Positions 1 to 64,000 of a stretch of 64,000 nt of DNA are shown one piece after another; within the stretch, counting starts at the first letter, position 1; every line of letters starts with the position of its first letter. The notes beneath the pieces are model-generated. The model did not search any database and had not been told where the DNA came from. It saw nothing but the letters and a program-made list of their open reading frames with translations. The translations under genes were made by a program, and so were the position numbers. This DNA is from an uncultured Candidatus Saccharibacteria bacterium (GTDB taxonomy: Bacteria; Patescibacteriota; Minisyncoccia; Phycocordibacterales; PALSA-1337). The DNA is taken from assembly GCA_964406895.1 (NCBI GenBank), contig CAYOTK010000003.1:9529-73528 (forward strand), in the 5' to 3' direction.

Positions 1-9
1 GCGGGCGCA

Positions 10-330
10 GTGTCGGCTAACGAACTTCTTCCATCGATTTTGAAGGGCTACATCAATCAAGCTTTCGGCCTGAGGGAGCTGGTAGGCATTTGTGGCGCGG
101 GCCTCCAGTTCTACCGAAGACACTTCGACCCAACCTTTTCCTACTACGGATGGGCTGGGCTTGTGCGGGCGAAATTTGATGGGAAAGCGGAAGAAGAGGA
201 CTTGGTTCCTTGTGTTGTGGTGAACACAGATGGAACGCCACTTATCCTTTGGCGTCGGGTGAACAATTTGTTTTTTGCCCCCACGGACGTCTCGCTTCTC
301 TACAGAGATCCGCCCATCATCTGCACCTGA
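10..330 (+). CDS. hypothetical protein in a high-GC island. It starts at GTG at 10 and the reading frame stays open to the window edge, so it may be 5'-truncated
   Basis: A 106-aa ORF in a ~58% GC block, followed by a hairpin plus T-run (361-398) and then the palindromic element at 399-423. I see no recognisable domain. Confidence 0.3.
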   Translation: MSANELLPSILKGYINQAFGLRELVGICGAGLQFYRRHFDPTFSYYGWAGLVRAKFDGKAEEEDLVPCVVVNTDGTPLILWRRVNNLFFAPTDVSLLYRDPPIICT

Positions 331-360
331 GGCATTATTCGCACTCATGCTCTTTCACCC

Positions 361-398
361 CGCCGCTTGGCTTGTCCGAGCGGCTGGTTTTTTTATGA
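361..398 (+). terminator. rho-independent terminator candidate for the island-1 ORF
   Basis: ccgcttgg-cttgt-ccgagcgg hairpin (8 bp including one G-U pair) followed by ctggttttttt. Confidence 0.4.
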
Positions 399-429
399 GG
401 TCGGACCTTCAAAAGGTCCGACCTCAAAA
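397..429. repeat. palindromic repeat element copy 1 (GGTCGGACC-ttcaaaa-GGTCCGACC)
   Basis: Perfect 9-bp stem with a 7-nt loop. A near-identical copy, with the same GA/AAAA flanks, occurs at 50702-50735. Confidence 0.55.
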
Positions 430-469
430 CTTAATGAGTTATGCACAGAAAAATGTTTTAAAGTTTATC

Positions 470-510
470 AAAGTGGTATATAATATCAACCAAGTGGGAA
501 GAAGTAGCAA
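470..510 (+). promoter_or_regulatory. mraZ promoter region with candidate MraZ operator repeats
   Basis: TATAAT at 479-484. AGTGGT, AGTGGG and AGTAGC hexamers start at 472, 493 and 504, a spacing of 21 and 11 bp. This resembles the GTGGG direct repeats bound by MraZ upstream of dcw operons. Confidence 0.35.
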
Positions 511-536
511 ATAAGTTACTCCATCTCGCGGCATAT

Positions 537-980
537 ATGCTCATCGGAGAATATTCTCATACATTCGACGAAAAGAGCCGCATTTCTCTTCCGGCCAAAT
601 TCCGCAAGGAAATGGGTCCCAAAGTCGTGATAGCACCAGGGATAGACAATTGTCTCTTCGTCTTCACGATGAAAGGATGGAAGGGTTTTGCAGAGCGACT
701 TACTCGTTCGGATACTTCTTCGGTGTTGCAGGCGGACAATCGAAACTTCAACCGCTTGATAATTGGTCGAGCGGTTGAGGTGGAGGTTGATAGTATGGGA
801 CGCATGCTTGTGCCAGAACATTTGCGAGCACACGCAAGCCTCTCAGGCAAAACCATATTTGTCGGTGTCTTGAATCGTGTTGAGATCTGGGATGAGAAGT
901 CTTGGGTCGCATATCGACAAGAATATGAGAAGAAGACCGACATTATGGCAGAGAAGTTAAGTGGTGTGGGCATGATATAG
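537..980 (+). CDS. mraZ: transcriptional regulator MraZ
   Basis: 147 aa. It has the duplicated MraZ fold and sits first in the mraZ-rsmH-ftsL-ftsI order. Confidence 0.9.
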   Translation: MLIGEYSHTFDEKSRISLPAKFRKEMGPKVVIAPGIDNCLFVFTMKGWKGFAERLTRSDTSSVLQADNRNFNRLIIGRAVEVEVDSMGRMLVPEHLRAHASLSGKTIFVGVLNRVEIWDEKSWVAYRQEYEKKTDIMAEKLSGVGMI

Positions 981-982
981 AT

Positions 983-1885
983 ATGAAAAGCGTTCATAAA
1001 TCAGTTCTTTTACAAGAAGTAGTCGACGGACTATATATCGGATTACAGGGTGGAGAGACCAAGTGGTATTTGGATGGCACATTGGGTGGTGCAGGACATG
1101 CGCTCGCAATGGCAAAAGCATTCAAAGGCAATATCGATATACTTGGTCTGGATGCGGATTCAAAAGCCATAGAGAGAGCAAAAGAAACCTTGCAAGGACA
1201 GTGCAAGAGATTGATACTCGAAGCCAGAAGCTATCGTCATTTGGATGAAGTATTGGACAAGAATGAAGTGCAGAATATCGATCTTATGTTACTAGACTTG
1301 GGTTTGTCATCAGATGAATTGGAAAATTCAGGTAAAGGATTTTCTTTTCAGAAAGATGAACCATTGCTCATGACCTTCGGAGATAAAGATTATTATTTCA
1401 ATGCATATGATGTGATCAATTCATGGAAAGAAGAAGATTTGTCCAATGTAATATTCGCTTATGGTGAAGAAAGATATGCAAGAAGAATAGCGCGATCCAT
1501 AGTGCGATACCGAGAAAAAAAGAAAGTCGAAACATCAGGAGAGTTGGCAGAACTTGTGAAGATGTCAGTACCACCACCTTATAGACACGGCAAAACCCAT
1601 CCCGCAACCAAGACTTTTCAAGCGTTGAGAATAGTTGTTAACGATGAACTTGCATGTCTAAGAGAAGGTTTACATAAAGGTTTCCAAAGATTAAATAGTG
1701 GCGGAAGGATAGCAGTAATATCATTTCATAGTTTGGAAGACAGAATAGTCAAGAATTTTTTTCAAGAAAAAAAGAAAGAGGGACTAGGAGAGATACCATC
1801 GAAACATATTGTCCCAAGTGCACAAGAAATCGTGGAGAATCCAAGATCTCGAAGTGCAAAATTAAGAATAATTCATAAAAAATAA
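983..1885 (+). CDS. rsmH: 16S rRNA (cytosine1402-N4)-methyltransferase RsmH/MraW
   Basis: 300 aa with a GGAGHA SAM-binding region, immediately downstream of mraZ. Confidence 0.9.
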   Translation: MKSVHKSVLLQEVVDGLYIGLQGGETKWYLDGTLGGAGHALAMAKAFKGNIDILGLDADSKAIERAKETLQGQCKRLILEARSYRHLDEVLDKNEVQNIDLMLLDLGLSSDELENSGKGFSFQKDEPLLMTFGDKDYYFNAYDVINSWKEEDLSNVIFAYGEERYARRIARSIVRYREKKKVETSGELAELVKMSVPPPYRHGKTHPATKTFQALRIVVNDELACLREGLHKGFQRLNSGGRIAVISFHSLEDRIVKNFFQEKKKEGLGEIPSKHIVPSAQEIVENPRSRSAKLRIIHKK

Positions 1886-1887
1886 AA

Positions 1888-2223
1888 ATGACCAAAGCAA
1901 TAGTAAAAACATACAATATAGCGAATCATTACTCGAGAAATGTCTTTTATTCTTGTCTTGTTTTCGCAACGATTTTCCTACTATCATATTGTTTTGGTGT
2001 TTACAAAGTTATTACACACACAGTTAGTTTGCAGAAATCAGAGTCATTGTCTCAAGAACTTTCTTTGCAAGTTCAGTCCTTAGACAAGAAATACATGGAA
2101 TTATCTAGTGATATAACTCCCGAGACAATAGCAAAATACGGTTTGCATGAAGTAGAAGTCAAGAATTTCATAGCCAAGAATTCTTCCTTCGGTCGTCTAG
2201 CAAGAAGTGGCCATGAACTCTAA
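1888..2223 (+). CDS. ftsL: FtsL-like cell division protein (small bitopic membrane protein)
   Basis: 111 aa with a single TM segment, then a coiled-coil-like stretch. It sits in the position between rsmH and ftsI. Confidence 0.5.
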   Translation: MTKAIVKTYNIANHYSRNVFYSCLVFATIFLLSYCFGVYKVITHTVSLQKSESLSQELSLQVQSLDKKYMELSSDITPETIAKYGLHEVEVKNFIAKNSSFGRLARSGHEL

Positions 2224-3934
2224 TCAGAAGATTAGAACTCGTATAGTACTTATCTGTATAATAGTTGTGGCATTGTGTATTGCCACAGCTTTGTATTTCA
2301 CGCAAATAGTGAATGGTGATAGTTATGCCAAAAAGGCTGATAAACAATATACGAAACCAAATATTTCTATTCTCGATAGAGGCACAATATATTTCAGGAA
2401 TAAAGACGGATCGAAAGTATCAGCCGCATCAATAATGAGTGGATATTCGATATATATGAATCCAGGATTGATCCAAAATCCTGCCGAAACATATGATGCC
2501 TTGTCACAATATATAACAATTAACAAAGATGATTTCTTGAAAAAAGCTAGCAGGAAGAATGATCCATATGAAGAAATAATTCACAAAGCTAGCAGTGATA
2601 AAGCAATATCGATTGGTGAGCTGTCGCTCAAAGGTATAGGTATTTCTAGGGAAAATTGGCGAGTATATTCAGGGGATTCTTTGGCTTCACATGTACTAGG
2701 TATTATAGGTGAGAGCAAGCTTGGATTCATGGAAGGGAAGTATGGCATAGAAAAATCTTTTGATGGTGTTCTTCATAGGAAACAATCAGGTTCAGGCAAG
2801 AATACATTCGCGGAACTTATGACAGATCTTAAGGACAGTGTTTTCGGTGGAGTTAATAGTGGTACGGAGGGAGATGTTGTGACTTCAATAGAACCCGCTG
2901 TGCAAAGTTATCTCGAGAAAGTTTTGAAACAGAAAAGCAATGAATGGCGACCTGATGAAATCGGTGGCATCATTATTGATCCTTCTACAGGAGAAATCAT
3001 AGCTATGGCTGCATTGCCTGATTTCAATCCAAATGATCTAAGTGGTCTTAAGGATTTGAAAGTTCTATCCAATCCGCTCGTAGAAAGAGTCTATGAAATG
3101 GGCTCGATAGTCAAACCGTTAACGGTAGCAATCGGTCTTGATAGTGGGACTATTGATAAGAAATTTACTTACAATGATACTGGGACATTAACACTGAGCG
3201 GAAAGAAAATAAGCAACTTCGACGGCAAGGCAAGAGGAGTTACGCCTCTTCAGCAGGTCTTGAGTCAGTCCTTGAATGTGGGATCAGCCACCATTGCTCT
3301 TAAGGTTGGTAAAGACATATTTACGAAATATATGACAAATTTCGGTTTGGGCAGTCGCTCAGGTATTGATTTGCCAAATGAAGCCACCGGACTTGTCAAT
3401 AACTTCAAAACAGGTCGTGATGTTGAAATTGCTACAGCAGCATATGGTCAGGGAATAGCGATTTCACCTATTTCTATGGTGAGAGCTTTGGCTATTTTAG
3501 CGAACGGTGGCAAACTTATCACTCCTCATGTTGTCAAAGAGATTGATTATAAGAATGGTAATACACACAGCACTTACGATCCTCAATTGGCAAAGAGTGT
3601 TATTTCTCCAGACACGGCCGAAGCGGTAACATCGATGTTGGTCACAGTCGTCGATACGGCACTGAAGCAGGGTACGATCAAAAGACAACATTATTCAGTG
3701 GCGGCCAAAACTGGCACCGCACAAATTCCCGATCATGTGAATGGTGGTTATTATTCTGACAGATATTTGCACTCATTTTTCGGATATTTCCCGGCATACA
3801 ATCCCAAATTTTTGATTTTCTTGTATCAGATTTACCCCAAGGGTGCGCAATACGCTTCTGAAACTTTGACTGAACCATTCGACGGATTGACCAAATATCT
3901 GATAGACTATTACAGCATCCCTCCTGATAGGTGA
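2207..3934 (+). CDS. ftsI: penicillin-binding protein 2 / FtsI transpeptidase
   Basis: 575 aa. N-terminal TM segment, SxxK-like GSIVKP motif, and KTGTA near the C-terminus (the KTG box). Confidence 0.85.
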   Translation: MAMNSNQKIRTRIVLICIIVVALCIATALYFTQIVNGDSYAKKADKQYTKPNISILDRGTIYFRNKDGSKVSAASIMSGYSIYMNPGLIQNPAETYDALSQYITINKDDFLKKASRKNDPYEEIIHKASSDKAISIGELSLKGIGISRENWRVYSGDSLASHVLGIIGESKLGFMEGKYGIEKSFDGVLHRKQSGSGKNTFAELMTDLKDSVFGGVNSGTEGDVVTSIEPAVQSYLEKVLKQKSNEWRPDEIGGIIIDPSTGEIIAMAALPDFNPNDLSGLKDLKVLSNPLVERVYEMGSIVKPLTVAIGLDSGTIDKKFTYNDTGTLTLSGKKISNFDGKARGVTPLQQVLSQSLNVGSATIALKVGKDIFTKYMTNFGLGSRSGIDLPNEATGLVNNFKTGRDVEIATAAYGQGIAISPISMVRALAILANGGKLITPHVVKEIDYKNGNTHSTYDPQLAKSVISPDTAEAVTSMLVTVVDTALKQGTIKRQHYSVAAKTGTAQIPDHVNGGYYSDRYLHSFFGYFPAYNPKFLIFLYQIYPKGAQYASETLTEPFDGLTKYLIDYYSIPPDR

Positions 3935-3940
3935 TGTATT

Positions 3941-5245
3941 ATGCTTAAGAAAATTGTTGTATATATTCTCACAATAGAATCCAGACTTATTCTGGCCAAA
4001 TATAAGCCCTTTATAATCACTATTACAGGTAGTGTGGGCAAGACTAGTACCAAAGATGCTATTTTTTCTGCTATCAAAAACAATTTTCATTATGCGAGGA
4101 AAAGCTATAAGAGCATGAATAGTGAGATCGGTTTGCCTCTTACCATCATAGGTGCCGCAAATGCTTGGAAAAATATTCTAGGTTGGTCTAAGAATATTTT
4201 TATTGGTTTTCAACTTATTATTTTTCGTAAAGAATACCCTGATTGTCTTGTCCTAGAAATTGGCGCAGATCATCCAAACGATATAAAGAAAGTTTCCAAA
4301 TGGTTGAAATCCGATATTGTTGTCATAAATAAAATTAGTAAAACTCCTGTACATGTCGAATTTTTCCCTTCAGCTCAAGATGTGTTCCAAGAAAAATCTT
4401 ATCTCATTGATACTTTGAAGAACAATGCAACTCTTATTCTGTATGGAGATGATGAACAAACACTCTCTCTTTCTCAAAAAGCCAAAGAAACCAATTCAAA
4501 GGTTTTGACATTTGGTGTAGATAAGCCGGCGACTGTTCGCGGTTTGTCTTGTGAAGTCAAGTATGTGAGTGACACAAGCGCCGTACCTTTGGGTATGCAA
4601 TTCGATGTTGATATGGTTGGGGACAAATTAACTTTCAATATTCCAGGTATTATCGGTAATACATATATTTATCCTATTCTCGCCGTTATTGCGGTTGCCA
4701 AATCTCTATCGATATCTTCATCACAAATCATAAAGTCCTTGAATGAGTACGAGCCACCTAGAGGTCGTATGAATATTATAAAAGGCAAGAATGATGTAAC
4801 GATAATTGATGACAGTTACAATTCTTCTCCTGATGCCGTCCTATCATCACTGCAATCCCTCAATAGTATTCGTTGTACAGGTGCCAAGATCGCTATTTTG
4901 GGTGATATGATGGAACTTGGTAAATTCTCTTCTCAAGAACACAAGAATATCGGCGCTGAATCAGTCAAATATTGCAACAAGCTTTTTGTGGTTGGTCTTA
5001 GATCTGAGGCAACTGCCAATGAAGCGATCAGAAATGGTATGAATCCAGATCTTGTAAGACGTTATAGAGATTCCCGTGAATTAGCGGCAGAAATTTCTGA
5101 TTTTGTTAAGGCAGGTGATATAGTGCTCGTGAAGGGTTCGCAATCTATGAGGATGGAAAGGATAGTCGCGGCTCTCATGGCTGAACCAGAACTTGCTTCG
5201 CAGTATTTGGTTAGGCAAGAGAAGGAATGGCTTGAGAAAAAGTAA
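3941..5245 (+). CDS. murF: Mur ligase family protein, MurF-like (UDP-MurNAc-tripeptide--D-Ala-D-Ala ligase)
   Basis: 434 aa with the ITGSVGKTSTKD P-loop of Mur ligases, in the dcw position after ftsI. Confidence 0.65.
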   Translation: MLKKIVVYILTIESRLILAKYKPFIITITGSVGKTSTKDAIFSAIKNNFHYARKSYKSMNSEIGLPLTIIGAANAWKNILGWSKNIFIGFQLIIFRKEYPDCLVLEIGADHPNDIKKVSKWLKSDIVVINKISKTPVHVEFFPSAQDVFQEKSYLIDTLKNNATLILYGDDEQTLSLSQKAKETNSKVLTFGVDKPATVRGLSCEVKYVSDTSAVPLGMQFDVDMVGDKLTFNIPGIIGNTYIYPILAVIAVAKSLSISSSQIIKSLNEYEPPRGRMNIIKGKNDVTIIDDSYNSSPDAVLSSLQSLNSIRCTGAKIAILGDMMELGKFSSQEHKNIGAESVKYCNKLFVVGLRSEATANEAIRNGMNPDLVRRYRDSRELAAEISDFVKAGDIVLVKGSQSMRMERIVAALMAEPELASQYLVRQEKEWLEKK

Positions 5246-5293
5246 TTTTTAATGTATTATTTTTTTTGCGCATTGCTTCACGCGATGTGTCAC

Positions 5294-5365
5294 GGCCCTA
5301 TCGTCTAATGGTTAGGACACGGCCTTCTCAAGGCTGTAATCCGGGTTCGAGTCCCGGTAGGGTCA
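5294..5365 (+). tRNA. tRNA-Glu (anticodon CUC)
   Basis: 72-nt cloverleaf folded by hand. Acceptor GGCCCTA/TAGGGTC, D-arm GTCT/GGAC, anticodon stem CGGCC/GGCTG with loop TTCTCAA, T-arm CCGGG-TTCGAGT-CCCGG. No CCA is encoded. Confidence 0.85.
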
Positions 5366-5478
5366 CAAAATTTCCTTAATAATATAGACTGACCTTGTTT
5401 CGTTGCCCAATTTAATGATATGTGTTATTGTTTGTTTTGTATTGAAACCGGCTTTTGTGAGCCGAGAAAGGACGACTG

Positions 5479-5643
5479 ATGAAAGTAATAAAAGCATTGC
5501 TGGGGGCACTGGCGATTACGGCAATATCCTGCACCTTACTCGCTCTCACGGGGGGTGTGCCTGACATGGAAAAGCTTCCGTGGAACGGCGGGCAGATGTT
5601 TGTCACAGCGCTTGTTGTGCTCTTGATCTACAACAAAAAATAG
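5479..5643 (+). CDS. 54-aa two-TM membrane peptide in a high-GC mini-island next to the tRNA 3' end (below the cutoff of the ORF track)
   Basis: MKVIKALLGALAITAISC...LIYNKK. GAAAGGA lies 7 nt before the ATG. The segment is ~55% GC against a ~33% backbone. Confidence 0.35.
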   Translation: MKVIKALLGALAITAISCTLLALTGGVPDMEKLPWNGGQMFVTALVVLLIYNKK

Positions 5644-5694
5644 TCCTGACAGGAGCATACAGAGGTTCTGGCTTCGGTCAGGACTTTCTGTTTT
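5644..5694 (+). terminator. hairpin plus T-run downstream of the small ORF
   Basis: gtcctgac...gtcaggac (8-bp stem, 25-nt loop) followed by tttctgtttt. Confidence 0.35.
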
Positions 5695-5720
5695 ATGACA
5701 AAAGATGCTAAGCTTATACT

Positions 5721-5987
5721 ATGAACGAGCAAGAAATTGCCAGAGAAATAGAACTCTTGAAAACTCGAAATCAACGAGTAGAAGCTGATAAGGCTTGGGA
5801 AGTAAGCTGGTCTCGCAGACTACTTATCGCACTTATAACTTTTATTGTTGCCAGTATTTGGTTAAGAGTTATTGAGGAAAACAATGTGTTCTTTAAAGCG
5901 GTAGTCCCAACCGCGGGCTATCTATTGTCTACAATTTCTATTCCGTTCATCAAGAAATTTTGGATAAATAAAATATGCAATTCTTAG
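5721..5987 (+). CDS. hypothetical membrane protein
   Basis: 88 aa with an N-terminal coiled-coil-like stretch and then a TM helix. Confidence 0.4.
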   Translation: MNEQEIAREIELLKTRNQRVEADKAWEVSWSRRLLIALITFIVASIWLRVIEENNVFFKAVVPTAGYLLSTISIPFIKKFWINKICNS

Positions 5988-6074
5988 AAAGATATCAAAA
6001 ACTAAAGCCAGCAATTGTCGCCATCTTAGGTAGAATTTTTACTGAATAAATATCAAGACAGGATTCTAAATAAT

Positions 6075-7274
6075 ATGAACAAAATAATTAATGCGATAAA
6101 TTTGTATAAGATTGTGTTAATTATTGTTTTTATTGTCGTGTTGGTGTTCACAGTGAAGTATATTCGTTTTGATGATGCAGGAAATTCTGTACATGATTCT
6201 GATTTTAATAAACCAATCATATCTACAATTGTTACTGATTCATCGATAAAGTTACTTCTGAATGCAACAACGTCACCAATTGATACAACTAATTGGATAA
6301 GTGACACTGATGATAATTTTGATATATCATTCAAATACCCGTCGTCTTGGTTCTTATCAACAAATACAGATGAAAATGGTGCATATATCCTGACCGTTAC
6401 TAACTCTGACTTGAACAATGTATTCAAAATATTTTATACAAATTATGAAAATTGTGGTGGAAATGGTTACGATCAACCAGAACTAAGAGGCTACAAAGTT
6501 TCAGATAGTAATTGGGGTATAAGAGAAACATATATTTTACGTAGTGTGTGTTTTACAGACAAGCAGGTGGTAATTTATATGTCAGCAGGTTCAATTCAAG
6601 CAAAAAGTATCGAAGAACAAATATTAAATACCATATCCTTTGCAAAAAATGATCCCAAGGCATGGAAACATTTTTCTAACAGTAATCTTGGATTAGAATT
6701 TGATTATCCAACATATCTTGGTCATGTTATCGTTGAGAAAGGATCTCGAGGTTGTCCAGAGATGAAAACTTATTCTAGAAATGGTCAATTACCCACTGAG
6801 GATTACAATATCTGGTTTACAAATATGCAACGTATTGGTGTCGGTGGTTCTTATATGGATTACCATATTTCTGTGATTAGGACTGAGAACAATGTCAATA
6901 TATGTGGTAAAGATTTACTTGATTTCCGAAAAGATATTATACGTGATCCAAAATACCAGTCATCAGAATTTCCTCACCAGTTTGCTTCAAATGCGTACGT
7001 CTCAACAGTCGATACAACTATCGGTACATCTGTCAATCAGTTCTATACTCTGTATTTTATAAAAAGAAATATGATCAATGTTATTCAGCCAAATATCACT
7101 TTTATCCCTGTTGCTGGTTCAGATGAAGCGAAAGAAATTTCAAAAAATGAAACACCTGATGATCCATTCTCATCGATAGTTAATTTTGTTTTACATCATG
7201 ATAATGCTAAAAAGATTCGCGATTATTTACATGATTTTAGAAAAATTGTTGATACAATAAAAGTTAATGATTAA
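6075..7274 (+). CDS. hypothetical membrane-anchored protein
   Basis: 399 aa with an N-terminal TM anchor. No recognisable domain. AT-rich, so native to the backbone. Confidence 0.55.
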   Translation: MNKIINAINLYKIVLIIVFIVVLVFTVKYIRFDDAGNSVHDSDFNKPIISTIVTDSSIKLLLNATTSPIDTTNWISDTDDNFDISFKYPSSWFLSTNTDENGAYILTVTNSDLNNVFKIFYTNYENCGGNGYDQPELRGYKVSDSNWGIRETYILRSVCFTDKQVVIYMSAGSIQAKSIEEQILNTISFAKNDPKAWKHFSNSNLGLEFDYPTYLGHVIVEKGSRGCPEMKTYSRNGQLPTEDYNIWFTNMQRIGVGGSYMDYHISVIRTENNVNICGKDLLDFRKDIIRDPKYQSSEFPHQFASNAYVSTVDTTIGTSVNQFYTLYFIKRNMINVIQPNITFIPVAGSDEAKEISKNETPDDPFSSIVNFVLHHDNAKKIRDYLHDFRKIVDTIKVND

Positions 7275-7384
7275 ATTTTTCAATATACTGTTTATTATTG
7301 TTTCATCTAGTATTAATGCCTTTGGTTTGTCCCAGAAATACAAAAAATATTGTATTTGACATTTGTCGTGAATAGACTTAGTCT

Positions 7385-7675
7385 TTGAATTTGAACATTC
7401 AAAACCTCAAGTTTATGACAAATGAAGAATCAAGTATCGATCTGCTTGCGACAGCATCTCCCCCTCAATTGACTGTTGAAATCGAAGGACGAGAACCCAT
7501 CATTGTTGTGCCTGAATTTGATTCTCTGGCTGAGGGTCTCTGTGCAGCTATCGCGGTGCGTTGCCCAGAACTCGGGTGTGTAACAGTAGAAGATGTGGTG
7601 AAGTGTGTGCAGGTGCTCGCAATCAACACTTCGACGCCCTATATCAAGATCCGATTCGTTCCTTTGCCAGGGTGA
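7385..7675 (+). CDS. hypothetical protein (~48% GC)
   Basis: 96 aa. Preceded by TTGACA-N17-TAGTCT at 7359-7387 and followed by a terminator at 7718-7750. Confidence 0.4.
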   Translation: MNLNIQNLKFMTNEESSIDLLATASPPQLTVEIEGREPIIVVPEFDSLAEGLCAAIAVRCPELGCVTVEDVVKCVQVLAINTSTPYIKIRFVPLPG

Positions 7676-7717
7676 CTAGGGCTGATGGTTTACGATCCGG
7701 TTGTTGATGGTCTCAAG

Positions 7718-7750
7718 AGGGAACGTGATGAACGTTTCCTCTTTTTGTAT
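7718..7750 (+). terminator. rho-independent terminator
   Basis: gagggaacg-N6-cgtttcctc followed by tttttgtat. Confidence 0.5.
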
Positions 7751-7801
7751 TATCAAAAGACAATTATTATGTAAGTATTTTTGAATTTAATATATTTATA
7801 C

Positions 7802-7836
7802 AAAAAAAGAGGCTGGAACAAGTCCAGCCCCTTTTG
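7802..7836. terminator. bidirectional rho-independent terminator
   Basis: aaaaaaa-gaggctgga-acaag-tccagcc-cctttt. An A-run precedes it and a T-run follows it. Confidence 0.55.
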
Positions 7837-7856
7837 AGTTCGTGGGGCGACGCCAA

Positions 7857-8645
7857 TCAGTGTCGCCGCCTCCATTCTTGGTGGTATCCACGACCTTTCC
7901 GACCGCGGCCATCAGTCCAACCGTTTTCGCCGGGTTTGGGCTTTTTTCCGCGATTGCACCCGCCGGCTGCCATAACCAGCTCTTCGGGACTTTTGTCTCC
8001 GGAGGTTTCTTCGCCGGATTCTCCAGTAAGACTCTCGGTGTCCGGTCCGAAAATTCCCGGACTCCACTCACGCACCGTTGTCTCGATGGTGGCCGGCAGC
8101 TTCGCTTGAGGCAAAACGGTTAAGACCGGTGCGGTTTCAGTGATGATCACCGATTGATGGCCGTTTCGCGCCGGTTTGTTTGGTTTCATGGGAATGACCT
8201 TGCCATTGAGAGCCTTTTCCAGCTCCGCCAGGCCGTTTTTGTTTTCCGCATCACGAAGGTAGAAGTGTTTGTACCCCCATACGTAAGCCCGGGGTTTTTC
8301 GCTGTCGTAGGTCGGCGGTCGATTATCCAGGATGTAAAGGATCTTATTTCCGACCCGAGGTGGTTGGTTGAAAACCTCGCGCTTAATGTAGGGGTCGCCG
8401 TTATCGTTGGCGGAGACCTTACGACTTCGATTCATTTCGAAGTAGATCTCTACGCCGCTCGCGAGATCAATTGCCAGGCCGCACCAGCGAGTCGGATTAT
8501 ACTCAGTCACTCTCGCCGTTCGGATTTTGCCCCAAATATACTGAGTTGCACTCATGTAGTTTTTCTCCCATCTCCCCAAACAAACCATTATGGTCGAGCA
8601 TAGCTCTTGGAATATCCTCATTTGATCAACCGCCAAGCTGATCAA
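7857..8645 (-). CDS. hypothetical protein in a high-GC island, with an Arg/Gly-rich C-terminal tail (start may be the internal ATG at 8555)
   Basis: 262-aa ORF in a ~57% GC block. A TTGACA-N17-TAGTCT promoter-like motif lies upstream on the minus strand (8670-8700). C-terminus ...GRGRKGRGYHQEWRRRH. No family recognised. Confidence 0.45.
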   Translation of the reverse strand: MISLAVDQMRIFQELCSTIMVCLGRWEKNYMSATQYIWGKIRTARVTEYNPTRWCGLAIDLASGVEIYFEMNRSRKVSANDNGDPYIKREVFNQPPRVGNKILYILDNRPPTYDSEKPRAYVWGYKHFYLRDAENKNGLAELEKALNGKVIPMKPNKPARNGHQSVIITETAPVLTVLPQAKLPATIETTVREWSPGIFGPDTESLTGESGEETSGDKSPEELVMAAGGCNRGKKPKPGENGWTDGRGRKGRGYHQEWRRRH

Positions 8646-8761
8646 TCAAGGTTTTCCATGTTTGGAGTTCTGCACGAGAGACTACCATAATAGTGTAGAA
8701 ATGTCAAACTATCGTGAGGCATTTTCAACAAGTAAGTGCACCATAAAATAAAACATACTTC

Positions 8762-9145
8762 TTACCTCACTAATTTTCTTATTATATCTACATAAACTTC
8801 ATGAATATTCATTTCATCAAGTTTCGATACATCACACCAAATATGTTTTGGATTATTTTTGTCAATTTTTATTTTTCCTGAATATACATATATATTTCCT
8901 GATTCATCATATTCCGGCAACGTGTATTTTGATGTTAATATAAATTTGATATTCTCTAGATTATTTATATTCGCTTCTTCTTTGAGTTCTCTTTGTAAGG
9001 CTTCACAGGGATTTTCTCCCATTTCTATTCCACCTCCAAATAATCCATATGTATTGGGAAAACGTTTGAGATGTGCACCTCTTTTTTGTAATAAAATTGC
9101 TTTTCTTTTGATTGTGAACAGAACCGATACGTCTCTTTTTTTCAT
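8762..9145 (-). CDS. NUDIX hydrolase
   Basis: Nudix box GGGIEMGENPCEALQRELKEEANI. Confidence 0.8.
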   Translation of the reverse strand: MKKRDVSVLFTIKRKAILLQKRGAHLKRFPNTYGLFGGGIEMGENPCEALQRELKEEANINNLENIKFILTSKYTLPEYDESGNIYVYSGKIKIDKNNPKHIWCDVSKLDEMNIHEVYVDIIRKLVR

Positions 9146-9214
9146 GCGACAATAATACTACAACTAAAACTTTTGCACAGTGAATTTCTATGAAAAAATC
9201 GCTATAATATTGTC

Positions 9215-12200
9215 ATGGACAGCGACGATAGCTACCCACGCCGAACCAGCGACCATAATGATACCAATAAGTTATCTTTCAAAAAGATAATTTTTCTTTT
9301 AGTTGGCATAATGTTCTTGCCTGGCATAGTTTATTCAGCGACTGGCGAGGTGCAGTTCAGTATTGCTTCTCAATATCAAATTGGTACGGCAGGAAGTTAT
9401 TTCAACAACGGCAATACTATTGCAAAAGTTTTCGATGGTGATTTGACTACTTGGTGGGATGCCAACCAATCATATGCGAATGGTTCAAATGTTGGTCTGG
9501 ATCTTACCGTAAATGCCAAGGTTACAAGAATGAGAGTGGCACCAAGAACTGGTTATACCGTGAGATTATTCGGTGCCGTATTGCAGGGAGCGACGGTAAG
9601 TTCAAGTACAGGACCTTGGACAACAATTTATACGATTCCTAGCTTCCCACCGTTCTATCCTCAGAGGCAACTCAATGAGATCTCTATAGATACTTCAGGA
9701 CAATATTACAGATATTATAGATTGGTGATGCCAAACGGGGCATACGGCTCGCTAGCGGAGATGAGATTGATAGGAGTAGCTTCTAGTACGACGCCATATT
9801 TACCAGTGGCGCCAACAATAAGTCCGATGGGAGGGAGGTTTCATCAACCGATACAAGTCAGTCTAAGTAGTCTGACAACAGACGCAACAATTTACTACAC
9901 AACAGATGGTACGACTCCAACATATAGTGGAGGTTCTCCACAAGGGACAACGCAGTTATATTCAGGACCGTTTATGGTAACAAATACTGCGACGACGACC
10001 GTCAAAGCTATTGCAGTTAGTGCTTCAACATATGTTTCTGAAGTTTCTGATACAGCGTATTTCTATATCAATCCATCATTTTATTCAGGCTGGAATTGGT
10101 ATGACACTTCAGGGCACCTCATAGAATCTCACGATGGCGGAATAAGTTATTTCAATGGTAAGTATTATTGGTACGGAGAAACTCTCAATAATAGTTCTCC
10201 CGAAATTGAGACGTTGGGTGCAACAGTTTATTCCTCGAATGACTTGCTCAATTGGAAATATGAAGGAATGGCATTATACGTCAACAATGCCTATAAACTA
10301 GAAAGACCGCATGTAATATACAATGCGACTTCAAGCACTTATGTTATGTGGGCACACAATGTGACGAATGCAAGAGCCGTCATTGCCACATCCAGTTCAC
10401 CGCTTGGACCATTTACAGCGTCTACTACATCTCAAAATCCAGACGGTATGGGCATGAATGATATGACTTTGTACAAGGATACAGACGGGACGGCATATCT
10501 TATATATACTTCAAGTGATAATACAAAGATGGTTATTTCTCGTTTAACGAGTGACTACGCTACTACTTCAAATACTTACATCACCTCATCAGCGAATGCC
10601 AATCGTAGCGCGCCTGCCGTATTCAAACGCGGTAGCATATATTTCTTGCTCAACTCCGGTCAAAACAGTTGGACAGCTACCGCCAATAAATATTCGACTT
10701 CAACAAGTATGTTGGGTACTTGGTCGACCCTTACAAATCCATTCCAATCAAGTGCAGAAGAAGATTATACTTTGGCCTATCATTCTCAAACCACTGATGT
10801 TCTTACGGTGCAGGGCAGAACAGATGGTTATGTATATATAGGCGACAGATTCGATGGTTCTGCGACCGCCTCGGGTTCTCTTTATAACAGTAGACATGTT
10901 TGGTTACCAATTACATTTCCTTATGCAGGAATGATGTCCATATCTTGGGCAAGTAGCTGGAGTTTGGACAGTGCATTTACTTCAGCGACCCTGCCAACTT
11001 CAGTTTCCAATCTTACAGCGACCAAAAACGGTTTATCAGTCAATCTTTCTTGGACTAACAATGAAACAAATTCATATAGCTTGTATTTGGATAGGGCTAC
11101 TGATAGTGCATTTACTCAAAATTTCATTTCAATATTTGCAAGTACAACTTTGAGTTCGTATACAGATTCAAATATCGTTAATGATACAAAATATTATTAT
11201 CGAATTCGAGTTATCACTGCGGCCGGGGTCAGCACATCATCGACTGTTATCGGTGATTTCTTACTATCTTCAGATACCACGGCTCCACAAGGCGAAATAA
11301 CAGTTCCGAGCAATGGAGCAACTGTGGTAGGCAGAACTGTTACACTTACTGCCTCTTCTTCAGATAATATTCAGGTCAGTTCTGTCCAATTCCAAGTCGA
11401 TAATGTAAACGTGGGTTCTTCCGGTGCAACATCGCCATATTCTATAACTTGGGATTCTACATCTGTATCAGACGGAGATCACACTATTCATGTTGTTGTA
11501 ACAGATAGTTCAGGCAATATCGCTACTTCAAGCGACGTAACTGTTCATGTTGCCAATCAGACTGTTACTGTAACTCCCGATGTCTCTACAATAGTCCAGA
11601 ATACAACCGGCAATACTATTGTTATAACAGGTAATGCGACATCATGGACGCCAGGCACTCCAGGTTCACCAACATTTAGTATAAGTGGGGGAACAGGTAC
11701 AACAATTACTAGTCAGACAGTTTCCAATAGCACAACAGCCACCCTAACTATTTCAGCGGGAAGTGCTGTTGGTACTTTCAAGATAATAGCGCCCGATAGT
11801 AATGCTTCAACAACTATAACTGTTTCGGCGGATACCATCGCACCTTTAGTTAGTATTACAACGCCGTCAGATGGCGCAACTCTTTCTGGATCAACTGTTA
11901 CTCTTACAGCATCGTCATCCGACAATGCAGCGGTTACAAGTGTTCAGTTCAAATTAGACAATGTAAGTATCGGTTCTTCAGGTGCAACATCGCCATATTC
12001 TATTACCTGGAATTCAACATCGGTGTCGGATGGTACCCACACTTTGGTTGCTGTCGTTGCGGACGGAGCAGGGAATATAAGTTCTTCTACAGCTATCAGT
12101 GTAACCATCAACAATTCTGTTGTGGCTTCTGTTTCGACATCAAACGCTTCATCCGTAGATATGTTTTCGGCTGTATTCAATGGTGTTATTTCAAATGATG

Positions 12201-15100
12201 GCGGTGCTAGTTCTACGGTGAAAGGTTTCCAATATGGTCTGACCAGTTCTCTCGGCACGACAATTTCCGAATCAGTTTTGGCAGGGGTCGGTAATTATTC
12301 TACAACCACAACAGGTCTTTCATGCGCCACTACATATTATTATAGATTCTATTCAACAAATCTTTCTGGAACTTCGTATGGTACAACCAAATCATTCACA
12401 ACATTGACTTGTCCTGCAGCCTCAGTATCAGGAGAAATACAATTTAGTACCGCATCGGCATACCAATTCGGTACTTCCGGTAGTTACAATAATAGTGGTA
12501 ACGTCATTTCAAAAGTTTTTGATAATGACGTTACAACATGGTGGGATTCTCAGACTGCAAACGGTGCTTATGCGGGATTGGATCTTAGAGTTCCACAAAT
12601 TGTTACAAGAATGAGAATTGCACCTCGAACTGGTTATACAGTTCGTGTTTATGGAGCCATTTTGCAGGGAGCGACAGTTAGTTCGACAACAGGTCCTTGG
12701 ACAAATATATACACCATACCTAGTTATCCTCCTTACTATGCGCAGAGACAGATGAATGAAATTGCAGTAGATACGGGTGGCAGTTCTTACAGATATTATA
12801 GGATAGTAATGCCTGATGGTACGAATGGTTCTTTGGCTGAATTCAAATTGATCGGTAATGCAGGAACAACGACGCCGTTTATTCCTGTAACTCCAACCAT
12901 AAGTCCAAATGGCGGGCAATATAGTTTGCCCATGAGAATAAGATTGAGTAGTTTGACTACCAACGCTTCGATCTACTATACAACTGATAATACAGTTCCT
13001 GCGGTTTCAAATGGCGTGCCTCAAGGCACTACACAACTTTATTCTGCTCCATTCACACTGAGCGCTTCGTCAACAGTTAGAGCGATAGCGGTGAGCACGC
13101 TCGGTCAAAACACTTTCACTTCAGAAGTTTCAGAACCATCATACTTTTATTTTGATACAGATTTCAAACCAGGCCAGAATTGGTACGATGAAGATGGTCA
13201 TCTCATAGAGTCTCATGATGGAGAAGTAGCATATTTCAATGGCAAGTATTATTGGTATGGACAGATATTCAACGGCAATGATCCTGAGAATGAAGCGGTG
13301 GGTGTTTCCGCTTATTCGTCGAGTGATCTTATTCATTGGAAAGATGAAGGTCCAATCATTTATATGGGTAGATCATATATGCTAGAAAGACCGCATGTTA
13401 TTTACAATGATTCAACACATAAATACGTTTTATGGGGGCATCACGTTATATCGTCAGGACATTCAACGGCTGTCGTTGCATATAACGATAGTCCTACGGG
13501 AGCATTCACTGTTGCAACAAGTTCATACAATCCTGATGGTTTGTATTTGAATGACATGAATCTTTACAAAGACGTAGATGGTCAAGCATATTTGTTATAT
13601 TCGATAGGTACAAATACTCAGTTCGTAATTTCTAGATTGACCTCAGATTATTTGCAAACTTCTGGTACGTATATAACTCCTGCCGTTCTTGCGGGTAGAG
13701 AAGCGCCCGCCATGATATTGAGAAATGGTGTGTATTTCTTATTAACTTCAGGCTTGTCTGGTTGGGCTCCAAATGAGAATAAATATTCAACTTCAACTAG
13801 TGTTATGGGTACTTGGTCATCTCTAGTAGATCCATTTCAAACAAGTGTTTTGGAGGATAGACTGACAGCATATCATTCTCAGACTACTGATATACAACAT
13901 GTACCAGGAAGAGGAGATGCTTATATTTATATTGGTGACAGATTCGATTATTCAAACACTTTGGCCGGCTCGCTTTATTATTCAAGGCATATATGGTTGC
14001 CCATGACATTCCCGACCAATAATACTATGTCTATAACGTGGGAACCGACTTGGAATCTAGACACTGTTTTCCCAACTGTTTATCCGCCTACAGCACTGAG
14101 CAATTTCACAGTTAGTAGAAGTGGCACCTCCGCAGACCTTTCTTGGACCAACAATGCCACGACATCTCACATGATATATGTAGATAGGGCAACTGATCAA
14201 AATTTCACTTCAAACGTAGTATCTGATCTTCGTCCCGAAGGTGCGACAACATTTACAGATTCATATTTATCATTGGGCACAGATTATTATTACAGAGTTC
14301 GTATAGTTAATGCAGACGGAACGAATTATTCAAGTACAGTTTCTACTATTGTAGTTGATAGTACGGCTCCAACACTTTCCTTGGCGTCTCCCTCTGGTAC
14401 TTTATCTATAAATACTACAAGTACATCTCTCAGTATTCAGACAAGTGAAAATGCTACATGTAAATATTCAACAATTTCCAATATTACATACTTGAGCATG
14501 ACCGCCTTCGACAACACAGGAGCTACCACGCACACGACAAATGTCAGTGGTTTGAGTAATGGTTCAACTTACAATTATTACGTCAAATGCGCAGACAGTT
14601 CGAATAATATAAGTGATCAAGCAACTATTACTTTCTCTGTGGCAAGTGAGACAGCGCCAACGCCTACACCGACCTCAGCATATGATCAGTCAGCCCATAC
14701 TTCATACGGTTCTTTTAATCTATATTATTACAACAAATATGTTGTACCAAACTTGCCACAAAATATTAAATCCAAGACAACTTCTAATAATCAGAAAAAT
14801 AATAATGTTTCAAGTTTCACTTCATTCAAGACAGAAATTAAAATGGGTTCTATAACAGAAGATGTTAGGGAATTGCAGAGGTTCCTGAATAAAAATGGTT
14901 TTCCAGTTGCGAAGACGGGCCCTGGATCCCCAGGCAAGGAAACAAATGTTTTCTCTACAGGAACTCAAGCAGCACTTATGAAATTCCAGGAAAAATACAA
15001 AAAACAGATTCTGGTTCCTGCTGGTCTCAATAAACCAAATGGTGTATTGGGTCCAAATACTAGGAAGCTCATTAATTCTATGAATGGAAAAAATAACTAG
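9215..15100 (+). CDS. giant secreted/cell-surface protein (1961 aa) with a tandem-duplicated module
   Basis: Each module reads, in order: F5/8-type-C (discoidin) domain with the TTWWD motif; CHB_HEX_C-like Ig domain (IYYTTDGT); GH43-like five-bladed beta-propeller (YKDTDG, S.DL..W, EAPA...YFLLTSG); FN3; Big/Ig domains. The C-terminus carries a PG_binding_1-type peptidoglycan-binding domain (LQRFLNKNGF...GPGSPG...QAALMKFQEKY). N-terminal signal/TM. Confidence 0.85.
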   Translation: MDSDDSYPRRTSDHNDTNKLSFKKIIFLLVGIMFLPGIVYSATGEVQFSIASQYQIGTAGSYFNNGNTIAKVFDGDLTTWWDANQSYANGSNVGLDLTVNAKVTRMRVAPRTGYTVRLFGAVLQGATVSSSTGPWTTIYTIPSFPPFYPQRQLNEISIDTSGQYYRYYRLVMPNGAYGSLAEMRLIGVASSTTPYLPVAPTISPMGGRFHQPIQVSLSSLTTDATIYYTTDGTTPTYSGGSPQGTTQLYSGPFMVTNTATTTVKAIAVSASTYVSEVSDTAYFYINPSFYSGWNWYDTSGHLIESHDGGISYFNGKYYWYGETLNNSSPEIETLGATVYSSNDLLNWKYEGMALYVNNAYKLERPHVIYNATSSTYVMWAHNVTNARAVIATSSSPLGPFTASTTSQNPDGMGMNDMTLYKDTDGTAYLIYTSSDNTKMVISRLTSDYATTSNTYITSSANANRSAPAVFKRGSIYFLLNSGQNSWTATANKYSTSTSMLGTWSTLTNPFQSSAEEDYTLAYHSQTTDVLTVQGRTDGYVYIGDRFDGSATASGSLYNSRHVWLPITFPYAGMMSISWASSWSLDSAFTSATLPTSVSNLTATKNGLSVNLSWTNNETNSYSLYLDRATDSAFTQNFISIFASTTLSSYTDSNIVNDTKYYYRIRVITAAGVSTSSTVIGDFLLSSDTTAPQGEITVPSNGATVVGRTVTLTASSSDNIQVSSVQFQVDNVNVGSSGATSPYSITWDSTSVSDGDHTIHVVVTDSSGNIATSSDVTVHVANQTVTVTPDVSTIVQNTTGNTIVITGNATSWTPGTPGSPTFSISGGTGTTITSQTVSNSTTATLTISAGSAVGTFKIIAPDSNASTTITVSADTIAPLVSITTPSDGATLSGSTVTLTASSSDNAAVTSVQFKLDNVSIGSSGATSPYSITWNSTSVSDGTHTLVAVVADGAGNISSSTAISVTINNSVVASVSTSNASSVDMFSAVFNGVISNDGGASSTVKGFQYGLTSSLGTTISESVLAGVGNYSTTTTGLSCATTYYYRFYSTNLSGTSYGTTKSFTTLTCPAASVSGEIQFSTASAYQFGTSGSYNNSGNVISKVFDNDVTTWWDSQTANGAYAGLDLRVPQIVTRMRIAPRTGYTVRVYGAILQGATVSSTTGPWTNIYTIPSYPPYYAQRQMNEIAVDTGGSSYRYYRIVMPDGTNGSLAEFKLIGNAGTTTPFIPVTPTISPNGGQYSLPMRIRLSSLTTNASIYYTTDNTVPAVSNGVPQGTTQLYSAPFTLSASSTVRAIAVSTLGQNTFTSEVSEPSYFYFDTDFKPGQNWYDEDGHLIESHDGEVAYFNGKYYWYGQIFNGNDPENEAVGVSAYSSSDLIHWKDEGPIIYMGRSYMLERPHVIYNDSTHKYVLWGHHVISSGHSTAVVAYNDSPTGAFTVATSSYNPDGLYLNDMNLYKDVDGQAYLLYSIGTNTQFVISRLTSDYLQTSGTYITPAVLAGREAPAMILRNGVYFLLTSGLSGWAPNENKYSTSTSVMGTWSSLVDPFQTSVLEDRLTAYHSQTTDIQHVPGRGDAYIYIGDRFDYSNTLAGSLYYSRHIWLPMTFPTNNTMSITWEPTWNLDTVFPTVYPPTALSNFTVSRSGTSADLSWTNNATTSHMIYVDRATDQNFTSNVVSDLRPEGATTFTDSYLSLGTDYYYRVRIVNADGTNYSSTVSTIVVDSTAPTLSLASPSGTLSINTTSTSLSIQTSENATCKYSTISNITYLSMTAFDNTGATTHTTNVSGLSNGSTYNYYVKCADSSNNISDQATITFSVASETAPTPTPTSAYDQSAHTSYGSFNLYYYNKYVVPNLPQNIKSKTTSNNQKNNNVSSFTSFKTEIKMGSITEDVRELQRFLNKNGFPVAKTGPGSPGKETNVFSTGTQAALMKFQEKYKKQILVPAGLNKPNGVLGPNTRKLINSMNGKNN

Positions 15101-15119
15101 ATTTTGCTAATATTCTCGT

Positions 15120-17273
15120 ATGGACAAGAAATTCCTGAAACCGTACGATCCCGCAAATACTGAAGCTAATATCTATGCCAAATGGGAGGAAAGCGGTTTT
15201 TTCAACCCAGACAAATTGCCGGGAGACAGAAAGCAAACTTTCACAATCATGTTGCCCCCACCGAACGCAACAGGTATTTTGCATTTAGGGCACGCTCTCG
15301 AAAGTGCAATACAAGACATTGCAACAAGATATTCACGCATGAAAGGCAAGAAATCCCTATGGCTTCCAGGAACTGATCATGCAGCCATAGCCACCAATAC
15401 AAAAGTCGAGAAAGAAATGATCAAAGCCGAAGGTAAGAATCGTCATGACATAGGTCGTGAGGCTTTCATAGAAAGAGTCGAGAATTATGTCGCTGGCAGT
15501 CGTGGCACAATTCAGAAACAAATCCGCAGACTTGGTGCCTCTTGTGATTGGAGTAGGGAAGCTTTTACCTTCGATGACAAGCGCAATTTCGCTGTCAACA
15601 CTGCATTCAAAGAAATGTATGATGCAGGACTTATATATCGCGGTTTCAAAGTTATCAATTGGGATCCGAAAGGTCAAACAACCGTGTCAGACGATGAGGT
15701 TAACTACAAAGCAGAAAAGGGCAGACTGTACACATTCAAATACAGTAAGGATTTTCCTATTGCAATTGCAACAACAAGACCAGAAACCAAAGTTGGTGAT
15801 ACGGCGGTTGCTGTTCATCCTGATGACGAAAGATACAAAAATTATATAGGCAAAGAATTCAAAGGCATTTCTTTCGCGGGTGCCACTTTGAATATCAAAA
15901 TAATTTCAGACGAGAATATTGATCCGCTTTTCGGCACGGGCGCGGTCGGAGTTACACCAGCTCATAGTTTGGTGGACGCGGATATGGCACAGAAGAACAA
16001 TTTACCAATGATTCAGGTCACAGATGAATATGCTCGCATGAATGAGAATGCTGGTCCAATTGTTTCTGGCAAGAAAACAAAAGAAGCAAGAGATATTATT
16101 GTTGCTTGGCTCAAAGAAAATAATTTGCTTCTGGAAGAAAAAGAAATAGACATGAATATTTCTGTGGCCGAGAGAAGCGGCGGCGTTATAGAGCCTATGC
16201 CAAAATTGCAGTGGTTCGTCAATGTCAATCATCCTATAGCCAAAAGAGGCGGCAAAACTCTCAAACAACTTATGCAGGAACCTGTCCTGAGTGGTGATAT
16301 CAAAATCATGCCTGATCGATTCGAGAAAATATACTTTCATTGGATATCCAATCTTCGTGACTGGTGTATTAGTAGGCAGCTATGGTATGGGCACAGAATT
16401 CCTGTTTGGTATAAAGACAAAGAAATATACTGTGGCACAGTGGCTCCGGAAGATTCCGGCTGGAAGCAAGACGAGGACACGCTAGATACGTGGTTTTCTT
16501 CAGCTTTGTGGACTTTTTCTACATTAGGCTGGCCTGAACAAACCAAAGATCTCAAAACTTTCCATCCAACAGATCTTATGGCTCCAGGTTATGAAATTCT
16601 ATTTTTCTGGGTTGCAAGAATGATATTAATGTCTCAATTTCTTGTCGGTGAGATTCCATTCAGGACTGTATATCTACACGGAATATTGCGTGACAAAAAA
16701 GGCCAGAAATTCAGCAAGTCTCTCGGAAATGGAATAGATCCCATAGAAATTATCAACAAATATGGTGCAGATGCGCTCCGTATGTCTCTTGTTGTTGGTA
16801 TTGGTCCAGGGAATGACGCCAACTTTGATGAAAACAAAGTCAAATCATACAAAAATTTCGCCAACAAACTCTGGAACATTACTCGATTCGTTTTGTCGAG
16901 CACGGAAGATGTGAGTGTAGATAGAGCATTTGATAGTTATTCATCTGTTGATACAGAGATTTGGAAGACATGGCGAGATTCTTTGAAGGATATTATCACT
17001 GACATGGACAACCTCAGATATTACCTTGCTGCAGAAAAACTCTATCATTATGCTTGGCATACTTTTGCTGACATAATTCTCGAACAAAGTAAGGAAATAT
17101 TACTAAATGGTCAAGAATATGACAAAGTTTCCCGTAAGAATTTATTGCTCAATATTTTGAGTGAGATACTTATTTGTTTGCACCCATTCATGCCTTTTGT
17201 TACAGAAGAAATATGGTCTTCAATGCCGATTAATGATAAGAAGATGCTCATCATCGAATCTTGGCCAATATAA
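15120..17273 (+). CDS. valS: valyl-tRNA synthetase (short, 717 aa)
   Basis: The PPPNATGILHLGHA HIGH region is characteristic of ValRS, with KFSKS as the KMSKS motif. It lacks the long C-terminal coiled-coil extension. Confidence 0.8.
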   Translation: MDKKFLKPYDPANTEANIYAKWEESGFFNPDKLPGDRKQTFTIMLPPPNATGILHLGHALESAIQDIATRYSRMKGKKSLWLPGTDHAAIATNTKVEKEMIKAEGKNRHDIGREAFIERVENYVAGSRGTIQKQIRRLGASCDWSREAFTFDDKRNFAVNTAFKEMYDAGLIYRGFKVINWDPKGQTTVSDDEVNYKAEKGRLYTFKYSKDFPIAIATTRPETKVGDTAVAVHPDDERYKNYIGKEFKGISFAGATLNIKIISDENIDPLFGTGAVGVTPAHSLVDADMAQKNNLPMIQVTDEYARMNENAGPIVSGKKTKEARDIIVAWLKENNLLLEEKEIDMNISVAERSGGVIEPMPKLQWFVNVNHPIAKRGGKTLKQLMQEPVLSGDIKIMPDRFEKIYFHWISNLRDWCISRQLWYGHRIPVWYKDKEIYCGTVAPEDSGWKQDEDTLDTWFSSALWTFSTLGWPEQTKDLKTFHPTDLMAPGYEILFFWVARMILMSQFLVGEIPFRTVYLHGILRDKKGQKFSKSLGNGIDPIEIINKYGADALRMSLVVGIGPGNDANFDENKVKSYKNFANKLWNITRFVLSSTEDVSVDRAFDSYSSVDTEIWKTWRDSLKDIITDMDNLRYYLAAEKLYHYAWHTFADIILEQSKEILLNGQEYDKVSRKNLLLNILSEILICLHPFMPFVTEEIWSSMPINDKKMLIIESWPI

Positions 17274-17274
17274 A

Positions 17275-17943
17275 ATGTTTAATAAGGAAAAGCTCATCAC
17301 GAAATTCGTCAGAATTACGCAGTTTGCGACATGGCCAATATTATATCCGCTCTTTCATGTTATGTTTCGTATAGAAATTATCAATCGTCACAAAATTGAT
17401 AATATATCAAGACCTTTTATTATTGTCGCCAATCATACCAATTTCTACGATAGTTTTATCTTCAGAATTGTTTTTGGTTTCAAATATTTGCCACTTAGAT
17501 TCATGGCTGTTACAAAGTTTGATTGGGATTTCCTGAACAAATTGGCTCATTGTGGAATTATCAATTTTATATACTCATTATTTGGAGTTTTTACGGTCAC
17601 TCCAGGTCTTGGTATTGAGAAAAATCTTATTCGTCCCATAAACATTATCCGAAATGGTGGCAATGTTCTCATATACCCTGAGGGTCGTATTATTCATTCA
17701 GAGCACATTGGTCCATTCAAGAAGGGTGCTGTTGTTCTTGCTCAGAAAACTGGTAGAGATATTTTGCCTATATGTATGAAATTTACCAAAACCAATTCAT
17801 ATCGTAAGCATTTGAAAATAATTATTTTGAAGAAATTCAGATGTCCAGCTCACAAATCTTCTGATGTTTTGACCAATGAACTAAGAGATATTATTGTGGC
17901 AGTGAATGATGCTTCCGAGAGTCATTCAGGAAGGGAAGTGTGA
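17275..17943 (+). CDS. 1-acyl-sn-glycerol-3-phosphate acyltransferase family (PlsC-like)
   Basis: ANHTNFYD (HX4D) and YPEGR motifs. Start set at the internal ATG at 17275, just after the valS stop. Confidence 0.7.
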   Translation: MFNKEKLITKFVRITQFATWPILYPLFHVMFRIEIINRHKIDNISRPFIIVANHTNFYDSFIFRIVFGFKYLPLRFMAVTKFDWDFLNKLAHCGIINFIYSLFGVFTVTPGLGIEKNLIRPINIIRNGGNVLIYPEGRIIHSEHIGPFKKGAVVLAQKTGRDILPICMKFTKTNSYRKHLKIIILKKFRCPAHKSSDVLTNELRDIIVAVNDASESHSGREV

Positions 17944-19603
17944 CTGTTACAGTTGCGCCCATATTTTCTCCAGGGGATTCGATCGTGATTTCCCCTCTAT
18001 GCGCACGAACTATTGCACGAGCCACTGACAGGCCTATGCCCATGCCGATTGGGTGAGTATCTTGAGCCTTTTTGCTCCTATAGAATAGTCGAGTAAATAA
18101 ATTATTTCTTTCTTCTTTTGTAATACCCACGCCCGTGTTTTCTACGAATACTTGGAGGACTTCACTCTCATGGCCGTGCATATTTTTCACTGATCTTTCT
18201 GTAGAGATTTTTATTTCGCCGTCTTTTCTGTTGTAACGTATAGCATTTTCTATGATTATCAATACGACTTCATGGATTTTGCTTATATCAACGTCTATTT
18301 CAGGCCAGTTTCTATCGTCTTTTGGATAAGTAATATTTATATTCATATTTCCTATATCGATTTTGAGCTCGCTCAATACTTGTTCCAGAATAGTCTTCAT
18401 GTTCGCTCTTGATATTTCGAGGATTTCTGAGCCGGTCCTAATAGCTGTAATATTCAGGAAATCATCCACCAACCTAAGTAATCTCCGCGTGCAAATGTCT
18501 ATATTACGTATCGAAGTCATTGCTTCTTCATTGATCGCGCCCCGTTCGCCCTTCATAAGTGCTTCTGTTTCCCAACGAATACTGGTAACTGGTGTGCGCA
18601 AATTATGCTGTGTAATCATAATGAACTGATCTTTCGTCTCATTGAGTTTTTCCAATTCTCGCCTGACGCCTTTTTCCATCTCAAACGCCTTCTTCACTTC
18701 CGCTGTTTGCTCCGCGACCTTCTGTTCCAGGGTGAGGTTGAGGATGCGGAGGGATTCTTGTTGATTGACTTCATGAATAATACTTTTAAATAGATACAAA
18801 GAAAAAATTATAAATAATATTAAGGTAGCAATCTTAAGCAAAACATTTGAGTTAATATCTGTAAAAATATTTATGAAGAATAATAGCGTCATACCGACAG
18901 CGAGTAGTTCAGCAATTACTGCCTTAACGTCCATTTGTTTATATTTGATTATGGAATATGAAATAATTGGAATCCATATTATTTCCGAAGCCGCCCCCAG
19001 CCAATTTAATTTGAAGTATCCGAGCCTAGGTAAAATTATACACATAATTGTTGCTGGTATTGAACCTGTTACGATGGTTAGTAACATGAATTTAATATTT
19101 GATCTGATTTTAATATCTATATTTCGGATTAATTTTTTTAGTAATATCAAGATTCCAAACACGAAGCAGAAGCCAAATATAAATTCAAACACAAATGAAA
19201 TTGGCCCAAAATCCCATCTCCAGTAGCCGGTGGTACTTAGATTGACCGTTGATATTATGCCTTCAGTAAATATAAAAATAATGCCGAGAGCCACTGATAA
19301 CAGAGTAAGGATATTTTGATATATTTTATTTACGTTATGGTTTTCTGGATAAGACAGAAAAAATATTAGAAAACTAATTGCAATTATATCGCCCATAAGG
19401 TAATTAATTCTTGCCACGTATAATGCAAGTTCTGCTGATCTCGTAGATGTTAAAATTGCAACACCAGCAATCCAGATTGATACCCAGAATATGCTATTTG
19501 AAAAAGCTTTGGAGGATATCTTGTCACTACCTAATCTTATAATAAGAGCCAAGCTAAATATAATTGAAGCCACGATCCACACAATTAGTGAAATATTAAC
19601 CAT
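17891..19603 (-). CDS. sensor histidine kinase with a multi-TM N-terminus
   Basis: 570 aa with at least 8 predicted TM helices. HisKA H-box ITQHNLRTPVTSI and HATPase_c N/G boxes. Confidence 0.8.
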   Translation of the reverse strand: MVNISLIVWIVASIIFSLALIIRLGSDKISSKAFSNSIFWVSIWIAGVAILTSTRSAELALYVARINYLMGDIIAISFLIFFLSYPENHNVNKIYQNILTLLSVALGIIFIFTEGIISTVNLSTTGYWRWDFGPISFVFEFIFGFCFVFGILILLKKLIRNIDIKIRSNIKFMLLTIVTGSIPATIMCIILPRLGYFKLNWLGAASEIIWIPIISYSIIKYKQMDVKAVIAELLAVGMTLLFFINIFTDINSNVLLKIATLILFIIFSLYLFKSIIHEVNQQESLRILNLTLEQKVAEQTAEVKKAFEMEKGVRRELEKLNETKDQFIMITQHNLRTPVTSIRWETEALMKGERGAINEEAMTSIRNIDICTRRLLRLVDDFLNITAIRTGSEILEISRANMKTILEQVLSELKIDIGNMNINITYPKDDRNWPEIDVDISKIHEVVLIIIENAIRYNRKDGEIKISTERSVKNMHGHESEVLQVFVENTGVGITKEERNNLFTRLFYRSKKAQDTHPIGMGIGLSVARAIVRAHRGEITIESPGENMGATVTVTLPFLNDSRKHHSLPQ

Positions 19604-19645
19604 GTTTGATATATTATCTGGTGTATAATTAAAATCAAGTAATAA

Positions 19646-20341
19646 ATGACTTTAAGAAACAAATTTCGTATATTTCAATCTGATCATATTTTTATAGCCT
19701 TTACATATTTGATTTTAAGAAAGGTTATTGGAATTTTGATACGATTGTTTTTTGTTAAATCTGTTAATGGTTTACAAAACATTTCTTTGCACGGCAGTTC
19801 AATAATTGTATTCAATCATCAGAGTTATATGGATTTCTTGTGTTTTGCATCTGTAGCTCCAAGGAATATACACTTCTTATCCGCTGAAAAATTCTTTGAA
19901 CACAAATTATGGAGAATACTGATGGTATTAACCGGGCAAATTAAAGTAGATCGCTTTTTGCATGATAAGAGTGTTAGTTATAAAGCAGTTGCTGATCATG
20001 TCAATAAGGGTAAGGTGATTGGTATATTTCCAGAAGGCACTCGTTCACCGCACGAAAATCATATGCTTAAGTTTTACACTGGTGCAGTAAGATTTGCATT
20101 ACATCACAAGGTGCCTATTATTCCAGTTGGAATTGTTGGAACTTTTAAAGTCTGGCCTAAACATTTAAAATTTCCTAAAATAAAAAAAATTGTAGAAATA
20201 AATATTGGCAAACCGATGACTTTCTTTGAACATTATGGCAAACAAGAAGATGATGAATTATGTTCAAATATAATGAAAAAAGTGATAAGAGAAATTGAGT
20301 TATTGTCTGGTAAGAAATATCAATATTATGAAAACAAATAA
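19646..20341 (+). CDS. lysophospholipid acyltransferase (PlsC family)
   Basis: NHQSYMD (HX4D) and FPEGTRS motifs. Confidence 0.7.
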   Translation: MTLRNKFRIFQSDHIFIAFTYLILRKVIGILIRLFFVKSVNGLQNISLHGSSIIVFNHQSYMDFLCFASVAPRNIHFLSAEKFFEHKLWRILMVLTGQIKVDRFLHDKSVSYKAVADHVNKGKVIGIFPEGTRSPHENHMLKFYTGAVRFALHHKVPIIPVGIVGTFKVWPKHLKFPKIKKIVEINIGKPMTFFEHYGKQEDDELCSNIMKKVIREIELLSGKKYQYYENK

Positions 20342-20984
20342 AATTCTTTTTGTAGATCTAGATGGAACCTTAATAGACTGCCAGACGCAAAAGGAGTTTT
20401 TGCATTTTTTGTATAAAAAAGGTGTAATAGCGTTAAATACGTATATTAGAATCTTATACTATTTTTTATTATATCGTTTAAACTTAATAAATAATTCTGA
20501 ACGCTTATATGGAGAAGCCGTTGTTTGGTTGAAGAATATGAACGTAGATTTGATCAATTTATACGTAGATGAATTTTTTAATTTAGTAAGGCCGAAGATT
20601 TTTTTGAATAGTACTCGACTCATTGATCAATATAAAAATATGAATTATAAGGTGGTCTTATTGTCTAGTGGTGTTGATGCTGTGGTAAATAAGTTCGCAT
20701 CATTTTTTTGTGTTGATGATTTAATATGCACGAAACTTGAAGTGATAAATGGGTTTTATAGTGGTAAAATTTCTGGCAGGGCAATTTATGGATATATTAA
20801 AGCTACATCTATGAAAGAGTATATAAATGAATTTAAAAATGATGTATATACTGTAGCTATCGCTGATCATGCAAGTGATATCCCATTACTTAGAAATGCG
20901 GATGAATCATATTTAGTTAATCCAACTAACAAATTGTTAAAATTAGCATCGGCTTATCAATTTGGTATAATTGAAATGAAATAA
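20328..20984 (+). CDS. HAD-superfamily hydrolase
   Basis: ILFVDLDGTLID motif I. Start set at the internal ATG. The ORF track extends to 20295 but then overlaps the previous gene. Confidence 0.6.
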   Translation: MKTNKILFVDLDGTLIDCQTQKEFLHFLYKKGVIALNTYIRILYYFLLYRLNLINNSERLYGEAVVWLKNMNVDLINLYVDEFFNLVRPKIFLNSTRLIDQYKNMNYKVVLLSSGVDAVVNKFASFFCVDDLICTKLEVINGFYSGKISGRAIYGYIKATSMKEYINEFKNDVYTVAIADHASDIPLLRNADESYLVNPTNKLLKLASAYQFGIIEMK

Positions 20985-20987
20985 TAT

Positions 20988-22589
20988 ATGAATTTGTTTT
21001 CTATATCATCAGTTATATTATGTCTTAGTGGTATTGTTTTTAGTTTTATAATATATAGGACGGACAGTAAAAACAAAATAAATAGGGCCTGGTTTTATTC
21101 ATGTATCAGTTTTTCAATATGGGCATTAAGTTTGTCGGGCGTTACATTGGCAAAAACAATTGAAACTGCGTTTTTCTGGCAAAAAATTTTAGATGTATCC
21201 GCAATTTTTTTACCTTACTTGTACTTGGTATTCGTATTAAAATTATTAAAAATAGAGTGGAAATTCATTAAACGATTTCTATTTGTTTGTGTAATACTGT
21301 TAAGTATATTCAGTTTTACTAGTCAGTTTAAAATTGGCATGAAATATGAATACGATTTCTTTTGGGTAGATGCCGGTAAATATTATTTCATGTTCTTAGA
21401 ATATTTTATATTTTATGCCATTTTGTGTATGGGACTGCTTTTTTATGGATATTTTAAATCGGAAAAAAATAGTGTTGCTCGATTTCAAATAAGAAATACA
21501 ATCTTAGGAGGTATTATTGGTTATGGTGGAGGGGTTACAAATTTTTTTCCTCAGCTTTTTAGTATATATCCATATGGTAATTATCTTGTGATTCTTTATA
21601 TAGTTGTCATGGTTTATGGTGTTTTAAGATATAAATTGCTAAGCGCTAAGGTTATAAGTGCACAAATTTTTTCAGTTTCTCTAATCCTAATTTCCTTGTT
21701 TAGTTTACTCAAGACAACCTCTACAGGAGACTGGCTAATAAATTTCTTAATTTTTGTCCTTGTTATAATCTTCAGTATATTTCTTAATAGTAGTGTTAAG
21801 CAGGAAATTAAATCTAGAGAAAAGGCTGAAATCCTCGCCTCCGATCTCGAGACCAGTAACAAGCACTTGGTGGACCTGAATAAACAAAAATCAGAATTCG
21901 TATCGTTTGCAACGCATCAGTTGAGAGCACCGCTTACAGCCATGAAAGGATATGCCTCACTTCTTCTTGAAGGTGATATGGGCAAGCTTGAACCTGAATC
22001 GAGAGTCGGTATTTCCAGGATATTCGAGGCTTCGAAGACACTCGCTAGCATTGTTGAAGATTACCTGAATTTGACTCGAATTGAACTCGGTTCCATGAAA
22101 TATGCCTTCGATGCCGTAGATCTGAGATTACTTATCGAGAATGTTCTTGCTGAATTGAAACCATCAATTGATGAGAAGACAGAGGTCAAGTTTGCATATG
22201 ATTATGAGCGTATAGGCAGTACATATCGCATTACGGCTGATAAAGAGAAATTGAAACAAGTTATATCAAACATTATTGATAATGCATTGAAATATACACC
22301 GAGCGGAAAAGTTTCAGTGTATTTGGGTTTTGATAGATCGAAACATCGATTTATTTTGACTGTAGAGGATACAGGTATAGGTATATCAAAAGATATATTA
22401 CCGAGATTATTTATGAAATTTAGTCGTGCAGATAATGCCAATATGACAAATATTAAGGGCACAGGCTTGGGCCTCTATGTCGCTAGAGAAATTATGAATG
22501 CGCACGGTGGTACTATTGATGCAAAATCAGAAGGTGAGGGGAAGGGGTCGAAATTTATCCTAGAATTTGAACCTTTGGTAACAGCATAA
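20988..22589 (+). CDS. sensor histidine kinase with a multi-TM N-terminus
   Basis: 533 aa with a 5-7 TM sensor. H-box FATHQLRAPLTAM. G-boxes DTGIGISKD and GTGLGLYVAREIMNAHGGTI. Confidence 0.8.
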   Translation: MNLFSISSVILCLSGIVFSFIIYRTDSKNKINRAWFYSCISFSIWALSLSGVTLAKTIETAFFWQKILDVSAIFLPYLYLVFVLKLLKIEWKFIKRFLFVCVILLSIFSFTSQFKIGMKYEYDFFWVDAGKYYFMFLEYFIFYAILCMGLLFYGYFKSEKNSVARFQIRNTILGGIIGYGGGVTNFFPQLFSIYPYGNYLVILYIVVMVYGVLRYKLLSAKVISAQIFSVSLILISLFSLLKTTSTGDWLINFLIFVLVIIFSIFLNSSVKQEIKSREKAEILASDLETSNKHLVDLNKQKSEFVSFATHQLRAPLTAMKGYASLLLEGDMGKLEPESRVGISRIFEASKTLASIVEDYLNLTRIELGSMKYAFDAVDLRLLIENVLAELKPSIDEKTEVKFAYDYERIGSTYRITADKEKLKQVISNIIDNALKYTPSGKVSVYLGFDRSKHRFILTVEDTGIGISKDILPRLFMKFSRADNANMTNIKGTGLGLYVAREIMNAHGGTIDAKSEGEGKGSKFILEFEPLVTA

Positions 22590-22610
22590 ACCAGCCATAG
22601 ACGGTTGTGC

Positions 22611-22640
22611 GCTCCATGGTTTCGTCCAGTGGAGCGCGGG
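22611..22640. repeat. GC-rich hairpin at the left edge of a high-GC island
   Basis: gcgctccatgg...ccagtggagcgc (10-11 bp stem), immediately 3' of the minus-strand ORF stop. No T-run follows. Confidence 0.4.
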
Positions 22641-22841
22641 TTAATCGTCGTGATGCCAACGCTCGTCTTCTTCCCGCTCCTTTTCTTCAAGAGCTGAAGC
22701 GACGTGATTGGCCCAATTGTTGCCACCTACATTTTTGTGTCTGACCGGCGACATCTTGTTACTTCCGTGGGAGGATCGAAACTCTTCTTGCATTCTTTTT
22801 ATAATTTCAGCTGGATCCTCATAGGGTTGTTCAGGTTTCAT
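22641..22841 (-). CDS. hypothetical 66-aa acidic protein in a high-GC island
   Basis: TTGACA-N16-TACAAT lies upstream on the minus strand (22865-22895). Confidence 0.35.
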   Translation of the reverse strand: MKPEQPYEDPAEIIKRMQEEFRSSHGSNKMSPVRHKNVGGNNWANHVASALEEKEREEDERWHHDD

Positions 22842-22962
22842 TTGTCCATGATTGTACGCTACTTAGTTTTTTTGTCAAATGTGGATAAACTACAATTTAT
22901 GTTGCATAAAAACTATTTATATATGTTACAATTATGTTAAATATATCTAAATAAATAAAAAA

Positions 22963-24315
22963 ATGAAATTAAAAAACCACATTTATTCATATGTAACTAT
23001 ATTACTATTTGCATTCATTACGATATTTTCAGTGAATACAAAAACAGCCTCAGCTCTCACGGTTGCAAACGTTATGGGTTATGCTTGGTCCTCCAACATC
23101 GGTTGGATTAGTTTCAGTTCTGATAATATAACCTTAGGTCCGACTCCAACGCCAACATCAGGTGGCTCTGCCCCAACTCCATACCAAGTAAAAGTCAGAG
23201 CTTCTGGAACTACCGGCATCTTCGAAGGTTATGCATGGTCGTCCAACATTGGTTGGATTAGTTTCAATTCTGCAGATATCGTGGCTGCTGGTTGTTCATC
23301 GTCTGCTAGTGATGTCGCCACCATAAAAGATTTCAAAACAGGAGAGATCGCTGGATGGGCAGTGGCTCTTGCTGGTTCTGGTAGAACTGATGGCTGGGAT
23401 GGATGTATCAAACTTGCAGGCACCAATCATCTTTCATTGAATACGGCAACAGCTCTTATTAACGGTACTAGATATAACATCGGTGGCGTTCGCTATGATC
23501 CTGCAAGCGGCACCATAAAAGGTTTTGCATGGGGAGGTAATGTCGTTGGTTGGGTCAATTTTGATACTTCTTCCGTGATAAATACAGAAACAGTCAAATG
23601 TAAAGATTGCGTGAAGATTCAGCCTATTGCGTTTTCAGCCACATGTACAACATCATCTAGTGTTTCAGGCGTAGCTCCATTGTCTGTTACTTTTTCAGCC
23701 AATCCAAATCCTAGTTCAGGTTCCTATTCTTATTCTTGGTATCTTATAGGCCAGAATTCAATAGCTCCAGGAAATACATCTACAATTTCATTTACTTATA
23801 GCACGCCAGGTACTTATAATCCGATTGTTCTCGTGGCAGATACTGCTGTAGATCCAACTAATCAATATGCTGCCGCTTGTCCTACAATTACCGTTACAGC
23901 TCCACCTGCTACTCAAACACTTAATCTTTACTTGGTCCCGAATGTTTCCAGTCCAACTGCTGCTCCAAATACAACTCAGCTTTCAAGTGCCAGAAGTGCA
24001 CCTGCTGATAACATCATAACTATGAGAAGGGGAAGTGTGGCGCTCATGGGGTTGGATGTTGCGGGGTATTCGGATTGTATTCCATTTAATGCCGGTGGAG
24101 TAACCAGTTGGAACAAAATTTTTCCCGATCAAAATGTTGACGAACTAATTACGAACGATTTGCAAAATGGTAAATTCGTAAGCATTGATACTTCAAAAGT
24201 ATCTTCAGGTATCGTATATACTGCGCGTATAATATGTGTGGAAGATTCGACAATGCAATCAAAATTTGACTATGTTAATTTTAAAGTAACCTCGTCCGGA
24301 TTAAAAGAATTTTGA
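22963..24315 (+). CDS. secreted protein with three WSSNIGWISF-type repeats and a PKD domain
   Basis: Signal/TM at the N-terminus. GYAWSSNIGWISF occurs twice and GFAWGGNVVGWVNF once. PKD-like segment APLSVTFSANPNPSSGSYSYSWYL. Confidence 0.7.
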   Translation: MKLKNHIYSYVTILLFAFITIFSVNTKTASALTVANVMGYAWSSNIGWISFSSDNITLGPTPTPTSGGSAPTPYQVKVRASGTTGIFEGYAWSSNIGWISFNSADIVAAGCSSSASDVATIKDFKTGEIAGWAVALAGSGRTDGWDGCIKLAGTNHLSLNTATALINGTRYNIGGVRYDPASGTIKGFAWGGNVVGWVNFDTSSVINTETVKCKDCVKIQPIAFSATCTTSSSVSGVAPLSVTFSANPNPSSGSYSYSWYLIGQNSIAPGNTSTISFTYSTPGTYNPIVLVADTAVDPTNQYAAACPTITVTAPPATQTLNLYLVPNVSSPTAAPNTTQLSSARSAPADNIITMRRGSVALMGLDVAGYSDCIPFNAGGVTSWNKIFPDQNVDELITNDLQNGKFVSIDTSKVSSGIVYTARIICVEDSTMQSKFDYVNFKVTSSGLKEF

Positions 24316-24329
24316 TTCATATTGCAGTA

Positions 24330-24360
24330 AGCAAAAAGGCTCGACCAGTGGTCGAGCCTC
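24330..24360. terminator. hairpin terminator (functional on the minus strand; bidirectional candidate)
   Basis: aaaaa-ggctcgacc-agtg-ggtcgagcc (perfect 9-bp stem). A T-run follows on the minus strand. Confidence 0.5.
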
Positions 24361-24386
24361 GCGAAATGGAGCATGGGTAGGTTTGT

Positions 24387-25466
24387 TTACCTTCCCATCA
24401 GATGACCCCGCTGGGCGTTTGAAAGCCCCACAGGGGTAACCTTGAAAAACCTGAGAGTTTCCGGTTTCTCGACCAACAACTTCCACTGGTTCGACGTGCT
24501 TGCGCTCGTCATGCCATAACCCTCGAGGCTCCATTCTCGAAGATTAGTTGTCGATTCGACGATGAACCCTTGAAAAGGATCGCCTTTTACAATCACGGCG
24601 ATTCCCTCTAGAGATTTGACGATACCACTTTTGGGCTTTTCGAACTCAATCTCGAGCCCAGTGTTGCCATTGAACTTGTGGTACCGATCATTCTCCTGTA
24701 CGAAGATGGTAATCTTGTACACACTGCCGCAGGCAAATTCCCGACTAGTCCGCAGGTATTTCTCACCCACGATTTGGAGGTTTGTAGTCCCATCCAAGGA
24801 GTCGTAGTTTGTAATAACGACTCCACTTTGGTCGGAAACGATCATTCGTGCCCACGTGATTCCTGGCAAGGCCAGGATACTGAGATTCTCCTCAAGCCTC
24901 GGCGTGATCTCGCGCAAGACCTGTGGAATTGTGTAGTCGTTGCCGGCCTTGTCGTACTTAAACGTCGTAGCCGACTGAAACGAGACGGGGTTGTCGACAT
25001 CAACATCGGCCATCCCTGCCACGATCGTCAGGGGAAGTTCTTTGTTGACCGTATTTGTTTTCAACCCACTCTCTGCGACTTTGACGGCGTTTAACCGTAC
25101 CTTGTCGCAGAGATCGGCGAATCCCTTGATGGCATAGTAGTCGTAGGAAGACTTTCCCACAACCTTGCCATTTTGGAACATGGACACCCTAACAAAGTAT
25201 ACGTTAGAGGCCCAGTAGTCCTTCACCCAACTTTCCTCGCCCATTACGAGCCGAAGCGGAGTGACACCGTCTGCGAGCATCGTTCCCGAAAGAACGATGA
25301 AGGCGGTTACGAGGGCCGCCAGCCCTTTGGTCATGATCTTCATCGTCTTTCTTTCTCTCCCATCGCTGGGAGTTAGATTTTGTGGTTCCGACGTCTTCCG
25401 ACATCGTCGAATCCGTACGGCAACCATACCGTACTTCTTCAGGTTCTTCAGTTTTGAAAGAACCAC
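24387..25466 (-). CDS. hypothetical secreted protein in a high-GC island (alternative start 25343, MKIM..., with signal peptide)
   Basis: 359-aa ORF in a ~52% GC block. TTGCAT-N17-TAAAAT with an extended TG lies upstream (25480-25520). Confidence 0.45.
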   Translation of the reverse strand: MVLSKLKNLKKYGMVAVRIRRCRKTSEPQNLTPSDGRERKTMKIMTKGLAALVTAFIVLSGTMLADGVTPLRLVMGEESWVKDYWASNVYFVRVSMFQNGKVVGKSSYDYYAIKGFADLCDKVRLNAVKVAESGLKTNTVNKELPLTIVAGMADVDVDNPVSFQSATTFKYDKAGNDYTIPQVLREITPRLEENLSILALPGITWARMIVSDQSGVVITNYDSLDGTTNLQIVGEKYLRTSREFACGSVYKITIFVQENDRYHKFNGNTGLEIEFEKPKSGIVKSLEGIAVIVKGDPFQGFIVESTTNLREWSLEGYGMTSASTSNQWKLLVEKPETLRFFKVTPVGLSNAQRGHLMGR

Positions 25467-25562
25467 CTTTCGACACTATTTTAACATACATAAAGATAAA
25501 ATGCAAGCAAGGGTATTTATCCACAATAAGCCTTAACAAGGCCTTGTCTCTATGGTTTAGTT

Positions 25563-26060
25563 TTATTGAGCCAAAACCTCCTCCACCGCCTTTTTAACAT
25601 CACCACCATCGGCTTTGGATGATAGTTCTTTCATCATCATGCCCACTATTTTGCCACTAGATTTGGGGTCGATAGGTCCAGCGGATTTCATTGAAGAGAC
25701 TTTTTCTTTGACTATGCGTAACACTTCTTCATAAGACATTTGTGCAGGCATGAATGTTTCTAGGATTGCGAGCTCGGCTTTTTCTTTTTGTACCAGATCT
25801 TGTCTGCCGCCTTTTTCGAATTGATCAATAGAATCTTTTCTTTGTTTTATGCTTTTCTTTATTAGAGCGAGAACTTTTTCATCGGGCAGGAATTCATCGC
25901 TGGATTTGAGTACGATGAGTTCATTCATGAATAAAGCATTCAAGCCTCGCAAAACATCGAGTCTCACTTGATCTCTCGACCTCATGGCATCTTTGATAAG
26001 TTCTTTGATTTGTTTATGCATATGTTTGTTTTTATATCTAAATACTAACATTTTTTGCAA
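25563..26060 (-). CDS. yqeY: GatB/YqeY domain protein
   Basis: IKELIKDAMRSRDQVRLDVLRGL resembles the N-terminus of YqeY. The start is uncertain: 26060 or the internal ATG at 26021. Confidence 0.65.
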   Translation of the reverse strand: MQKMLVFRYKNKHMHKQIKELIKDAMRSRDQVRLDVLRGLNALFMNELIVLKSSDEFLPDEKVLALIKKSIKQRKDSIDQFEKGGRQDLVQKEKAELAILETFMPAQMSYEEVLRIVKEKVSSMKSAGPIDPKSSGKIVGMMMKELSSKADGGDVKKAVEEVLAQ

Positions 26061-26079
26061 TTATTGTTATACTAGAGTT

Positions 26080-27180
26080 ATGCAGACAATACTCATCGTA
26101 TTAGTTTTTGTTGCTGTTGTCGTTAACATAGCCATTGCCTTTGGCTTTATTAGACGTGATAGGAAACACAATACAGACGATACCAAAGGTGACGATCAAG
26201 GCCTTAGACTTATTCTCGAACAAGTCAATGATTTGGGCAGAAATGTTGAACGCAAAATGTCTGATCTTGTGAGAACAGTTGATACCAAGATCTCTGATTC
26301 CAATCGAACAGTCCAAGAATCCATGCGCACACAACTAAGCGAGTCTGCTAGTCTCATCAAAGAAGTCACTCAAGGCTTGGTCAAACTAGACGAAACCAAT
26401 AAACAAGTAGTTTCTTTTGCTGATCAGTTACAGAATCTTCAAGACATACTGAAGAATCCGAAACACCGAGGTATTCTCGGAGAATATTATTTGGAAACAT
26501 TGCTTAGAAATGTTTTGGCCCCAGGACAATATTCTATGCAATATGCTTTCGCAAATGGTGAAATAGTCGATGCTGTAATCTTCGTAAAAGACAAAGTCAT
26601 ACCAGTTGATTCCAAATTTTCTCTCGAGAATTACAACAAATTAGCAGAGGAGAAAAATCCTGCCGAGAAAGAAAAGCTCGAGAAATTATTCGTAAATGAT
26701 CTCAAGAATCGTATTCAAGAAACTTCGAAATATATAAGACCAGAAGAGGGAACACTCGAGTTTGCATTCATGTTTATACCGCATGAAGCTATATATTATG
26801 ATCTTTTGGTCAACAAAATTGGCGCCATTACAGAAGAGACAGACAATTTGATACAAAGAGCTGCAAGTAAGTACAAAGTTATAATTGTTTCTCCGACTTC
26901 ATTCTTGGCATATTTGCAAACTGTTCTTCAAGGTCTCAAGGCTATGCAGATCGAGGAAACAGCAAAAGATATTATAAAGCGAGTTTCTGAACTTGGTATT
27001 CATCTCAAGAAATATGAGGAATATCATACGAGATTGGGCACTACTTTGGGTACGGTTGTCAATCATTACAATGGCTCGAGCAAAGAATTGAAGAAGATAG
27101 ATAAGGACGTGCTTAGAATTACCGGTTCAAGCCCGGAAATAGACGTTCCTATACTAGATAGGCCTGAAGAGGTTGCATAA
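26080..27180 (+). CDS. rmuC: DNA recombination protein RmuC
   Basis: N-terminal TM, coiled coil, and a C-terminal RmuC-like region (FAFMFIPHEAIYYDL). Start set at the internal ATG at 26080 to avoid overlap with yqeY. Confidence 0.7.
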   Translation: MQTILIVLVFVAVVVNIAIAFGFIRRDRKHNTDDTKGDDQGLRLILEQVNDLGRNVERKMSDLVRTVDTKISDSNRTVQESMRTQLSESASLIKEVTQGLVKLDETNKQVVSFADQLQNLQDILKNPKHRGILGEYYLETLLRNVLAPGQYSMQYAFANGEIVDAVIFVKDKVIPVDSKFSLENYNKLAEEKNPAEKEKLEKLFVNDLKNRIQETSKYIRPEEGTLEFAFMFIPHEAIYYDLLVNKIGAITEETDNLIQRAASKYKVIIVSPTSFLAYLQTVLQGLKAMQIEETAKDIIKRVSELGIHLKKYEEYHTRLGTTLGTVVNHYNGSSKELKKIDKDVLRITGSSPEIDVPILDRPEEVA

Positions 27181-27211
27181 CCTTAATATTCGTGTATAAT
27201 AGGCTTTACTT

Positions 27212-27529
27212 ATGGAATTTGCAGTTATACAAACAGGAGGTAAGCAATATACAGTCTCAAAGGGCGATGTTGTTGTTATTGAGAAGATAAAAGGTGACTT
27301 CAAAGTCGGAGACAAGGTTGTTTTCGACAAAGTCCTTCTTGTTGATGATGGCAAAGACACAACTATTGGTACTCCTTACATAAAAGACGCTTCAGTCAAG
27401 GCAACTATTACTGATATCGGCAGACATGACAAGGTTGTCGTTGTTCACTACAAACAAAAGAGTCGTTATTTCAAGAAAAATGGTCATCGTCAACCTTTCT
27501 TCAAGGTCAAGATAGATTCTCTCAAATAA
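27212..27529 (+). CDS. rplU: 50S ribosomal protein bL21
   Basis: MEFAVIQTGGKQYTVSKGDVV... Confidence 0.9.
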   Translation: MEFAVIQTGGKQYTVSKGDVVVIEKIKGDFKVGDKVVFDKVLLVDDGKDTTIGTPYIKDASVKATITDIGRHDKVVVVHYKQKSRYFKKNGHRQPFFKVKIDSLK

Positions 27530-27542
27530 TATTTCGTAGTTT

Positions 27543-28169
27543 TTATTTTCGGTTTTCTAAGGCACTTCTCAGTGTCTCTGGATCAGCATATTCAATCTCT
27601 GCGCCAGTAGAAAGCCCTCGACCCAAAATTGATATTTTCATATTTCGGTGAGTATTCTCCAAAACCTTTTGAATAGATTCTTTTATGATAGTACAAGTGT
27701 GCTCACCATCGGGAGTCGTACTCATAGACAGAATAACCTCAACGATGCTCTGATTGGCATTTATATGTTCAAGTAGTTTGAATAGTCTGATTCTTTTGTC
27801 TGGTTCTTTGTCTAGAATGGGTACAACCCCACCGACAATGAAATACAAACCGTCATAGACGGCGCTTTTTTCTATTGATTCAAAATCCGACTCTGTGCTG
27901 ACAACCATGAGTTTGCTCGAATCTCGATTTGTATTTGAACAGACATTACATAGTCCTGAATTAGAAATTTTTTCACTGGCGTCAATGAATATTCTCTGGC
28001 ATGAATTGCATTGTTTGGCTGATTTTTTTAGTTCTGATAACAGGCTTACCAATTCTTGCGAGAATGAATTGGGTCTAGATAATATGAAATGAACAAATCG
28101 TTTCGCTTGGCGCGGACCGATGCCAGGGAATGAAGAAAAAATTTGTTCTAATTTGCGCAACGAGTCCAT
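27543..28169 (-). CDS. recR: recombination protein RecR
   Basis: HhH segment GIGPRQAKRF, C4 zinc finger CNSCQ...CNVC, and a Toprim region. Confidence 0.9.
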   Translation of the reverse strand: MDSLRKLEQIFSSFPGIGPRQAKRFVHFILSRPNSFSQELVSLLSELKKSAKQCNSCQRIFIDASEKISNSGLCNVCSNTNRDSSKLMVVSTESDFESIEKSAVYDGLYFIVGGVVPILDKEPDKRIRLFKLLEHINANQSIVEVILSMSTTPDGEHTCTIIKESIQKVLENTHRNMKISILGRGLSTGAEIEYADPETLRSALENRK

Positions 28170-28170
28170 T

Positions 28171-29553
28171 TTATTTTGATTCGAATTCTCCGAAATCGGC
28201 CTTGTCTATGCTGAGGAATGTTGTCTTCTTGCTATCAAAGTATAGTTTGACGGTGCCAGTCGGACCATTTCTGTGTTTTTCAATGAGTAGTTCGGCTTCT
28301 TCTTTGCGTCCGCCACCTTCTTGGTCTGGTTCTCGGTGAATAAAGATAACCAGATCAGCGTCCTGTTCGATAGAGCCAGAATCACGCAAGTCAGAGAGTC
28401 GAGGTTTGCCACCACGTTGCTCTACAGCACGGCTTAGCTGTGACAAAGCTAACACTGGAACTTCGAGTTCGCGAGCGAGATTCTTGAGAGAACGGGATAT
28501 TTCTGTAACTTGCTGGACTAAATTATCACTGCCACGGGTGTTGGTAGGAACCATGAGCTGTAGATAGTCCACAACTATGAGTCCAAGGCCTTTTTCGTTT
28601 TTGAGGCGTCTTGCTACTGAACGCATTTTGAGAATATTGTTACCCGCCTGATCATCAATGTATATGGGAGCATCAGAAAGCTTGCCTATAGCCTCACCAA
28701 TCGCTTTAAAATCGTGTTCAACGGACAAATTGTGGCCAGTACGGAGCTTCCATGCGTCGACTTGGGATTCGGCTGATAGCATGCGGTCTACGAGTTGCTG
28801 GGCGCTCATTTCTAGGGAAAATATCGCAGTCGGAACACGGTGATTGATAGCGGCCTTGCGTACAATATCAAGGGCAAGAGAAGTTTTACCCATAGAAGGT
28901 CTTGCGGCCAAAATGATAAGGTCGGATTTTTGGAGGCCAGAAAGTTTGTTGTCTAGATCTGTGAATCCAGTCGGCACTCCACGAAGTTGATCTTTTGTTT
29001 TGTGTAGATGATCAAGTCTTTCCCATGCTTCACCCAAAGCGTCTTTTAGGGCTATGAATTTGTTGGAACCTGTTTTGTTTGTCACAGAGTACAGTGATTT
29101 TTCGGCTTTCTCGAGAATGTCGTGCAGATCGGCCTCTTCGTCATAACCCAAGCTCATTATGTTTTCTGCGGAACGAAGGAGTTCGCGCATTATGTGCTTT
29201 TTCTCAACAATATCTGCATAGTGATCTGCATTTGTTGAAGAGGGGACTGTATTTATGAGTTCTGATAGATATGTCATGCCGCCGACTTGGTCTAGGAGAT
29301 TTTTTTCTTTGAGCCTAGAAGAAACAGAAAGTATGTCGATAGGGGAATTCTTGGAGTGAAGTTCGAACAATACTGACCAGACCATTTTGTTTGGACTGGA
29401 ATAGAAAACTGATTCATTGATCCTGTCTGATATATCATGCATGACTTCTCCTCGAATCATGACAGATCCAAGAAGAGCCTTTTCTGCTTCTACACTATGC
29501 GGAGGTATTTTCAGGTCTTTATTTTTGAAATATGGTGACGAGATATTATTCAT
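28171..29553 (-). CDS. dnaB: replicative DNA helicase DnaB
   Basis: DnaB N-domain (VEAEKALLGSVM) and Walker A GMGKTS. 460 aa. Confidence 0.9.
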   Translation of the reverse strand: MNNISSPYFKNKDLKIPPHSVEAEKALLGSVMIRGEVMHDISDRINESVFYSSPNKMVWSVLFELHSKNSPIDILSVSSRLKEKNLLDQVGGMTYLSELINTVPSSTNADHYADIVEKKHIMRELLRSAENIMSLGYDEEADLHDILEKAEKSLYSVTNKTGSNKFIALKDALGEAWERLDHLHKTKDQLRGVPTGFTDLDNKLSGLQKSDLIILAARPSMGKTSLALDIVRKAAINHRVPTAIFSLEMSAQQLVDRMLSAESQVDAWKLRTGHNLSVEHDFKAIGEAIGKLSDAPIYIDDQAGNNILKMRSVARRLKNEKGLGLIVVDYLQLMVPTNTRGSDNLVQQVTEISRSLKNLARELEVPVLALSQLSRAVEQRGGKPRLSDLRDSGSIEQDADLVIFIHREPDQEGGGRKEEAELLIEKHRNGPTGTVKLYFDSKKTTFLSIDKADFGEFESK

Positions 29554-29725
29554 GTAGATATTGTAGCACGCATAAAATTTCGCAAATCAAAGTAAAACAA
29601 AAAAGGGTGGAAAACGTGGGGAAAAAGTAAAGTCTTTAATAAATCTTTAGGAAAAATTTATAAAATCTTTAACTGCAACTTGATAATGTGTATGTGTAAA
29701 GTATTACAAATTAATTAATAATTAC

Positions 29726-29989
29726 ATGTCATTAGAACCAAAAGATTTGGAATTAGTAGAAAGAATTGTTTATAAAAATGCCGATGATATTGCCGTGTCA
29801 ATATCGAGAAGCTTCGAGCGTTTGGAGGAACGATTAGATGGTGCAGAATCACGTATATATTCTAGGATATCTGATCTAGAAAATTACGTAGACAACATGA
29901 AGCAAGAACTTATAGATATGGTCGCAGATTTCAAGGATGAGATGAGAGCAATGAGAGTTGTACAAGAAGAAGAGTACGAAGAGGCTTGA
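29726..29989 (+). CDS. hypothetical coiled-coil protein
   Basis: 87 aa, acidic and coiled-coil-like. Confidence 0.4.
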   Translation: MSLEPKDLELVERIVYKNADDIAVSISRSFERLEERLDGAESRIYSRISDLENYVDNMKQELIDMVADFKDEMRAMRVVQEEEYEEA

Positions 29990-31393
29990 TTACTTCCTGA
30001 CTATTATTACACCTTGAGAACTATCTCTTATTTCGAAACCTCTATCTTCTATTTCTTGTCTTAAGGCGTCTGCTTTGTCCCATTCTTTGTTTTTTCGAGC
30101 TTCTTCACGCGCTTCACTTAGTGCTGTTATTTCTTCAGGTACTTTCTCAATTTCTGATTGAGTATTGGATACCGACATTTTCTCAAGATCTAGTCCGAGC
30201 ACGCGGTCGAAATCTATAATAGTGGCTCTTTTGTCAGCATCTGAATGTTTTGAATCTTTGATTATTTCCCAGATCAGAGCCAAAGCTTTCGCGGTATCCA
30301 AATCATCGTTTATATATTCTAGGAATTGATCTCTGTATTCTGTGATCACCTTTCCATTCTCTGGATATGAAGAGACAATGCCTATCAGTCTGATCAATGC
30401 TGTCTGAGATGCGCGAACTGCATCATATGAGAAATTAATTGGCGATCTATAGTGGGCGGTCAGTAGCCAGTATCTGTATGATAGGGGAGAGATTTTCTCA
30501 TCTTCTCTAAGTGTTTCAATTGTGATGAAATTGTTTGCTGACTTTGCCATTTTGCCGTCATTTATATTTACGAATGCATTGTGCATCCATATGTTTGCAA
30601 GAGGTTTGTCATATGCGGCTTGTGATTGTGCAATTTCATTGTTGTGATGTACGGGAATATGATCTATTCCACCTGTATGAATATCGAAAGGTTGACCCAA
30701 GTATTTTTTTGCCATAGCTGAACACTCTATGTGCCATCCAGGGAAACCTTTGCCCCAAGGGCTTTCCCAGCCGATTTTATTATCGAATTTCCAAAGAATA
30801 AAATCCAGATGATTTTTTTTGCCAGAAATTGGTTTGACTCTTGCGAATTCTTCATTCCATTTGAGTTTATCTTTGCCGCCTACAATTGCACCATATTCAG
30901 AGAATTTATCAGTATCGAAATATATGCCGTTTTCTGCTTTGTAAGTGAAGCCGTTTTGCTCTAGTTTTCCTATTAATTCTATGTCTTCTGTTATGTGCTC
31001 ACTGGCTCTCGGGAAATAATGTGGAGTCTCGATCTTGAGTTCATTCAGGTCTGATTTGAAAATTTCGAAATATTTTGTTGCCAAATCATACATGGCCTCC
31101 ATGGAAAGAGGCTTATTTTCTCTGATCAAAGCTTTTGTCATTTTGTCTTCACCTAGATCTCCATCGCTTACAAGGTGTCCAATGTCAGTAATATTTATAA
31201 CTTGCTTGATCTTATAGTTATTGAACTCCATAACTCTGCGCAAAGTATCAGCGAAAACATATGATCTCAAATTGCCTATATGAGCTCGGTCGTACACTGT
31301 TGGTCCGCAATGATACATATAAACTGCACCTTTGTGTATAGGCTCAAAGACTTCTGTTTTTCTCGAAAGAGTATTGTAGAGTTTTATGGACAT
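29990..31393 (-). CDS. cysS: cysteinyl-tRNA synthetase
   Basis: CGPTVYDRAHIGN HIGH region and KMAKS. Start set at the internal ATG (MSIKLYN) to avoid overlapping the upstream gene. Confidence 0.85.
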   Translation of the reverse strand: MSIKLYNTLSRKTEVFEPIHKGAVYMYHCGPTVYDRAHIGNLRSYVFADTLRRVMEFNNYKIKQVINITDIGHLVSDGDLGEDKMTKALIRENKPLSMEAMYDLATKYFEIFKSDLNELKIETPHYFPRASEHITEDIELIGKLEQNGFTYKAENGIYFDTDKFSEYGAIVGGKDKLKWNEEFARVKPISGKKNHLDFILWKFDNKIGWESPWGKGFPGWHIECSAMAKKYLGQPFDIHTGGIDHIPVHHNNEIAQSQAAYDKPLANIWMHNAFVNINDGKMAKSANNFITIETLREDEKISPLSYRYWLLTAHYRSPINFSYDAVRASQTALIRLIGIVSSYPENGKVITEYRDQFLEYINDDLDTAKALALIWEIIKDSKHSDADKRATIIDFDRVLGLDLEKMSVSNTQSEIEKVPEEITALSEAREEARKNKEWDKADALRQEIEDRGFEIRDSSQGVIIVRK

Positions 31394-31401
31394 TTTGGAA
31401 T

Positions 31402-32370
31402 TTAGTTGACCCAGCGCTTCTTCTTGAAAACCCACCAAATACATACTGCTACCAAGGCCATGATGAACATTATTACGCCCCAGCCGCTCGGACTTTCAAT
31501 AAACGGCACTTTGCTCGCTGGAATAGTGAATATGGCTGCAATGAATGTTAAAGGGTAGAAAATAAAAGCAACCAAAGTCAGAACTTTGATGATTTCGTTT
31601 TGTTTGGTGTCTAGAAGGGAATTGTTTGTTTCTCGCAAATCTATGAGAAGTTCGGATGAATTTGTGATCAATTCACGGGTTCTGTTGAACTCATTTTCTA
31701 TGTCTTTTATGTAGGTTTCGAAATCCTTATCGAAAACAGGATGATCTGCGTGTGTAAGCATATCTATCCACACATCTCTGTGAACTCTGGCTGTTTGCTT
31801 GAAGTCTATCAATTCACGACTAATATATGACAAAACTTCAACCATCTTTCTTTCATCTCCATTGAATATTCTCGTTTCAGAACTTACTAGAGCGTCCTCA
31901 ATATTCTTCAGGTCGTCTCGCATACCTTGGTAAAATCTTTTGACCATGAAGTAGAAAAGTTTGCACGCGCTCTCTGTTCTTTCTTCTTTGCTCAATATAT
32001 TGTTGGCCTCGAAAATTTTGGAGAAATATTCGAGCTGATCTACAGCCTCGTATCTGGAAGTAATAAGAAAATTCTTGCCGATAACGAAGTCTATTTCTCG
32101 TTCTGAAATTATATAATCTCCGCTTTCATTCTTGGTGCGAACTGGCAAGGTAAGTACAACCAATACATAGTCCTTGAAGAAATTGATTTTGGCCATAGAA
32201 GTAGAATTTTTGAGTTCTTCTCCTACCAGCGAGTGCAAATTGTATCTTTGTAATACTGAAGAAATTTCAGAGTCGTCTGGAGATTCCATGTCTATCCAAA
32301 CTACTCCTTTGGAGGAATGTGTTTTTGTCATGACCATATTATATCTATATGCGTCCAGAATGACAATCAT
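31402..32370 (-). CDS. CorA-like divalent cation transporter family protein with a non-canonical pore motif
   Basis: CorA-like cytoplasmic domain plus two C-terminal TM helices. In PLTFIAAIFTIPAS the canonical GMN is replaced by TIP. Confidence 0.5.
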   Translation of the reverse strand: MIVILDAYRYNMVMTKTHSSKGVVWIDMESPDDSEISSVLQRYNLHSLVGEELKNSTSMAKINFFKDYVLVVLTLPVRTKNESGDYIISEREIDFVIGKNFLITSRYEAVDQLEYFSKIFEANNILSKEERTESACKLFYFMVKRFYQGMRDDLKNIEDALVSSETRIFNGDERKMVEVLSYISRELIDFKQTARVHRDVWIDMLTHADHPVFDKDFETYIKDIENEFNRTRELITNSSELLIDLRETNNSLLDTKQNEIIKVLTLVAFIFYPLTFIAAIFTIPASKVPFIESPSGWGVIMFIMALVAVCIWWVFKKKRWVN

Positions 32371-32394
32371 ATCGGCATATGTAATAATGGTTGC

Positions 32395-33594
32395 ATGAAA
32401 TATGAAGACAAAAAACTTTCGCTTTTGCTCGTCGGCTTGCCACTTATCATAGTTGCTTTCTTTCTAGGCATGTATTACGGCAAAGAAAACAAAACCATTA
32501 CAAATGGCGTAGAATTAACCAATTCAGATATTGTTACTGTCGATCAATTCGCCAATTATTGGCGTGCTTGGAAAATTCTAGACGATAAATATGTTTCTTC
32601 TGCCAGCACTACTCCACAAGACAAGATCTGGGGTTCTATCAAGGGCTTAGCTTCTTCGTATGGGGATCCATATACAGTATTTTTCCCTCCTGTTGAGGCC
32701 AAAATGTTCCAAGAAGACATATCAGGCAATTTCGAGGGTGTTGGTATGGAGCTTGGTATCAAAAACAATCAGCTTACAGTCGTTGCGCCTATCAAGAATA
32801 GTCCTGCTTGGAAGGCGGGCGTTAAGGCGGGAGACATAATAGTCAAGATCAACGACAAGAGCGCATACGACATGCCGGTTGATCAAGCAGTCAAACTCAT
32901 TCGTGGCGCAAAGGGTACTGTCGTTAAGATTACATTCTTGCCAGTAGGTACGACGAAACAAATAGAGCGTTCACTTACTCGTGATGTTATTGATATCCCC
33001 ACTTTGGAAACATCTTCAAAGCCAGGTGGTATATTCGTTATCAAACTATACAGCTTCACTGCTCAATCACCATTTCTATTTAGAAATGCTTTGAGAGACT
33101 TCGTACTTTCTGGTAATAACAAACTAATTCTTGATTTGCGCGGTAACCCAGGAGGTTATCTGGATGCAGCTTGGGATATGGCTTCTTGGTTCTTGCCGGC
33201 AGGGGATATAGTTGTTACTGAAGATTTCGGTAATAAGCAATCTTCCAAGGTATATAGGAGTAAGGGTTACAACATCTTTGGTTCCAAGCTCAAAATGATA
33301 ATACTAGTTGATTCTGGTTCTGCTTCTGCCTCAGAGATTCTGGCCGGTGCTTTGAGTGAGCAAGGTGTGGCTAAACTTGTTGGTACCAAGACGTTCGGCA
33401 AGGGTTCAGTCCAAGAATTAGTCAGCCTTACATCTGATACTTCTCTCAAGATAACTATCGCTCGTTGGCTCACTCCGAAAGGTCACAATTTGTCTCATGA
33501 TGGCTTGGTACCTGATGTAGTTGTGCCAGTCAATGACAAAGATGTTACCAAGGATGTCCAATTAGACAAAGCAGTTGAAATTTTAAGCAAATAA
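32395..33594 (+). CDS. ctp: C-terminal processing peptidase (S41 family)
   Basis: PDZ region, and the ILDLRGNPGGYL S41 catalytic-region motif. Start at the internal ATG at 32395, with an N-terminal TM. Confidence 0.8.
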   Translation: MKYEDKKLSLLLVGLPLIIVAFFLGMYYGKENKTITNGVELTNSDIVTVDQFANYWRAWKILDDKYVSSASTTPQDKIWGSIKGLASSYGDPYTVFFPPVEAKMFQEDISGNFEGVGMELGIKNNQLTVVAPIKNSPAWKAGVKAGDIIVKINDKSAYDMPVDQAVKLIRGAKGTVVKITFLPVGTTKQIERSLTRDVIDIPTLETSSKPGGIFVIKLYSFTAQSPFLFRNALRDFVLSGNNKLILDLRGNPGGYLDAAWDMASWFLPAGDIVVTEDFGNKQSSKVYRSKGYNIFGSKLKMIILVDSGSASASEILAGALSEQGVAKLVGTKTFGKGSVQELVSLTSDTSLKITIARWLTPKGHNLSHDGLVPDVVVPVNDKDVTKDVQLDKAVEILSK

Positions 33595-33630
33595 GATAAT
33601 ATCGAAGTATTAAACATAATATTCAAAAAC

Positions 33631-34074
33631 ATGAAGATAATTTTACTGAAAGATGTTGCGAAATTAGGAAGGAAATATGACGTCAAAGACGTGAATGAAG
33701 GCCATGCATTGAATTTCCTCATACCTCAAGGCTATGCGGTTTCTGCCACTCCTTCTGCTTTGAAGAAGTTAGAGACAGATAAGGTTAAAACAGAGATGGA
33801 AAGGCGTGTTCAAGAGGAACTATTAGCTAAGAATTTGAAAGAAATAGAAAATGTAACTTTGCAATTTGTTGGTAAAGCCAATGAAAAAGGTCATTTATTT
33901 GCTGGTATTCATGTAACAGAGATCGTTTCAGAATTGTCCAAGCAATTCAGATTGAATATTGATCCCTCCATTGTTGTATTGGAACACCCTATAAAAGAGG
34001 TTGGGGAACACACCGTCGAAATCAAGAATGGTAATAAGAATGTAAAACTCAATATTGTTATAAAAGGGGAGTAG
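33631..34074 (+). CDS. rplI: 50S ribosomal protein bL9
   Basis: MKIILLKDVAKLGRKYDVKDV... Confidence 0.9.
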   Translation: MKIILLKDVAKLGRKYDVKDVNEGHALNFLIPQGYAVSATPSALKKLETDKVKTEMERRVQEELLAKNLKEIENVTLQFVGKANEKGHLFAGIHVTEIVSELSKQFRLNIDPSIVVLEHPIKEVGEHTVEIKNGNKNVKLNIVIKGE

Positions 34075-34087
34075 TATAAACAAAAAA

Positions 34088-34116
34088 CCCCTCGACAAGC
34101 TCGAGGGGTTTTTTGT
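34088..34116. terminator. bidirectional terminator between convergent rplI and rpmA
   Basis: aaaaaa-cccctcga-caagc-tcgagggg-ttttttg. Confidence 0.6.
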
Positions 34117-34127
34117 TTGTTGATTTA

Positions 34128-34400
34128 TTATTTTACGTGAACAATCTTCTTTCTGTCTATGTCATTATTGAAACTTGTCTTTCTTTTTGTCGAGAATTCG
34201 ACTACGCCGTTCTTGAGAGCAAAAAGCGTATAGTCTTTACCTGTTCCTACGTTCTTGCCAGGTAGAACTGTTGTGCCTCGTTGGCGAACTATGATCTGTC
34301 CAACTGTGATTTTCTGGCCATGATTAATCTTAACTCCAAGATATTTTGGGTTTGAATCTCTTCCGTTTTTGGTTGTACCTGCCGCTTTCTTATGTGCCAT
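34128..34400 (-). CDS. rpmA: 50S ribosomal protein bL27
   Basis: [24 protein letters not shown]... Confidence 0.9.
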
Positions 34401-34583
34401 ATAAGTAAAATATGATTGTTAGTGACTGAAAGCATAACATTTGCAATGAAATTATGCAAGGTGGTGTACTATTGCATTAAATCGATATTTCTCTCAAGAC
34501 TCACAACATTTATGTTTTGAATCTAGTTGAGTGCCCCACATTGCTGTGAGGCCGAGATTACTTCAATCTCGAAAGTGATTGGG

Positions 34584-35306
34584 TTAACTTCCAGTTGACG
34601 CTCTCGTCGCCTTGTCTTTTGCGAGTTCAGCCGCTGCTTGCCTGTAGATTTCTCCTTTATCGAGCGTCAAACCGAAGTCAATCGTGGCTGTGTTCCAGAT
34701 TCGATCAAATGCGTTCTCGCAATGTCCGATCCAGTTGCCAGCGTGAATCACGCTGTGGCGAGCCACATTCGGTACGACCCTAATTGACTCGAATTCGTCT
34801 TGTGCTGCGAGAACTCTGTAGGCAGCACTGATGAGTCGTTGCGAGACCGTCGATTCACCGAGTCCGTCCCAGTAGGGATTTCCTTGACCGAGGAAGTTGA
34901 GCGAACCAACTGACTCACGGAGTCGGGCGAACATTTCTTCGCAGGTCTCGACTTTTTCCCTTGCGGCTTGGTTTTTGTTTTCTAAACGATCAAGCCATTT
35001 GAGACACGCAAACGACATGGAGCCAATCACTACGACCCAAGGAACGCCATAGGTGCCGTGGGAAGTAATAGCAATTACCAACATTGCCGCGGTGAGACCG
35101 TAAAGCAATAATAGGATACGGTTGCTTTTTTTACAGTTTCGACTAACCTGATTAATAGCTACGTTTCTTTCTTGCGCGGCCTTAATCAAGCTGTGACCCT
35201 GGTTCACCTTGTTCTCCCACTTCAAGCGGAGACTCTCCGAGACGACACGCATCAAGCACTCGATTTCTTCGTTACTAATTTTCATGGATCTTTCTTTCAA
35301 TGCCAT
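34584..35306 (-). CDS. hypothetical membrane protein in a high-GC island
   Basis: 240-aa ORF at ~54% GC with a central TM helix. No family recognised. Confidence 0.4.
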   Translation of the reverse strand: MALKERSMKISNEEIECLMRVVSESLRLKWENKVNQGHSLIKAAQERNVAINQVSRNCKKSNRILLLLYGLTAAMLVIAITSHGTYGVPWVVVIGSMSFACLKWLDRLENKNQAAREKVETCEEMFARLRESVGSLNFLGQGNPYWDGLGESTVSQRLISAAYRVLAAQDEFESIRVVPNVARHSVIHAGNWIGHCENAFDRIWNTATIDFGLTLDKGEIYRQAAAELAKDKATRASTGS

Positions 35307-35561
35307 TTTAGACCATGGGGTTGTAGCCCATCTCTACAAGCTTGTGACCTGTAGAAATACTTCATGCAGTCTAGAACAGTTGGCGGCTATTCTTACATAA
35401 TTATACTATACATGTGTCGACAATGTCAATATTATGTACAGTTAACCATATGGGGTGATGTTCGATTAACCTTTTGGTATAATAATAATAAATCACGCGT
35501 GTTCATATAAAAAGAAGAGGCCAGAGGTTAGTCCGGCTTCTCTGTGTATTCGGTTCCTTAG

Positions 35562-35804
35562 TTACTCTTCACGAGACAATCCGAAGTCGCGACGTCGCTT
35601 GTTTCTGCGCATCTCAGTGACCGAATCGCTTATGCCCGCTACTTCGCTGAATCCACCTCTACAAAGGTGGTGTTGCTCGTGCGGAGGGCCATGATGGTGC
35701 CAACACCTTTTTTCATCGGTAAGCGCCGCTGAAGAAATTATTTCGAGGTGTTTCCGGGTGGGCTTAAGCCCCTCGAGATAAAGACCTATTAAATGTTTTA
35801 GCAT
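35562..35804 (-). CDS. hypothetical 80-aa His/Cys-rich protein in a high-GC island
   Basis: CWHHHGPPHEQHHLC. TTGACA and TATAAT lie just upstream on the minus strand. Confidence 0.3.
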   Translation of the reverse strand: MLKHLIGLYLEGLKPTRKHLEIISSAALTDEKRCWHHHGPPHEQHHLCRGGFSEVAGISDSVTEMRRNKRRRDFGLSREE

Positions 35805-36113
35805 ATTTTCATGATTATAGTACTATGAATAAGTATAGTATGTCAACTTTTGGTAATAAAACATTCTGTATGTAATTAATACGTATAATGCATCGTCTCG
35901 TCATAATTTAAGAGTCATTTCTACCAATCCAGTCCTCATTTTTTGCAGTATGGTCATAATAAATGGCTTAAAATAAGGGTATTTTGGGTCAAAAATATGG
36001 CTCTATATAAGGGTTTTGGGGGTGTAGACCCATTGACAGGGAAGTGCAAATCTGCTACACTTATTGCACAATGAGTTAGTGAGCGTCATGCTTACAAAAC
36101 TCGTTTTTAATTT

Positions 36114-36578
36114 ATGACAGAACTTACAACTGGTGTAGTGTTCCTTATGTCTTCGCTATATGGTGCCGGTCAAGTAAATGCTACAGCAAATGCCACCGTT
36201 ATTCCTACAGCAACAGACAAACAGGGCATTGAATCTGTTACAGAAAAGGACTTCAATGATTCGAAAGTAGTTGAACAGTACGTTAAAAAAGAATATGCAA
36301 GCGAACCTCTTCTTATAGAAATTGCCAGATGTGAATCTACTTTCCGTCAGTATGACAAGGATGGTACGGTTATACGTGGTAAGGTCAATAAGAACGACGT
36401 TGGCATAATGCAAATTAACGAAAAGTATCACGGCGAGACAGCGGCCAATCATGGTTATGATATATATACCGTGAAGGGTAATCTAGACTTCGCCAAATAC
36501 CTTTATGAGAAATATGGTGCTTCACCATGGTCAGCTTCGGCCAAATGTTGGTCAGGAGGTGATGTTGCGATGAAGTAA
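36114..36578 (+). CDS. secreted lytic-transglycosylase / lysozyme-like (SLT-like) protein
   Basis: Signal peptide; an E-S catalytic motif (ARCESTFRQ) and GIMQIN, as in SLT domains. TTGACA-N17-TACACT lies upstream. Confidence 0.55.
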   Translation: MTELTTGVVFLMSSLYGAGQVNATANATVIPTATDKQGIESVTEKDFNDSKVVEQYVKKEYASEPLLIEIARCESTFRQYDKDGTVIRGKVNKNDVGIMQINEKYHGETAANHGYDIYTVKGNLDFAKYLYEKYGASPWSASAKCWSGGDVAMK

Positions 36579-36618
36579 TCACTTCTCAAGGTATTGCATA
36601 CACTCAACTAATATAACC

Positions 36619-36651
36619 AAAAAACCCGCAGAGAGATCTGTGGGTTTTTTG
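36619..36651. terminator. bidirectional rho-independent terminator
   Basis: aaaaaa-cccgcaga-gaga-tctgtggg-tttttt. Confidence 0.55.
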
Positions 36652-36747
36652 GTGTGTACTTGGCTGTAGAAACGTTAGCAACCATGCACATTTAGCAAGC
36701 AGAGGAGGGTGTGACATTTTCTAGTTGTTTTTTATTCATGAATAGAA

Positions 36748-36954
36748 TTATACAATATCTTCAAGTAACTTCTTAGCAACATCCCACTTAGGAGATTTGT
36801 GTTCATTCATGTATTTTGCGAGTAATTCCTGAGATTCTTTTCGAAATAATTCCACCACTTCTATTTCGGGGAATATCTCCTTATATCCAACAGGTAATGC
36901 TTTTTTATCAATTGCTTTTATTGAACCTGTGAAATTATCCGGCAAAGCATACAC
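36748..36954 (-). CDS. hypothetical protein
   Basis: 68-aa ORF. Confidence 0.3.
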   Translation of the reverse strand: MYALPDNFTGSIKAIDKKALPVGYKEIFPEIEVVELFRKESQELLAKYMNEHKSPKWDVAKKLLEDIV

Positions 36955-37003
36955 AATTTAAGAACTAGAACAACATATCCTTTTTGTTTATTTTGCATAA
37001 TAT

Positions 37004-37246
37004 TTATTTAAATGTTGAATAAATTATATTGATTAATCCTGAAAAAATGACAAGAAAAGCGACAATTACTAATGGACAGAAGAAGCTCCACCACATCCGC
37101 TTTTTATCCTTCTTTTTAAGGATTGGATCATCTTGATCCGATGCCTTTACAGCAAAAACAATACCGAGAATTATTCCGATTGGAAGCAACAAAGCGAGTG
37201 ATAATCCTATACCTGTGTATGTAATTACATTGATTATTGGCATCAT
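37004..37246 (-). CDS. hypothetical small membrane protein
   Basis: 80 aa with two TM helices. Confidence 0.35.
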   Translation of the reverse strand: MMPIINVITYTGIGLSLALLLPIGIILGIVFAVKASDQDDPILKKKDKKRMWWSFFCPLVIVAFLVIFSGLINIIYSTFK

Positions 37247-37251
37247 GATAT

Positions 37252-38112
37252 TTACTGTGAACCTCGCAATTTTGCCTGATACTGGATTGCGGCCAACTTA
37301 CAGATTTGTTGCGCCTTGTTGTTATCACTAACTAGATCACAACGGTTAAAAACAGCGTAACAAGTGACTTTTCCTTTGTCTCCATTCATGAGCGAACATG
37401 TATTTACGTCTAACGGTCGTGAATCCGAAAGAAGAGGTGTGCTAGTGCCTATTAGGTTAGGATTGCTCGAAAGTGTAATTATAAATATAAGACATTTATT
37501 TTGTTGATCAGCAGATAAAGACTGACAATAAGCCAAGGCCTGGTCAGTAGTCTTTCCTTGGAGTGTTTTCATAAGCTGGACTGTCTGCTTTCCTTCAGAA
37601 ATACCTTTAGAAATTCCAGTACCCAATCCGATAACTAAAGGACCGATAATGCCAAGAATGAGTAAAATTACTACGATAACGACAAAATGTTTGTCGACTT
37701 TCTTGATCGACAGATTCTCTCGATCAATTGATCCGGTAACAAAGTAGTCTTTAATTTTGAGAAAATACCACAAAATTACGGCGTCAATCAGAATTGAAAA
37801 AATATTTGAGGAAATAGTCTGATATGGAATAAAGATGAAAACTACTGACAAAATCAGATCTATTGTTAATAGTGCCATTACAACACGATACAAAGATTGA
37901 CCCGGTCTTCGGATAGTAATAAATAACAGGATATAGAAGACTAAGCCGAATATTTCGTACCCGATATGGAGAGGTGTGATTATTCCCGAAATACCCCATG
38001 AGCTACTTACTGCAATGACTCCGACAAACCCGACTATTGCCAGAATAGCTGCAATTATTGTTAAGACCTGTAATAATTTTAGTCCCAATGTCAATCTATT
38101 TTTTGGTTTCAT
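37252..38112 (-). CDS. hypothetical polytopic membrane protein
   Basis: 286 aa with several TM helices. Confidence 0.5.
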   Translation of the reverse strand: MKPKNRLTLGLKLLQVLTIIAAILAIVGFVGVIAVSSSWGISGIITPLHIGYEIFGLVFYILLFITIRRPGQSLYRVVMALLTIDLILSVVFIFIPYQTISSNIFSILIDAVILWYFLKIKDYFVTGSIDRENLSIKKVDKHFVVIVVILLILGIIGPLVIGLGTGISKGISEGKQTVQLMKTLQGKTTDQALAYCQSLSADQQNKCLIFIITLSSNPNLIGTSTPLLSDSRPLDVNTCSLMNGDKGKVTCYAVFNRCDLVSDNNKAQQICKLAAIQYQAKLRGSQ

Positions 38113-38649
38113 ATTAATAATTATTTTTTAATAAAATACTCAAAACTTTTGCTATATATCTTCGCAAACCGCTGGAGCTCAACAATATCAACTTTCTGTT
38201 GCCCGGATTCAATATTTGAAATATGCGATTGTGGTCGTCTTATATACTTAGCAAATTCAAATGGACTTGACCATAATAGTACAATGGTCTATCCAAATTA
38301 TCAATATTCAAAGGTTATGACACGTCAATTGGTTGTAGGGGAGTGTGCAGGAGGCCTTTGGCTGGTATTCGATCTTTTCTGAATCCATGAATTCGATATC
38401 AAGGAGTGGGGTTCTGATCGTTATCGGTTTCTTGAGACCTGGGGAAGTGAAGATGAAGAATAAGGAGGGAACAGAACTCGAACTAGCAAATTTTAACGAC
38501 TTTTAATGTTGGTAGGGAGGCCCTTACTAGCCGGGCTTTGCTCTCAAACCTCTGGGCCTATTGTATGTCGCACAATATATCTTTTGCGACGTTTACAGCG
38601 TTTTAAATACTGATTTCGCGCGGGTCTACCCTGCTGGAGGATTTTTTTA

Positions 38650-38979
38650 TTAGTTTTGAATTTGTCGAATCGGAGGCAATGTCGGAGCGTTTGATCTTAT
38701 ACTGTCTGGCTCCCCATTCTTGATCTTGGTCAGGTTCTCTATCGCTGGTTGCCATATAAGCGGTATAAAAACTTTGTTCCAAACATAATCAGCGGGCTTT
38801 TTCAAATATCCATTCCAAGTATTCACGACTAGGCTTTTGACGTATCCGAAGTTATCCTTGCCTGTTGGTGAATTGACTATGTTTCTAAGGTTGAGTCCGA
38901 AGTAACTTAAAATCAATAATGCAACGACAATTATTAAAATAGTTTTTATGAGACCTTGATTATATGTTTTATATTTCAT
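38650..38979 (-). CDS. hypothetical membrane protein
   Basis: 109 aa with an N-terminal TM. Confidence 0.4.
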   Translation of the reverse strand: MKYKTYNQGLIKTILIIVVALLILSYFGLNLRNIVNSPTGKDNFGYVKSLVVNTWNGYLKKPADYVWNKVFIPLIWQPAIENLTKIKNGEPDSIRSNAPTLPPIRQIQN

Positions 38980-39061
38980 GATTATATTTTAACTCTAAAA
39001 TCAATTCTTGAATATGTCTAATGTGAACATTTATATCACTTAAACGACAAAATATAATTTT

Positions 39062-40351
39062 TTAAAGATAAGAAAGCGGATTTAGATACGCCTTGAAGTC
39101 AGCTACTGGCAAACGTACTCCACGACAGTTACGACTATTTGTCAACTTAACAACTTCTATACCTTGTGAAGCATAAACTCCAAAGTGAAGATGAGGGCCT
39201 GTGGTGTATCCGGTATTACCACTATAGCCTATGATTTGACCAGTAGAGACAGACTGGCCTTCGGATACAGACTGCAGCGATAGATGAGCGTAAAGAGTAC
39301 TAAGACCATTCGGGTGCTGTATGAGAACCCATTTGCCATATGAGTAACAGGTTCTAACCGTGCCAGTATTGCCTACCCCTACGACAGTACCAAGAAGCGC
39401 TGATTTGACAGGGGTGCCGACAGAAGCGCGCAAATCAATACCATTATGACCTTTACCATTATAGACTTGGGCATTTGCAGTAGCGAAGTCAGTATTGCCG
39501 AAATATTGCGTTATAGTTACAGCATCCAAAGGCCACGACAGAACACCTGAACCAGTTTTGGGTAGTTTCGATGTATCAATCATAATTTTGAGTTGAGATT
39601 CGAAATCGAGAATTTCCTTTTCGATCGATTGTTTCAGTTCTTGCTTATTGGCCAGTATTCTCTGATATTCAGCTTCTGATTGTTTGGTTTCATTCAGGAG
39701 TTGATTCTTTTCATTGGTAGCGCTTTTGACCAAATCTCTTTGATTGTTCAATTCATTCTTGAGAGCGATGAGGTCATTTTTAGCTTTTTCACTGGCTTTC
39801 TTATTGGCTTCCAAGTCGAGTTTGATATTGTTCAAAGTATTTATGCGATCATAAAGTCTTCCTTGAAGAGAGTTTAGTTTTTCCATGCTGGACAAAGTTT
39901 CAGCTATAGAATTGTTACTAAGAACTTTTTCTATAAGACTGTTGTTATCTGTCTTGTATATTTCTTTGAAGACATTATCGATAATTCTTTTGTCGTCTGA
40001 AATATCATCTTCCTTTGAATGAATCTGAGAATTGAGGTTTGAGATTTCGTAGTTTTTATTCTCGATTTTATTCTCGGTGATTTTTATGTCGGCTTCGAAT
40101 TTCTTCCTTGTAAGATCCAATGACTTGATGGCCGATTTGAGAGAATTGGCTTGTTGTCCCAAATCATCTATTTGATTCTGGTATGACTTGATCTCTTTCT
40201 CGAGATTTGCGATATCTTGATTACGTTTCTCGATTTGTTTCTGGATTTGATCGATGGTATCTGCCCTGCTGGTTGTAGTTGCAAAACAAAAAATCGCAGT
40301 GATAATGAGTAAACTGGATATTGCGGGTATTATGTTTCTTCTTTGAAACAT
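39062..40351 (-). CDS. M23 family metallopeptidase with an N-terminal coiled coil (EnvC-like murein endopeptidase)
   Basis: HNGIDL and GPHLHF M23 motifs, plus a long coiled coil. Confidence 0.8.
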   Translation of the reverse strand: MFQRRNIIPAISSLLIITAIFCFATTTSRADTIDQIQKQIEKRNQDIANLEKEIKSYQNQIDDLGQQANSLKSAIKSLDLTRKKFEADIKITENKIENKNYEISNLNSQIHSKEDDISDDKRIIDNVFKEIYKTDNNSLIEKVLSNNSIAETLSSMEKLNSLQGRLYDRINTLNNIKLDLEANKKASEKAKNDLIALKNELNNQRDLVKSATNEKNQLLNETKQSEAEYQRILANKQELKQSIEKEILDFESQLKIMIDTSKLPKTGSGVLSWPLDAVTITQYFGNTDFATANAQVYNGKGHNGIDLRASVGTPVKSALLGTVVGVGNTGTVRTCYSYGKWVLIQHPNGLSTLYAHLSLQSVSEGQSVSTGQIIGYSGNTGYTTGPHLHFGVYASQGIEVVKLTNSRNCRGVRLPVADFKAYLNPLSYL

Positions 40352-40355
40352 TGTT

Positions 40356-41705
40356 TTATTTGTTTTCGAGTTTTGATATGGCGTGCCTGATCCTCTTCAT
40401 TGTCTCTGACTTGCCAAGAATGAAGGCCGATATGAATGGGTCTGGGGATTTGTCCAATCCTGTTATGGCATAGCGCATCGGCCAAAGAACATCACCCTTG
40501 CCTTTCTCTTCTACATAAGCCCACAGTAAAGATTTGATATGATCTGCAGTGAAGGAAATTTCGTCTATTGTCTCTATGGTCTTCAATACGTGAGTGAGGT
40601 GAGTCTTAGCATTATCTATGCTAGGATTTTTCTTCCAGAGAAGTGAGTCTGCACTGTATTCAGGTAACGATTGTATGAATGAAAGTTCTGAGCGACCGGA
40701 AAGAAGCGCACCTATATCCTCAAACGTAGTTATTTTCTCTTTTATAAGAGGAAGAACTCTGTTTAGTAATTCGCGGTCGGAGAGGAGCCAGGTGGGAGAA
40801 AATTTATTAACATAATCAATGAATGAATTTTCAGGGATTTTTGCAATGTATTGTTTGTTGAACCAACGGAGTTTCTCTTCATCGAAAATAGCACCTCCCT
40901 TCTGAACTCTTTCGAGAGTGAATTTCTCTTTGATTTCAGAAAGTGATAAGACTTCCCTGTCGTCTTCTGGATGCCAACCCAAAAGTGACAAATAGTTTAC
41001 GATTGCTTCAGGAAGAAAACCGCGGTCTTTATATTCTGATATTGATTTGGCTCCGTGGCGCTTGGAGAGTTTGGATCTATCAGATGCGAGAAGCAGGGGT
41101 ATGTGAGCGTATCTGGGTATTTCCTGTCCTAGAGCCTCGTATATGAGTATCTGACGTGGTGTATTAGAAATATGGTCTTCACCTCGTATAACATGCGTTA
41201 TTCCCATATCCATATCGTCTATGACGACAGCAAGATGAAAGACAGGTTCTTCTAGTGTTTTGGCTATGACGAAATCACCGAGCTCAGTCGTGTCGAACTC
41301 GACTTTACCTCTTATGATATCCTCGAATGAAACTTTGCGATTGGGATTTTTGAATCTTATAACTGATTGTCTTTTTTCTTTATCATCGCTGGCAATGCCG
41401 TCTTCTTTTGAGACAAAAGCATGACCCGAATCTATGAGTTGCTGAATGTATTTCTTGTAAATCGAAGTGCGTTCAGATTGTCTGTAGAAATGATCATAAT
41501 CCAAACCAAGCCATTTGAGACTCTCTATAATATTGTCTTCATATTCTTTCTTTGATCTGATTTTGTCAGTGTCTTCTATGCGCAATACGAATTCACCGTT
41601 ATTCTGTCTGGCAAAAATATATGAATAAAGAGCAGTTCTATAACTACCAGAATGAAAAAGCCCAGTTGGTGAAGGCGCGAAACGCGTGATAATCTTTTTT
41701 GACAT
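40356..41705 (-). CDS. gltX: glutamyl-tRNA synthetase
   Basis: RFAPSPTGLFHSG HIGH region and KLSKR. Confidence 0.85.
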   Translation of the reverse strand: MSKKIITRFAPSPTGLFHSGSYRTALYSYIFARQNNGEFVLRIEDTDKIRSKKEYEDNIIESLKWLGLDYDHFYRQSERTSIYKKYIQQLIDSGHAFVSKEDGIASDDKEKRQSVIRFKNPNRKVSFEDIIRGKVEFDTTELGDFVIAKTLEEPVFHLAVVIDDMDMGITHVIRGEDHISNTPRQILIYEALGQEIPRYAHIPLLLASDRSKLSKRHGAKSISEYKDRGFLPEAIVNYLSLLGWHPEDDREVLSLSEIKEKFTLERVQKGGAIFDEEKLRWFNKQYIAKIPENSFIDYVNKFSPTWLLSDRELLNRVLPLIKEKITTFEDIGALLSGRSELSFIQSLPEYSADSLLWKKNPSIDNAKTHLTHVLKTIETIDEISFTADHIKSLLWAYVEEKGKGDVLWPMRYAITGLDKSPDPFISAFILGKSETMKRIRHAISKLENK

Positions 41706-41731
41706 GAAGATATTATAGCTTAATTTGTAAA

Positions 41732-41761
41732 CAAAAACAGCCTCGGGTGAGGCTGTTTTTG
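41732..41761. terminator. bidirectional rho-independent terminator
   Basis: aaaaa-cagcctc-gggt-gaggctg-ttttt. Confidence 0.55.
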
Positions 41762-41772
41762 CGAGGCGAATA

Positions 41773-42279
41773 TTAGCCTTTTATGTCGATCGTTGCTTCA
41801 GAAGTTGCCTTGAAGACTTTCATAATAACCTTACCACTTGAATCTTTCATTTCTAGATCTTTGGTTGCGTCGAATTTCTTGTCACCATCATCAGCATGCA
41901 ATACAGCATAGTATGTACTACCATCAACTGTTGGTGATGTTAGTGTTACTTTGCCCGGAGCTATACCTTTGTCGAAGTATGCTGTGCCAAGAACTGCGCC
42001 TGGTTTGCCAGCATTGTCTTTGTGTATAACCACAAATCCTGGTTGCTCAAGAGCAACTGAAGAAAGATAAACAATGTTGCCTGGATATTGATCTGTCATA
42101 ACAATGCGATTTGCACTGTTCGTTGTTTCAGTTGGAGCAGGAGTATTATCGACTACTGGCTCTACTGGGCTGCTCTTCTTGCCGAATACCATGACACCTA
42201 TAATAATAAGTGCAATGATGACTATGATAGTAACGACCCACTGCCACATTTTGACGCCATTTGATACGTTAGGTTCCAT
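41773..42279 (-). CDS. hypothetical membrane-anchored protein
   Basis: 168 aa. N-terminal TM, then a Pro/Thr linker, then a beta-rich domain. Confidence 0.45.
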   Translation of the reverse strand: MEPNVSNGVKMWQWVVTIIVIIALIIIGVMVFGKKSSPVEPVVDNTPAPTETTNSANRIVMTDQYPGNIVYLSSVALEQPGFVVIHKDNAGKPGAVLGTAYFDKGIAPGKVTLTSPTVDGSTYYAVLHADDGDKKFDATKDLEMKDSSGKVIMKVFKATSEATIDIKG

Positions 42280-42339
42280 ATATAATGTTATTAAGTACTA
42301 ATAAAAGTCGACTTTGTTTTAGATCTCTATTGTAGCATA

Positions 42340-43467
42340 TTACTCATAATGTTCCAAGGCAGTATTCAATATGGCATCAGCTATAATATTGGCACTATCT
42401 AAGCGAGAAAAAGCCTTTGCTTTGTCACGCATTGTCTGTCTAATAGTAGGAGAAGTGACAATGCGGTCAATTTCTTCTATGAGAACGTGAGAACTCAAAT
42501 TGTTTTCTTCTATAACAACAGCAGCGCCACTTTTCGCATAGGCAAAAGCATTGGCTGTCTGGTCATGACTAATAGTATTTGGTAATGGAATAATGATAGA
42601 AGGCAAACCCCATGCCGCAATTTCAAATATAGTCGAACCAGCTCTCGAAACGACTATTTCTGCTGTTCCTGCAGACATTCTGAGTGCCAATTCATTCAGG
42701 AAATCATAAGGATGATAACGATATGAATATGGGTGATCTTTCAGAACCACAGACATGGTATTTTGAGTTTCCTCGAAGTTATTCTTGCCTGTCTGATGAA
42801 TGATTTGATATCTGTTCAATAATTCAGGTGCTGATTCTATGATAATATCGTTAATCATTTTGGATCCTTGTGAGCCACCCAAAATCAAAATTGTAGGTAC
42901 GTTATTTTCGAGTTTCAAGAATTCTATAGCACCATTAGATAGAGGCTCAGTTATTTCTTTGCGAATAGGATTGCCGGTCAAAGCGACTTTATCCTGTTTG
43001 AAATATTTAGATGCTTCAGGATAAGAGATGGCAACTTTCTTGGCGAATTTGCCGGCCCAGAGATTGACTCTACCAGGTTTGCTGTCTGATTCGTGTATGA
43101 TAACAGGAATATGCAGAATCTTTGCAGCAAACAAAGCGGGGAAACTGACATAACCACCCTTTCCAAATACAACATCTGGGAAAATTCTATACATTTGTAT
43201 TAATGCCCATAGACATCCATATATAGTCCTGAATATGTCGAAGAAATTGAGTATCGAGAAATATCTGCGCATCTTCCCTGCTGGCACTTTGAGGAATTGC
43301 AGTTCACTATCGAAGACGGCACGCGGATTGTATTTGGACGGAGCCATGTAGTATAACTGCGGCGGAATAATTTTCCGGTCAGTTACACGCTGACGTAATG
43401 CATTTGCAACTGCAATAATAGGATAGAAATGTCCGCCTGTTCCTCCGCCTGTGAATAATATTTTCAT
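42340..43467 (-). CDS. murG: UDP-N-acetylglucosamine--N-acetylmuramyl-(pentapeptide) pyrophosphoryl-undecaprenol N-acetylglucosamine transferase
   Basis: MKILFTGGGTGGHFYPIIAV... N-terminus, typical of MurG. Confidence 0.9.
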   Translation of the reverse strand: MKILFTGGGTGGHFYPIIAVANALRQRVTDRKIIPPQLYYMAPSKYNPRAVFDSELQFLKVPAGKMRRYFSILNFFDIFRTIYGCLWALIQMYRIFPDVVFGKGGYVSFPALFAAKILHIPVIIHESDSKPGRVNLWAGKFAKKVAISYPEASKYFKQDKVALTGNPIRKEITEPLSNGAIEFLKLENNVPTILILGGSQGSKMINDIIIESAPELLNRYQIIHQTGKNNFEETQNTMSVVLKDHPYSYRYHPYDFLNELALRMSAGTAEIVVSRAGSTIFEIAAWGLPSIIIPLPNTISHDQTANAFAYAKSGAAVVIEENNLSSHVLIEEIDRIVTSPTIRQTMRDKAKAFSRLDSANIIADAILNTALEHYE

Positions 43468-43478
43468 ATAATTTGAAT

Positions 43479-44573
43479 TTAACTTTCTCTAGATACATTC
43501 CCTATCATTCCTGCTGCGCCCAAAGTTACAATGAGTGCTGTACCTCCATGACTTACGAATAAAAGCGGAATACCCGATAAAGGTAATAGTCCTAGCATAG
43601 CTGAAATGTTCATGAATGATTCTGTGACAATAAGTATAGCAATTCCGATTGCTAATAGTCCACCAAATAGGTCTTTGGATCTTGTGCCTATCCTGAAGCA
43701 ACTTATAGCAAATATGATGTACAGAGAAATAAGTATAATGCTACCAATGAAACCGAATTCTTCTGCTGCAACAGCGAAAACTGAATCATCGGTCGGTTGA
43801 GGTAAATAGCCGAATTTCTGTATACTTTGACCGAATCCCCTACCGGCTATTTGTCCTGATCCTATAGCGATAAGTGATTGATTGATTTGATATCCTGCGC
43901 CTTGCGCATCGCCACCTCTGTGTAAGAAAGTCATGAATCTTTGCTTCGCATAAGGCCTGAAATATATTACACCGCCCACAACTACAGCCATGATAAGCAA
44001 AGAAATCAAGAAATGTCGTATGGGTAAACCCGCCACTAGTAACATGACCATACCCGTAAATCCAATTATAACCAGAGTATCGGTATCTGATTGAGCAAGT
44101 AGAAGAAATGTAAGCAATATCATAATTGCCACATAAGGTAATAATCCGAATTTCATCATTTTGATCTTGTCTTTTACAAAATGTGCCCAAGCGGCAACAT
44201 AAATAATAAAAGCAATTTTCATGAATTCACTTGGCTGGAATGATAGCGGACCTACATTGATCCATCTAGATGCTCCGCCGTGGTAGAGGGCAATTCCTGG
44301 GAAGAATAAAAGAAGATTAGCTATGACAGCTCCGAGTAAAATAAAAAATGCCAATTTCCTGAGCAAGTTGTGATTGATTCTCGAAAAAATGAAGAACATT
44401 ATGATGCCGAGTATCAGACTGATTGTTTGTTTCATCGCTACTGTGCCAAAACTTACCCCGTCTTGAGCTAAGAGACCTAGAGATGCAGATAGAAATACTA
44501 TGAAACCTGTAATAGTTAGTGTAATAACAGAAAAAAGAAAAAGTCTGTCAATTTTTTTTGCTTTCGTCGACAT
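43479..44573 (-). CDS. ftsW: SEDS-family peptidoglycan glycosyltransferase FtsW/RodA
   Basis: 364 aa with about 10 TM helices, immediately upstream of murG. Confidence 0.85.
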   Translation of the reverse strand: MSTKAKKIDRLFLFSVITLTITGFIVFLSASLGLLAQDGVSFGTVAMKQTISLILGIIMFFIFSRINHNLLRKLAFFILLGAVIANLLLFFPGIALYHGGASRWINVGPLSFQPSEFMKIAFIIYVAAWAHFVKDKIKMMKFGLLPYVAIMILLTFLLLAQSDTDTLVIIGFTGMVMLLVAGLPIRHFLISLLIMAVVVGGVIYFRPYAKQRFMTFLHRGGDAQGAGYQINQSLIAIGSGQIAGRGFGQSIQKFGYLPQPTDDSVFAVAAEEFGFIGSIILISLYIIFAISCFRIGTRSKDLFGGLLAIGIAILIVTESFMNISAMLGLLPLSGIPLLFVSHGGTALIVTLGAAGMIGNVSRES

Positions 44574-45151
44574 TATGATTTTTCTTTGTTTATAGGATCA
44601 GAATTGTTGGATTTCTCTATCGCAGAATTTTTGAATGAATCAATTTCTTGTCTAACTTTTTCGAATTCTGGTATGTCTGAAATGTTATTCACGCCAAGGT
44701 GAGCCAATAATTGCAATGTGGGTTTGTATAAGAAGCTACGCATGTCTTTGGGATTGTCTACTCTCTCTATCAAACCGCGTATTGATAAGTTGCGGATTAT
44801 GAATTGTGAATTTACACCACGTATATAATCAATATCTGCACGGGAAATTGGTCCTTGATATAGGATGATTGAAAGTGTTTCCAACCCCGCTTTACCCAAG
44901 TCGCGTATTAGTTCTTCTTTGGTTAGTTTCTCAATGAGAGGTGAAAGTTCTTTCGCTGTACCCAACATCACATCGCTGTCAGTTTGCACTAATGTCAGCC
45001 CTCTGTTATTCAGGTTGTTTTGCAATTCATCCAAGCCTTTTTTAATTGATTCACTGTCGCATTCTAGGAATTTGGCTAGTTTTTCTATTGATACAGGCTC
45101 TGCTTTCCAAAACAATATAGCTTCGATTTTTTGAGAAAGATTCGTATTCAT
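44573..45151 (-). CDS. scpB: segregation and condensation protein B
   Basis: Winged-helix ScpB region (IEAILFWKAEPVS). Confidence 0.85.
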   Translation of the reverse strand: MNTNLSQKIEAILFWKAEPVSIEKLAKFLECDSESIKKGLDELQNNLNNRGLTLVQTDSDVMLGTAKELSPLIEKLTKEELIRDLGKAGLETLSIILYQGPISRADIDYIRGVNSQFIIRNLSIRGLIERVDNPKDMRSFLYKPTLQLLAHLGVNNISDIPEFEKVRQEIDSFKNSAIEKSNNSDPINKEKS

Positions 45152-45202
45152 GTCTGAATTATAACTTATAGAAGTCGGACCTCCAAGAGGTTGAACCTCG
45201 TA

Positions 45203-45934
45203 CTAATATCTTGGCACTCCCACCTCTTTTGTCTCCATTTGAATATCTCCGAATGTTGATTCTTGCTGAACATGGAGAATGCCATTTTTGACTAATTCAA
45301 GCATAGCCAAAAAACTGACAATAACGTGAACGCGATTCTCACGATTTTCTCGAGTAAATTCTTTGAAACTCATTCTTATATGACTAGTGATTCTATTCGA
45401 TAGAGTATTTATCATCTCTTCCAAACTCATTACTTTCTGAATAACCTTGTTTGGTATCTTCTCATTTTTTGGTAAACGGATTATGAGATCTTTGAGTAAT
45501 TGCAAAGCCTTGTTCAGTGTAAATTCAGGGTCTGGAGTGAATACGGGTTCTGTCTTGCGCATTTGTGATTGCTCAAATATTATATTTTGTCCGAATATTT
45601 CACTTATTTTCAAACTGGCTTGTTTGATGACTTTATAAATCTTAAGGCGAGTTTCTAGATCTTTGATGTTGCTCTCTTCTTCGTCGGTTAGACTTAATTC
45701 AGGTAAAAGAGATTTTGATTTTATGAGAAGTAATGTAGACGCTATCAAAATGAAATGAGCTGACTCACCCATCGGAATATTTGAAAACTGTTTTATATGT
45801 TCGATGAAATCATCAGTAACTTTGGCTAACGAAATATCATTTATGAATAATTTTCTTTTCTCGATTAGTTCGAGAAGTAATTCTAGCGGTCCCTCGAAAG
45901 ATTGTGTCTTTATTGTAAATGACATTTTTATCAA
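45203..45934 (-). CDS. scpA: segregation and condensation protein A
   Basis: FEGPLELLLELIEKRKL ScpA N-terminus. Confidence 0.85.
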   Translation of the reverse strand: MIKMSFTIKTQSFEGPLELLLELIEKRKLFINDISLAKVTDDFIEHIKQFSNIPMGESAHFILIASTLLLIKSKSLLPELSLTDEEESNIKDLETRLKIYKVIKQASLKISEIFGQNIIFEQSQMRKTEPVFTPDPEFTLNKALQLLKDLIIRLPKNEKIPNKVIQKVMSLEEMINTLSNRITSHIRMSFKEFTRENRENRVHVIVSFLAMLELVKNGILHVQQESTFGDIQMETKEVGVPRY

Positions 45935-45937
45935 GGA

Positions 45938-46888
45938 TTAACCTCGAACGCCGATTTTAGTTTTGATTTCGGCTAGTTTCGCATCTGCAATCTTTCTTGC
46001 TTGTTCGGCACCTCTTTCTAATGTTTTGGTTAACATTTTCTCATCTCCGGCATATTTTGTGCGTGTCTCGCGGAGTGGTTTGATGAAAGCGTCTATATCT
46101 TCGATCAACGCCTCCTTCAAGACTTTGTATTTGCCTACATTTGCATCGTAGAGATTCTTGAGTTCGATCTCATTCTTGAAAAGTTTATGGATATTGTAAA
46201 CATTGGTCGGTACTCCTGTACCTGAATCAGTGACTATACTCATGACGGCAGAAATAATTTCTTCTCTACTCGCGAAAAGCGGTATGGTGTTGTTATAACT
46301 CTTGGACATTTTGCGACCATCGATTCCTGGTACAGTAGCAACATTTTCAAGAATTAATTCTTCGGGTAATTTGAAAGTTTCGCCAAAAATATTATTGAAT
46401 TTTTGAGCAATATCTCGGGCATACTCAACATGTTGTTTTTGATCCTGTCCTACAGGCACGATGTCTGTGTCGTAAAGTAAAATATCGGCGCTCATAAGGA
46501 CCGGATAATTGAATGTGCCTACGTTGATCTCTTTGTTTTTGGCTTCTGCGTCTTTGTAAGCATGCGCACGCATAAGGTATGGCATAGTAACTATGGTGTC
46601 GAAAATCCAAGCGAGCTCTGTATGTGCGTAGACATCTGATTGTTTGAATATTATAGATTTGTCTGGATCCATGCCAAGCGCCAAATAGTCTGCTAATAAG
46701 TCATATGTGAGCTGTCTCATTTCTGTGCCATTTTGGATCAAGTTGAGCGCATGATAGTCCGCAATCATAAAAAGACAATCGTACTTGCCAGAATTTTGTA
46801 ATTCGACGAATTGCCTTATAGCGCCGAAGTAGTTACCGATGTGCGGGCGCCCCGTGGGTTTGACTCCGGATAATAGTATTTTATTCAT
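45938..46888 (-). CDS. trpS: tryptophanyl-tRNA synthetase
   Basis: SGVKPTGRPHIGNY HIGH region and KMSKS. Confidence 0.9.
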   Translation of the reverse strand: MNKILLSGVKPTGRPHIGNYFGAIRQFVELQNSGKYDCLFMIADYHALNLIQNGTEMRQLTYDLLADYLALGMDPDKSIIFKQSDVYAHTELAWIFDTIVTMPYLMRAHAYKDAEAKNKEINVGTFNYPVLMSADILLYDTDIVPVGQDQKQHVEYARDIAQKFNNIFGETFKLPEELILENVATVPGIDGRKMSKSYNNTIPLFASREEIISAVMSIVTDSGTGVPTNVYNIHKLFKNEIELKNLYDANVGKYKVLKEALIEDIDAFIKPLRETRTKYAGDEKMLTKTLERGAEQARKIADAKLAEIKTKIGVRG

Positions 46889-46950
46889 GCGGTAATTATA
46901 ACAAATAAGGTTAAAGGGTAAAAGGTAACTTTGAGTTTTAAGCTAATATG

Positions 46951-47850
46951 CTAAATCCCTTCTTTCTTCAGCTCCTCAATCAACCTCTGCGCCTCACGCG
47001 ACAACTTCCTTGGCATTTCAACCTTCGTGACTATAAGAAGATCCCCTCTCCTACCGTCTTCTGTCATCACACCTTTCTTTTTGATTCGAAGAATTTCATT
47101 ATGAGTCGTGCCTTGAGGAATTTTGAGCTCAATCTTGCCATCTATCGTTTCAAAATCGATTGTGCCTCCTGTGAGAGCGAGAGTTAATTTTACTGGAAGT
47201 TCCGTAATGAGATTGTAACCTTCTTTCCTGAAATGTGGATGTGGCGCAACCCAAACTCTGACTATGAGATCTCCGCGCCCACCTTCACCCTGCTCTCCTC
47301 TGCCACTAATTCGCAAACCTTGTCCATCTTCTATTCCTGGAGGAATCTTAATGGCCAAATTTTCTTTGCCACCTATAGAAATGTCTTTCTCAACACCAAA
47401 AACAGATTCCTTGAATGAAATATTTATATCTATAGTTATGTTCTTACCTTTTCTCGGTCTCTTGGTCCTACCTTGACCGAAAAAGTCGCTGAAAATATCT
47501 CCGAGGTCAAACTCTACACCCTGACCACCACCGAAATTCGAAAAATCAAAATGAAATCCTTGACCATTACCAGTATTGAAACCTTGGAAACCGTTGAAGC
47601 CCTGACCGAAACCGCCTTGATAGTTTGCTCCTCCTGCCCCCGCAGACCCAAACATGTCATATTGCTTACGTTTTTCATCATCAGAAAGGACAGAGTAAGC
47701 TTCGCTAGCTTCTTTGAATTTCTTCTCTGCCTCGGCGTTGCCCTTATTTTTGTCTGGATGAAATTCATGGGCAAGCTTACGAAATGCTTTCTTGATGTCA
47801 TCTTTCGATGCGTTTTTTTCTAGTCCTAGTGTTTTGTAATAATCTTTCAT
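46951..47850 (-). CDS. dnaJ: DnaJ-class chaperone without a zinc finger (type II/CbpA-like)
   Basis: J-domain with HPD, a G/F-rich region and a C-terminal substrate-binding domain. There are no CxxCxGxG repeats. Confidence 0.8.
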   Translation of the reverse strand: MKDYYKTLGLEKNASKDDIKKAFRKLAHEFHPDKNKGNAEAEKKFKEASEAYSVLSDDEKRKQYDMFGSAGAGGANYQGGFGQGFNGFQGFNTGNGQGFHFDFSNFGGGQGVEFDLGDIFSDFFGQGRTKRPRKGKNITIDINISFKESVFGVEKDISIGGKENLAIKIPPGIEDGQGLRISGRGEQGEGGRGDLIVRVWVAPHPHFRKEGYNLITELPVKLTLALTGGTIDFETIDGKIELKIPQGTTHNEILRIKKKGVMTEDGRRGDLLIVTKVEMPRKLSREAQRLIEELKKEGI

Positions 47851-47883
47851 GATTTTAATTTAATACAATTTTTACCTCTTCAC

Positions 47884-47908
47884 TGGCCGATCGATTTGAC
47901 CGGCCAGT
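47884..47908. promoter_or_regulatory. intergenic hairpin between dnaK and dnaJ (attenuator or processing-site candidate)
   Basis: ctggccg-atcgatttga-ccggccag. No T-run follows on the coding (minus) strand. Confidence 0.3.
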
Positions 47909-47924
47909 TCTGAGATAAAACTAA

Positions 47925-49847
47925 CTATTTCTTCTCCTTGAATTCAGCATCTTTTACATTTCCATCACCTCCATTACCACTATCAGTACTACCTCCATTA
48001 GCCGATGCGCCACTTTGATTATTGGTGTTTGGAGCTTGATTATTCTGATTCATATACTGACCAATCTTTTGAATCTCCGCCGACAACGCTTCTGTCGCTG
48101 TCTTCAATGTGTTGATATCTGGTGTTGCCATATCCTTCGCTGTCTTAAGCGCTGTGACCTTCTCCTCAATGTTTTTCTTGAGATCAGCAGGTACTTTGTC
48201 GCCCGCCTCCTTCAAGGCCTTCTCTGAGGTGTATACGAGTTGCTCAGCAATATTCTTGGCCTCGACTATATCTCTCTTGGCCTTGTCATCGGCTTCATGG
48301 GTAGCAGCCTCCTGTTTCATCTTCTCGACTTCGTCTTTCGATAGTCCTGAAGAAGCAGTGATCTTGATAGAATTGGCCTTTCCTGTTGCTTTGTCTTTTG
48401 CTGTCACACTCAATATACCGTTTGCATCGACATCGAATGATACTTCGATCTGAGGCATGCCTCTTGGTGCTGGTGGAATACCGTCTAGTATAAATCTGCC
48501 TAGAGACTTATTGTCCGCGGACATTGCGCGTTCACCTTGAGTAATGTGTATCTCTACTGAAGTTTGATTGTCGGATGCTGTAGAGAATATTTGAGAGCGT
48601 TGGGTAGGAACAGTTGTATTTTTCTCAATGAGCTTCGTCGCAACTCCACCCATTGTTTCTATACCGAGAGAAAGTGGTATAACGTCGAGAAGTAATACGT
48701 CTTTGACGTCTCCCGCCAATATACCTCCTTGTATCGCCGCGCCCACCGCAACCACCTCGTCGGGATTCACTCCCATGTGAGGATCTCTACCGAAAAACTG
48801 TTTGACTGCATTTTGCATAGCTGGCATACGTGTTTGACCACCAACTAGGATGACTTCATTAAGTTCATTTACCTTGAATGGGGACGCACCCATGGCGCGC
48901 TTTGTGATCTCAATTGCTCGGTCTATGAATTCCTGAGTAATTTCTTCGAGTTTAGCTCTAGTCATAGTTATGAGTAGATGCTTTGGTCCATCTGATCCAG
49001 AAGTGATGAATGGTATGTTGATTTCCGTTTGAACTGCAGTAGAAAGTTCGATCTTTGCTTTCTCTGCTGCTTCATCTAGTCTCTGTAAAGCAAGAGGATC
49101 TTTGCGCAAATCTATGCCATTTTCTTTCTGGAATTGATCTGCTATCCAGTGCAATATCTTCTGGTCTATATCACGACCACCGAGGTGAGCGTCTCCGTCT
49201 GTGGACTTCACTTCTATGACATCGTCCGCTACTTCTAGGATGGAAATGTCGAATGTTCCACCACCGAAGTCGAAGACTGCAATCTTCTCATTTTTCTTCT
49301 TGTTGAAACCATAGGCGAGAGCTGCCGCTGTTGGCTCATTGATAATGCGCTTCACTTCTAGGCCTGCGATCTTACCTGCATCGCGAGTTGCTTGTCTCTG
49401 TGAGTCATTGAAGTATGCCGGAACAGTGATAACTGCCTCGGTTATCTTCTCGCCCAAACGTGCCTCCGCGTCATTCTTGAGCTTGGTAAGTATCATGGCT
49501 GAGATTTCTTCTGGTCTATACCATTTGCCTGACATGTTCACTTCTACTCCACCGTTTGCGGCTTTGCGAGTTTCGAATGGTACAGACTTTGCGTCTTTCT
49601 GGACTCCTTCTTCATCGAAAGTGTGTCCGATGAATCTCTTGATCTGGAATATTGTATTCTTCGGATTCGTAACCGCTTGTCTGCGCGCCAAAAGGCCGAC
49701 GATCCTCTCGCCTGTTTTTGACTGTGCAACTATAGAAGGTGTTGTTCGTGCACCTTCACTGTTCTCTAGGACTCTCGGAGTACCCGCTTCCATCACTGCG
49801 ACGGCGCTGTTGGTAGTTCCAAGGTCGATACCTATGATTTTGGACAT
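47925..49847 (-). CDS. dnaK: molecular chaperone DnaK (Hsp70)
   Basis: [15 protein letters not shown]...; 640 aa. Confidence 0.95.
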
Positions 49848-49878
49848 GGTTGTTAATGATTAAGTTTTTAAATTTATA

Positions 49879-49914
49879 TTGACAACTAATAGTTATTGAC
49901 TTACAATTGTGTTG
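49879..49914 (+). promoter_or_regulatory. consensus sigma70-type promoter
   Basis: TTGACA-N17-TACAAT. Confidence 0.5.
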
Positions 49915-49935
49915 AACCCTAAACCAACTGATCAC

Positions 49936-50073
49936 ATGATTGCCACGATATTGGCCGATCTCCTTTCAAATCCCTTCGTATATCTGGAAGCGTTCATAGT
50001 TGGGGCGCTGATCTGGACGCTCATGGGCTTCCCCGAATTTTGGACGCGCAAGTTCTGGGATCGCAAATCATAG
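49936..50073 (+). CDS. 45-aa hydrophobic peptide in a high-GC island
   Basis: MIATILADLLSNPFVYLEAFIVGALIWTLMGFPEFWTRKFWDRKS. A promoter lies upstream and a terminator downstream. Below the ORF-track cutoff. Confidence 0.35.
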   Translation: MIATILADLLSNPFVYLEAFIVGALIWTLMGFPEFWTRKFWDRKS

Positions 50074-50097
50074 CGCGTCTTGTCCCATTTCACTCGT

Positions 50098-50133
50098 CCG
50101 ACTGGCGTCATGCTGGTCGGGCGGCTTTTTTTT
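50098..50133 (+). terminator. rho-independent terminator
   Basis: ccgactggc-gtcat-gctggtcgg followed by gcggcttttttttt. Confidence 0.45.
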
Positions 50134-50217
50134 ACAACGAACTTACTAATCCACAAAGTTCTATCTCGCAAAGTTGATCCTTGAATTTATCTTATTTTTC
50201 CTAATTATTTCCAACAT

Positions 50218-50253
50218 TGACAAATAGGGTCAAATAATGCTATAATGCTTGCA
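50218..50253 (+). promoter_or_regulatory. consensus sigma70-type promoter
   Basis: TTGACA-N18-TATAAT. Confidence 0.5.
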
Positions 50254-50351
50254 GTTTTAACATCGCTCTTTGACCAAAATGTAGACTGCGGAAGTGAGGG
50301 TAACGAGGCAACGACGTCTCGCATCTTCACAAACCGCGGTTTACCAAACTT

Positions 50352-50603
50352 ATGGAAACTTTACTGTCGATTTTGTCTCTGAGTTTCATTCTCTTTGTGG
50401 CTTTATTCGGCTCTGTCACCGGATTTTGTCGCTGTGCGAAGTGCAAGAGTTGGAATGTCAGGTACCGAGTTGGTCGGAGTTTCGATAACCACCATCCCGA
50501 TCACTACTGGAGGAGTGAATATTTCTTGTGCAAAAAATGTGGGACGGAAACTCAGATCAGCCATAGTCTGGAAAGACAAAGCGACTCCCCATTTTTTGAT
50601 TGA
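50352..50603 (+). CDS. 83-aa protein with an N-terminal TM and a 4-Cys zinc-ribbon-like region
   Basis: CRCAKC...CKKC spacing, in a high-GC island. A terminator lies at 50638-50665. Confidence 0.4.
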   Translation: METLLSILSLSFILFVALFGSVTGFCRCAKCKSWNVRYRVGRSFDNHHPDHYWRSEYFLCKKCGTETQISHSLERQSDSPFFD

Positions 50604-50637
50604 GATCGCCCACTTTCAGGGCAGAATGTAACTCCGA

Positions 50638-50665
50638 AGCCGTGCGCAAGTGCGGCTTTTGTTTT
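50638..50665 (+). terminator. rho-independent terminator
   Basis: agccgtgc-gcaa-gtgcggct followed by tttgtttt. Confidence 0.4.
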
Positions 50666-50701
50666 ACCTTATTTGTCATTTCAATGAACTTACCAATCCA
50701 C

Positions 50702-50735
50702 GAGGTCGGACCTCTAAAAGGTCCGACCTAAAAAA
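50702..50735. repeat. palindromic repeat element copy 2 (GGTCGGACC-tctaaaa-GGTCCGACC)
   Basis: Near-identical to the copy at 397-429. It lies just 3' of an island ORF terminator, as copy 1 does. Confidence 0.55.
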
Positions 50736-50799
50736 TTAGAAAGCAGGCGCTCTTATTTTTATATTAGTTAAAAGATAAAGTGAAGAATAAGGAGAAACT

Positions 50800-50943
50800 A
50801 TGTCACTTGTATCAAACCAAGAAATGTCAGTTGTATTTGAAATACATGTAGGACAAGGTAATGAGAAACGATTGACTTTGTTTTGTGCGGTTGAACATGG
50901 ATCTGCCTTGAGCGATATGACTGGCTCTATGGAAAGAATATGA
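50800..50943 (+). CDS. 47-aa ORF with a strong Shine-Dalgarno, in an AT-rich segment
   Basis: AAGGAG 7 nt before the ATG. It overlaps the next ORF by ATGA. Confidence 0.3.
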   Translation: MSLVSNQEMSVVFEIHVGQGNEKRLTLFCAVEHGSALSDMTGSMERI

Positions 50944-51131
50944 CCCTTGAGTACGCCGTCGATCTCATAGACTTCGAATCTGACACGCACCAAAGAGCCG
51001 TTGTTATCTGTAACAACTCTGGTGAATATTCCCTTCTGGTTTATATTAGAAATACTGAGCATGTTCTCATTTTACTAGAATGTGGGCGGAGGTCAAGTCA
51101 ATTTATACAAAATCCCCGACCGATCGGTTGA
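50940..51131 (+). CDS. 63-aa ORF translationally coupled to the previous ORF
   Basis: ATGA overlap. It ends inside a GC-rich hairpin. Confidence 0.3.
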   Translation: MTLEYAVDLIDFESDTHQRAVVICNNSGEYSLLVYIRNTEHVLILLECGRRSSQFIQNPRPIG

Positions 51132-51147
51132 ACCGAAGGGCCGGGGG
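51100..51147 (-). terminator. GC-rich hairpin terminator for the minus-strand two-gene operon
   Basis: ccccgacc-gatcggttgaaccgaag-ggccgggg stem, with a T-rich tract 3' on the minus strand. Confidence 0.4.
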
Positions 51148-51193
51148 TGACAGAATTACCGTATGGATCTCACCTTGTCAACAGCATCGAACT

Positions 51194-51586
51194 TTACCTC
51201 AAAGACGCTAGAAGACCACTCACACTTGACGAGGTAACCGAAAGGGTGAATTCATCGTCAGTCGAAATTACTTCAAGTGTCCACAGTGGTGATTGAAGCT
51301 TGATGGTTCCGCCTCCACCAACACCATGCACGCCAGAGACCGTTATTTCTTGCGCGTGCACAGAGGGAAGACCAAGTTCGGGCAACTTGCTCACCAACTG
51401 ACCTAGGGGTGTACAGCCAAGCTCGGTCAGAGCACTGTCAATGTTGTGTCCGTTCGGCATCAGATTTGGCGTCTCGTTCGCAATCGCTACTTGTTCGAAT
51501 AACTGCAGGAACTCTGCCATTTGGACAGCTTGAGAGTTCCCACCATCCAACAATTTCAACAGGTTGATATTTGTTTGCATAACCAT
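51194..51586 (-). CDS. hypothetical 130-aa protein with a Gly-rich loop (GVHGVGGGGT), in a high-GC island
   Basis: Second gene of a two-gene minus-strand operon. No family recognised. Confidence 0.45.
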   Translation of the reverse strand: MVMQTNINLLKLLDGGNSQAVQMAEFLQLFEQVAIANETPNLMPNGHNIDSALTELGCTPLGQLVSKLPELGLPSVHAQEITVSGVHGVGGGGTIKLQSPLWTLEVISTDDEFTLSVTSSSVSGLLASLR

Positions 51587-51592
51587 ACTCCT

Positions 51593-51904
51593 TCACTTAT
51601 TCCTCCGGGGTGAGCCGGGGAACTTAGTTGTTAGCAACACTTCCAATTTCTCCGCGCCGTGCGGGGAGTTGAGTATTGCTGTGAGTGCACCAAGAGAATC
51701 CTTTCCGTGGTCCCGAATCGCGCATGCATACCAGCGTCCAGCTTTCGCTTTCTTCTGGCTTCCGGTGTATTTAAACACCAGTGCATATGCTTTTGTGGGA
51801 CTTGAAGCAGATTCAACAAGGTTGAGCAATTTAGGACAAGTCCAAATTGCCTTGGAGCGTGTCAGATAACCAATGATTTCGACAGCGTCGTCCTCAGAGT
51901 ACAT
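51593..51904 (-). CDS. hypothetical 103-aa basic protein in a high-GC island
   Basis: First gene of the operon. A TTGTAA-N17-TG-TATAAT promoter and an AGGAA SD lie upstream on the minus strand (~51925-51985). Confidence 0.45.
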   Translation of the reverse strand: MYSEDDAVEIIGYLTRSKAIWTCPKLLNLVESASSPTKAYALVFKYTGSQKKAKAGRWYACAIRDHGKDSLGALTAILNSPHGAEKLEVLLTTKFPGSPRRNK

Positions 51905-52056
51905 GACGTGTTCCTTTCCTTTTCAAAGTGCCATTCAGAATGATGTTCCAAATACAGCTGTATCTGGCATTCTTACTGACAGTAATTATAACACGAGATT
52001 AAATATATTACAAGTCATAAAACATTCGAATATACCATCTTATTTTTTACGCTTAA

Positions 52057-52205
52057 GAAGCACCTGCATATACTTTTTGCACTCACCGCAAAATCGCCAT
52101 TCCAAATTGCAACCGTATTCGCTTCCACGGCTTCAGCGAATACGGGCAATTTGTTCATGGCTCAATCGCATTGCGGTGAGTGCAAAAAGTATATGCAGGT
52201 GCTTC
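52057..52205. repeat. 35-bp perfect inverted repeat with nested inner inverted repeats, forming a ~150-nt extended hairpin (MITE-like or structured-RNA element)
   Basis: Left arm 52057-52091 (gaagcacctgcatatactttttgcactcaccgcaa) is the exact reverse complement of the right arm 52171-52205. Inner pairs are caaattgc/gcaatttg and ccgtattcgc/gcgaatacgg around a 13-nt loop. Confidence 0.7.
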
Positions 52206-52232
52206 TCTACCCAATGTAAAAAATAGATGTAA

Positions 52233-52829
52233 TTAACTCCTAAACTCCCCAACCTTAACTCTCGGCGCCTTGAGTAACTTACCATTCAATGAGTAACCTT
52301 TTTGCAATACCTGTATAACAACTTGATCTTGTTTTTTGTCATCAACAGCAACGTGTTCAATCGCCTCATCTCTGTTGTGATCGAATTTTTCGCCTATAGG
52401 ATTGACTTCCTTCCAGCCATTTTCTCCGAGAACTTTCTTGAGTTGATTGTAGATATATTCGACACCTACACGCCAATTTTTGTCGACTTTCTCCCATGAT
52501 TCCTTGTTACCAATAGCCATGTCGAAACTTTCTAGGACAGGAATAAGGTCGCCAACAAGTCCTTCATTGGCATATTTCATGAATTCAGTGCGGTCAGCTT
52601 CATCACGCTTGCGAGCATTGATGAGATCTGCCTTGGCTCTTTGCCAACCGGTCAAATACTCTAGTTTCTCTGTTTCGGCTTTCTTAAGTTTTTCTTTGAG
52701 TGTCTTGATGATCTCTTTTGCGCTTTCTTCCGCCACGACAGAATCATCTACATTATCCGAATCAGTGTCGGATGAAATGTCAGCATCAATTTCAGGAACA
52801 ATATCTTTGTCGTCTAAATTATTGGCCAT
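52233..52829 (-). CDS. grpE: nucleotide exchange factor GrpE
   Basis: Coiled-coil N-terminus and a GrpE C-terminal domain (LIPVLESFDMA...). Confidence 0.9.
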   Translation of the reverse strand: MANNLDDKDIVPEIDADISSDTDSDNVDDSVVAEESAKEIIKTLKEKLKKAETEKLEYLTGWQRAKADLINARKRDEADRTEFMKYANEGLVGDLIPVLESFDMAIGNKESWEKVDKNWRVGVEYIYNQLKKVLGENGWKEVNPIGEKFDHNRDEAIEHVAVDDKKQDQVVIQVLQKGYSLNGKLLKAPRVKVGEFRS

Positions 52830-52901
52830 AGATAAATAATATCAAAAGTGTTGGAATTGGCAATTGCCAACAAATGAGATGTGTCGATATTAATAATGAC
52901 T

Positions 52902-53312
52902 TTAACGTTTGGACCACTGAGGACTCTTTCTGGCTTTCTTGAGACCGAATTTTCTGCGCTCTTTAGCACGAGGATCACGTTTCAAGAAACCGAGTTTCTT
53001 CAACTTACCACGAAGTTCTTTGTCGTATTCAATGAGAGCTCTAGCTATACCGTGTCTTGTTGCCTCTGATTGTGCAGATACGCCACCACCAACAACTTTG
53101 ACTACGACGTGAAATTTCTCTGAGATTTTGGAATTCTGTATAGGTTCCATAACTGTAGCTTGCATTTCTTTGACTGGGAAATATCCTGCTAAGTCTTTTT
53201 CGTTTATTTCATAACCAGCTTTTGATCCAGGGAATATGCGAACTCTCGCAACAGCAGTTTTGCGTCTTCCTACGGCCTCTATGTATTTGTGTGTTGATTT
53301 GGTTGGTGTCAT
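52902..53312 (-). CDS. rpsI: 30S ribosomal protein uS9
   Basis: GRRKTAVARV...GGGVSAQSEATRHGIARAL...KRDPRAKERRK. Confidence 0.9.
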   Translation of the reverse strand: MTPTKSTHKYIEAVGRRKTAVARVRIFPGSKAGYEINEKDLAGYFPVKEMQATVMEPIQNSKISEKFHVVVKVVGGGVSAQSEATRHGIARALIEYDKELRGKLKKLGFLKRDPRAKERRKFGLKKARKSPQWSKR

Positions 53313-53316
53313 TGTA

Positions 53317-53673
53317 TTAATTCTTTATTGTGAGATTCTTCATTCTAGGATCACGGAGCTTGTTGTCAGGAATCATTCTTCTAATAGCTCTCAAATATGC
53401 TTCTTTTATTCCTGCTCTTCTTATGAGCTCGCCCAATGTTTCTGACTCTAGACCACCGCGATGTCCTGTATATGTTACATATTTGTCGGAATCGCGTTTC
53501 TTGGCAGAAATATCCGTTGAATTGGCGTTTATGATTTCTACTTTGACTTGAGCTACAGTGTTCTTTGCGAAACTTGTAGACTTTTTGCCAAGCAAAATAC
53601 TAGCTGCTTCGCTCGCTATACGTCCCAATTTCTTGCCTTGTGCGTCTAGTGTGTATTTCATGGTTTTATACAA
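53317..53673 (-). CDS. rplM: 50S ribosomal protein uL13
   Basis: Typical L13 N-terminus; 118 aa. Confidence 0.9.
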   Translation of the reverse strand: MYKTMKYTLDAQGKKLGRIASEAASILLGKKSTSFAKNTVAQVKVEIINANSTDISAKKRDSDKYVTYTGHRGGLESETLGELIRRAGIKEAYLRAIRRMIPDNKLRDPRMKNLTIKN

Positions 53674-54016
53674 ATTCTATAAGTGACATCGGACTTCCAT
53701 CCATATCTCTGTTTGGTAATTTGACTATGCGTGTGTATCCTCCTTTGCGATCTTTGTATTTTGGAGCGACGACATCGAAAAGTTTCTTTGTTTCTTTTGC
53801 ACCCTGAATAGAAGTCATAACATTTCTCCTAGAAGCAACTGTGGAAACTTTTGCTTTTGTGATGAGCTTCTCTATCATGGGTCTCAACTCTTTTGCCTTG
53901 GCAGTAGTTGTTTTGATCTTTGAACCATTGATAAGATTGCGAGCCAAAGAACGCATCAAAGCATGACGTTGTGTTTTCTCTCTTCCAAATTTTCTTACGT
54001 TTGAATGATGTCGCAT
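53666..54016 (-). CDS. rplQ: 50S ribosomal protein bL17
   Basis: MRHHSNVRKFGREKTQRHALMRSLA... Confidence 0.9.
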   Translation of the reverse strand: MRHHSNVRKFGREKTQRHALMRSLARNLINGSKIKTTTAKAKELRPMIEKLITKAKVSTVASRRNVMTSIQGAKETKKLFDVVAPKYKDRKGGYTRIVKLPNRDMDGSPMSLIEFV

Positions 54017-54023
54017 GGTATTA

Positions 54024-54992
54024 TTATTTCAGACTTATGCCGTATTCAGATAAGACTTTTTTGATTTCTTGTATACCTTTTGAACCAAGGCCATCAATAT
54101 CCATAATATCTGACTCTTTCTTTCTGGCCAAACCTCCCAAAGTGCGAATGTTGCCATTTGTGAGAGCTTTGATAGTTCTGGAAGAAAAACCGAGAGCGTC
54201 GATCCTTGTTTTCAAAAGTTCTGCATTGTTCTCTTTCGAAGAGGCGTCTTCTGAAGATTCTGATTCATCTGCTTTCGCAGCAACTTCTGGTACAACTTCT
54301 TCTTCCTTGAATCCTACAACTGATTTGAGCTGATTGATCATAAGGATAATAGACTTTTCTAGAGCTTCACGTGCTGTGATAGTACCATCTGTTTCAATGG
54401 TTAATCTCAATCTGTTGAAATCTGTCCTGTCTCCAACGCGCATGTTTTCAACTTCATAATTTGCTTTTCTTATAGGTGTGAAAGCGGCATCAAGTGTTAT
54501 TGCGCCTATTTCTACTCTGTCTTTCTGAATGACTTCTTTTGATACGTAGCCGAGACCTTTCTCTGCAGTTAATTCGATCTCGAGTTCTGATGACTTGTCT
54601 GTAAGAGATGCTATGTGCTCATCTGCATTCATGATTTCGACTTGTCCTGGAGCCTCTATGTCTTTTGCTGTTACTTCCTTGATACCCTTTGCTTTGAGAG
54701 TCATTGTTTGTGGCTCATCTGTATTCAAACGAATGCGAAGTTTCTTCAAGTTGAGCAAAAGTGTTATAACGTCTTCCTTGACGCCATCAATTGCAGAAAA
54801 TTCATGGCTTACGCCTTTAATTTTGACTTTTGTAACCGCTGCACCAGGTAGGGATGAAAGTATGATTCTGCGAAGAGAGTTACCTAATGTGTGGCCATAT
54901 CCTGGATATAGGCCATCAATCTCATATGTACCAACGTTATCTTCCTCACGGATAATCTTTGGCTTTGATGGGAGTATTACTTCGTATATCAT
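54024..54992 (-). CDS. rpoA: DNA-directed RNA polymerase subunit alpha
   Basis: N-terminal dimerisation domain and a C-terminal alpha-CTD HhH region. Confidence 0.9.
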   Translation of the reverse strand: MIYEVILPSKPKIIREEDNVGTYEIDGLYPGYGHTLGNSLRRIILSSLPGAAVTKVKIKGVSHEFSAIDGVKEDVITLLLNLKKLRIRLNTDEPQTMTLKAKGIKEVTAKDIEAPGQVEIMNADEHIASLTDKSSELEIELTAEKGLGYVSKEVIQKDRVEIGAITLDAAFTPIRKANYEVENMRVGDRTDFNRLRLTIETDGTITAREALEKSIILMINQLKSVVGFKEEEVVPEVAAKADESESSEDASSKENNAELLKTRIDALGFSSRTIKALTNGNIRTLGGLARKKESDIMDIDGLGSKGIQEIKKVLSEYGISLK

Positions 54993-55039
54993 ATGTTTTT
55001 AAAATAGATTAGTAATTATACATTAAAATGATTAATTGT

Positions 55040-55642
55040 CTAGCGTGTATAGAACTCTAGCACTGCCTTAACGTCAAACAATAAGTCAGTCGTTTCAACA
55101 CTTGGAATACCATCAATCGTTATGGATTTCTTCTCGGCATCTATCTTGATCCATGCAGGAAACTTGACATTCTTGATTTCTTCATCGAGTTTGGCAAAAA
55201 TCGCTTTGTTCTTACTGCCCTCTCGGATAGTGATGACATCACCTTTTTTGACTGACAATGAAGGTATGGTTACGGCTTTGCCATTCACACAAATATGTCT
55301 ATGTGCAACCATTTGACGAGCTGCTGATCTAGAAGAAGCGAAACCTGCTCGCAAAATAACATTGTCCAATCTACTTTCTAGGATCTGAAGCAAATTCTTG
55401 GCATTGTCTCCTTGAGATTGGAGGGCCATCTTAACGTACTTTGTGAATTGATTACCAGATACACCATAGCTGAAACGTGCGCGTTGTTTCTCGATCATTT
55501 GCTTGCCGTACTCACTCTTTGCAGAAAAACTCTTATTCTTGAGTTTTCTCTGAGAACGTATTGCGTATTTTTGTGTTTGAGTCTTACGGAAGACTGGAAC
55601 ACCCAAATATCTAGCTCTTTTGTATCTTGGACCGATTTTCAT
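55040..55642 (-). CDS. rpsD: 30S ribosomal protein uS4
   Basis: S4 domain (RQMVAHRHICVNGKAVTIPS). Confidence 0.9.
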   Translation of the reverse strand: MKIGPRYKRARYLGVPVFRKTQTQKYAIRSQRKLKNKSFSAKSEYGKQMIEKQRARFSYGVSGNQFTKYVKMALQSQGDNAKNLLQILESRLDNVILRAGFASSRSAARQMVAHRHICVNGKAVTIPSLSVKKGDVITIREGSKNKAIFAKLDEEIKNVKFPAWIKIDAEKKSITIDGIPSVETTDLLFDVKAVLEFYTR

Positions 55643-55652
55643 ATGATTTTAA

Positions 55653-56084
55653 TTATACTCTTCTTGGCTTCTTAGGCTGAGGACCATTGTGAGGTACAGG
55701 AGTCTCATCCTTGATAGATGAAATGGTCACACCTTTGCTGATAAAACCTCTAATGGCTGATTCTCGACCAGATCCAACACCCTTTACTACGACACTAATC
55801 TCGCGAAGACCAAGGTTTTGTGCTTTGAGGGCCAAAGTCTCGCCAACTTTTGCAGCTGCGAAAGGTGTGCCTTTCTTGGCTCCACGGAATCCTGCGCCAC
55901 CACTCGATCCCCACATAAGCGCATTACCATGTGTGTCTGTAAGCATGACTTTTGTATTGTTGTATGTTGATTGGACATGAAGAATACCAACATCAACACG
56001 CTTCTTTGAGCCAGAAGAAACTGGCTTGGACTTTCCATCATTTGATTCTGCACCTTGAGTTGTGACAATGCGTTTTTTTCCCAT
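55653..56084 (-). CDS. rpsK: 30S ribosomal protein uS11
   Basis: GILHVQSTYNNTKV... Confidence 0.9.
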   Translation of the reverse strand: MGKKRIVTTQGAESNDGKSKPVSSGSKKRVDVGILHVQSTYNNTKVMLTDTHGNALMWGSSGGAGFRGAKKGTPFAAAKVGETLALKAQNLGLREISVVVKGVGSGRESAIRGFISKGVTISSIKDETPVPHNGPQPKKPRRV

Positions 56085-56099
56085 GTTAATGTTTTATGA

Positions 56100-56480
56100 T
56101 TATTTCTTTTCTTCTTTCCTGCGACCTGATCCCATAGTCTTGCGTGTATTACCACGAACTGTTCTGGAATTGGTCTTTGATCTTTGACCACGAGCAGGAA
56201 GATGTCTGCTATGTCTCGAACCTCTGTAGGTTTTGATATCCTTGAGGCGTTTTATGTTGCCAGCAACTTCACGTTTCAAGTCTCCCTCTATCTTGAAGGA
56301 CTCAACTAGTTTGCGAATAGAATTTTCTTGATCTACTGTAAGGTCTTTTGGTTTGATCGAAGCGTCAATCCTGGTTTTGAGTAAAATATGTTTTGCTCTG
56401 GATCTGCCGATGCCATAAACAGCTGTCAAAGCAATATCAAGTCTTTTGTTTTCTGGAAGTGTTATACCAAGGATTCTCAT
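56100..56480 (-). CDS. rpsM: 30S ribosomal protein uS13
   Basis: MRILGITLPENKRLDIALTAVYGIGRSRA. Confidence 0.9.
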   Translation of the reverse strand: MRILGITLPENKRLDIALTAVYGIGRSRAKHILLKTRIDASIKPKDLTVDQENSIRKLVESFKIEGDLKREVAGNIKRLKDIKTYRGSRHSRHLPARGQRSKTNSRTVRGNTRKTMGSGRRKEEKK

Positions 56481-56493
56481 TGTATTAAAATAT

Positions 56494-56610
56494 TAGCCTT
56501 GTCTTTGCTTGTGACGTGGATTGGCCTTGCAGATAACATAAACATAACTACCGCGGCGCACCACGTTACATTTCGGACAAATTCTTTTTACTGCTGCTTT
56601 GACTTTCATT
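56494..56610 (-). CDS. rpmJ: 50S ribosomal protein bL36 (38 aa, below the ORF-track cutoff)
   Basis: Translated by hand as [38 protein letters not shown]. It lies between rpsM and infA, as expected. Confidence 0.7.
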
Positions 56611-56831
56611 TATAATCTTCGCGTTATCCTTGCTCTTCCCCCATAAGGGTCAAGCTCCAATTCAACCTTATCCCCTATAAGCACACGAATTCTGTTCATT
56701 CGCATCTTGCCAGCAAGATATGCCAATACTATATTTTCGCTTCCTTCGATTTGGACTCGAAATAAAGTATCTGGCAAGGCTTCTGTAACTGTGCCTCTTT
56801 CTGTGCTTTTTGATTTGGGCGCGGTTTCCAT
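56610..56831 (-). CDS. infA: translation initiation factor IF-1
   Basis: S1-like OB fold (GTVTEALPDTLFRVQIEGSENIVLAYLAGKMRMNRIRVLIGDKV). Confidence 0.85.
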   Translation of the reverse strand: METAPKSKSTERGTVTEALPDTLFRVQIEGSENIVLAYLAGKMRMNRIRVLIGDKVELELDPYGGRARITRRL

Positions 56832-56887
56832 TGTTTGTAGCGCGTTAAGAGATATTAGCAGATAAGCCCTATAATAGTCAATAGGTA

Positions 56888-58294
56888 TTACTTGTTTTCG
56901 ACATTAATAGTAATCTTATCGGGATTCGATGGGACTCTTGACCATGGTGGTACTAATTCTCCTGAAGCTTTGTCTACAACAGCTCCATATGGCTTGAATA
57001 TAGACAATGTTTGTGAAAGAGATGATCCTGCAAGCTTGGATTTTATTTCGTCTATAGGAACAATTCCTACGAGTTTCAAATCTCCCTTCGCATGAATTAT
57101 CAAAGTGTTTTTATTTGTCGCCGAAAAGTCTTTTGTATTTGCAACATTCACTGCAAGTTTATCCAAGCCCACGGCGTCAAATTCAAAATTATCGAAAGAT
57201 GCCACCGTTTTGCTTCCTGCGAGTTTTGTAATAAGATCTCGCTTTTTCATTATCACTCCACTCATTGTTCCCTGAATTGAAAGCAAAGCGACACTACTAG
57301 AAGTTGCATTTGATATTGATGGCGAAGAATAGTTGGTTTGTTTCAAGGTATTGAAGAATATATATCCTTCAGGGACTGAATTCTGGATTTTCTCTGCAAG
57401 CATATCTACCAATTTGCCTTGAAGAATTGCAGTAGATGATGCCAGAGTTTTCGAATCCACAATTTTCTTATCACTATCAGCACCACCTGAAATATCAGCT
57501 GTTACATCAGCATAAATAGTATCGTATTTCGGAGATCCTTTGTAAGCTACTATTTTGAGTCTCGTGTCGGATGAATTCCTGGAAATATTGTATATCTGTC
57601 CGGGTTGATCGGCGGTTACTAATACGGAGATTTTACCCGGTGTTGATTTGCCATTTGTGACGATCTGCCCAGGAATTATAACTGACGATTGTGTTTTGTA
57701 TATATAACCCTTACTAGAAGCCAAACGAGTTCCCGCTATCAGTCTTTGAGGCTGCGAACTAAAAGTATTGTATACAGTGATCTTTCCCTTTGCCTTCGTA
57801 GAGCTTTGAGGAATATTAGATGCGGGAACTGATAGTGTCTGAGTATCTGTTACGGATATTAGTTCGTATGAAAGAGTATCTGCTGAAGGAGCGTGTCTAA
57901 CCACATAATCACCGTTTATATTCACAGGAATGATCTTCGGAGTAATAGTAAAAGTGGCTTTTGTATAGAATGAAGATGCGAAATATCCAATAACGGCGAT
58001 TATAAGAATAACAGATGCAGAAATAATGAAGACATTGGGTCTTCTCTTCTCCCCATTGCGTTCGCGGGTCTTCTTGGTTGGTGCTGTATCTATTGTGATC
58101 TTTCGGAGATGTATTTCTCTTTCGCTTATTTCCTCATCATCTATTGTGGCCACGCTATTATCGACCTCATCGACAGATGATATCTCCTCTGGTTCTTTTT
58201 CTTTGCGAGTTTTTTTGCGAGGCTTGTCATCGAGAGATATATCTCGGATTGAGCGTCGTTCATTTGGAACTATATCTTGTACTCTTCTTGGCAT
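56888..58294 (-). CDS. hypothetical bitopic membrane protein with a large extracytoplasmic domain
   Basis: 468 aa. A charged N-terminal ~100 aa, one TM helix, then a Ser/Thr-rich beta domain. Confidence 0.5.
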   Translation of the reverse strand: MPRRVQDIVPNERRSIRDISLDDKPRKKTRKEKEPEEISSVDEVDNSVATIDDEEISEREIHLRKITIDTAPTKKTRERNGEKRRPNVFIISASVILIIAVIGYFASSFYTKATFTITPKIIPVNINGDYVVRHAPSADTLSYELISVTDTQTLSVPASNIPQSSTKAKGKITVYNTFSSQPQRLIAGTRLASSKGYIYKTQSSVIIPGQIVTNGKSTPGKISVLVTADQPGQIYNISRNSSDTRLKIVAYKGSPKYDTIYADVTADISGGADSDKKIVDSKTLASSTAILQGKLVDMLAEKIQNSVPEGYIFFNTLKQTNYSSPSISNATSSSVALLSIQGTMSGVIMKKRDLITKLAGSKTVASFDNFEFDAVGLDKLAVNVANTKDFSATNKNTLIIHAKGDLKLVGIVPIDEIKSKLAGSSLSQTLSIFKPYGAVVDKASGELVPPWSRVPSNPDKITINVENK

Positions 58295-58313
58295 AAGAAT
58301 AATTTAACACAAA

Positions 58314-59417
58314 TTATCTAGTGTGTATATTGTTAATAGTTCCTATCAAAATTTCATTATGATTGAAATCAAGAATTGTTGAACCGGAAAATTCTGAATT
58401 CAGAAATGTTTTGAACAATTCTTTGTATTGGTCTGAATTGATGGTTATGTTTTTTGTAAACTTGGCCAAATTCTGCAGGTCTTTCATGGTCATGTCTAAT
58501 ACATTTTTCCATTCTTTCAAAGATTGTCTTATTGCCTCGAATTCATGATTATTGGAATGTATCAGAATATTTTTTTCATACATAGAAATGAGTGAATCAG
58601 TTGAATGATGTTTATGTTTTGATTTTTCACTTACTTTGCGCAGTAGAGTTTTGTATCCATAAGGAAATGAAGCCGTGAATATATTTCTGCCCCTATCTAG
58701 AACAGTAACTTCTGACAATTCGCCGTGTATATTGATTATTGAACCAGAGAACGTATCTGGGAAGGTGTCTCTGATGCCTAATTGGAGCAAAGAAATGATC
58801 GAATGATAGTGTATCTTCTTGCTGGTTGTGTATTTCTTGCAAATTGCCTGAATGCTTTTGATAAAATCTCTACTAGAAATACTGATGATATAAGAAATTT
58901 CCAAATGAGAAGCAATATGTTTTGTGAAATTCTTGACTTCATAACCATTGAGCTTGATGGTGGTGACTTTTTCCTCTATGACTGCTAGATTTTTGTCCAA
59001 TTGCAATTGTTTCTTGTGATTCTTGAGTATATCGTCCACGTGGCGATAGTTAATCTCTGTATTCGGTTTCGTATCAAGAGAAATTGTTTTGGTTTGAGTT
59101 GTCGACCATGGAGAAGATAGGCATATATCCACAAAACCAATACTGCCACCGAGTTTAGATTGAGGATCAGTCTTTTTTAGCTTGGTTATGTGTAAATGCA
59201 CTTGTTCCAGTGTTTCTGAAAGGCAATTCTTGACTGTATTCACATATCTCTTACTGCCCTCTTTCTCTTTGTACTCGAAATGGCTTTCGAATGCTCCAAT
59301 AACAAGTCTCTCTTGTGCATTCTTCATAGCGAGTAGTAGATGAACTCTTATGAGAGAACTTTGTATTTCAATGATAAGGTCAATATTGTTTTTCTTTTGT
59401 AGACCCAAAAAACTCAT
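58314..59417 (-). CDS. hypothetical cytoplasmic protein, possibly an actin-like ATPase (PilM/FtsA-like) - weak
   Basis: 367 aa. The N-terminus IDLIIEIQSSLIRVHLL loosely resembles the IDIGSSSIKVVEL phosphate-1 motif of PilM/FtsA. Confidence 0.4.
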   Translation of the reverse strand: MSFLGLQKKNNIDLIIEIQSSLIRVHLLLAMKNAQERLVIGAFESHFEYKEKEGSKRYVNTVKNCLSETLEQVHLHITKLKKTDPQSKLGGSIGFVDICLSSPWSTTQTKTISLDTKPNTEINYRHVDDILKNHKKQLQLDKNLAVIEEKVTTIKLNGYEVKNFTKHIASHLEISYIISISSRDFIKSIQAICKKYTTSKKIHYHSIISLLQLGIRDTFPDTFSGSIINIHGELSEVTVLDRGRNIFTASFPYGYKTLLRKVSEKSKHKHHSTDSLISMYEKNILIHSNNHEFEAIRQSLKEWKNVLDMTMKDLQNLAKFTKNITINSDQYKELFKTFLNSEFSGSTILDFNHNEILIGTINNIHTR

Positions 59418-59438
59418 GCCTATATTATATCACAAGTA

Positions 59439-61325
59439 TTATGATAGAACTGCTTTTATTCTTCTCACACCTTGCGCTACGGCCTCTTCCTTCTGAATTT
59501 TGAATTTCCATGAATGATTCGGCCCAGACAATTCATCTGTGTTGTTTACGTGCGGGCCGCCACAAAATTCTTTGGAATATGCTGATTGCAAATCATTGCC
59601 AATGAAATATATCGACACTTCATCACCGTATTTTTCTCCGAAGAAATGCTTGGCTCCTGTCTTCTCTGCTTCAGCAAATGGCAATACTATCTTATTTACT
59701 GGTAATTTTGCTTTGATTTTTTCATTTACTATGTCTTCGACTCGTTTCTTTTCTTCATCGGTCATCTTGGTTCCGTGTGCAAAATCAAAACGCAGTCTTT
59801 CTTTTGTAATATTCGAACCTTTCTGCATGACATTCGGGCCCAATACGTCAAACAGTGCCTGATGTAAGAGATGTGTGGCTGTATGATATCGGACAACCAT
59901 GTCATCATTTGCATCTGCTAGACCGCCCTTGAACTTCTGTTCAGCACCGGCGCGGGAAAGGGCTTGGTGTTTTTGAAATTCTTCGTTGAAACCTTTAATA
60001 TCAACATTCATATGTCTTTCTCCCGCTTCTTCAATTATTAGTTCTAAAGGGAAGCCATGATTTTGAAACAGGTCAAACGCTACTTTGCCCGAAATATGTT
60101 CTCTTTTTATACTGTCAACGATCTTATTGTCTTCATATTTGTGTGCAATTATTTTATCAAATTCTGCAAGCCCTCTTTTCAAAGTTTCCCTGAATTCATT
60201 CTCCTCGGCCAAAATTTCCTTCTTAATTAGCTCGCTTCTTTCATCAAGATTTTTATAGAGACCATTATAAACACCTCGAATAGAATCAACAATTTCTGAT
60301 ATTTGTCCTGATTTATTTATACCAATAAGACCTGCATGCCTTATGGCTCTGCGTATTAGCTTTCTTAGGACGTAACCGCGATCTGTGTTCGATGGTAATG
60401 CGCCGTCCGAAATCAAAAACGTTGAAGAACGTATATGATCAGCCACTATCCTAGCTGATTTTAATTGCTTATCATCAAATTTCGTAATTCCCGACAATTG
60501 AGATATCTTGTTCATGACCGGCTTCAACAAATCTGTATCATAAATATTATCGACTCCCTGCATGACCATGCATAGTCTTTCCAAACCAGCTCCTGTATCA
60601 ACATTTTTCTTTTCAAGTTTAGAAATTATTACCCCGTCTTTTTTTTCATATTCCATGAATACATCATTCCAGATCTCAACTACATCTCTCTTATCATCTG
60701 CGACATTATATTCCTCAGGGCTCATATCTCCCAATCCTTTCGGAGTTACATCATAAAACATTTCTGAACAAGGACCGGTCGGACCTGTCCAATTGTCTTT
60801 TCCTTTGACTGCTGGCCACCAATTCGCAGATGCATCCATGAAATATATTCTATTTTCGGGCAGACCAACTGATTTCCATATTTCGGCCGATTCTGAATCT
60901 TTTCCGGAATTTTTATCGCCCTCAAACACTGTTACATAAAGCCTTTTTGGATCCAAACCAAGACCTTCTTCTTTTGAAGTCAAAAATTCGTAACTCCACT
61001 TGATAGCTTCTTTCTTGAAATAATCACCCAATGACCAGTTGCCGAGCATTTCAAAAAATGTTGCGTGAGTTTTGTCGCCTATATCATCTATATCAATAGT
61101 TCTGAGACATTTCTGCGAGTCTGCCAATCTTTTGCCTGATGGATGATCTTTGCCCAATAGATACGGAATGAGTGGTTGCATTCCTGCAGTATTGAATAGC
61201 GTAGGATTTGTAATGCCTTTTTCGTCAGTTGTAATTAGTGAAGCAGAAGGAATAATGACGTGACCTCTTATCTTAAAGAATTCTAGAAATCTACTGCGTA
61301 TTTCATTGGATGTCATATATTTCAT
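59439..61325 (-). CDS. alaS: alanyl-tRNA synthetase (short form, 628 aa)
   Basis: N-terminal FLEFFKIRGH...SASL...NTAGMQP AlaRS catalytic-core motifs, and the HxxxH editing-region motif (HTATHLLH). It lacks the C-terminal oligomerisation domain. Confidence 0.85.
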   Translation of the reverse strand: MKYMTSNEIRSRFLEFFKIRGHVIIPSASLITTDEKGITNPTLFNTAGMQPLIPYLLGKDHPSGKRLADSQKCLRTIDIDDIGDKTHATFFEMLGNWSLGDYFKKEAIKWSYEFLTSKEEGLGLDPKRLYVTVFEGDKNSGKDSESAEIWKSVGLPENRIYFMDASANWWPAVKGKDNWTGPTGPCSEMFYDVTPKGLGDMSPEEYNVADDKRDVVEIWNDVFMEYEKKDGVIISKLEKKNVDTGAGLERLCMVMQGVDNIYDTDLLKPVMNKISQLSGITKFDDKQLKSARIVADHIRSSTFLISDGALPSNTDRGYVLRKLIRRAIRHAGLIGINKSGQISEIVDSIRGVYNGLYKNLDERSELIKKEILAEENEFRETLKRGLAEFDKIIAHKYEDNKIVDSIKREHISGKVAFDLFQNHGFPLELIIEEAGERHMNVDIKGFNEEFQKHQALSRAGAEQKFKGGLADANDDMVVRYHTATHLLHQALFDVLGPNVMQKGSNITKERLRFDFAHGTKMTDEEKKRVEDIVNEKIKAKLPVNKIVLPFAEAEKTGAKHFFGEKYGDEVSIYFIGNDLQSAYSKEFCGGPHVNNTDELSGPNHSWKFKIQKEEAVAQGVRRIKAVLS

Positions 61326-61390
61326 ACGACAATCATAATATGAATTTGAACAAATGTCATGTATTCAATTATGACTGCGAAATATATTAA

Positions 61391-63166
61391 TTACTTCAAA
61401 AGCTTTTCCAACTCATTGACATCATTCTCGATAATTTTCAAGCCACCCTCAAATACGCTCTTATCTTTGAGATCAATACCAATTTTTCTTAGAATGTTTT
61501 CAGGAGAATCAGAAGAACCTGCAGACAAGAATTGTTCTATTGATTTCCAGAATGATTTGTCTTGTTTATATTTCTGTAAGAGAGTCATGCTAACAAGCAA
61601 TCCATAAGCATAGGTATAAACATAGAAGAAATACCTAAGATGAGGCCAAGAAACATAACTTAAACCATCAGAATTTTCAAATTTCACAGAAGGACCCATA
61701 TAGGCAGACATATTACGATTATGAATATTCAATATCTCATTATTATCAACATAGCCTTTCGCTCGAATAGTGTTGTGAAGTTCTAGTTCAAACTTGAAAC
61801 AAGCGACTTGTCTGAATATGGTCGAAATAGAATCAGAAATTTTGTTGTGGAGGAAAATTATCTTGCTTTTCTTGTCCAGATCTTTTATCACACTATCAAA
61901 AGCAATTTTCTCAAATAAAGTGCTCGCAGTTTCAGCAAGTGAAATAGAATAATCCTCGTATATGACACTTTGCTTTTTCGACATTTCACTGTGGATAGCG
62001 TGCCCCATTTCGTGAGCAAATGTTAGGAAAGCATTGAGAGTATCGTCGTGGTTCAACATTATGTGTGTGGTGATTTTATGAGAAGAAGCACAATATGCAC
62101 CAACCTTTTTACCTACCTTAATCTCTGCATCAATAACACCTTCCTTGATATATGTATCCAAATATTTGATATATTCAGGATTGAGTTCAGAGTACATTTG
62201 TTTAAGTCTCTTAACACTATCATCAAAAGTAAACTTGGTTTTCGACTCATCAACCTTCAGACTTCTTTCGTAGTATTTAAGATATTTTAGTTTGTGAATT
62301 TTGGCTTTTAACTTATAGAATTTATGCGCAATATGATTGTGAGCAGAAACGACATCGATAAGATTTTCTATTACGTTTGCTTCATTGTCATTCATCAGTA
62401 ATGTTGCAGAGTAAGGCTTTTCGAAACCACGAAGTTCATCGTCAATTTTTTTATCAGTAAATATCGCATTGATTTCTGCTTCAGAGAATTCACTAACATG
62501 GCCTAGTTCAATATTAACAAGCTCATTTAGCTTGGCTCTTTCTTTGGCACTTTTTGTCTGACTGATTTTTTTTGTGGCTAGAGTAAGTGGCAATTTCTTA
62601 TTTTTCCAAATTATAGATCTCTTACCGAGAATTTTATCATTTCCATTTACCCATGATTCATATGAAGGCAGCGATTTCAAACTCAAAATTTTTTCTTCAG
62701 ATTCAGTGAGATTGTATTTGGCCTGTTCGAATACTCGCTTTAATAACTGTTTGTAATGACTAAGTTTTGGTTCAGCCAGGAATTTGACCTGATTGTCTTT
62801 TGAGATTTTGCCCAAACTTATACTGAAGAATGTAAGATTATTCAATATCTTCGAATGGCGATTTGATACAATAGCAGACTTTGCTAAGGCTTTACTATTA
62901 CCAGAATCAATCGTTAACAATCGTGATAAATAGAAAATAGGTTTATCAATTATTTCATCATTCATTCTTTCATTATCTTGCAGTGCTTGTAACAATAGAT
63001 CCGGATTATTCAAATACGGCTTATCGATCGTATTGTATTTCTTGCAGAATTCGTCAACTTTTTTCTCAATTTGGTCAAGATCAATATCAATCTGTGGGTC
63101 ATTCGGGGACTTGTATATGTTTTCTAACTTCCAGACTGGCAATTTTGATTTCTTATTTTTTTTCAT
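61391..63166 (-). CDS. pepF: oligoendopeptidase F (M3B family)
   Basis: HEMGHAIH zinc-binding HExxH motif; 591 aa. Confidence 0.85.
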   Translation of the reverse strand: MKKNKKSKLPVWKLENIYKSPNDPQIDIDLDQIEKKVDEFCKKYNTIDKPYLNNPDLLLQALQDNERMNDEIIDKPIFYLSRLLTIDSGNSKALAKSAIVSNRHSKILNNLTFFSISLGKISKDNQVKFLAEPKLSHYKQLLKRVFEQAKYNLTESEEKILSLKSLPSYESWVNGNDKILGKRSIIWKNKKLPLTLATKKISQTKSAKERAKLNELVNIELGHVSEFSEAEINAIFTDKKIDDELRGFEKPYSATLLMNDNEANVIENLIDVVSAHNHIAHKFYKLKAKIHKLKYLKYYERSLKVDESKTKFTFDDSVKRLKQMYSELNPEYIKYLDTYIKEGVIDAEIKVGKKVGAYCASSHKITTHIMLNHDDTLNAFLTFAHEMGHAIHSEMSKKQSVIYEDYSISLAETASTLFEKIAFDSVIKDLDKKSKIIFLHNKISDSISTIFRQVACFKFELELHNTIRAKGYVDNNEILNIHNRNMSAYMGPSVKFENSDGLSYVSWPHLRYFFYVYTYAYGLLVSMTLLQKYKQDKSFWKSIEQFLSAGSSDSPENILRKIGIDLKDKSVFEGGLKIIENDVNELEKLLK

Positions 63167-63764
63167 TTTGATTGTTGATTTTTGCTAGTATCTCCATGTC
63201 TTTCTTGAGATTGGGAATGTTATTTGGATTGTATACTCCCATGCATGGATGATATTGGATAACGACATTGATATTACCATAAGTAGTTTTTGCATCAAAA
63301 CTTCTACCATGAAGTTGACCTATCGGTGCAAGATGTGAATTTAATCCAAACTTTTCCATAATATAACCCATTGAATACCTGCCGAGCGCAACTATAATCT
63401 TTGGTTTAATAATTTCGATCTGCCTGTCTAGAAATGGTCCGTAGATTTTTATTTCTTCCTTCGTTGGGTCGCGATTTTCCGGCGGTCTATCTTTGACGAT
63501 GTTTGTAATGTAAATCAAGTTTCGAGTAATCTTTATATGCTCGAGTAATTGATCCAGTATTTTACCCGCAGCGCCACAAAAAGGTTTGCCTGTCTTGGCT
63601 TCATTTCTTCCTGGTGCTTCACCTACGAACATCATTTTTGCATCAAGACTTCCCTCTCCTATGACTGGAAAGAAATTATTTTGAGTTCTGTACTCATACA
63701 GCGGGGACTCTTTTAACGCAATAATTTCTTCATGAATAATGCGTATTTGTTCTGATTTAGTCAT
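63153..63764 (-). CDS. uracil-DNA glycosylase, family 4
   Basis: GEAPGRNEAKTGKPFCGAAGKILDQLL. Start set at the internal ATG (MTKSEQ...). Confidence 0.75.
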   Translation of the reverse strand: MTKSEQIRIIHEEIIALKESPLYEYRTQNNFFPVIGEGSLDAKMMFVGEAPGRNEAKTGKPFCGAAGKILDQLLEHIKITRNLIYITNIVKDRPPENRDPTKEEIKIYGPFLDRQIEIIKPKIIVALGRYSMGYIMEKFGLNSHLAPIGQLHGRSFDAKTTYGNINVVIQYHPCMGVYNPNNIPNLKKDMEILAKINNQNEKK

Positions 63765-64000
63765 GAGGATATTATGGCATTTTTCAATAAATATGCCTAT
63801 AAACAGGTCCGCCGCCAACCCATGGGGTAAGCGGCAGATTGAGTGCGGAGGCAAAGATCAAGTCTCGTTTGCGCCCGCCGAAACCAGTAGCTCATACAGG
63901 GCAGTGAGGCATAGCACGACGAGAAGCGCTACGGGTCCGAATACGTAGCACAATGTACCGGCGCATTTCCACGGATGCGGATGATTGCTTTTTGTGGTTT

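Follow-up and report, generated by a model that had tools for sequence, protein, structure and literature searches.

The window, i.e. the whole 64-kb stretch of DNA analysed, carries on its plus strand an open reading frame that starts with ATG at position 22963 and encodes a modular protein of 450 aa. An identical protein is found in NCBI and in Logan, on a contig of 106.7 kb, and its 128 homologues, all from Patescibacteria, are annotated as hypothetical throughout. The features of the locus are the following (in brackets, the evidence from which each is drawn):

22641-22841, minus strand: 66-aa ORF, strain-variable, the upstream high-GC island (ORF, promoter-like site, hairpin)
22924-22932, plus strand: probable promoter element of the extended -10 type, TGTTACAAT, some 30 nt before the ATG (conserved in contig L001)
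22963-24315, plus strand: whole gene of the 450-aa secreted modular protein (ORF, ATG start)
22963-23055, plus strand: Sec-type signal peptide, aa 1-31 (cleavage predicted after TASA)
23056-23571, plus strand: four-unit Trp-rich all-beta module, aa 32-203 (AF2, conservation, profile search)
23077-23115, plus strand: unit 1 hairpin, GYAWSSNIGWISF, aa 39-51 (motif position, HHalign)
23134-23181, plus strand: lineage-specific Pro/Thr-rich loop between units 1 and 2, aa 58-73 (pLDDT, alignment A2)
23227-23265, plus strand: unit 2 hairpin, GYAWSSNIGWISF, aa 89-101 (motif position, DNA repeat D7, HHalign)
23353-23418, plus strand: unit 3, degenerate and with an insertion, GWAVALAGSGRTDGWDGCIKL, aa 131-152 (conservation, half-domain HHalign)
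23521-23562, plus strand: unit 4 hairpin, GFAWGGNVVGWVNF, aa 187-200 (motif position, HHalign)
23635-23901, plus strand: PKD-like Ig domain with Cys228/Cys306, aa 225-313 (Pfam, AF2, Foldseek)
23902-24012, plus strand: S/T/P/A-rich linker, aa 314-350 (composition, pLDDT)
24013-24291, plus strand: C-terminal Ig-like domain with invariant Cys372/Cys425, aa 351-443 (alignment A4, AF2)
24292-24312, plus strand: conserved free tail SSGLKEF, [S/P]-x-Φ-x-E-Φ-COOH (alignment, end statistics)
24336-24360, no strand assigned: G+C-rich hairpin of 11 bp between the convergent genes, T-run on the minus strand (hairpin search)
24387-25343, minus strand: convergent partner gene c7, secreted protein of about 318 aa, GC 0.51, strain-variable (ORF, homologues of 312-348 aa)

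The -10 element, assigned from the consensus alone, is conserved between the window and the related contig L001, with an indel of 12 nt just upstream. With this predicted promoter element of its own and a strong hairpin shared with the convergent gene, the gene at 22963-24315 appears, from the sequence, to be monocistronic.

The N-terminus of the protein (MKLKNHIYSYVTILLFAFITIFSVNTKTASA↓LTV), read from its sequence and from the aligned homologues, has the basic N-terminal region, the hydrophobic core and the A-x-A site of a Sec (SPase I) signal peptide, and the V-x-A sites of homologues align with this A-x-A site. On inspection of the sequence, the lipobox Cys is absent from the protein; the prepilin (class III) motif G↓[FM]T[LI][IL]E (G-F-T-L-I-E type) is absent from its N-terminus, which rules out a type IV pilin or pseudopilin. 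Sortase anchoring is ruled out as well, since there is no LP.TG (LPXTG) anywhere in the 450 residues and no hydrophobic segment before the end, ...TSSGLKEF. The eight Cys residues form domain-wise pairs (111/148, 213/216, 228/306 and 372/425), as fits an extracellular protein, and, together with the anatomy of the signal peptide, bear out the preliminary description of this protein as secreted. The full-length AF2 model, obtained with an alignment of 94 sequences at a mean pLDDT of 82.7, lays out the signal-peptide helix (aa 7-23), an all-beta region (aa 33-200) and two Ig-like sandwiches (aa 225-312 and 321-443), and, once the signal peptide is removed at the predicted site, the mature protein starts directly with the Trp-rich module.

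The preliminary description had also pointed to a thrice-repeated G(Y/F)AWSSNIGWISF motif. The three copies stand (GYAWSSNIGWISF at aa 39 and 89, GFAWGGNVVGWVNF at aa 187), but the number of units has been refined to four, unit 3 (GWAVA...GRTDGWDGCIKL, aa 131-152) being an additional, degenerate one that is conserved across the family. The units are about 27-50 aa long and approximately follow a pattern of a strand, [Y/G]-V-x-V-D-x-x-T-G-x-Φ-x, and a terminal aromatic Trp-Trp hairpin, G-[YWF]-A-W-[SG]-x-x-[IV]-G-W-[IV]-x-F. When the protein was shuffled 2000 times, an exact 13-mer repeat never arose and a 6-mer recurred in only 1.1% of cases; the DNA of the two GYAWSSNIGWISF copies (repeat family D7; 53 nt, 87% identity) differs at synonymous positions, so that the repeat is one conserved at the protein level and neither stems from assembly nor from DNA duplicated recently. 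HHalign relates unit 1 to unit 2 with a probability of 99.5%, unit 2 to unit 4 with 98.5% and unit 1 to unit 4 with 97.7%; unit 3 alone aligns weakly with the others (26-60%), and the N-terminal half of the module aligns with the C-terminal half at 98.3%, in an alignment where GCIKL, the final strand of unit 3, is paired with IGWISF of unit 1.

Across the alignment, W42, W48, W92, G97, W98 and G131 are invariant, and W132, G144, W145, D146, G147, L151, W190 and W197 are conserved in at least 90% of the sequences. The protein, which is the first sequence of alignment A2, has the four units, the W-x5-W hairpins and the G-W-D-G of unit 3 that characterize the module family, whereas the Pro/Thr-rich loop falls in a gap-rich region of variable length of A2 and has pLDDT values below 50 at aa 60-67. 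Folded alone by AF2, the module is all beta, with a pLDDT of 85.6 and a pTM of 0.82, and in this model the four units together are one compact domain. Indeed, the hairpins of multi-repeat relatives, as read from their sequences, tend towards groups of about four, so that the four-unit module looks like a structural unit. It may be that the invariant Trp residues only serve the structure, in cross-strand aromatic pairs, and do not bind a ligand.

No described domain corresponds to this module in the libraries that were searched. In Pfam, it is without a match with the query protein at E<=1, nothing recurrent is found with 49 family N-modules at E<=10, the repeat is not matched in five multi-repeat relatives, and a CBM_6 match (E 0.002) in one of the 49 family members is not recurrent. 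NCBIfam, PHROGs and PADLOC yielded no match to the module, and PDB sequences, searched with the single sequence (phmmer) and with a profile, gave chance matches only; among these, the profile matches to Bcl-xL (E~0.5) concern an all-alpha protein. With the isolated module, Foldseek found nothing significant in the PDB (best E 0.99, best TM 0.36) and nothing in BFVD. In the literature searched, the motif strings are absent and keyword searches gave nothing on this Trp-rich module family. The preliminary description, which did not recognise the repeat as any described domain, therefore holds against Pfam, NCBIfam, PHROGs, PADLOC, PDB sequences and Foldseek searches of PDB and BFVD, and the library searches did not place the repeat in any well-described family with known function. 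The general kind of protein is already familiar, namely that of secreted surface proteins of modular build, in which aromatic beta-hairpin repeats are combined with Ig spacers; the Trp-rich module, the terminal tail and the variable tip/partner cassette described below are without counterpart in the libraries and literature searched.

Several known systems are nevertheless instructive by comparison. The choline- or cell-wall-binding repeats (CW_binding_1, PF01473) are short, aromatic-rich beta-hairpin repeats with G-W, and they occur, in Gram-positive bacteria, in Sec-secreted surface proteins that are retained non-covalently and carry interchangeable functional domains, so that a functional analogy with them may hold and is the one favoured here. 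They form, however, an open run of repeats of about 20 aa, whereas in the present case four units of about 27-50 aa close into one module, and membership of PF01473 is ruled out, neither the query (E<=1) nor the 49 N-modules (E<=10) giving an HMM match to this family and its relatives. The ChW repeat (PF07538), with the consensus N-[IV]-G-W, is found in secreted proteins of unknown function and is alike in the conserved Trp in this context; membership is again ruled out, with one of 49 family members matched at E 2.5. In archaeal and bacterial surface(-layer) proteins with PKD domains, such as 1l0q (YVTN beta-propeller and PKD), an all-beta repeat module is likewise followed by PKD/Ig spacers. 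The structure 1l0q ranks second in Foldseek with the full model, but this match stems from the Ig/PKD part, the N-module alone being without a significant structural match. Finally, as a structural idea only, the designed tryptophan-zipper hairpins (of the sequence type SWTWENGKWTWK) place Trp on the two strands that flank a tight turn of the N-G type, and by analogy cross-strand aromatic pairs may stabilize each hairpin of the module, although the zippers are designed 12-mers and not a natural domain.

Downstream of the module, the PKD-like domain reported in the preliminary description is borderline in Pfam, where aa 230-294 match PF00801 (E 1.2e-4) with a score of 22.4 bits, a little short of the gathering threshold of 23.5 bits. 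The orthologue P0012 passes this threshold with 24.8 bits, and P0001 has a precomputed PF00801 match. AF2 models the strands of a beta-sandwich at aa 225-312, i.e. the Ig-like fold expected of a PKD domain, and the tandem Ig-like domains of the full model match tandem-Ig and PKD structures in Foldseek at E~1e-5, 1l0q included, so that the assignment as PKD-like can be maintained. The Thr/Pro-rich region said to follow it is there too, S, T, P and A making up 62% of aa 312-350, and the pLDDT of this linker is lower (block means 63-77 in AF2). The C-terminal Ig-like domain has its two invariant Cys in alignment A4, the profile of which found no more than two fragments, both from close relatives.

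The protein ends in a short tail, the end of which is predicted to be disordered (pLDDT below 50 at aa 448-450 in AF2). The penultimate Glu is present in at least 90% of the aligned members; 80 of the 120 homologues listed have an E-x end, their last residues being [S/P]-[STN]-Φ-x-E-[IF], and a variant, L-P-x-W-x-E-[VI]-x-P, is found in relatives. An E[IFLV] end is carried by 42 of the 83 family proteins encoded in 78 related loci, but by only 3 of the 467 proteins of neighbouring genes. Since the tail comes after terminal domains as different as a two-Cys Ig-like domain, a Cys-rich domain and TSP1 repeats, it behaves as an independent element; it is missing from the non-CPR members that carry the module.

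The module family is large. A profile search with the module retrieved 9,194 representatives of 50%-identity clusters at E<=1e-3 (7,003 at E<=1e-10), and the GTDB species genomes contain at least 565 confirmed loci. Among the 80 GTDB matches listed, nearly all are labelled Patescibacteria and two Gammaproteobacteria; the labels in this list comprise Taylor-, Nomura-, Nealson-, Wolfe-, Yonath-, Niyogi-, Adler-, Colwell-, Sungii- and Paceibacterota, and TPA MAGs labelled Saccharibacteria are also there. Most of the family belongs to Patescibacteria of the Paceibacteria type, some members lying beyond CPR, and, with thousands of 50%-identity clusters, it ranks, as far as sequence searches tell, among the more widespread secreted families of Paceibacteria. 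Outside CPR, the module is contained in a Desulfobacterales protein of 3,269 aa and in proteins with bacterial TSP3 repeats, with up to 12 matched stretches. No relative was found among the viral contigs of IMG/VR, and a phage origin was set aside on these grounds.

In CPR members, the module usually comes directly after the signal peptide, and the parts that follow vary (PKD, LamG, CARDB, Ig_Rha78A_N, TSP1 and Cys-rich domains). Its fusion in other family members to LamG, CARDB, PKD, Ig_Rha78A_N, TSP1 and bacterial TSP3 repeats argues for an extracellular binding context. Identity across the family is 36-52% in the N-module and only 25-38% over whole proteins. There is usually one family gene per locus examined, with tandem family genes in three loci.

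The gene is flanked by two islands of high GC (0.46 at 22400-22850 and 0.50-0.52 at 24350-25400, against 0.39 in the whole window). These islands, already noticed in the preliminary description, are real and consist of separate minus-strand genes, which coincide with the most strain-variable segments. The upstream one holds the 66-aa ORF, which has a promoter-like site, TTGACA-16-TACAAT, at 22878-22851 (11 of 12 consensus matches); its start region and a hairpin past its stop, starting at 22609, are conserved in L001, and a gene of 72 aa is called at this position in L085, a metagenomic contig of a near-identical strain. The downstream island is the c7 gene, the ORF of which reaches 25466 from a GTG, the true start probably being Met42. 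No known domain was found in c7. In BLASTP, its C-terminus resembles that of non-CPR multi-repeat proteins at E 0.2, a suggestive match that is not relied on here. The orphan ORFs of high GC in other parts of the window show no relationship to each other, and the other neighbours (two HisKA_7TM histidine kinases, acyltransferases, YqeY, RmuC, RecR and DnaB) offer no hint of function from operon context.

Across the 78 related loci, neighbourhoods are heterogeneous. A homologue of c7 or of c6, two groups that are homologous to each other (HHalign 98.6%, E 7e-16), is convergent downstream in 17 of them (22%); in 28, it is replaced by c1, a secreted protein encoded next to the family gene on the same strand and belonging to a different family without annotation, with an N-terminal motif, A-W-T-x-P-x3-P-P-x2-N-x2-A-P-I-N-V, and no Pfam match; in the remaining ones, apart from those with pil genes, the family gene lies among housekeeping genes. 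The presence of c6/c7 in only 22% of the loci, others having c1 or pilB-pilC, counts against the reading set out below, in which c7 may be a partner. The E-x tail is found in 20 of the 21 family proteins of c6/c7 loci and in 32 of 62 elsewhere. The position of the family gene, immediately before pilB-pilC in about 8 of the 78 loci and next to prepilin-like genes in 4, could speak for an accessory protein or adhesin of type IV pili; however, the pilB-pilC loci have a common nusA/trigger-factor synteny and probably represent one lineage, no pilus genes are near the gene in the window, and its signal peptide is of the Sec and not of the prepilin type, all of which makes a pilus role most improbable.

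How the protein varies between strains is best seen from L085, with nucleotide identity of 96-100% over the flanks and codons 1-350. Between about 24000 and 25200 this identity is only 59-68%, and around the 66-aa ORF, at 22600-22900, it is 63-84%. The divergent block at 24000-25200 covers the C-terminal domain and the mature part of c7, the product of which is 48% identical in amino acid sequence to its L085 copy, with a conserved signal-peptide end. Within the 450-aa protein, aa 1-350 are 99-100% identical to P0002, or 97-100% when taken by domain (dS 0.134, dN 0.005, dN/dS ~0.04), whereas aa 351-450 are 63% identical (46% in aa 385-440), with dS 1.18 and dN 0.325, and at least four alleles of the C-terminal domain are found on one shared backbone. 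The roughly nine-fold higher synonymous divergence of the C-terminal domain indicates that these alleles arose long ago and have been moved by recombination instead of being generated in place. The co-divergence of the C-terminal domain and c7 may be due to mere physical linkage within one recombination tract.

A hypervariable C-terminus on a constant backbone, in CPR bacteria, in which diversity-generating retroelements (DGRs) are reported to be common, is also what a DGR target would look like. Such a target was rejected, and is hardly credible, because the 64-kb window contains no template-repeat copy of the 3' region of the gene and no reverse transcriptase among the unannotated ORFs scanned, while the saturated dS and a divergence that runs through the neighbouring gene fit recombination and not adenine mutagenesis. 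The locus is closer to recombining surface-protein loci (pilin, adhesin and receptor cassettes), in which a constant backbone carries a divergent terminal segment and high synonymous divergence extends into a neighbouring gene, with the difference that neither silent cassettes nor an invertase nor a DGR turned up in the 64-kb window.

The module is conserved across the family and aa 1-350 are near-invariant between strains, as opposed to the divergent C-terminal domain, and it is from this contrast that a base and a tip can be read. On this reading, which is tentatively preferred at somewhat less than an even chance, the protein would be a secreted CPR surface protein built of a conserved base module, an Ig stalk and a strain-variable recognition tip. 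The N-module would be the constant base, binding a conserved ligand, by analogy with the Gram-positive wall-binding repeats most plausibly the wall or envelope polymer of the cell itself or another conserved surface structure; the Ig domains and the linker would serve as stalk; and the variable C-terminal Ig domain, perhaps with c7 as partner, would offer the exposed recognition surface. The latter might be under frequency-dependent selection, through host-cell contact or phage evasion, its alleles being swapped by homologous recombination, and the conserved tail could be a short recognition peptide for a partner.

The polarity may instead be reversed, the N-module being an outward lectin or adhesin head for a conserved glycan on host or partner cells, and the C-terminal domain and tail docking onto the producer, e.g. 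via c7. The co-occurrence of the tail and the Ig-like C-terminal domain with c6/c7 (20 of 21), the family-specific nature of the tail and the many tandem module copies of the non-CPR proteins, reminiscent of adhesin or lectin repeats, are in line with such an arrangement. Yet a docking interface is expected to be conserved and a host-binding head to be variable, when the C-terminal domain and c7 are the most variable parts of the system and the N-module the most conserved one, and the reversed polarity is accordingly regarded as unlikely. Likewise, a conserved N-module and a conserved tail that bracket an interchangeable middle, with the tail predicted by AF2 to be unstructured and free, and the tandem family genes of three loci, could reflect head-to-tail self-assembly, each N-module capturing the free tail of the next subunit to give a surface fibre with variable middle domains; but the non-CPR members have the module without the tail, and a fibre of this kind seems improbable.

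With the base-and-tip reading, the 450-aa protein becomes a candidate cell-contact protein. A constant base, a deeply divergent and recombining tip and a co-varying partner have the look expected of contact or receptor proteins in an arms race. It is a more ambitious proposal, put forward here as a rather unlikely one, that the module, the E-Φ-COOH tail, the variable Ig tip and the co-varying partner make up a previously unrecognised CPR surface system, either a self-assembling head-to-tail fibre or a two-component variable adhesin. The prevailing view of CPR/Patescibacteria is that they live for the most part attached to other cells, and, to our knowledge, their contact-mediating proteins are almost unknown outside a few cultivated Saccharibacteria. 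The family would provide a new domain to define and solve, a short conserved tail for which a binding partner can be looked for and a candidate host-specificity locus for the population genomics of CPR. In the adhesin version, if true, ultra-small Paceibacteria would use the two components to recognise particular host cells and to attach to them, and strains would exchange alleles by recombination.

The gene of the Trp-module family (22963-24315, +), which encodes a secreted protein of 450 aa, is flanked by two high-GC islands, the upstream one spanning 22600-22900, in which the following ORFs are found:

24387-25343 (-), the ORF reaching 25466: c7, convergent gene for a secreted protein of approximately 318 aa, GC 0.51 versus 0.39 for the genome
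22641-22841 (-): small ORF of 66 aa in the upstream island

Homologues of c7 occupy the same position in 17 of the 78 related loci. Near-identical strains share only 48% identity in the protein, which lacks a domain match in every library searched. The C-terminus of c7 (VESTTNLREW...LRFFKV) bears a weak resemblance to that of multi-repeat family members from outside the CPR, e.g. P0139 (BLASTP E 0.2), a likeness between sequences that may hint at a fusion or neighbour relationship. The 66-aa ORF has a promoter-like site close to consensus (22878-22851), together with a conserved hairpin that begins at 22609. In the near-identical strain L085, gene calling places a 72-aa gene at the corresponding position. 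The ORF is markedly strain-variable, and no family match was found for it.

Five other high-GC orphan ORFs (GC 0.49-0.53) are present in the window:

1-348 (-)
7860-8645 (-)
34587-35306 (-)
35565-35804 (-)
51197-51904 (-)

They bear no resemblance to each other, and none of the four longest (i.e. all but 35565-35804) gave a match in the Pfam scan. They may represent further strain-variable islands, like the two flanking the family gene.

Acyltransferase/HAD genes lie just upstream of the family gene, bracketed by two paralogous kinases:

17891-19603 (-): HisKA_7TM histidine kinase
20988-22589 (+): HisKA_7TM histidine kinase

A kinase/acyltransferase context is again found beside the family gene in the Taylorbacteria-like loci L002, L037, L047 and L052. 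In some Paceibacteria (L027, L070 and L074) the family gene is housed in a cluster of what we take, from recognition of the sequences, to be ribosomal-protein genes, with rpsS-rplV-rpsC on one side and, on the other, rplB (L027 and L074) or a gene of the secreted family c1 (L070).

Several loci contain a pair of family genes, the shorter encoding ~390-520 aa and the longer ~1,060-1,290 aa. The two lie side by side in L037, L039, L052 and L014, and in L032 a single gene intervenes; in L037, L039 and L052 both copies end in the family-specific E-Φ tail. In the homologue P0001 (684 aa, 78% identical), the block made up of the PKD domain, linker and C-terminal Ig domain is present as an almost exact tandem duplication and is, therefore, copyable as a unit. 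Elsewhere in the window, another gene contains an internal tandem duplication of ~3.08 kb (repeat families D1-D4 and D6; DNA identity 70-75%):

9215-15100 (+): 1,961-aa protein with Glyco_hydro_43, Big_7, CHB_HEX_C_1/Fn3_assoc and PG_binding_1 domains

The second unannotated secreted family, c1, adjoins a Trp-module gene in 28 of the 78 loci, examples being L024 (second gene downstream, 651 aa), L068:4909-5868, L054 and L070. Its members, of 90-1130 aa and with no Pfam match found, carry a signal peptide followed by A-W-T-x-P-x3-P-P-x2-N-x2-A-P-I-N-V-x4-Q-x-K-x-G-x-L, and may be fibre-like partners of the Trp-module protein.

Follow-up and report, generated by a model that had tools for sequence, protein, structure and literature searches.

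The interval between grpE and dnaK in a Paceibacteria chromosome: anatomy, history and a slot for small genes

An additional regulatory gene inside a dnaK operon has precedent, namely hrcA and, in actinobacteria, hspR, and the closest described arrangement is the Gram-positive type of operon, hrcA-grpE-dnaK-dnaJ with a CIRCE operator. For small genes that differ between strains at one position, the closest described counterparts are replacement-type flexible genomic islets, in which non-homologous alleles occupy one locus between conserved flanks and are exchanged by homologous recombination, integron cassettes, and type I toxin-antitoxin loci (hok/sok, tisB/istR-1, fst, txpA/ratA). The CPR, or Patescibacteria, are ultra-small bacteria whose tiny genomes are rich in unannotated small genes, and to our knowledge almost nothing is known about their stress-gene regulation and strain variation.

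The chaperone locus and its conserved gene p108

In the 64-kb stretch of DNA analysed here (the window), the ORFs of grpE (52233-52829), dnaK (47925-49847) and dnaJ (46951-47850) lie on the minus strand, and products identical to those of grpE and dnaK match PF01025 and PF00012, respectively. The order grpE, dnaK, dnaJ on a single strand is that of a grpE-dnaK-dnaJ operon and is shared with the hrcA/CIRCE type. However, the direct adjacency of grpE and dnaK that marks the latter is replaced here by a spacer of 2385 bp (49848-52232), grpE comes after rpsI with no hrcA beside it, and the CIRCE operator (TTAGCACTC-N9-GAGTGCTAA) had no match in the whole 64-kb window with up to three mismatches allowed. 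In further contrast to the hrcA/CIRCE operon, a 108-aa gene (p108) stands between grpE and dnaK throughout the lineage, grpE and p108 have promoter-like sites of their own, and antisense units part p108 from dnaK. The same arrangement was found in independent contigs (L204, L200 and L202) at 99.3-100% identity, which ruled out an assembly artefact.

The relatives of the locus are Patescibacteria, and in 63 of them the gap between grpE and dnaK ranges from 91 to 8964 bp (median 911 bp). Large gaps are thus the norm in the host lineage, contrary to the preliminary description of this DNA, which took the two genes to be normally adjacent. The spacer studied here is longer than the lineage median. 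Nothing in it matched a family in Pfam, NCBIfam, PHROGs, PADLOC or Rfam, as the preliminary description had anticipated in recognizing no known family: all seven spacer ORFs drew zero PADLOC-DB families at E ≤ 1, and Rfam covariance models run over 49000-53000 returned only two chance-level matches (E 0.67-0.9), with the leader hairpin and the foldback element described below unmatched.

Promoter-like sites are dense in the region (11, versus 4.2 ± 2.3 in shuffles); the promoters, terminators and leaderless starts reported for the locus are predictions from consensus matches. A promoter scan placed a TG-extended site (TTGCCA-16-TATTAT, 52863->52836, minus strand) ahead of grpE, and because 6 nt separate its −10 box from the ATG, the grpE mRNA is probably leaderless. 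p108 (50736-51062, minus strand) likewise has a predicted promoter (TTGACC-16-TAAAAT, 51096->51069, minus strand) 6 nt before its ATG. Since grpE and p108 would each be transcribed from their own promoter, the heat-shock operon is probably not functionally split.

p108 is present on the same strand in 60 of the 63 grpE-dnaK gaps, its 155 homologues are all annotated as hypothetical, and it evolves under purifying selection (dN/dS 0.08-0.24). Two plus-strand ORFs opposite it (50800-50943 and 50940-51131) had been described as an ATGA-coupled pair in an AT-rich stretch; both are interrupted by stop codons in sister species and are the antisense shadow of the real minus-strand gene. Public gene callers put p108 on the wrong strand. 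The protein is predicted, in a model of low confidence (pLDDT 67.6), to have three beta strands forming an N-terminal unit, followed by a disordered tail with a conserved ...SQPTRAPSF-type motif at its end; the model gave no informative fold match. Synteny and conservation indicate that p108 is ancestral to the whole lineage and a member of a grpE-p108-dnaK cluster. It may be an accessory of the DnaK system, a link that is purely positional.

A slot for exchangeable small-gene units beside dnaK

Between p108 and dnaK, comparison of the sequences reveals a fixed slot, antisense to the operon and back-to-back with dnaK, that holds apparently autonomous small-gene units. Two such units are present in tandem, in agreement with the preliminary description of two monocistronic plus-strand genes with consensus promoters and terminators, which encode a 45-aa hydrophobic peptide and an 83-aa membrane protein with four cysteines. 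The main unit, which we call the socket (50217-50704, plus strand), is divergent from dnaK and contains a sigma-70-like promoter (50217-50246, 12/12), a 64-nt leader hairpin (50281-50344), p83 (50352-50603; 83 aa, with a transmembrane segment and a CxxC...CxxC four-Cys ribbon), an intrinsic terminator (50636-50659), a flanking inverted repeat (50218-50237/50659-50678) and a 3' motif (50686-50704). The second, short-leader unit (49879-50157, plus strand), an indel of ∼335 bp, has a sigma-70-like promoter (49879-49907, 11/12), the gene for the transmembrane peptide p45 (49936-50073), an intrinsic terminator (50094-50124) and a 3' motif (50139-50157) paralogous to the 3' flank of the socket.

The leader hairpin (dG −35, z −3) stops 1-8 nt short of the AUG, in a leader that lacks a Shine-Dalgarno sequence, and its paired positions are invariant relative to the sister species represented by L093, although dS is ∼1.1. 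A covariance model found it between grpE and dnaK, in the same orientation, in L044 (2e-7), L075 (7e-6) and L071 (7e-5); 97.6% of cells were paired, versus 35-44% in slid controls, with six compensatory pairs, in an alignment that was fitted to the model and represents essentially two clades. Five G-U pairs point to the p83-sense strand as the functional one. Inverted repeats flank the unit in three lineages. Promoter, hairpin, terminator and repeats thus appear to make up a conserved shell. Because the hairpin is missing from several closer relatives (L010, L011, L040 and L097), the shell has a patchy distribution, and horizontal spread is a possible alternative to an ancestral origin.

What the shell encloses is variable. 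The p83 gene is conserved in the sister species (dN/dS 0.25 for the L093 orthologue), and L010, L011 and L040 have zinc-ribbon relatives of p83 at the equivalent place, in the same orientation. The sister strain L007 has an unrelated 86-aa ORF, p86, in place of the coding sequence (50345-50610), between flanks that are 90-97% identical, and p86 also replaces p83 in L201 and L205. More distant relatives carry still other ORFs in the socket, all mutually unrelated, and the cargo as a whole ranges from 45 to ∼105 aa and includes a soluble 73-aa protein in L075. The p45 unit is missing from L007, the indel being bounded by ATTGACAA repeats; in other contigs p45 occurs with either p83 or p86, so that three haplotypes (p45+p83, p45+p86 and p86 alone) attest independent assortment. 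As judged from these alignments, strains and lineages have exchanged the socket ORF at breakpoints that lie within the conserved flanks, and the p45 unit has been gained or lost between promoter repeats. Such exchange could proceed by homologous recombination without a dedicated recombinase.

The arrangement resembles flexible genomic islets in that the unrelated p83 and p86 share an identical position with breakpoints in conserved flanks and assort independently of the p45 indel. It differs in its tiny scale, a single ORF of ∼250 bp, and in what the conserved flanks consist of: they are the promoter, structured leader and terminator of the gene itself. A regulatory shell therefore persists around changing proteins, and it does so even in distant relatives. 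With integron cassettes it shares a fixed platform, the exchange of unrelated ORFs, and tandem units with similar 3' ends. Unlike cassettes, however, the slot units have their own promoters, and the main unit its own leader, and the breakpoints fall in homologous flanks; there is no integrase among the spacer ORFs, none of which has a Pfam match, and no attC, the shared 3' motif (GAACTTACYAATCCACRAG) not being a hairpin-forming attC. An integrase does occur in other strains (L002-4), where it lies upstream of grpE.

The units also invite comparison with type I toxin-antitoxin loci. In this reading p45, p83/p86 and their counterparts would be membrane-damaging peptides kept untranslated by a structured leader and countered by an antisense RNA, which could arise from p108 read-through or from a minus-strand promoter in the p83 promoter region. 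The likeness lies in small hydrophobic peptides, monocistronic organization with strong promoters and intrinsic terminators, structured 5' untranslated regions and antisense overlap. The 45-aa p45 has a single helix and a basic/aromatic tail (maximum KD19 1.87), the long conserved 5' untranslated region ends at an AUG lacking a Shine-Dalgarno sequence, the units run antisense to transcription of the cluster, and a promoter-like site on the minus strand (50233->50204, 10/12) would yield an RNA antisense to the entire p45 unit. Furthermore, this gene cluster has taken up a genuine type II toxin (HigB-like) in L007, which shows that modules of this sort can be accommodated here. However, the units matched no toxin family and no Rfam antitoxin RNA, no discrete antisense RNA gene is conserved, and the only candidate for an antitoxin RNA is that predicted promoter-like site. 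p45 fits the size limit of ∼60 aa for a small hydrophobic toxin peptide; p83 and p86 have 83-86 aa. The cargo is mixed in size and type, with zinc-ribbon proteins and the soluble L075 protein, and so does not look like one class of toxin. The units also sit at a fixed chromosomal position beside dnaK, and p83 is under purifying selection as an ordinary orthologue. We therefore consider a type I-like function of the slot units unlikely. The preferred reading of an exchangeable socket leaves room for other roles: the cargo proteins, mostly small membrane proteins, may be strain-specific envelope or conflict factors under diversifying selection, and the leader hairpin may govern translation or processing of an mRNA that lacks a Shine-Dalgarno sequence, in a neighbourhood of genes that look leaderless. 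RNase III and YchF, a translation factor for leaderless mRNA, have been reported as retained in CPR (PMC12641178).

At the 3' end of the socket, between the convergent p108 and p83, lies the recurring palindrome of the preliminary description (AGGTCGGACC-N7-GGTCCGACCT, 50703-50729; hairpin dG −21.8, z −4.6), for which we found one other copy in the 64 kb (398-424; 0 copies expected). As a 27-nt GC-rich palindrome at gene 3' ends in more than one copy it is REP-like, but it differs from REP elements in its low number, just two across the 64 kb, and in the lack of any visible RAYT-type transposase.

The p103-p130 module and the foldback element

On the grpE side of p108 are two further elements. 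The first (51099-52043, minus strand, ∼945 bp) comprises genes for p103 (51593-51904, 103 aa) and p130 (51194-51586, start probably at 51580, 130 aa), with a TG-extended promoter (52013->51985, minus strand, 10/12) and, as terminator, a GC hairpin with a U-rich tail (51107-51148), much as first described. Each gene has a strong Shine-Dalgarno sequence. Their coding GC content (49%, versus 39% in the window) is only moderately unusual, falling in the top 3.3% of 945-bp windows, and dnaK itself has 46% GC. The block is missing in the sister species L093-96 and L097: their homology to the window skips from position 52044 to 51098, and the foldback abuts the p108 promoter. Alignment thus identifies p103-p130 as a self-contained module that was inserted recently between foldback and p108 promoter and is confined to the window species.

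The two genes are co-directional, 7-13 nt apart and under their own promoter, which is the layout of type II toxin-antitoxin pairs, and they might act together as a conflict module, be it a type II toxin-antitoxin system, an abortive-infection system or an effector-immunity pair, in which a helical p103 serves as regulator, antitoxin or adaptor for a variable partner effector. Consistent with this, the genes are tightly linked (a 13-nt gap, with a Shine-Dalgarno sequence overlapping the p103 stop), the module brings its own signals and was apparently acquired recently, p103 is confidently modelled as all-alpha (pLDDT 82.5), and p103 homologues are either fused to or followed by unrelated partners of ∼100-330 aa; conflict systems typically combine a conserved module with a hypervariable partner. 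On the other hand, neither protein matched PADLOC, Pfam, NCBIfam or PHROGs, and neither was found in BFVD, viral contigs or phage and plasmid collections. The p103 family is small (19 representatives among 1.84 billion proteins), and p130 is an orphan without homologues outside the window population. The p103 model, a structure prediction that the preliminary description had proposed, gave no informative fold match, the PDB contained no sequence match, and neither sequence nor fold places the pair in a known toxin or antitoxin family. A conflict function is accordingly doubtful at present, and the resemblance of the spacer genes to toxin-antitoxin or small-protein defence modules suggested earlier found no positive evidence in PADLOC, Pfam, PHROGs, NCBIfam or Rfam.

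The second element, a foldback of ∼195 nt (52035-52230), directly follows the grpE stop codon. Its arms (52056-52091 and 52171-52206) form a perfect inverted repeat, which had been noted before but is 36 rather than 35 bp long, around a near-palindromic core of 79 nt (52092-52170), and the whole folds as a single hairpin of ∼190 nt (dG −115.5, z −16). The L093 homologue (dG −97, z −12) is 92% identical, versus 82% for the flanks. The core is inverted in L093-96 relative to the window, L002-5 and L097. These comparisons show the foldback to be orthologous in sister species, with arms that co-evolve and a core that has flipped at least once. Gene conversion alone can hold the arms of an inverted repeat identical, without function.

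In its long perfect inverted repeats around a short core, found in both orientations between species, the foldback resembles MITEs, foldback transposons and invertons, and it could be such a mobile or switchable DNA element. Its conservation above the flanks, the p103-p130 insertion directly adjoining it, and assemblies that break inside it (L001, L008 and L097) also fit that interpretation. However, contig breaks are expected at any inverted repeat longer than the assembler k-mer. The foldback is single-copy in the 64 kb, a metagenome scan gave only chance 17-mer matches, none with both arms, and no copy was found in relatives beyond the orthologous site, a position shared by three lineages. 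Unlike MITEs it lacks a target-site duplication (the flanking bases read TTA versus CTA), and unlike invertons it has no promoter-like site inside the core, no adjacent invertase (the Pfam search found no recombinase among the spacer ORFs) and no heterogeneity within populations, all contigs of each sharing one core orientation. We hold a mobile or switchable element to be improbable, somewhat more so than a conflict role for p103-p130. An element acting at the RNA level, as a terminator, an RNase III site or an insulator between the independently promoted grpE and p108, would be the preferred alternative.

A probably layered interval and its meaning for Paceibacteria

Nearly all features of the preliminary description are thus present in the sequence at the coordinates it gave, and its interpretation was only partly right. 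Extra strain- or species-specific DNA is real; by alignment, the recent parts of the spacer are p103-p130 (∼945 bp) and the p45 unit (∼335 bp) only. It is very improbable that toxin-antitoxin or small-protein defence modules arrived recently as one composite insertion of 2.4 kb and thereby split a once contiguous grpE-dnaK-dnaJ operon, for all the above-median length of the spacer and its orphan small genes with their own signals, because p108 is nearly universal in the relatives, foldback and p83 are orthologous in sister species, the socket shell recurs in distant relatives, no defence or toxin-antitoxin family is matched, and only ∼1.3 kb is recent and arrived in at least two separate events; the homologous spacer content revealed by synteny already contradicts it. 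The spacer is instead, in our judgment quite probably, a layered, recombination-prone interval of a Paceibacteria (Patescibacteria/CPR) chromosome. Its anatomy and history are well supported; the functions proposed above are inferred.

Tentatively, Paceibacteria may keep a dedicated expression socket beside dnaK whose cargo is freely replaced, a recombinase-independent cassette system for small, mostly membrane proteins in which the hairpin might be processed (e.g., by RNase III) to give a leaderless mRNA; together with p108 as an undescribed lineage-wide DnaK partner, this would turn the chaperone locus of CPR into a hub of envelope or conflict factors that differ from strain to strain. p108, an unannotated conserved family inside a chaperone locus, is a concrete candidate for a lineage-specific DnaK co-factor or regulator. 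The conservation of a regulatory RNA and promoter shell around a protein that is replaced offers a natural and directly testable example of small-gene turnover by recombination, and the covariance model of the leader hairpin could be used to survey all CPR genomes. Even if the locus proves ordinary, the finding corrects its annotation and shows large grpE-dnaK gaps to be the norm of the lineage.

The spacer and its lineage-wide gene p108

In the window, grpE (52233-52829), dnaK (47925-49847) and dnaJ (46951-47850) all lie on the minus strand, with rpsI as the upstream neighbour of grpE, and a spacer of 2385 bp separates grpE from dnaK. Because independent contigs from other samples carry the same arrangement at 99-100% identity, an assembly artefact is ruled out. 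The preliminary description took grpE and dnaK to be normally adjacent; in 63 relatives, however, the gap between them measures 91-8964 bp (median 911 bp, and >2 kb in nine), so that in this lineage a gap is the norm and the presumed adjacency does not hold. Among one-genome-per-species contigs, every grpE relative found belongs to the Patescibacteria (Paceibacterota, Parcubacteria or Taylorbacteria-type MAGs), with the closest at ~70% identity.

A 108-aa ORF, p108 (50736-51062, minus strand), has matches in 60 of the 63 (tblastn or jackhmmer), invariably on the grpE/dnaK strand between both genes and at a median distance of 166 bp from dnaK, and its dN/dS is 0.08-0.24. A profile search returned 155 homologues, every one annotated as hypothetical and from Patescibacteria, with a Pfam domain in none; we found no description of p108 in the literature. 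Two coupled plus-strand ORFs of 47 and 63 aa, previously proposed for this region, are riddled with stop codons in the sister species, and their "strong SD" is no more than antisense coding sequence. Public gene callers were also mistaken, calling the antisense 47-aa ORF (window 50800-50943), and sometimes a 53-aa ORF too, in place of p108 in the sister strain L007 and in the related contigs L200, L204 and L205. One p108 copy is labelled "Zn finger protein HypA/HybF" by JGI, a label for which we found no support.

Promoter-like sites precede both p108 (51069-51096, TTGACC-16-TAAAAT) and grpE (52836-52863, TTGCCA-16-TATTAT), each with a -10 box ending exactly 6 nt upstream of the ATG, and both lack a Shine-Dalgarno sequence, unlike the foreign p103 and p130 genes, whose Shine-Dalgarno sequences are strong. 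The grpE and p108 genes look like separate transcription units, probably leaderless, and this layout points to leaderless translation of the organism's native genes.

Exchange of small genes beside dnaK

Two plus-strand units, p45 (49879-50157) and p83 (50217-50704), occupy the slot between p108 and dnaK, the p83 unit being what we call the socket; they stand back-to-back with dnaK and antisense to the cluster, and both have the promoter and terminator earlier ascribed to them, here predicted as sigma-70-like promoters (11/12 for p45, 12/12 for p83) and intrinsic terminators. In L007 (96-98% identical), the p83 coding sequence (50345-50610) is swapped exactly for an unrelated 86-aa two-helix membrane ORF (p86), with 90% identity kept in the promoter plus 105-nt leader and ~97% in the 3' UTR, terminator and palindrome. 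The entire p45 unit is missing from L007, the limits of the indel being two ATTGACAA -35 regions. Further contigs carry p45 with p83, p45 with p86, or p86 alone, which indicates within-population recombination with breakpoints in the flanks. The p83 orthologue in the sister species (L093) has 59% identity and a dN/dS of 0.25, and the relatives L010, L011 and L040 hold zinc-ribbon p83 relatives with a transmembrane segment in the same position and orientation; on this evidence, p83 is a genuine gene. At its 3' end, the p45 unit is paralogous to the 3' flank of the socket, and L010 has an equivalent tandem arrangement with duplicated terminators.

The exchanged ORF, or cargo, sits within a shell of promoter, leader hairpin and terminator. 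The leader hairpin (50281-50344) has 25-26 bp (dG -35, z -3), and none of its paired positions differs between the window and L093, though the adjacent gene has reached saturation at synonymous sites (dS ~1.1). Because it contains five G-U pairs, the functional RNA is assigned to the p83-sense strand. A covariance model built from this hairpin matched three further relatives, L044 (E 2e-7), L075 (7e-6) and L071 (7e-5), in each case between p108 and dnaK and on the strand opposite to the cluster. Among the five hairpin sequences, 97.6% of cells pair, as compared to 35-44% with partners slid, and compensatory changes are seen at six pairs, in an alignment that was fitted to the model and spans two main clades only. 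At all three loci a TTGACA-17-TA(T/C)AAT promoter lies beside dnaK, the AUG comes 1-8 nt past the hairpin without a Shine-Dalgarno sequence, and there is a terminator as well as a related 3' flank. The cargo ORFs are unrelated to one another, those of the three loci encoding an 83-aa protein with three helices (L044), a 73-aa soluble protein (L075) and a 51-aa membrane protein (L071). Inverted repeats of 18-30 nt that include the -35 region bracket the unit in three lineages. With filters off, the covariance model did not find the hairpin in the closer relatives L010, L011, L040 and L097, which have short-leader units in the slot instead, and the shell is therefore patchy. We found no description of the socket in the literature.

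Several unrelated cargo peptides share a similar aromatic-basic tail (p45, window 49936-50073, ...EFWTRKFWDRKS; L044 11626-11874, ...DDIFWDKFKRAKW; L071 14635-14787, ...MFFLWDLKK), which may serve as an interfacial membrane anchor or may have arisen by chance from composition. In the sister species, four independent assemblies (L093-L096) end at one base, position ~6866, ~540 bp past p108 and just upstream of the leader of the p83 orthologue, where the p45 unit sits in the window; strain heterogeneity or a repeat there would fit this. The palindrome does recur, as was first noticed: it is 27 nt long, of the form AGGTCGGACC-N7-GGTCCGACCT, and its sole other copy in the window (398-424) directly follows an intrinsic-terminator-like hairpin upstream of mraZ. 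Each copy is preceded by a T-run, read in the same relative orientation.

The p103-p130 block and the foldback

Of the 2.4-kb composite insertion originally envisaged, 52043-51099 and the p45 unit stand as recent; p108 is present in 60 of 63 relatives and the foldback, a hairpin element directly 3' of grpE, in the sister species. In L093-96, the p108 promoter lies within ~25 nt of the foldback, precisely where the window has 52043-51099 intercalated, and L097 likewise lacks the p103-p130 block, which is the one clean recent insertion. It carries its own promoter, p103, p130 (start probably at 51580) and a hairpin terminator; the minus-strand 103-aa and 130-aa pair, TG-extended promoter and GC hairpin were all present as described. 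A "p128" considered as a variant partner of p103 is merely an alternative start call for p130. Coding GC is 49%, versus 39% for the window. Homology searching found p130 only in same-population copies, and the family of p103 is small and unnamed, numbering just 19 representatives in a set of 1.84 billion proteins. Its model is all-alpha and confident (pLDDT 82.5); no informative fold or sequence match was found. Unrelated partners follow p103 homologues or are fused to them, a pattern that resembles conflict modules, on contigs too short to show a host or mobile element. No p103 relatives were found in viral contigs and no matches in phage or plasmid collections, and the whole spacer was unmatched against phages. 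A reading of p103-p130 as a toxin-antitoxin or defence module was supported by no membership test. Scans of all small ORFs against Pfam, PADLOC, PHROGs and NCBIfam gave nothing significant, in keeping with the initial failure to recognise a known family, and an Rfam search in E-value mode over 49000-53000 gave chance matches only.

The inverted repeat reported to abut the grpE stop is there and is perfect, at 36 bp rather than 35, and its arms make up the middle of a near-perfect hairpin of ~195 nt (52035-52230; dG -115.5 kcal/mol, z -16). Contigs of the sister species (L093-96, ~82% nucleotide identity) have it at the same place with 92% identity, and the contig end of L097 holds part of it. 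A ~10-nt stretch of the arms differs between species, yet is self-complementary in each, and the 79-80-nt core in L093-96 has the opposite orientation to that in the window, L002-5 and L097. The arms would be held identical by pairing-driven conversion, and the core would have been flipped via recombination between them. The foldback is less probably a switch or a mobile element; a single core orientation was assembled within each population, neither an internal promoter nor a target-site duplication was found, and there was no second copy in the window, the relatives or a metagenome scan, in which a 17-mer from the arm gave one-armed chance matches only. We read the foldback as a conserved hairpin separating two genes that each have a promoter of their own, and in the simplest case it would work at the RNA level, as a terminator, an RNase III site or an insulator; retention of RNase III has been reported for CPR (PMC12641178). 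A 47-aa ORF in the core was rejected as a gene, having three non-synonymous differences versus one synonymous difference from L093 and no ribosome-binding site. No description of the foldback was found in the literature.

Other junctions and comparison with known systems

The nearest species representatives have a 182-aa SAM-dependent methyltransferase (PF13649/PF00398; L010 2805-3353, L011 630-1178, L040 10539-11087) between grpE and p108, in the position of the foldback and p103-p130 in the window. At the dnaK-dnaJ junction, just 74 bp in the window (47851-47924), L007 has an inserted 57-aa ORF and 74-aa HigB/YafQ-like toxin (3437-3888; PF05015, E 5e-7); the chaperone cluster therefore takes small modules at several junctions. 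In other samples, upstream of grpE-p103-p130, a tyrosine integrase (PF00589, E 3e-27) and a DKNYY-family protein replace rpsI in L002 (1438-2732; also L003 and L004). Homology between L002 and the window starts within the last 21 nt of rpsI (junction at window 52922), and a second piece resembling the rpsI 3' end lies at L002 2663-2699 (KKARQTPQWSKR*); the arrangement suggests an integrative element that attaches at the 3' end of rpsI and is polymorphic within the population.

In its behaviour the interval is a small counterpart of replacement-type flexible islets, with homologous recombination in the flanks, except that here what is conserved in the flanks is the regulatory shell of the gene itself. 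Its outline recalls type I toxin-antitoxin loci, some of whose defining features it lacks and others of which it may or may not share. By the membership tests it is neither an integron nor a MITE array, and with no CIRCE operator in the 64-kb window it is not a CIRCE-regulated operon. The original observation is partly confirmed and its interpretation partly supported: the anatomy and history of the spacer are well supported, and the functions of its elements are inferred. What makes the locus interesting is p108, a member of the DnaK locus that is lineage-wide yet undescribed, together with a conserved socket whose cargo is exchangeable and a flipped foldback.

Follow-up and report, generated by a model that had tools for sequence, protein, structure and literature searches.

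The long hairpin immediately downstream of grpE in the window (the whole stretch of DNA that was analysed, 64 kb in length) appears to be a known kind of bacterial repeat in a new lineage. On balance it probably belongs to a small family of foldback intergenic repeats, confined to a Paceibacteria-like clade of Patescibacteria, recombination-prone and similar to the Correia elements. Each copy of this family would combine a conserved hairpin core with fast-evolving complementary arms, which are here perfect over 36 bp. An inversion, a deletion, the insertion of a cassette and exchanges of neighbouring genes all fall at the element, and related copies are present at a second locus, upstream of adk. 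The genomes of Patescibacteria are tiny and usually called repeat-poor; yet a hairpin-forming repeat is present in them and marks sites of structural change. No description of a palindromic repeat family in Patescibacteria (CPR) was found in the published literature.

The hairpin in the grpE 3′ untranslated region

Both the repeat finder and the folds show that the near-perfect long hairpin described near grpE by the initial annotation is real. It lies within the 3′ untranslated region of grpE, where the nearer arm starts 26 nt past the stop codon. The features of the region, from grpE outwards, are as follows.

52233–52829, minus strand: grpE (Pfam E = 2.5e-36)
52216–52225: outer AT-rich extension GTAAAAAATA, grpE side (repeat finder)
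52171–52206: right arm, perfect 36-nt repeat, the 5′ arm in grpE-sense RNA (repeat finder)
52092–52170, minus strand: conserved 79-nt core that forms an imperfect hairpin; the minus strand of the window (grpE-sense) counts as its "forward" strand
52096–52100 with 52157–52161: core stem P3, 5 bp, GCCAT/ATGGC (RNA and ssDNA folds)
52103–52110 with 52146–52153: core stem P4, 8 bp, CAAATTGC/GCAATTTG (repeat finder)
52113–52123 with 52135–52145: core stem P5, 11 bp, CCGTATTCGCT/AGCGAATACGG (repeat finder)
52124–52134, minus strand: apical loop, 11 nt, GAAGCCGUGGA (folds and cross-form comparison)
52056–52091: left arm, perfect 36-nt repeat, the 3′ arm in grpE-sense RNA (repeat finder)
52041–52050: outer AT-rich extension TATTTTTTAC, dnaK side, pairing with 52216–52225
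51099–52044, minus strand: strain-specific two-gene cassette, 946 bp, absent in the relative L043 and not part of the element
52013–51985: cassette promoter, TTGTAA-17-TATAAT (promoter scan)
51593–51904: cassette ORF of 103 aa
51194–51586: cassette ORF of 130 aa

The arms are 100% complementary and enclose 79 nt. The initial annotation had rightly called them perfect, although at 35 nt it made each of them one base too short; similarly, its 8-bp inner stem stands as P4, its 10-bp stem is extended to the 11 bp of P5, and its 13-nt loop has to be replaced by an apical loop of 11 nt. A purine-rich internal loop (GAA/GA on the minus strand) sits between P3 and P4, and the apical loop, taken with the pairs that close it, makes up the motif GCTGAAGCC(G/T)TGGAAGC, which is common to the short and long forms of the element described below. 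The GCCAT/ATGGC stem and the outer AT-rich pair, whose dnaK-side half is partly the end of the inserted cassette, extend the structure to a quasi-palindrome of ~185 nt. The arm sequence occurs at these two places only in the window, where none would be expected by chance, and one other inverted repeat of at least 18 nt exists in the 64 kb, an ordinary terminator at 34078–34118. An assembly artefact is ruled out because the hairpin is crossed without a break in JGI and ENA assemblies made independently from other samples.

Predicted folds bear out the proposed structure, at about -110 kcal/mol with a z-score of about -16. The exact values are -109.8 kcal/mol for the minus-strand RNA (z = -15.6), -101.1 kcal/mol for the plus-strand RNA (z = -18.9) and -70.8 kcal/mol for single-stranded DNA (z = -16.4), with 0 of 200 shuffles as good in each of the three cases. 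The structure is far beyond chance.

The two-gene cassette is inserted directly 3′ of the hairpin and also carries a terminator-like hairpin with a short T-run; its proteins gave no family matches in defence, phage, NCBIfam and Pfam searches. In L043, which is 97% identical to the window, the hairpin is present while 51099–52044 is absent and replaced by ~15 nt. The hairpin is therefore part of the conserved backbone and older than the cassette, and its placement "between grpE and the island", correct as a position, is misleading as a boundary role. The window copy would be an old resident of the grpE 3′ untranslated region, lying outside the neighbouring island.

Open reading frames run across the element. 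The 117-aa ORF at 51873–52226, dismissed as spurious from the start, is indeed present, has no family match and is almost certainly spurious since it spans both the hairpin and the cassette promoter. A small-protein gene (MNKLPVF...) was likewise considered and rejected: both loop substitutions are non-synonymous, the C-terminus differs at every copy, the ATG is changed to ATA in L035, and gene calls for most contigs do not include it. The plus-strand ORF frame had no word matches among 5.8 billion proteins, the MNKLPVF frame matched only an ORF of L036 among 1.84 billion representatives, and cluster look-ups of the spurious ORFs returned singletons only; a census through these ORFs yields no estimate of copy number.

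Copies, conservation and rearrangements at the grpE and adk loci

The hairpin is syntenic 3′ of grpE in the lineages of 98%, 83–84% and 79% GrpE identity. Between the window and the 83–84% clade, the element is 92% identical and its core 94–96%, compared with 79.7% for grpE and 82.6% for the gene encoding a 108-aa protein, and the spacer between the grpE stop codon and the arm is not alignable. The core of the window is also 94–96% identical to that of the adk-locus copy in L019, and core identity over loci and clades is 94–98%. In an alignment of six copies, the stems P3, P4 and P5 are invariant. The three core stems show no covariation, and their structure is thus without independent support from this source.

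Conservation of the element is lowest in the arms: these have largely decayed in L019, differ in the adk variants, and are perfect over 36 bp within the strain group of the window only (the window, L002, L004 and L005). Their changes are nevertheless paired. Comparison of the grpE-type with the adk-type copies reveals six arm pairs in which both partners differ, and three differences between L013 and the window appear in mirrored form in the two arms. Position 52070, which pairs with 52192, is polymorphic (A in the window, G in L003 and L008), and the pair occurs in three states, as A-U in the window, A.C in L003 and L008, and G-C in L043, where both positions have changed. Complementarity of the arms might be kept by compensatory change or, alternatively, by intrastrand template switching, with one arm serving as the model for the other.

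Within the 83–84% clade, every one of the 12 core-spanning contigs carries the entire unit in inverted orientation, with alignment scores for the reverse complement of 139 (143 in L027) against 45 for the forward orientation; there it is antisense to grpE and the genes further downstream. Neither clade shows a mixture: the orientation is the same in 12 of 12 contigs on one side and, on the other, in all six full copies (the window, L002–L005 and L043). In L012 the element has been lost through an imprecise internal deletion (AGAAGCACCTGCATGTAC joined to TTCT, with a CTT microhomology at the junction) from which 18 nt of one arm survive; the cassette spot adjoining the element is filled by other DNA. 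The 70% relative carries no element after grpE; other genes are found there, which leave no room for it. L022 was considered as a further rearrangement and set aside, being colinear with L013. A Xer-like integrase is encoded upstream of grpE in L002–L004 and L010; the island that carries it meets the chromosome at ~52922, at the 3′ end of rpsI and ~700 nt from the hairpin, and is absent from the window.

The second locus lies directly upstream of adk, where the core, 96–98% identical, is found in L019 and L031–L042. The case that the initial annotation had named as leaving only a terminator or structural role, a single-copy unit with no relatives elsewhere, therefore does not hold. Its copies upstream of adk come in short (~150 nt) and long (~330 nt) forms; the short form measures ~150–185 nt overall, and both have the apical loop in common. 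The core of the short form measures 79 nt; the long form has ~160 nt of additional stem beneath the shared loop. An origin of the long form as a nested self-copy was rejected, given that its inner arms match the short element no better than shuffled sequences do. The adk-locus copies lie upstream of the promoter, inside what is normally a secY-adk operon, and are followed by GGTG-TTTTC. Copy number appears low, with one copy in the window and two loci known so far.

The surroundings of the adk-locus copies are variable. Three kinds of left-hand neighbour are found (secY, pgk or grpE), and the adk genes of L035 (long form, pgk on the left) and L036 (short form, grpE on the left) are 100% identical. 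The right arm and adk promoter occur as two variants, each common to adk groups that are just 79% identical; L019 and L040 are identical at 119 of 120 positions over the element and promoter, after which identity decays inside adk. The grpE and adk loci co-occur in samples JGI 3300045377, DRR235452 and ERZ28656156. In L036 an assembly chimera may account for the grpE-adk junction, although the stretch common to the two loci is shorter than a read. The element has practical consequences for assembly and annotation, as the De Bruijn assemblies of Logan (k = 31) are interrupted precisely there, one 22-kb contig joins the two loci through it, and gene callers put spurious ORFs across it.

The two strands of the element are not equivalent. 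The forward strand, which has the sense of the flanking genes, outfolds its complement in every copy, by 1–21 kcal/mol, and in three copies its G.U appositions outnumber the A.C ones by 10 to 3, 7 to 1 and 5 to 0. The long form keeps two tandem G.A/A.G mismatches as well as the purine-rich internal loops. Taken together, the fold bias, the G.U excess and the tandem G.A pairs suggest that one single strand is under constraint, something for which a double-stranded DNA palindrome that is purely selfish would have no need.

A Correia-like family would act at two levels. As DNA, the element would be a recombination-prone palindrome whose conserved core offers homology between loci and genomes, from which flips, deletions, exchanges of flanks and adjacent insertions could follow. 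As RNA, it would be transcribed as the tail of the grpE mRNA and fold into a rod of ~75 bp; by analogy with the Correia elements, this rod might serve as an RNase III-type substrate or as a barrier to 3′-exonucleases, uncoupling grpE from the genes that follow. If this RNA-level reading is true, the element offers a natural test case for RNase III-type gene uncoupling in genetically intractable organisms.

Alternative readings of the element

It is possible, if doubtful, that the hairpin is instead a selected cis-acting structured RNA module of 3′ untranslated or intercistronic regions (serving processing, stability or the 3′ end, or acting as a protein-binding rod) that has been reused after grpE and before adk. 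Such selection would account for a core that, at orthologous positions, exceeds the flanking genes in conservation, for arms that stay paired by two-sided changes as their sequence drifts, for the better folding everywhere of the strand co-directional with the flanking genes and the preference for G.U over A.C in diverged copies, and for features that the forms retain, namely the purine-rich internal loops and two tandem G.A/A.G mismatches of the long form and the apical loop motif common to both. From the sequences compared, core conservation above that of protein-coding genes could indeed result from vertical inheritance with purifying selection on a function instead. However, the near-identity that reaches into the adk promoter while adk is 79% identical resembles what lateral exchange, not selection, would leave; the 83–84% clade carries the unit antisense to grpE and the downstream genes, in 12 contigs; the unit is deleted in L012 and has no room in the 70% relative; the three core stems lack covariation; and a perfect 36-bp stem is atypical for folded functional RNAs. 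No Rfam family matches it: at gathering thresholds only a tRNA was detected in the window, and permissive scans with the short and long forms gave generic long-hairpin matches far below threshold. The initial annotation's proposal of a structured RNA that ends the grpE transcript is consequently still a candidate with some support, with the paired arms, their two-sided changes and the G.U excess on its side and the antisense orientation in one clade against it. An improbable extension of the single-strand constraint is that the core is a new kind of module, either a protein- or nuclease-bound RNA rod or a lagging-strand ssDNA hairpin for an HUH-type or other recombinase, that moves between operon junctions and genomes and actively reshuffles the gene order of these very small genomes. 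The features cited for such a module are the fixed 11-nt apical loop, the purine-rich internal loops and the tandem G.A pairs of the long form.

That the hairpin is an unusually strong intrinsic terminator or insulator ending the grpE transcript would suit its position directly after the grpE stop codon, the lack of a canonical terminator from grpE to the promoter that follows it in the window, L043 and L013, and the GGTG-TTTTC that follows the adk-locus copies. This is nonetheless hardly probable. On both strands a T-run precedes the stem and an A-run follows it, the reverse of a terminator, and the terminator scan does not call the hairpin; a terminator has no need of the conserved 79-nt core sequence, and the adk-locus copy lies upstream of a promoter inside the usual secY-adk operon. 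The "super-terminator" of the initial annotation is thereby left unsupported, with no U-tract on either strand and with the genuine terminators of the window being of a different make, short G+C-rich stems followed by T-runs. Practically no weight is left for an HrcA/CIRCE-like heat-shock operator, the consensus of which is TTAGCACTC-N9-GAGTGCTAA. The arms contain TTGCACTC/GAGTGCAA, which resembles the half-sites, and the grpE-dnaK region would be a fitting place; but these half-sites are 93 nt apart rather than 9, no match with up to 3 mismatches occurs anywhere in the window, the motif is missing from the adk-type arms, and the element is downstream of grpE, not at its promoter. Judged by the spacing and by the absence of the motif from other copies, this reading appears effectively refuted. 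A resemblance to domain V of group II introns (CCGUAU...AUACGG) was rejected as coincidental on the grounds of helix lengths, bulge position and the lack of an Rfam match.

A classical MITE, moved by cut-and-paste in a non-autonomous manner by a transposase encoded elsewhere that binds the 36-bp terminal inverted repeats, is very unlikely, even though long terminal inverted repeats, a size of 150–185 bp, an intergenic position, related copies at a second locus and the occurrence of both orientations all fit. Variation is greatest at the termini and conservation greatest in the interior, opposite to the pattern of MITEs bound by a transposase, and the sole loss among close relatives, in L012, is an imprecise internal deletion and not a clean empty site. 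The initial annotation saw no obvious target-site duplication, and this holds at every copy examined at the grpE and adk loci; the element is flanked by GGTAG and TAAGCG in the window and by GGAGA and TAAGCG in L013, with no direct repeat. The arm was found nowhere else in the collections scanned: its exact pattern had 0 matches in viral contigs and in metagenome contigs (a collection without the source samples), and one in GTDB genome contigs, a 21-nt chance match with no inverted partner. The 206-bp region has no BLAST match to phages or plasmids, and viral contig scans returned nothing for the core and the long-form apex. Of the MITE-like proposal, the related copies at the adk locus survive, whereas a target-site duplication, conserved termini and a clean empty site are missing. 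Since no transposase, target-site duplication or clean empty site was found for the known copies, recombination between resident copies stays an alternative to mobility.

A site-specific recombination site, be it a phase-switch inverton or the attachment or cassette site of the tyrosine recombinase adjoining grpE in some strains, is most improbable. The two orientations seen between clades, the cassette directly 3′ in the window strain with other DNA in that spot in L012, and the Xer-like integrase upstream of grpE in L002–L004 and L010 could be cited for it, but orientation is fixed in each clade (12/12 and 6/6) with no sign of switching, and flipping a near-palindromic interior alters little. 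The segment contains no convincing promoter, the lone candidate being a 9/12 match that runs into one arm. The integrase island, besides its distance of ~700 nt from the hairpin and its absence from the window, encodes an integrase that scores 47 bits against an integron-integrase cutoff of 265 bits, and no recombinase is encoded in the hairpin's part of the window. The attC R-box consensus is lacking as well: neither R″ nor R′ boxes (RYYYAAC/GTTRRRY) are found at the element ends, and the arms are perfectly paired. The suggestion of a recombination site or cruciform hence holds in a loose sense only, in that inversion, deletion, insertion and changes of neighbours coincide at the element, with no site-specific recombinase linked to it.

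Comparison with known systems

Template switching during replication at quasipalindromes is an established route to perfect inverted repeats (PMC7202029). It accounts for the mirrored arm changes and for the passage from an imperfect to a perfect repeat; being a mutational mechanism and not an element family, it leaves the conserved core and the second locus unexplained. REPINs, the REP doublets that RAYT transposases mobilise (PMC3116915, PMC3337134), are also long imperfect intergenic hairpins, mostly vertically inherited and persistent in their lineages. They likewise generate no target-site duplication, and their presumed action as a single strand matches the strand asymmetry of the element. 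However, in a REPIN two REP sequences, short and conserved, flank a variable spacer, and a genome carries tens to hundreds of REPINs, whereas the element has a conserved centre and a variable outside.

Rickettsia palindromic elements (RPEs) and enterobacterial ERIC/IRU sequences are palindromic repeats of 100–150 bp that form stable hairpins, with an unclear mechanism of mobility, and sometimes occupy conserved positions across species in small or ordinary genomes. Unlike the element, they are present in many copies, and RPEs also insert in-frame into genes (reviewed in PMC2229807); the element would not be expected to resemble either in sequence. RNase III hairpins such as lambda sib and the T7 intercistronic sites are long stems in 3′ untranslated or intercistronic regions, the cleavage of which sets mRNA stability or separates cistrons. 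They are single-copy and gene-specific, usually contain internal loops, and are neither repeated nor linked to DNA rearrangement.

The Correia elements of Neisseria exceed 100 copies per genome and have 26-bp repeats that are conserved between copies, whereas two loci are known for the present element and its 36-nt arms are poorly conserved from copy to copy. Correia elements duplicate a TA target, and no duplication accompanies the element. Neither an IHF site nor a promoter generated at the ends, both features of Correia elements, was identified in it. The likeness lies in the architecture: Correia elements (CREE or NEMIS, MITE-like; PMC2649163, PMC2229807) are ~105–157 bp long and, like the element, consist of terminal inverted repeats around a conserved core. 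Short and long forms and an intergenic position, often just 5′ or 3′ of genes, are further points in common; Correia elements are co-transcribed with these genes, as the element would be with grpE. With their inverted repeats, conserved core and two size forms, Correia elements are also points of rearrangement, and within mRNA they are targets of RNase III, which binds or cuts them (PMC2649163). Whether their mRNA hairpin is bound or cut depends on the symmetry of the ends, and the fold predicted here, with its perfect 36-bp stem, is compatible with such processing.

A long palindrome downstream of grpE

The window is a piece of Patescibacteria chromosome, whose relatives are labeled Paceibacterota or Parcubacteria by their sources. 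Its minus-strand gene order at this locus is infA, rpsM, rpsK, rpsD, rpoA, rplQ, rplM, rpsI, grpE, and the hairpin, followed by ORFs of 103, 130, and 108 aa, two small plus-strand ORFs, dnaK, and dnaJ. The perfect long inverted repeat described in the initial annotation is real: the repeat search returned two arms that are 100% complementary, although slightly longer (36 nt each) than the 35 nt claimed, and separated by 79 nt. The inner stems were likewise recovered, except that the 10-bp stem has 11 bp and the 13-nt loop 11 nt.

Features of the palindrome and its neighbor
52233-52829, minus strand: grpE (Pfam E = 2.5e-36)
52216-52225 and 52041-52050: outer pair TATTTTTTAC (52041-52050) / GTAAAAAATA (52216-52225), outside the arms
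52056-52091: left arm, 36 nt (repeat search)
52171-52206: right arm, 36 nt (repeat search)
52096-52100 / 52157-52161: core stem, 5 bp
52103-52110 / 52146-52153: core stem, 8 bp
52113-52123 / 52135-52145: core stem, 11 bp
52124-52134: apical loop, 11 nt

With the outer pair, the palindrome spans ~185 nt. The expected fold is borne out by the strong hairpin predicted for both RNA strands (minus, -109.8 kcal/mol, z = -15.6; plus, -101.1 kcal/mol, z = -18.9) and for ssDNA (-70.8 kcal/mol, z = -16.4), none of 200 shuffles folding as well in any of these cases. The arm sequence does not recur in the 64-kb window (0 occurrences expected by chance), and the one other inverted repeat of at least 18 nt in these 64 kb, at 34078-34118, is an ordinary A-run/stem/T-run terminator. 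Independent assemblies from other samples cross the hairpin with identical sequence, which excludes an artefact.

The 117-aa plus-strand ORF that crosses the hairpin was rightly called spurious because it has no family match and runs across a promoter. The "hypothetical proteins" MNKLPVF... annotated over the element in related contigs (73 aa, L032/L033 1474-1695; 45 aa, L036 194-331) are probably spurious; in a collection of 15 billion proteins, both form singleton clusters. Contigs L001, L006, L010, L011, L018, and L037-L042 (Logan assemblies with k = 31 and some from JGI) end or start exactly in the arms or core, and L036 is a 22-kb JGI contig running from adk through the core to grpE; the element breaks up assemblies and may give rise to chimeric joins or bring them to light.

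The grpE locus and its surroundings in relatives

The contig L043, which shares 97.3% DNA identity with the window, has the order rpsI-grpE-hairpin-108-aa gene and lacks the 103- and 130-aa genes. Window positions 51099-52044 (minus strand, 946 bp) stand where L043 has ~15 nt, right after TAAGCGTAAAA and directly 3' of the hairpin. The hairpin had been placed between grpE and an island; the position holds, but the hairpin is no part of the island, since L043 has it without the cassette. By this comparison, the hairpin is older than the cassette and part of the chromosomal backbone. The cassette, carried by the window's strain and by L002-L008 and absent from L043, is self-contained, with a promoter (TTGTAA-17-TATAAT), two orphan ORFs (103 and 130 aa), and a terminator-like hairpin with a short T-run. 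Its proteins have no match in Pfam, PHROGs, PADLOC, or NCBIfam, and the second is a 128-aa variant in L006 and L007. Because relatives keep the small ORFs that lie between the 108-aa gene and dnaK, the strain-specific island comprises only the 946-bp cassette.

The conserved small genes of the grpE-dnaK interval (window 49848-51062; L022 1269-2414) encode a 108-aa protein on the minus strand and, on the opposite strand, a Cys-rich, zinc-ribbon-like membrane protein of 83 aa and a ~45-54-aa hydrophobic protein. Each has a consensus promoter and terminator, and all three are kept in the 84% clade (relatives being named by GrpE identity to the window). Near-perfect plus-strand sigma-70 promoters at 49879-49907 (TTGACA-17-TACAAT) and 50217-50246 (TTGACA-18-TATAAT, extended TG) are predicted to drive the small opposite-strand ORFs, the former overlapping a short near-palindrome, AACTAATAGTT, as well as the region upstream of dnaK. 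The interval reaches ~4 kb in the 70% relative (L029 4597-8596), with an MFS transporter and a DUF2585 protein among other genes, and the 90% relative has a different 150-nt insert after a hairpin remnant (L012 6597-7979); being so variable among relatives, it behaves as an insertion hotspot. L012 also has a HigB/YafQ-like toxin gene (74 aa) with a 59-aa partner in the dnaK-dnaJ gap (9987-10444), neither of which is in the window. On the other side, L002 (1-2732), L003, L004, and L010, with identical or 98% identical GrpE, have grpE without rpsI upstream. Their homology to the window begins at ~52922, the 3' end of rpsI, and the DNA upstream of grpE encodes a 360-aa Xer-like tyrosine recombinase, a DKNYY-domain protein, and, on the reverse strand, a small ORF, which suggests insertion of an integrase-bearing island at that point; the enzyme is a generic Xer-like recombinase and not an integron integrase. 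Cumulative GC skew peaks near 47 kb in the window and drops through the dnaK-ribosomal protein region, which could mark a change in replication direction or a run of highly expressed minus-strand genes.

The hairpin is identical in L002, L004, and L005 (same strain, other samples), and arm perfection is specific to these and the window; the arm stem is interrupted by an internal loop in L043, by a mismatch in L003, and by a bulge in L013, of the 83-84% clade. One arm pair exists in three states, A-U in the window, A.C in L003/L008 (changed at 52070), and G-C in L043, where both members are changed. L003/L008 also have nine more differences packed into the 70 nt directly downstream, and L003 could just as well be a recombinant that crossed over within the element. 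In the 83-84% clade, the element occupies the same position flipped in 12/12 core-spanning contigs (alignment scores to the window's of 139-143 for the reverse complement vs 45 forward), with three arm differences mirrored in both arms and one 1-nt bulge. The 79% relative has the core in the window's orientation, its contig stopping within it. In the 90% relative L012, an imprecise deletion left AGAAGCACCTGCATGTAC joined to TTCT, the junction showing a CTT microhomology, and in the 70% relative, grpE and a convergent MFS gene are just 35 nt apart, leaving no room for the element. The aligned loci thus establish both flip and deletion. Comparison of the window with the 83-84% clade gives identities of 92% for the element, 94-96% for its core, 79.7% for grpE, and 82.6% for the 108-aa gene; the spacer from grpE stop to arm is unalignable.

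A second locus at adk and signs of exchange

A core scan located the 79-nt core between the pgk 3' end and adk in L019, with one indel and two substitutions relative to the window and largely decayed arms. The element lies directly upstream of adk in every context of Adk relatives examined, either in this short form (L019, L036, L039-L042) or in a long form of ~330 nt (L031-L033, left neighbor secY; L035, left neighbor pgk). The comparison thereby demonstrates a second locus and two forms. In the long form, predicted to fold at -123 to -166 kcal/mol, ~80 nt of extra stem per side separate the core stems from the apical loop motif GCTGAAGCC(G/T)TGGAAGC, which both forms share; these extra arms are unrelated in sequence to the short element and are not a copy of it. 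L036 runs from the 3' end of grpE into a left arm of grpE type and on through the core into an adk-type right arm, and its two arms do not pair with one another. Both loci co-occur in samples JGI 3300045377, DRR235452, and ERZ28656156, and therefore the clade's genomes probably hold both copies.

The adk genes of L035 (long form, pgk left) and L036 (short form, grpE left) are 100% identical. The right arm and adk promoter come in two variants, each found in both adk groups, which are only 79% identical in adk, and L019 and L040 agree at 119/120 positions from -139 to -20, identity decaying inside adk. These patterns indicate recent exchange or gene conversion of an element-bearing segment, which partly accounts for the high core conservation without need for selection. 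A TT/CC dimorphism at the base of the core likewise recurs across loci and clades. The element is clearly associated, across the contigs compared, with changes of neighboring genes, and recombination between copies may cause such rearrangements.

Nature of the element

The initial observation stands, and its interpretation is supported in part. A MITE-like element had been proposed, but a classical MITE does not fit, for there is neither a target-site duplication nor a clean empty site and the termini are the least conserved part. The proposed super-terminator or insulator is not supported either: on each strand, the stem has a T-run before it and an A-run after it, and scanning for terminators gives no call here. 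Orientation fixed within each clade and the lack of a convincing internal promoter speak against a fast inverton; an integron attC site and a CIRCE operator were also rejected. The element matches no Rfam family, and searches of viral contigs, phages, and plasmids gave no copy of it.

The evidence best supports membership in a family of palindromic intergenic repeats restricted to this lineage; the main rival reading, with which this one is compatible, is a selected RNA function. Across six distinct short-form copies, 24 core pairs are invariant and six arm-stem pairs are changed on both sides with pairing retained, which documents covariation in the arms at the level of the alignment. Mirrored arm changes and strain-specific perfection fit either compensatory evolution or quasipalindrome template switching (PMC7202029). 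Every copy has a more stable fold on the strand that runs in the direction of the flanking genes than on the complementary strand, the difference being 1 to 21 kcal/mol. On that strand, G.U appositions outnumber A.C appositions (10 to 3 in L035, 7 to 1 in L032, 5 to 0 in L019), counts that are small, partly shared by descent, and reliant on predicted folds. Two tandem G.A/A.G mismatches are conserved in the long form. These features fit a constraint acting on a single strand, which could be the mRNA or the lagging-strand template, but a strict sense-RNA requirement is contradicted by the flipped 83-84% clade. If transcribed, the hairpin would be processed by RNase III or block exonucleases.

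The closest analogue of this repeat family is the Neisseria Correia element, in which inverted repeats surround a conserved core, short and long forms exist, copies lie at rearrangement points, and the mRNA hairpin is bound or cleaved by RNase III (PMC2649163).
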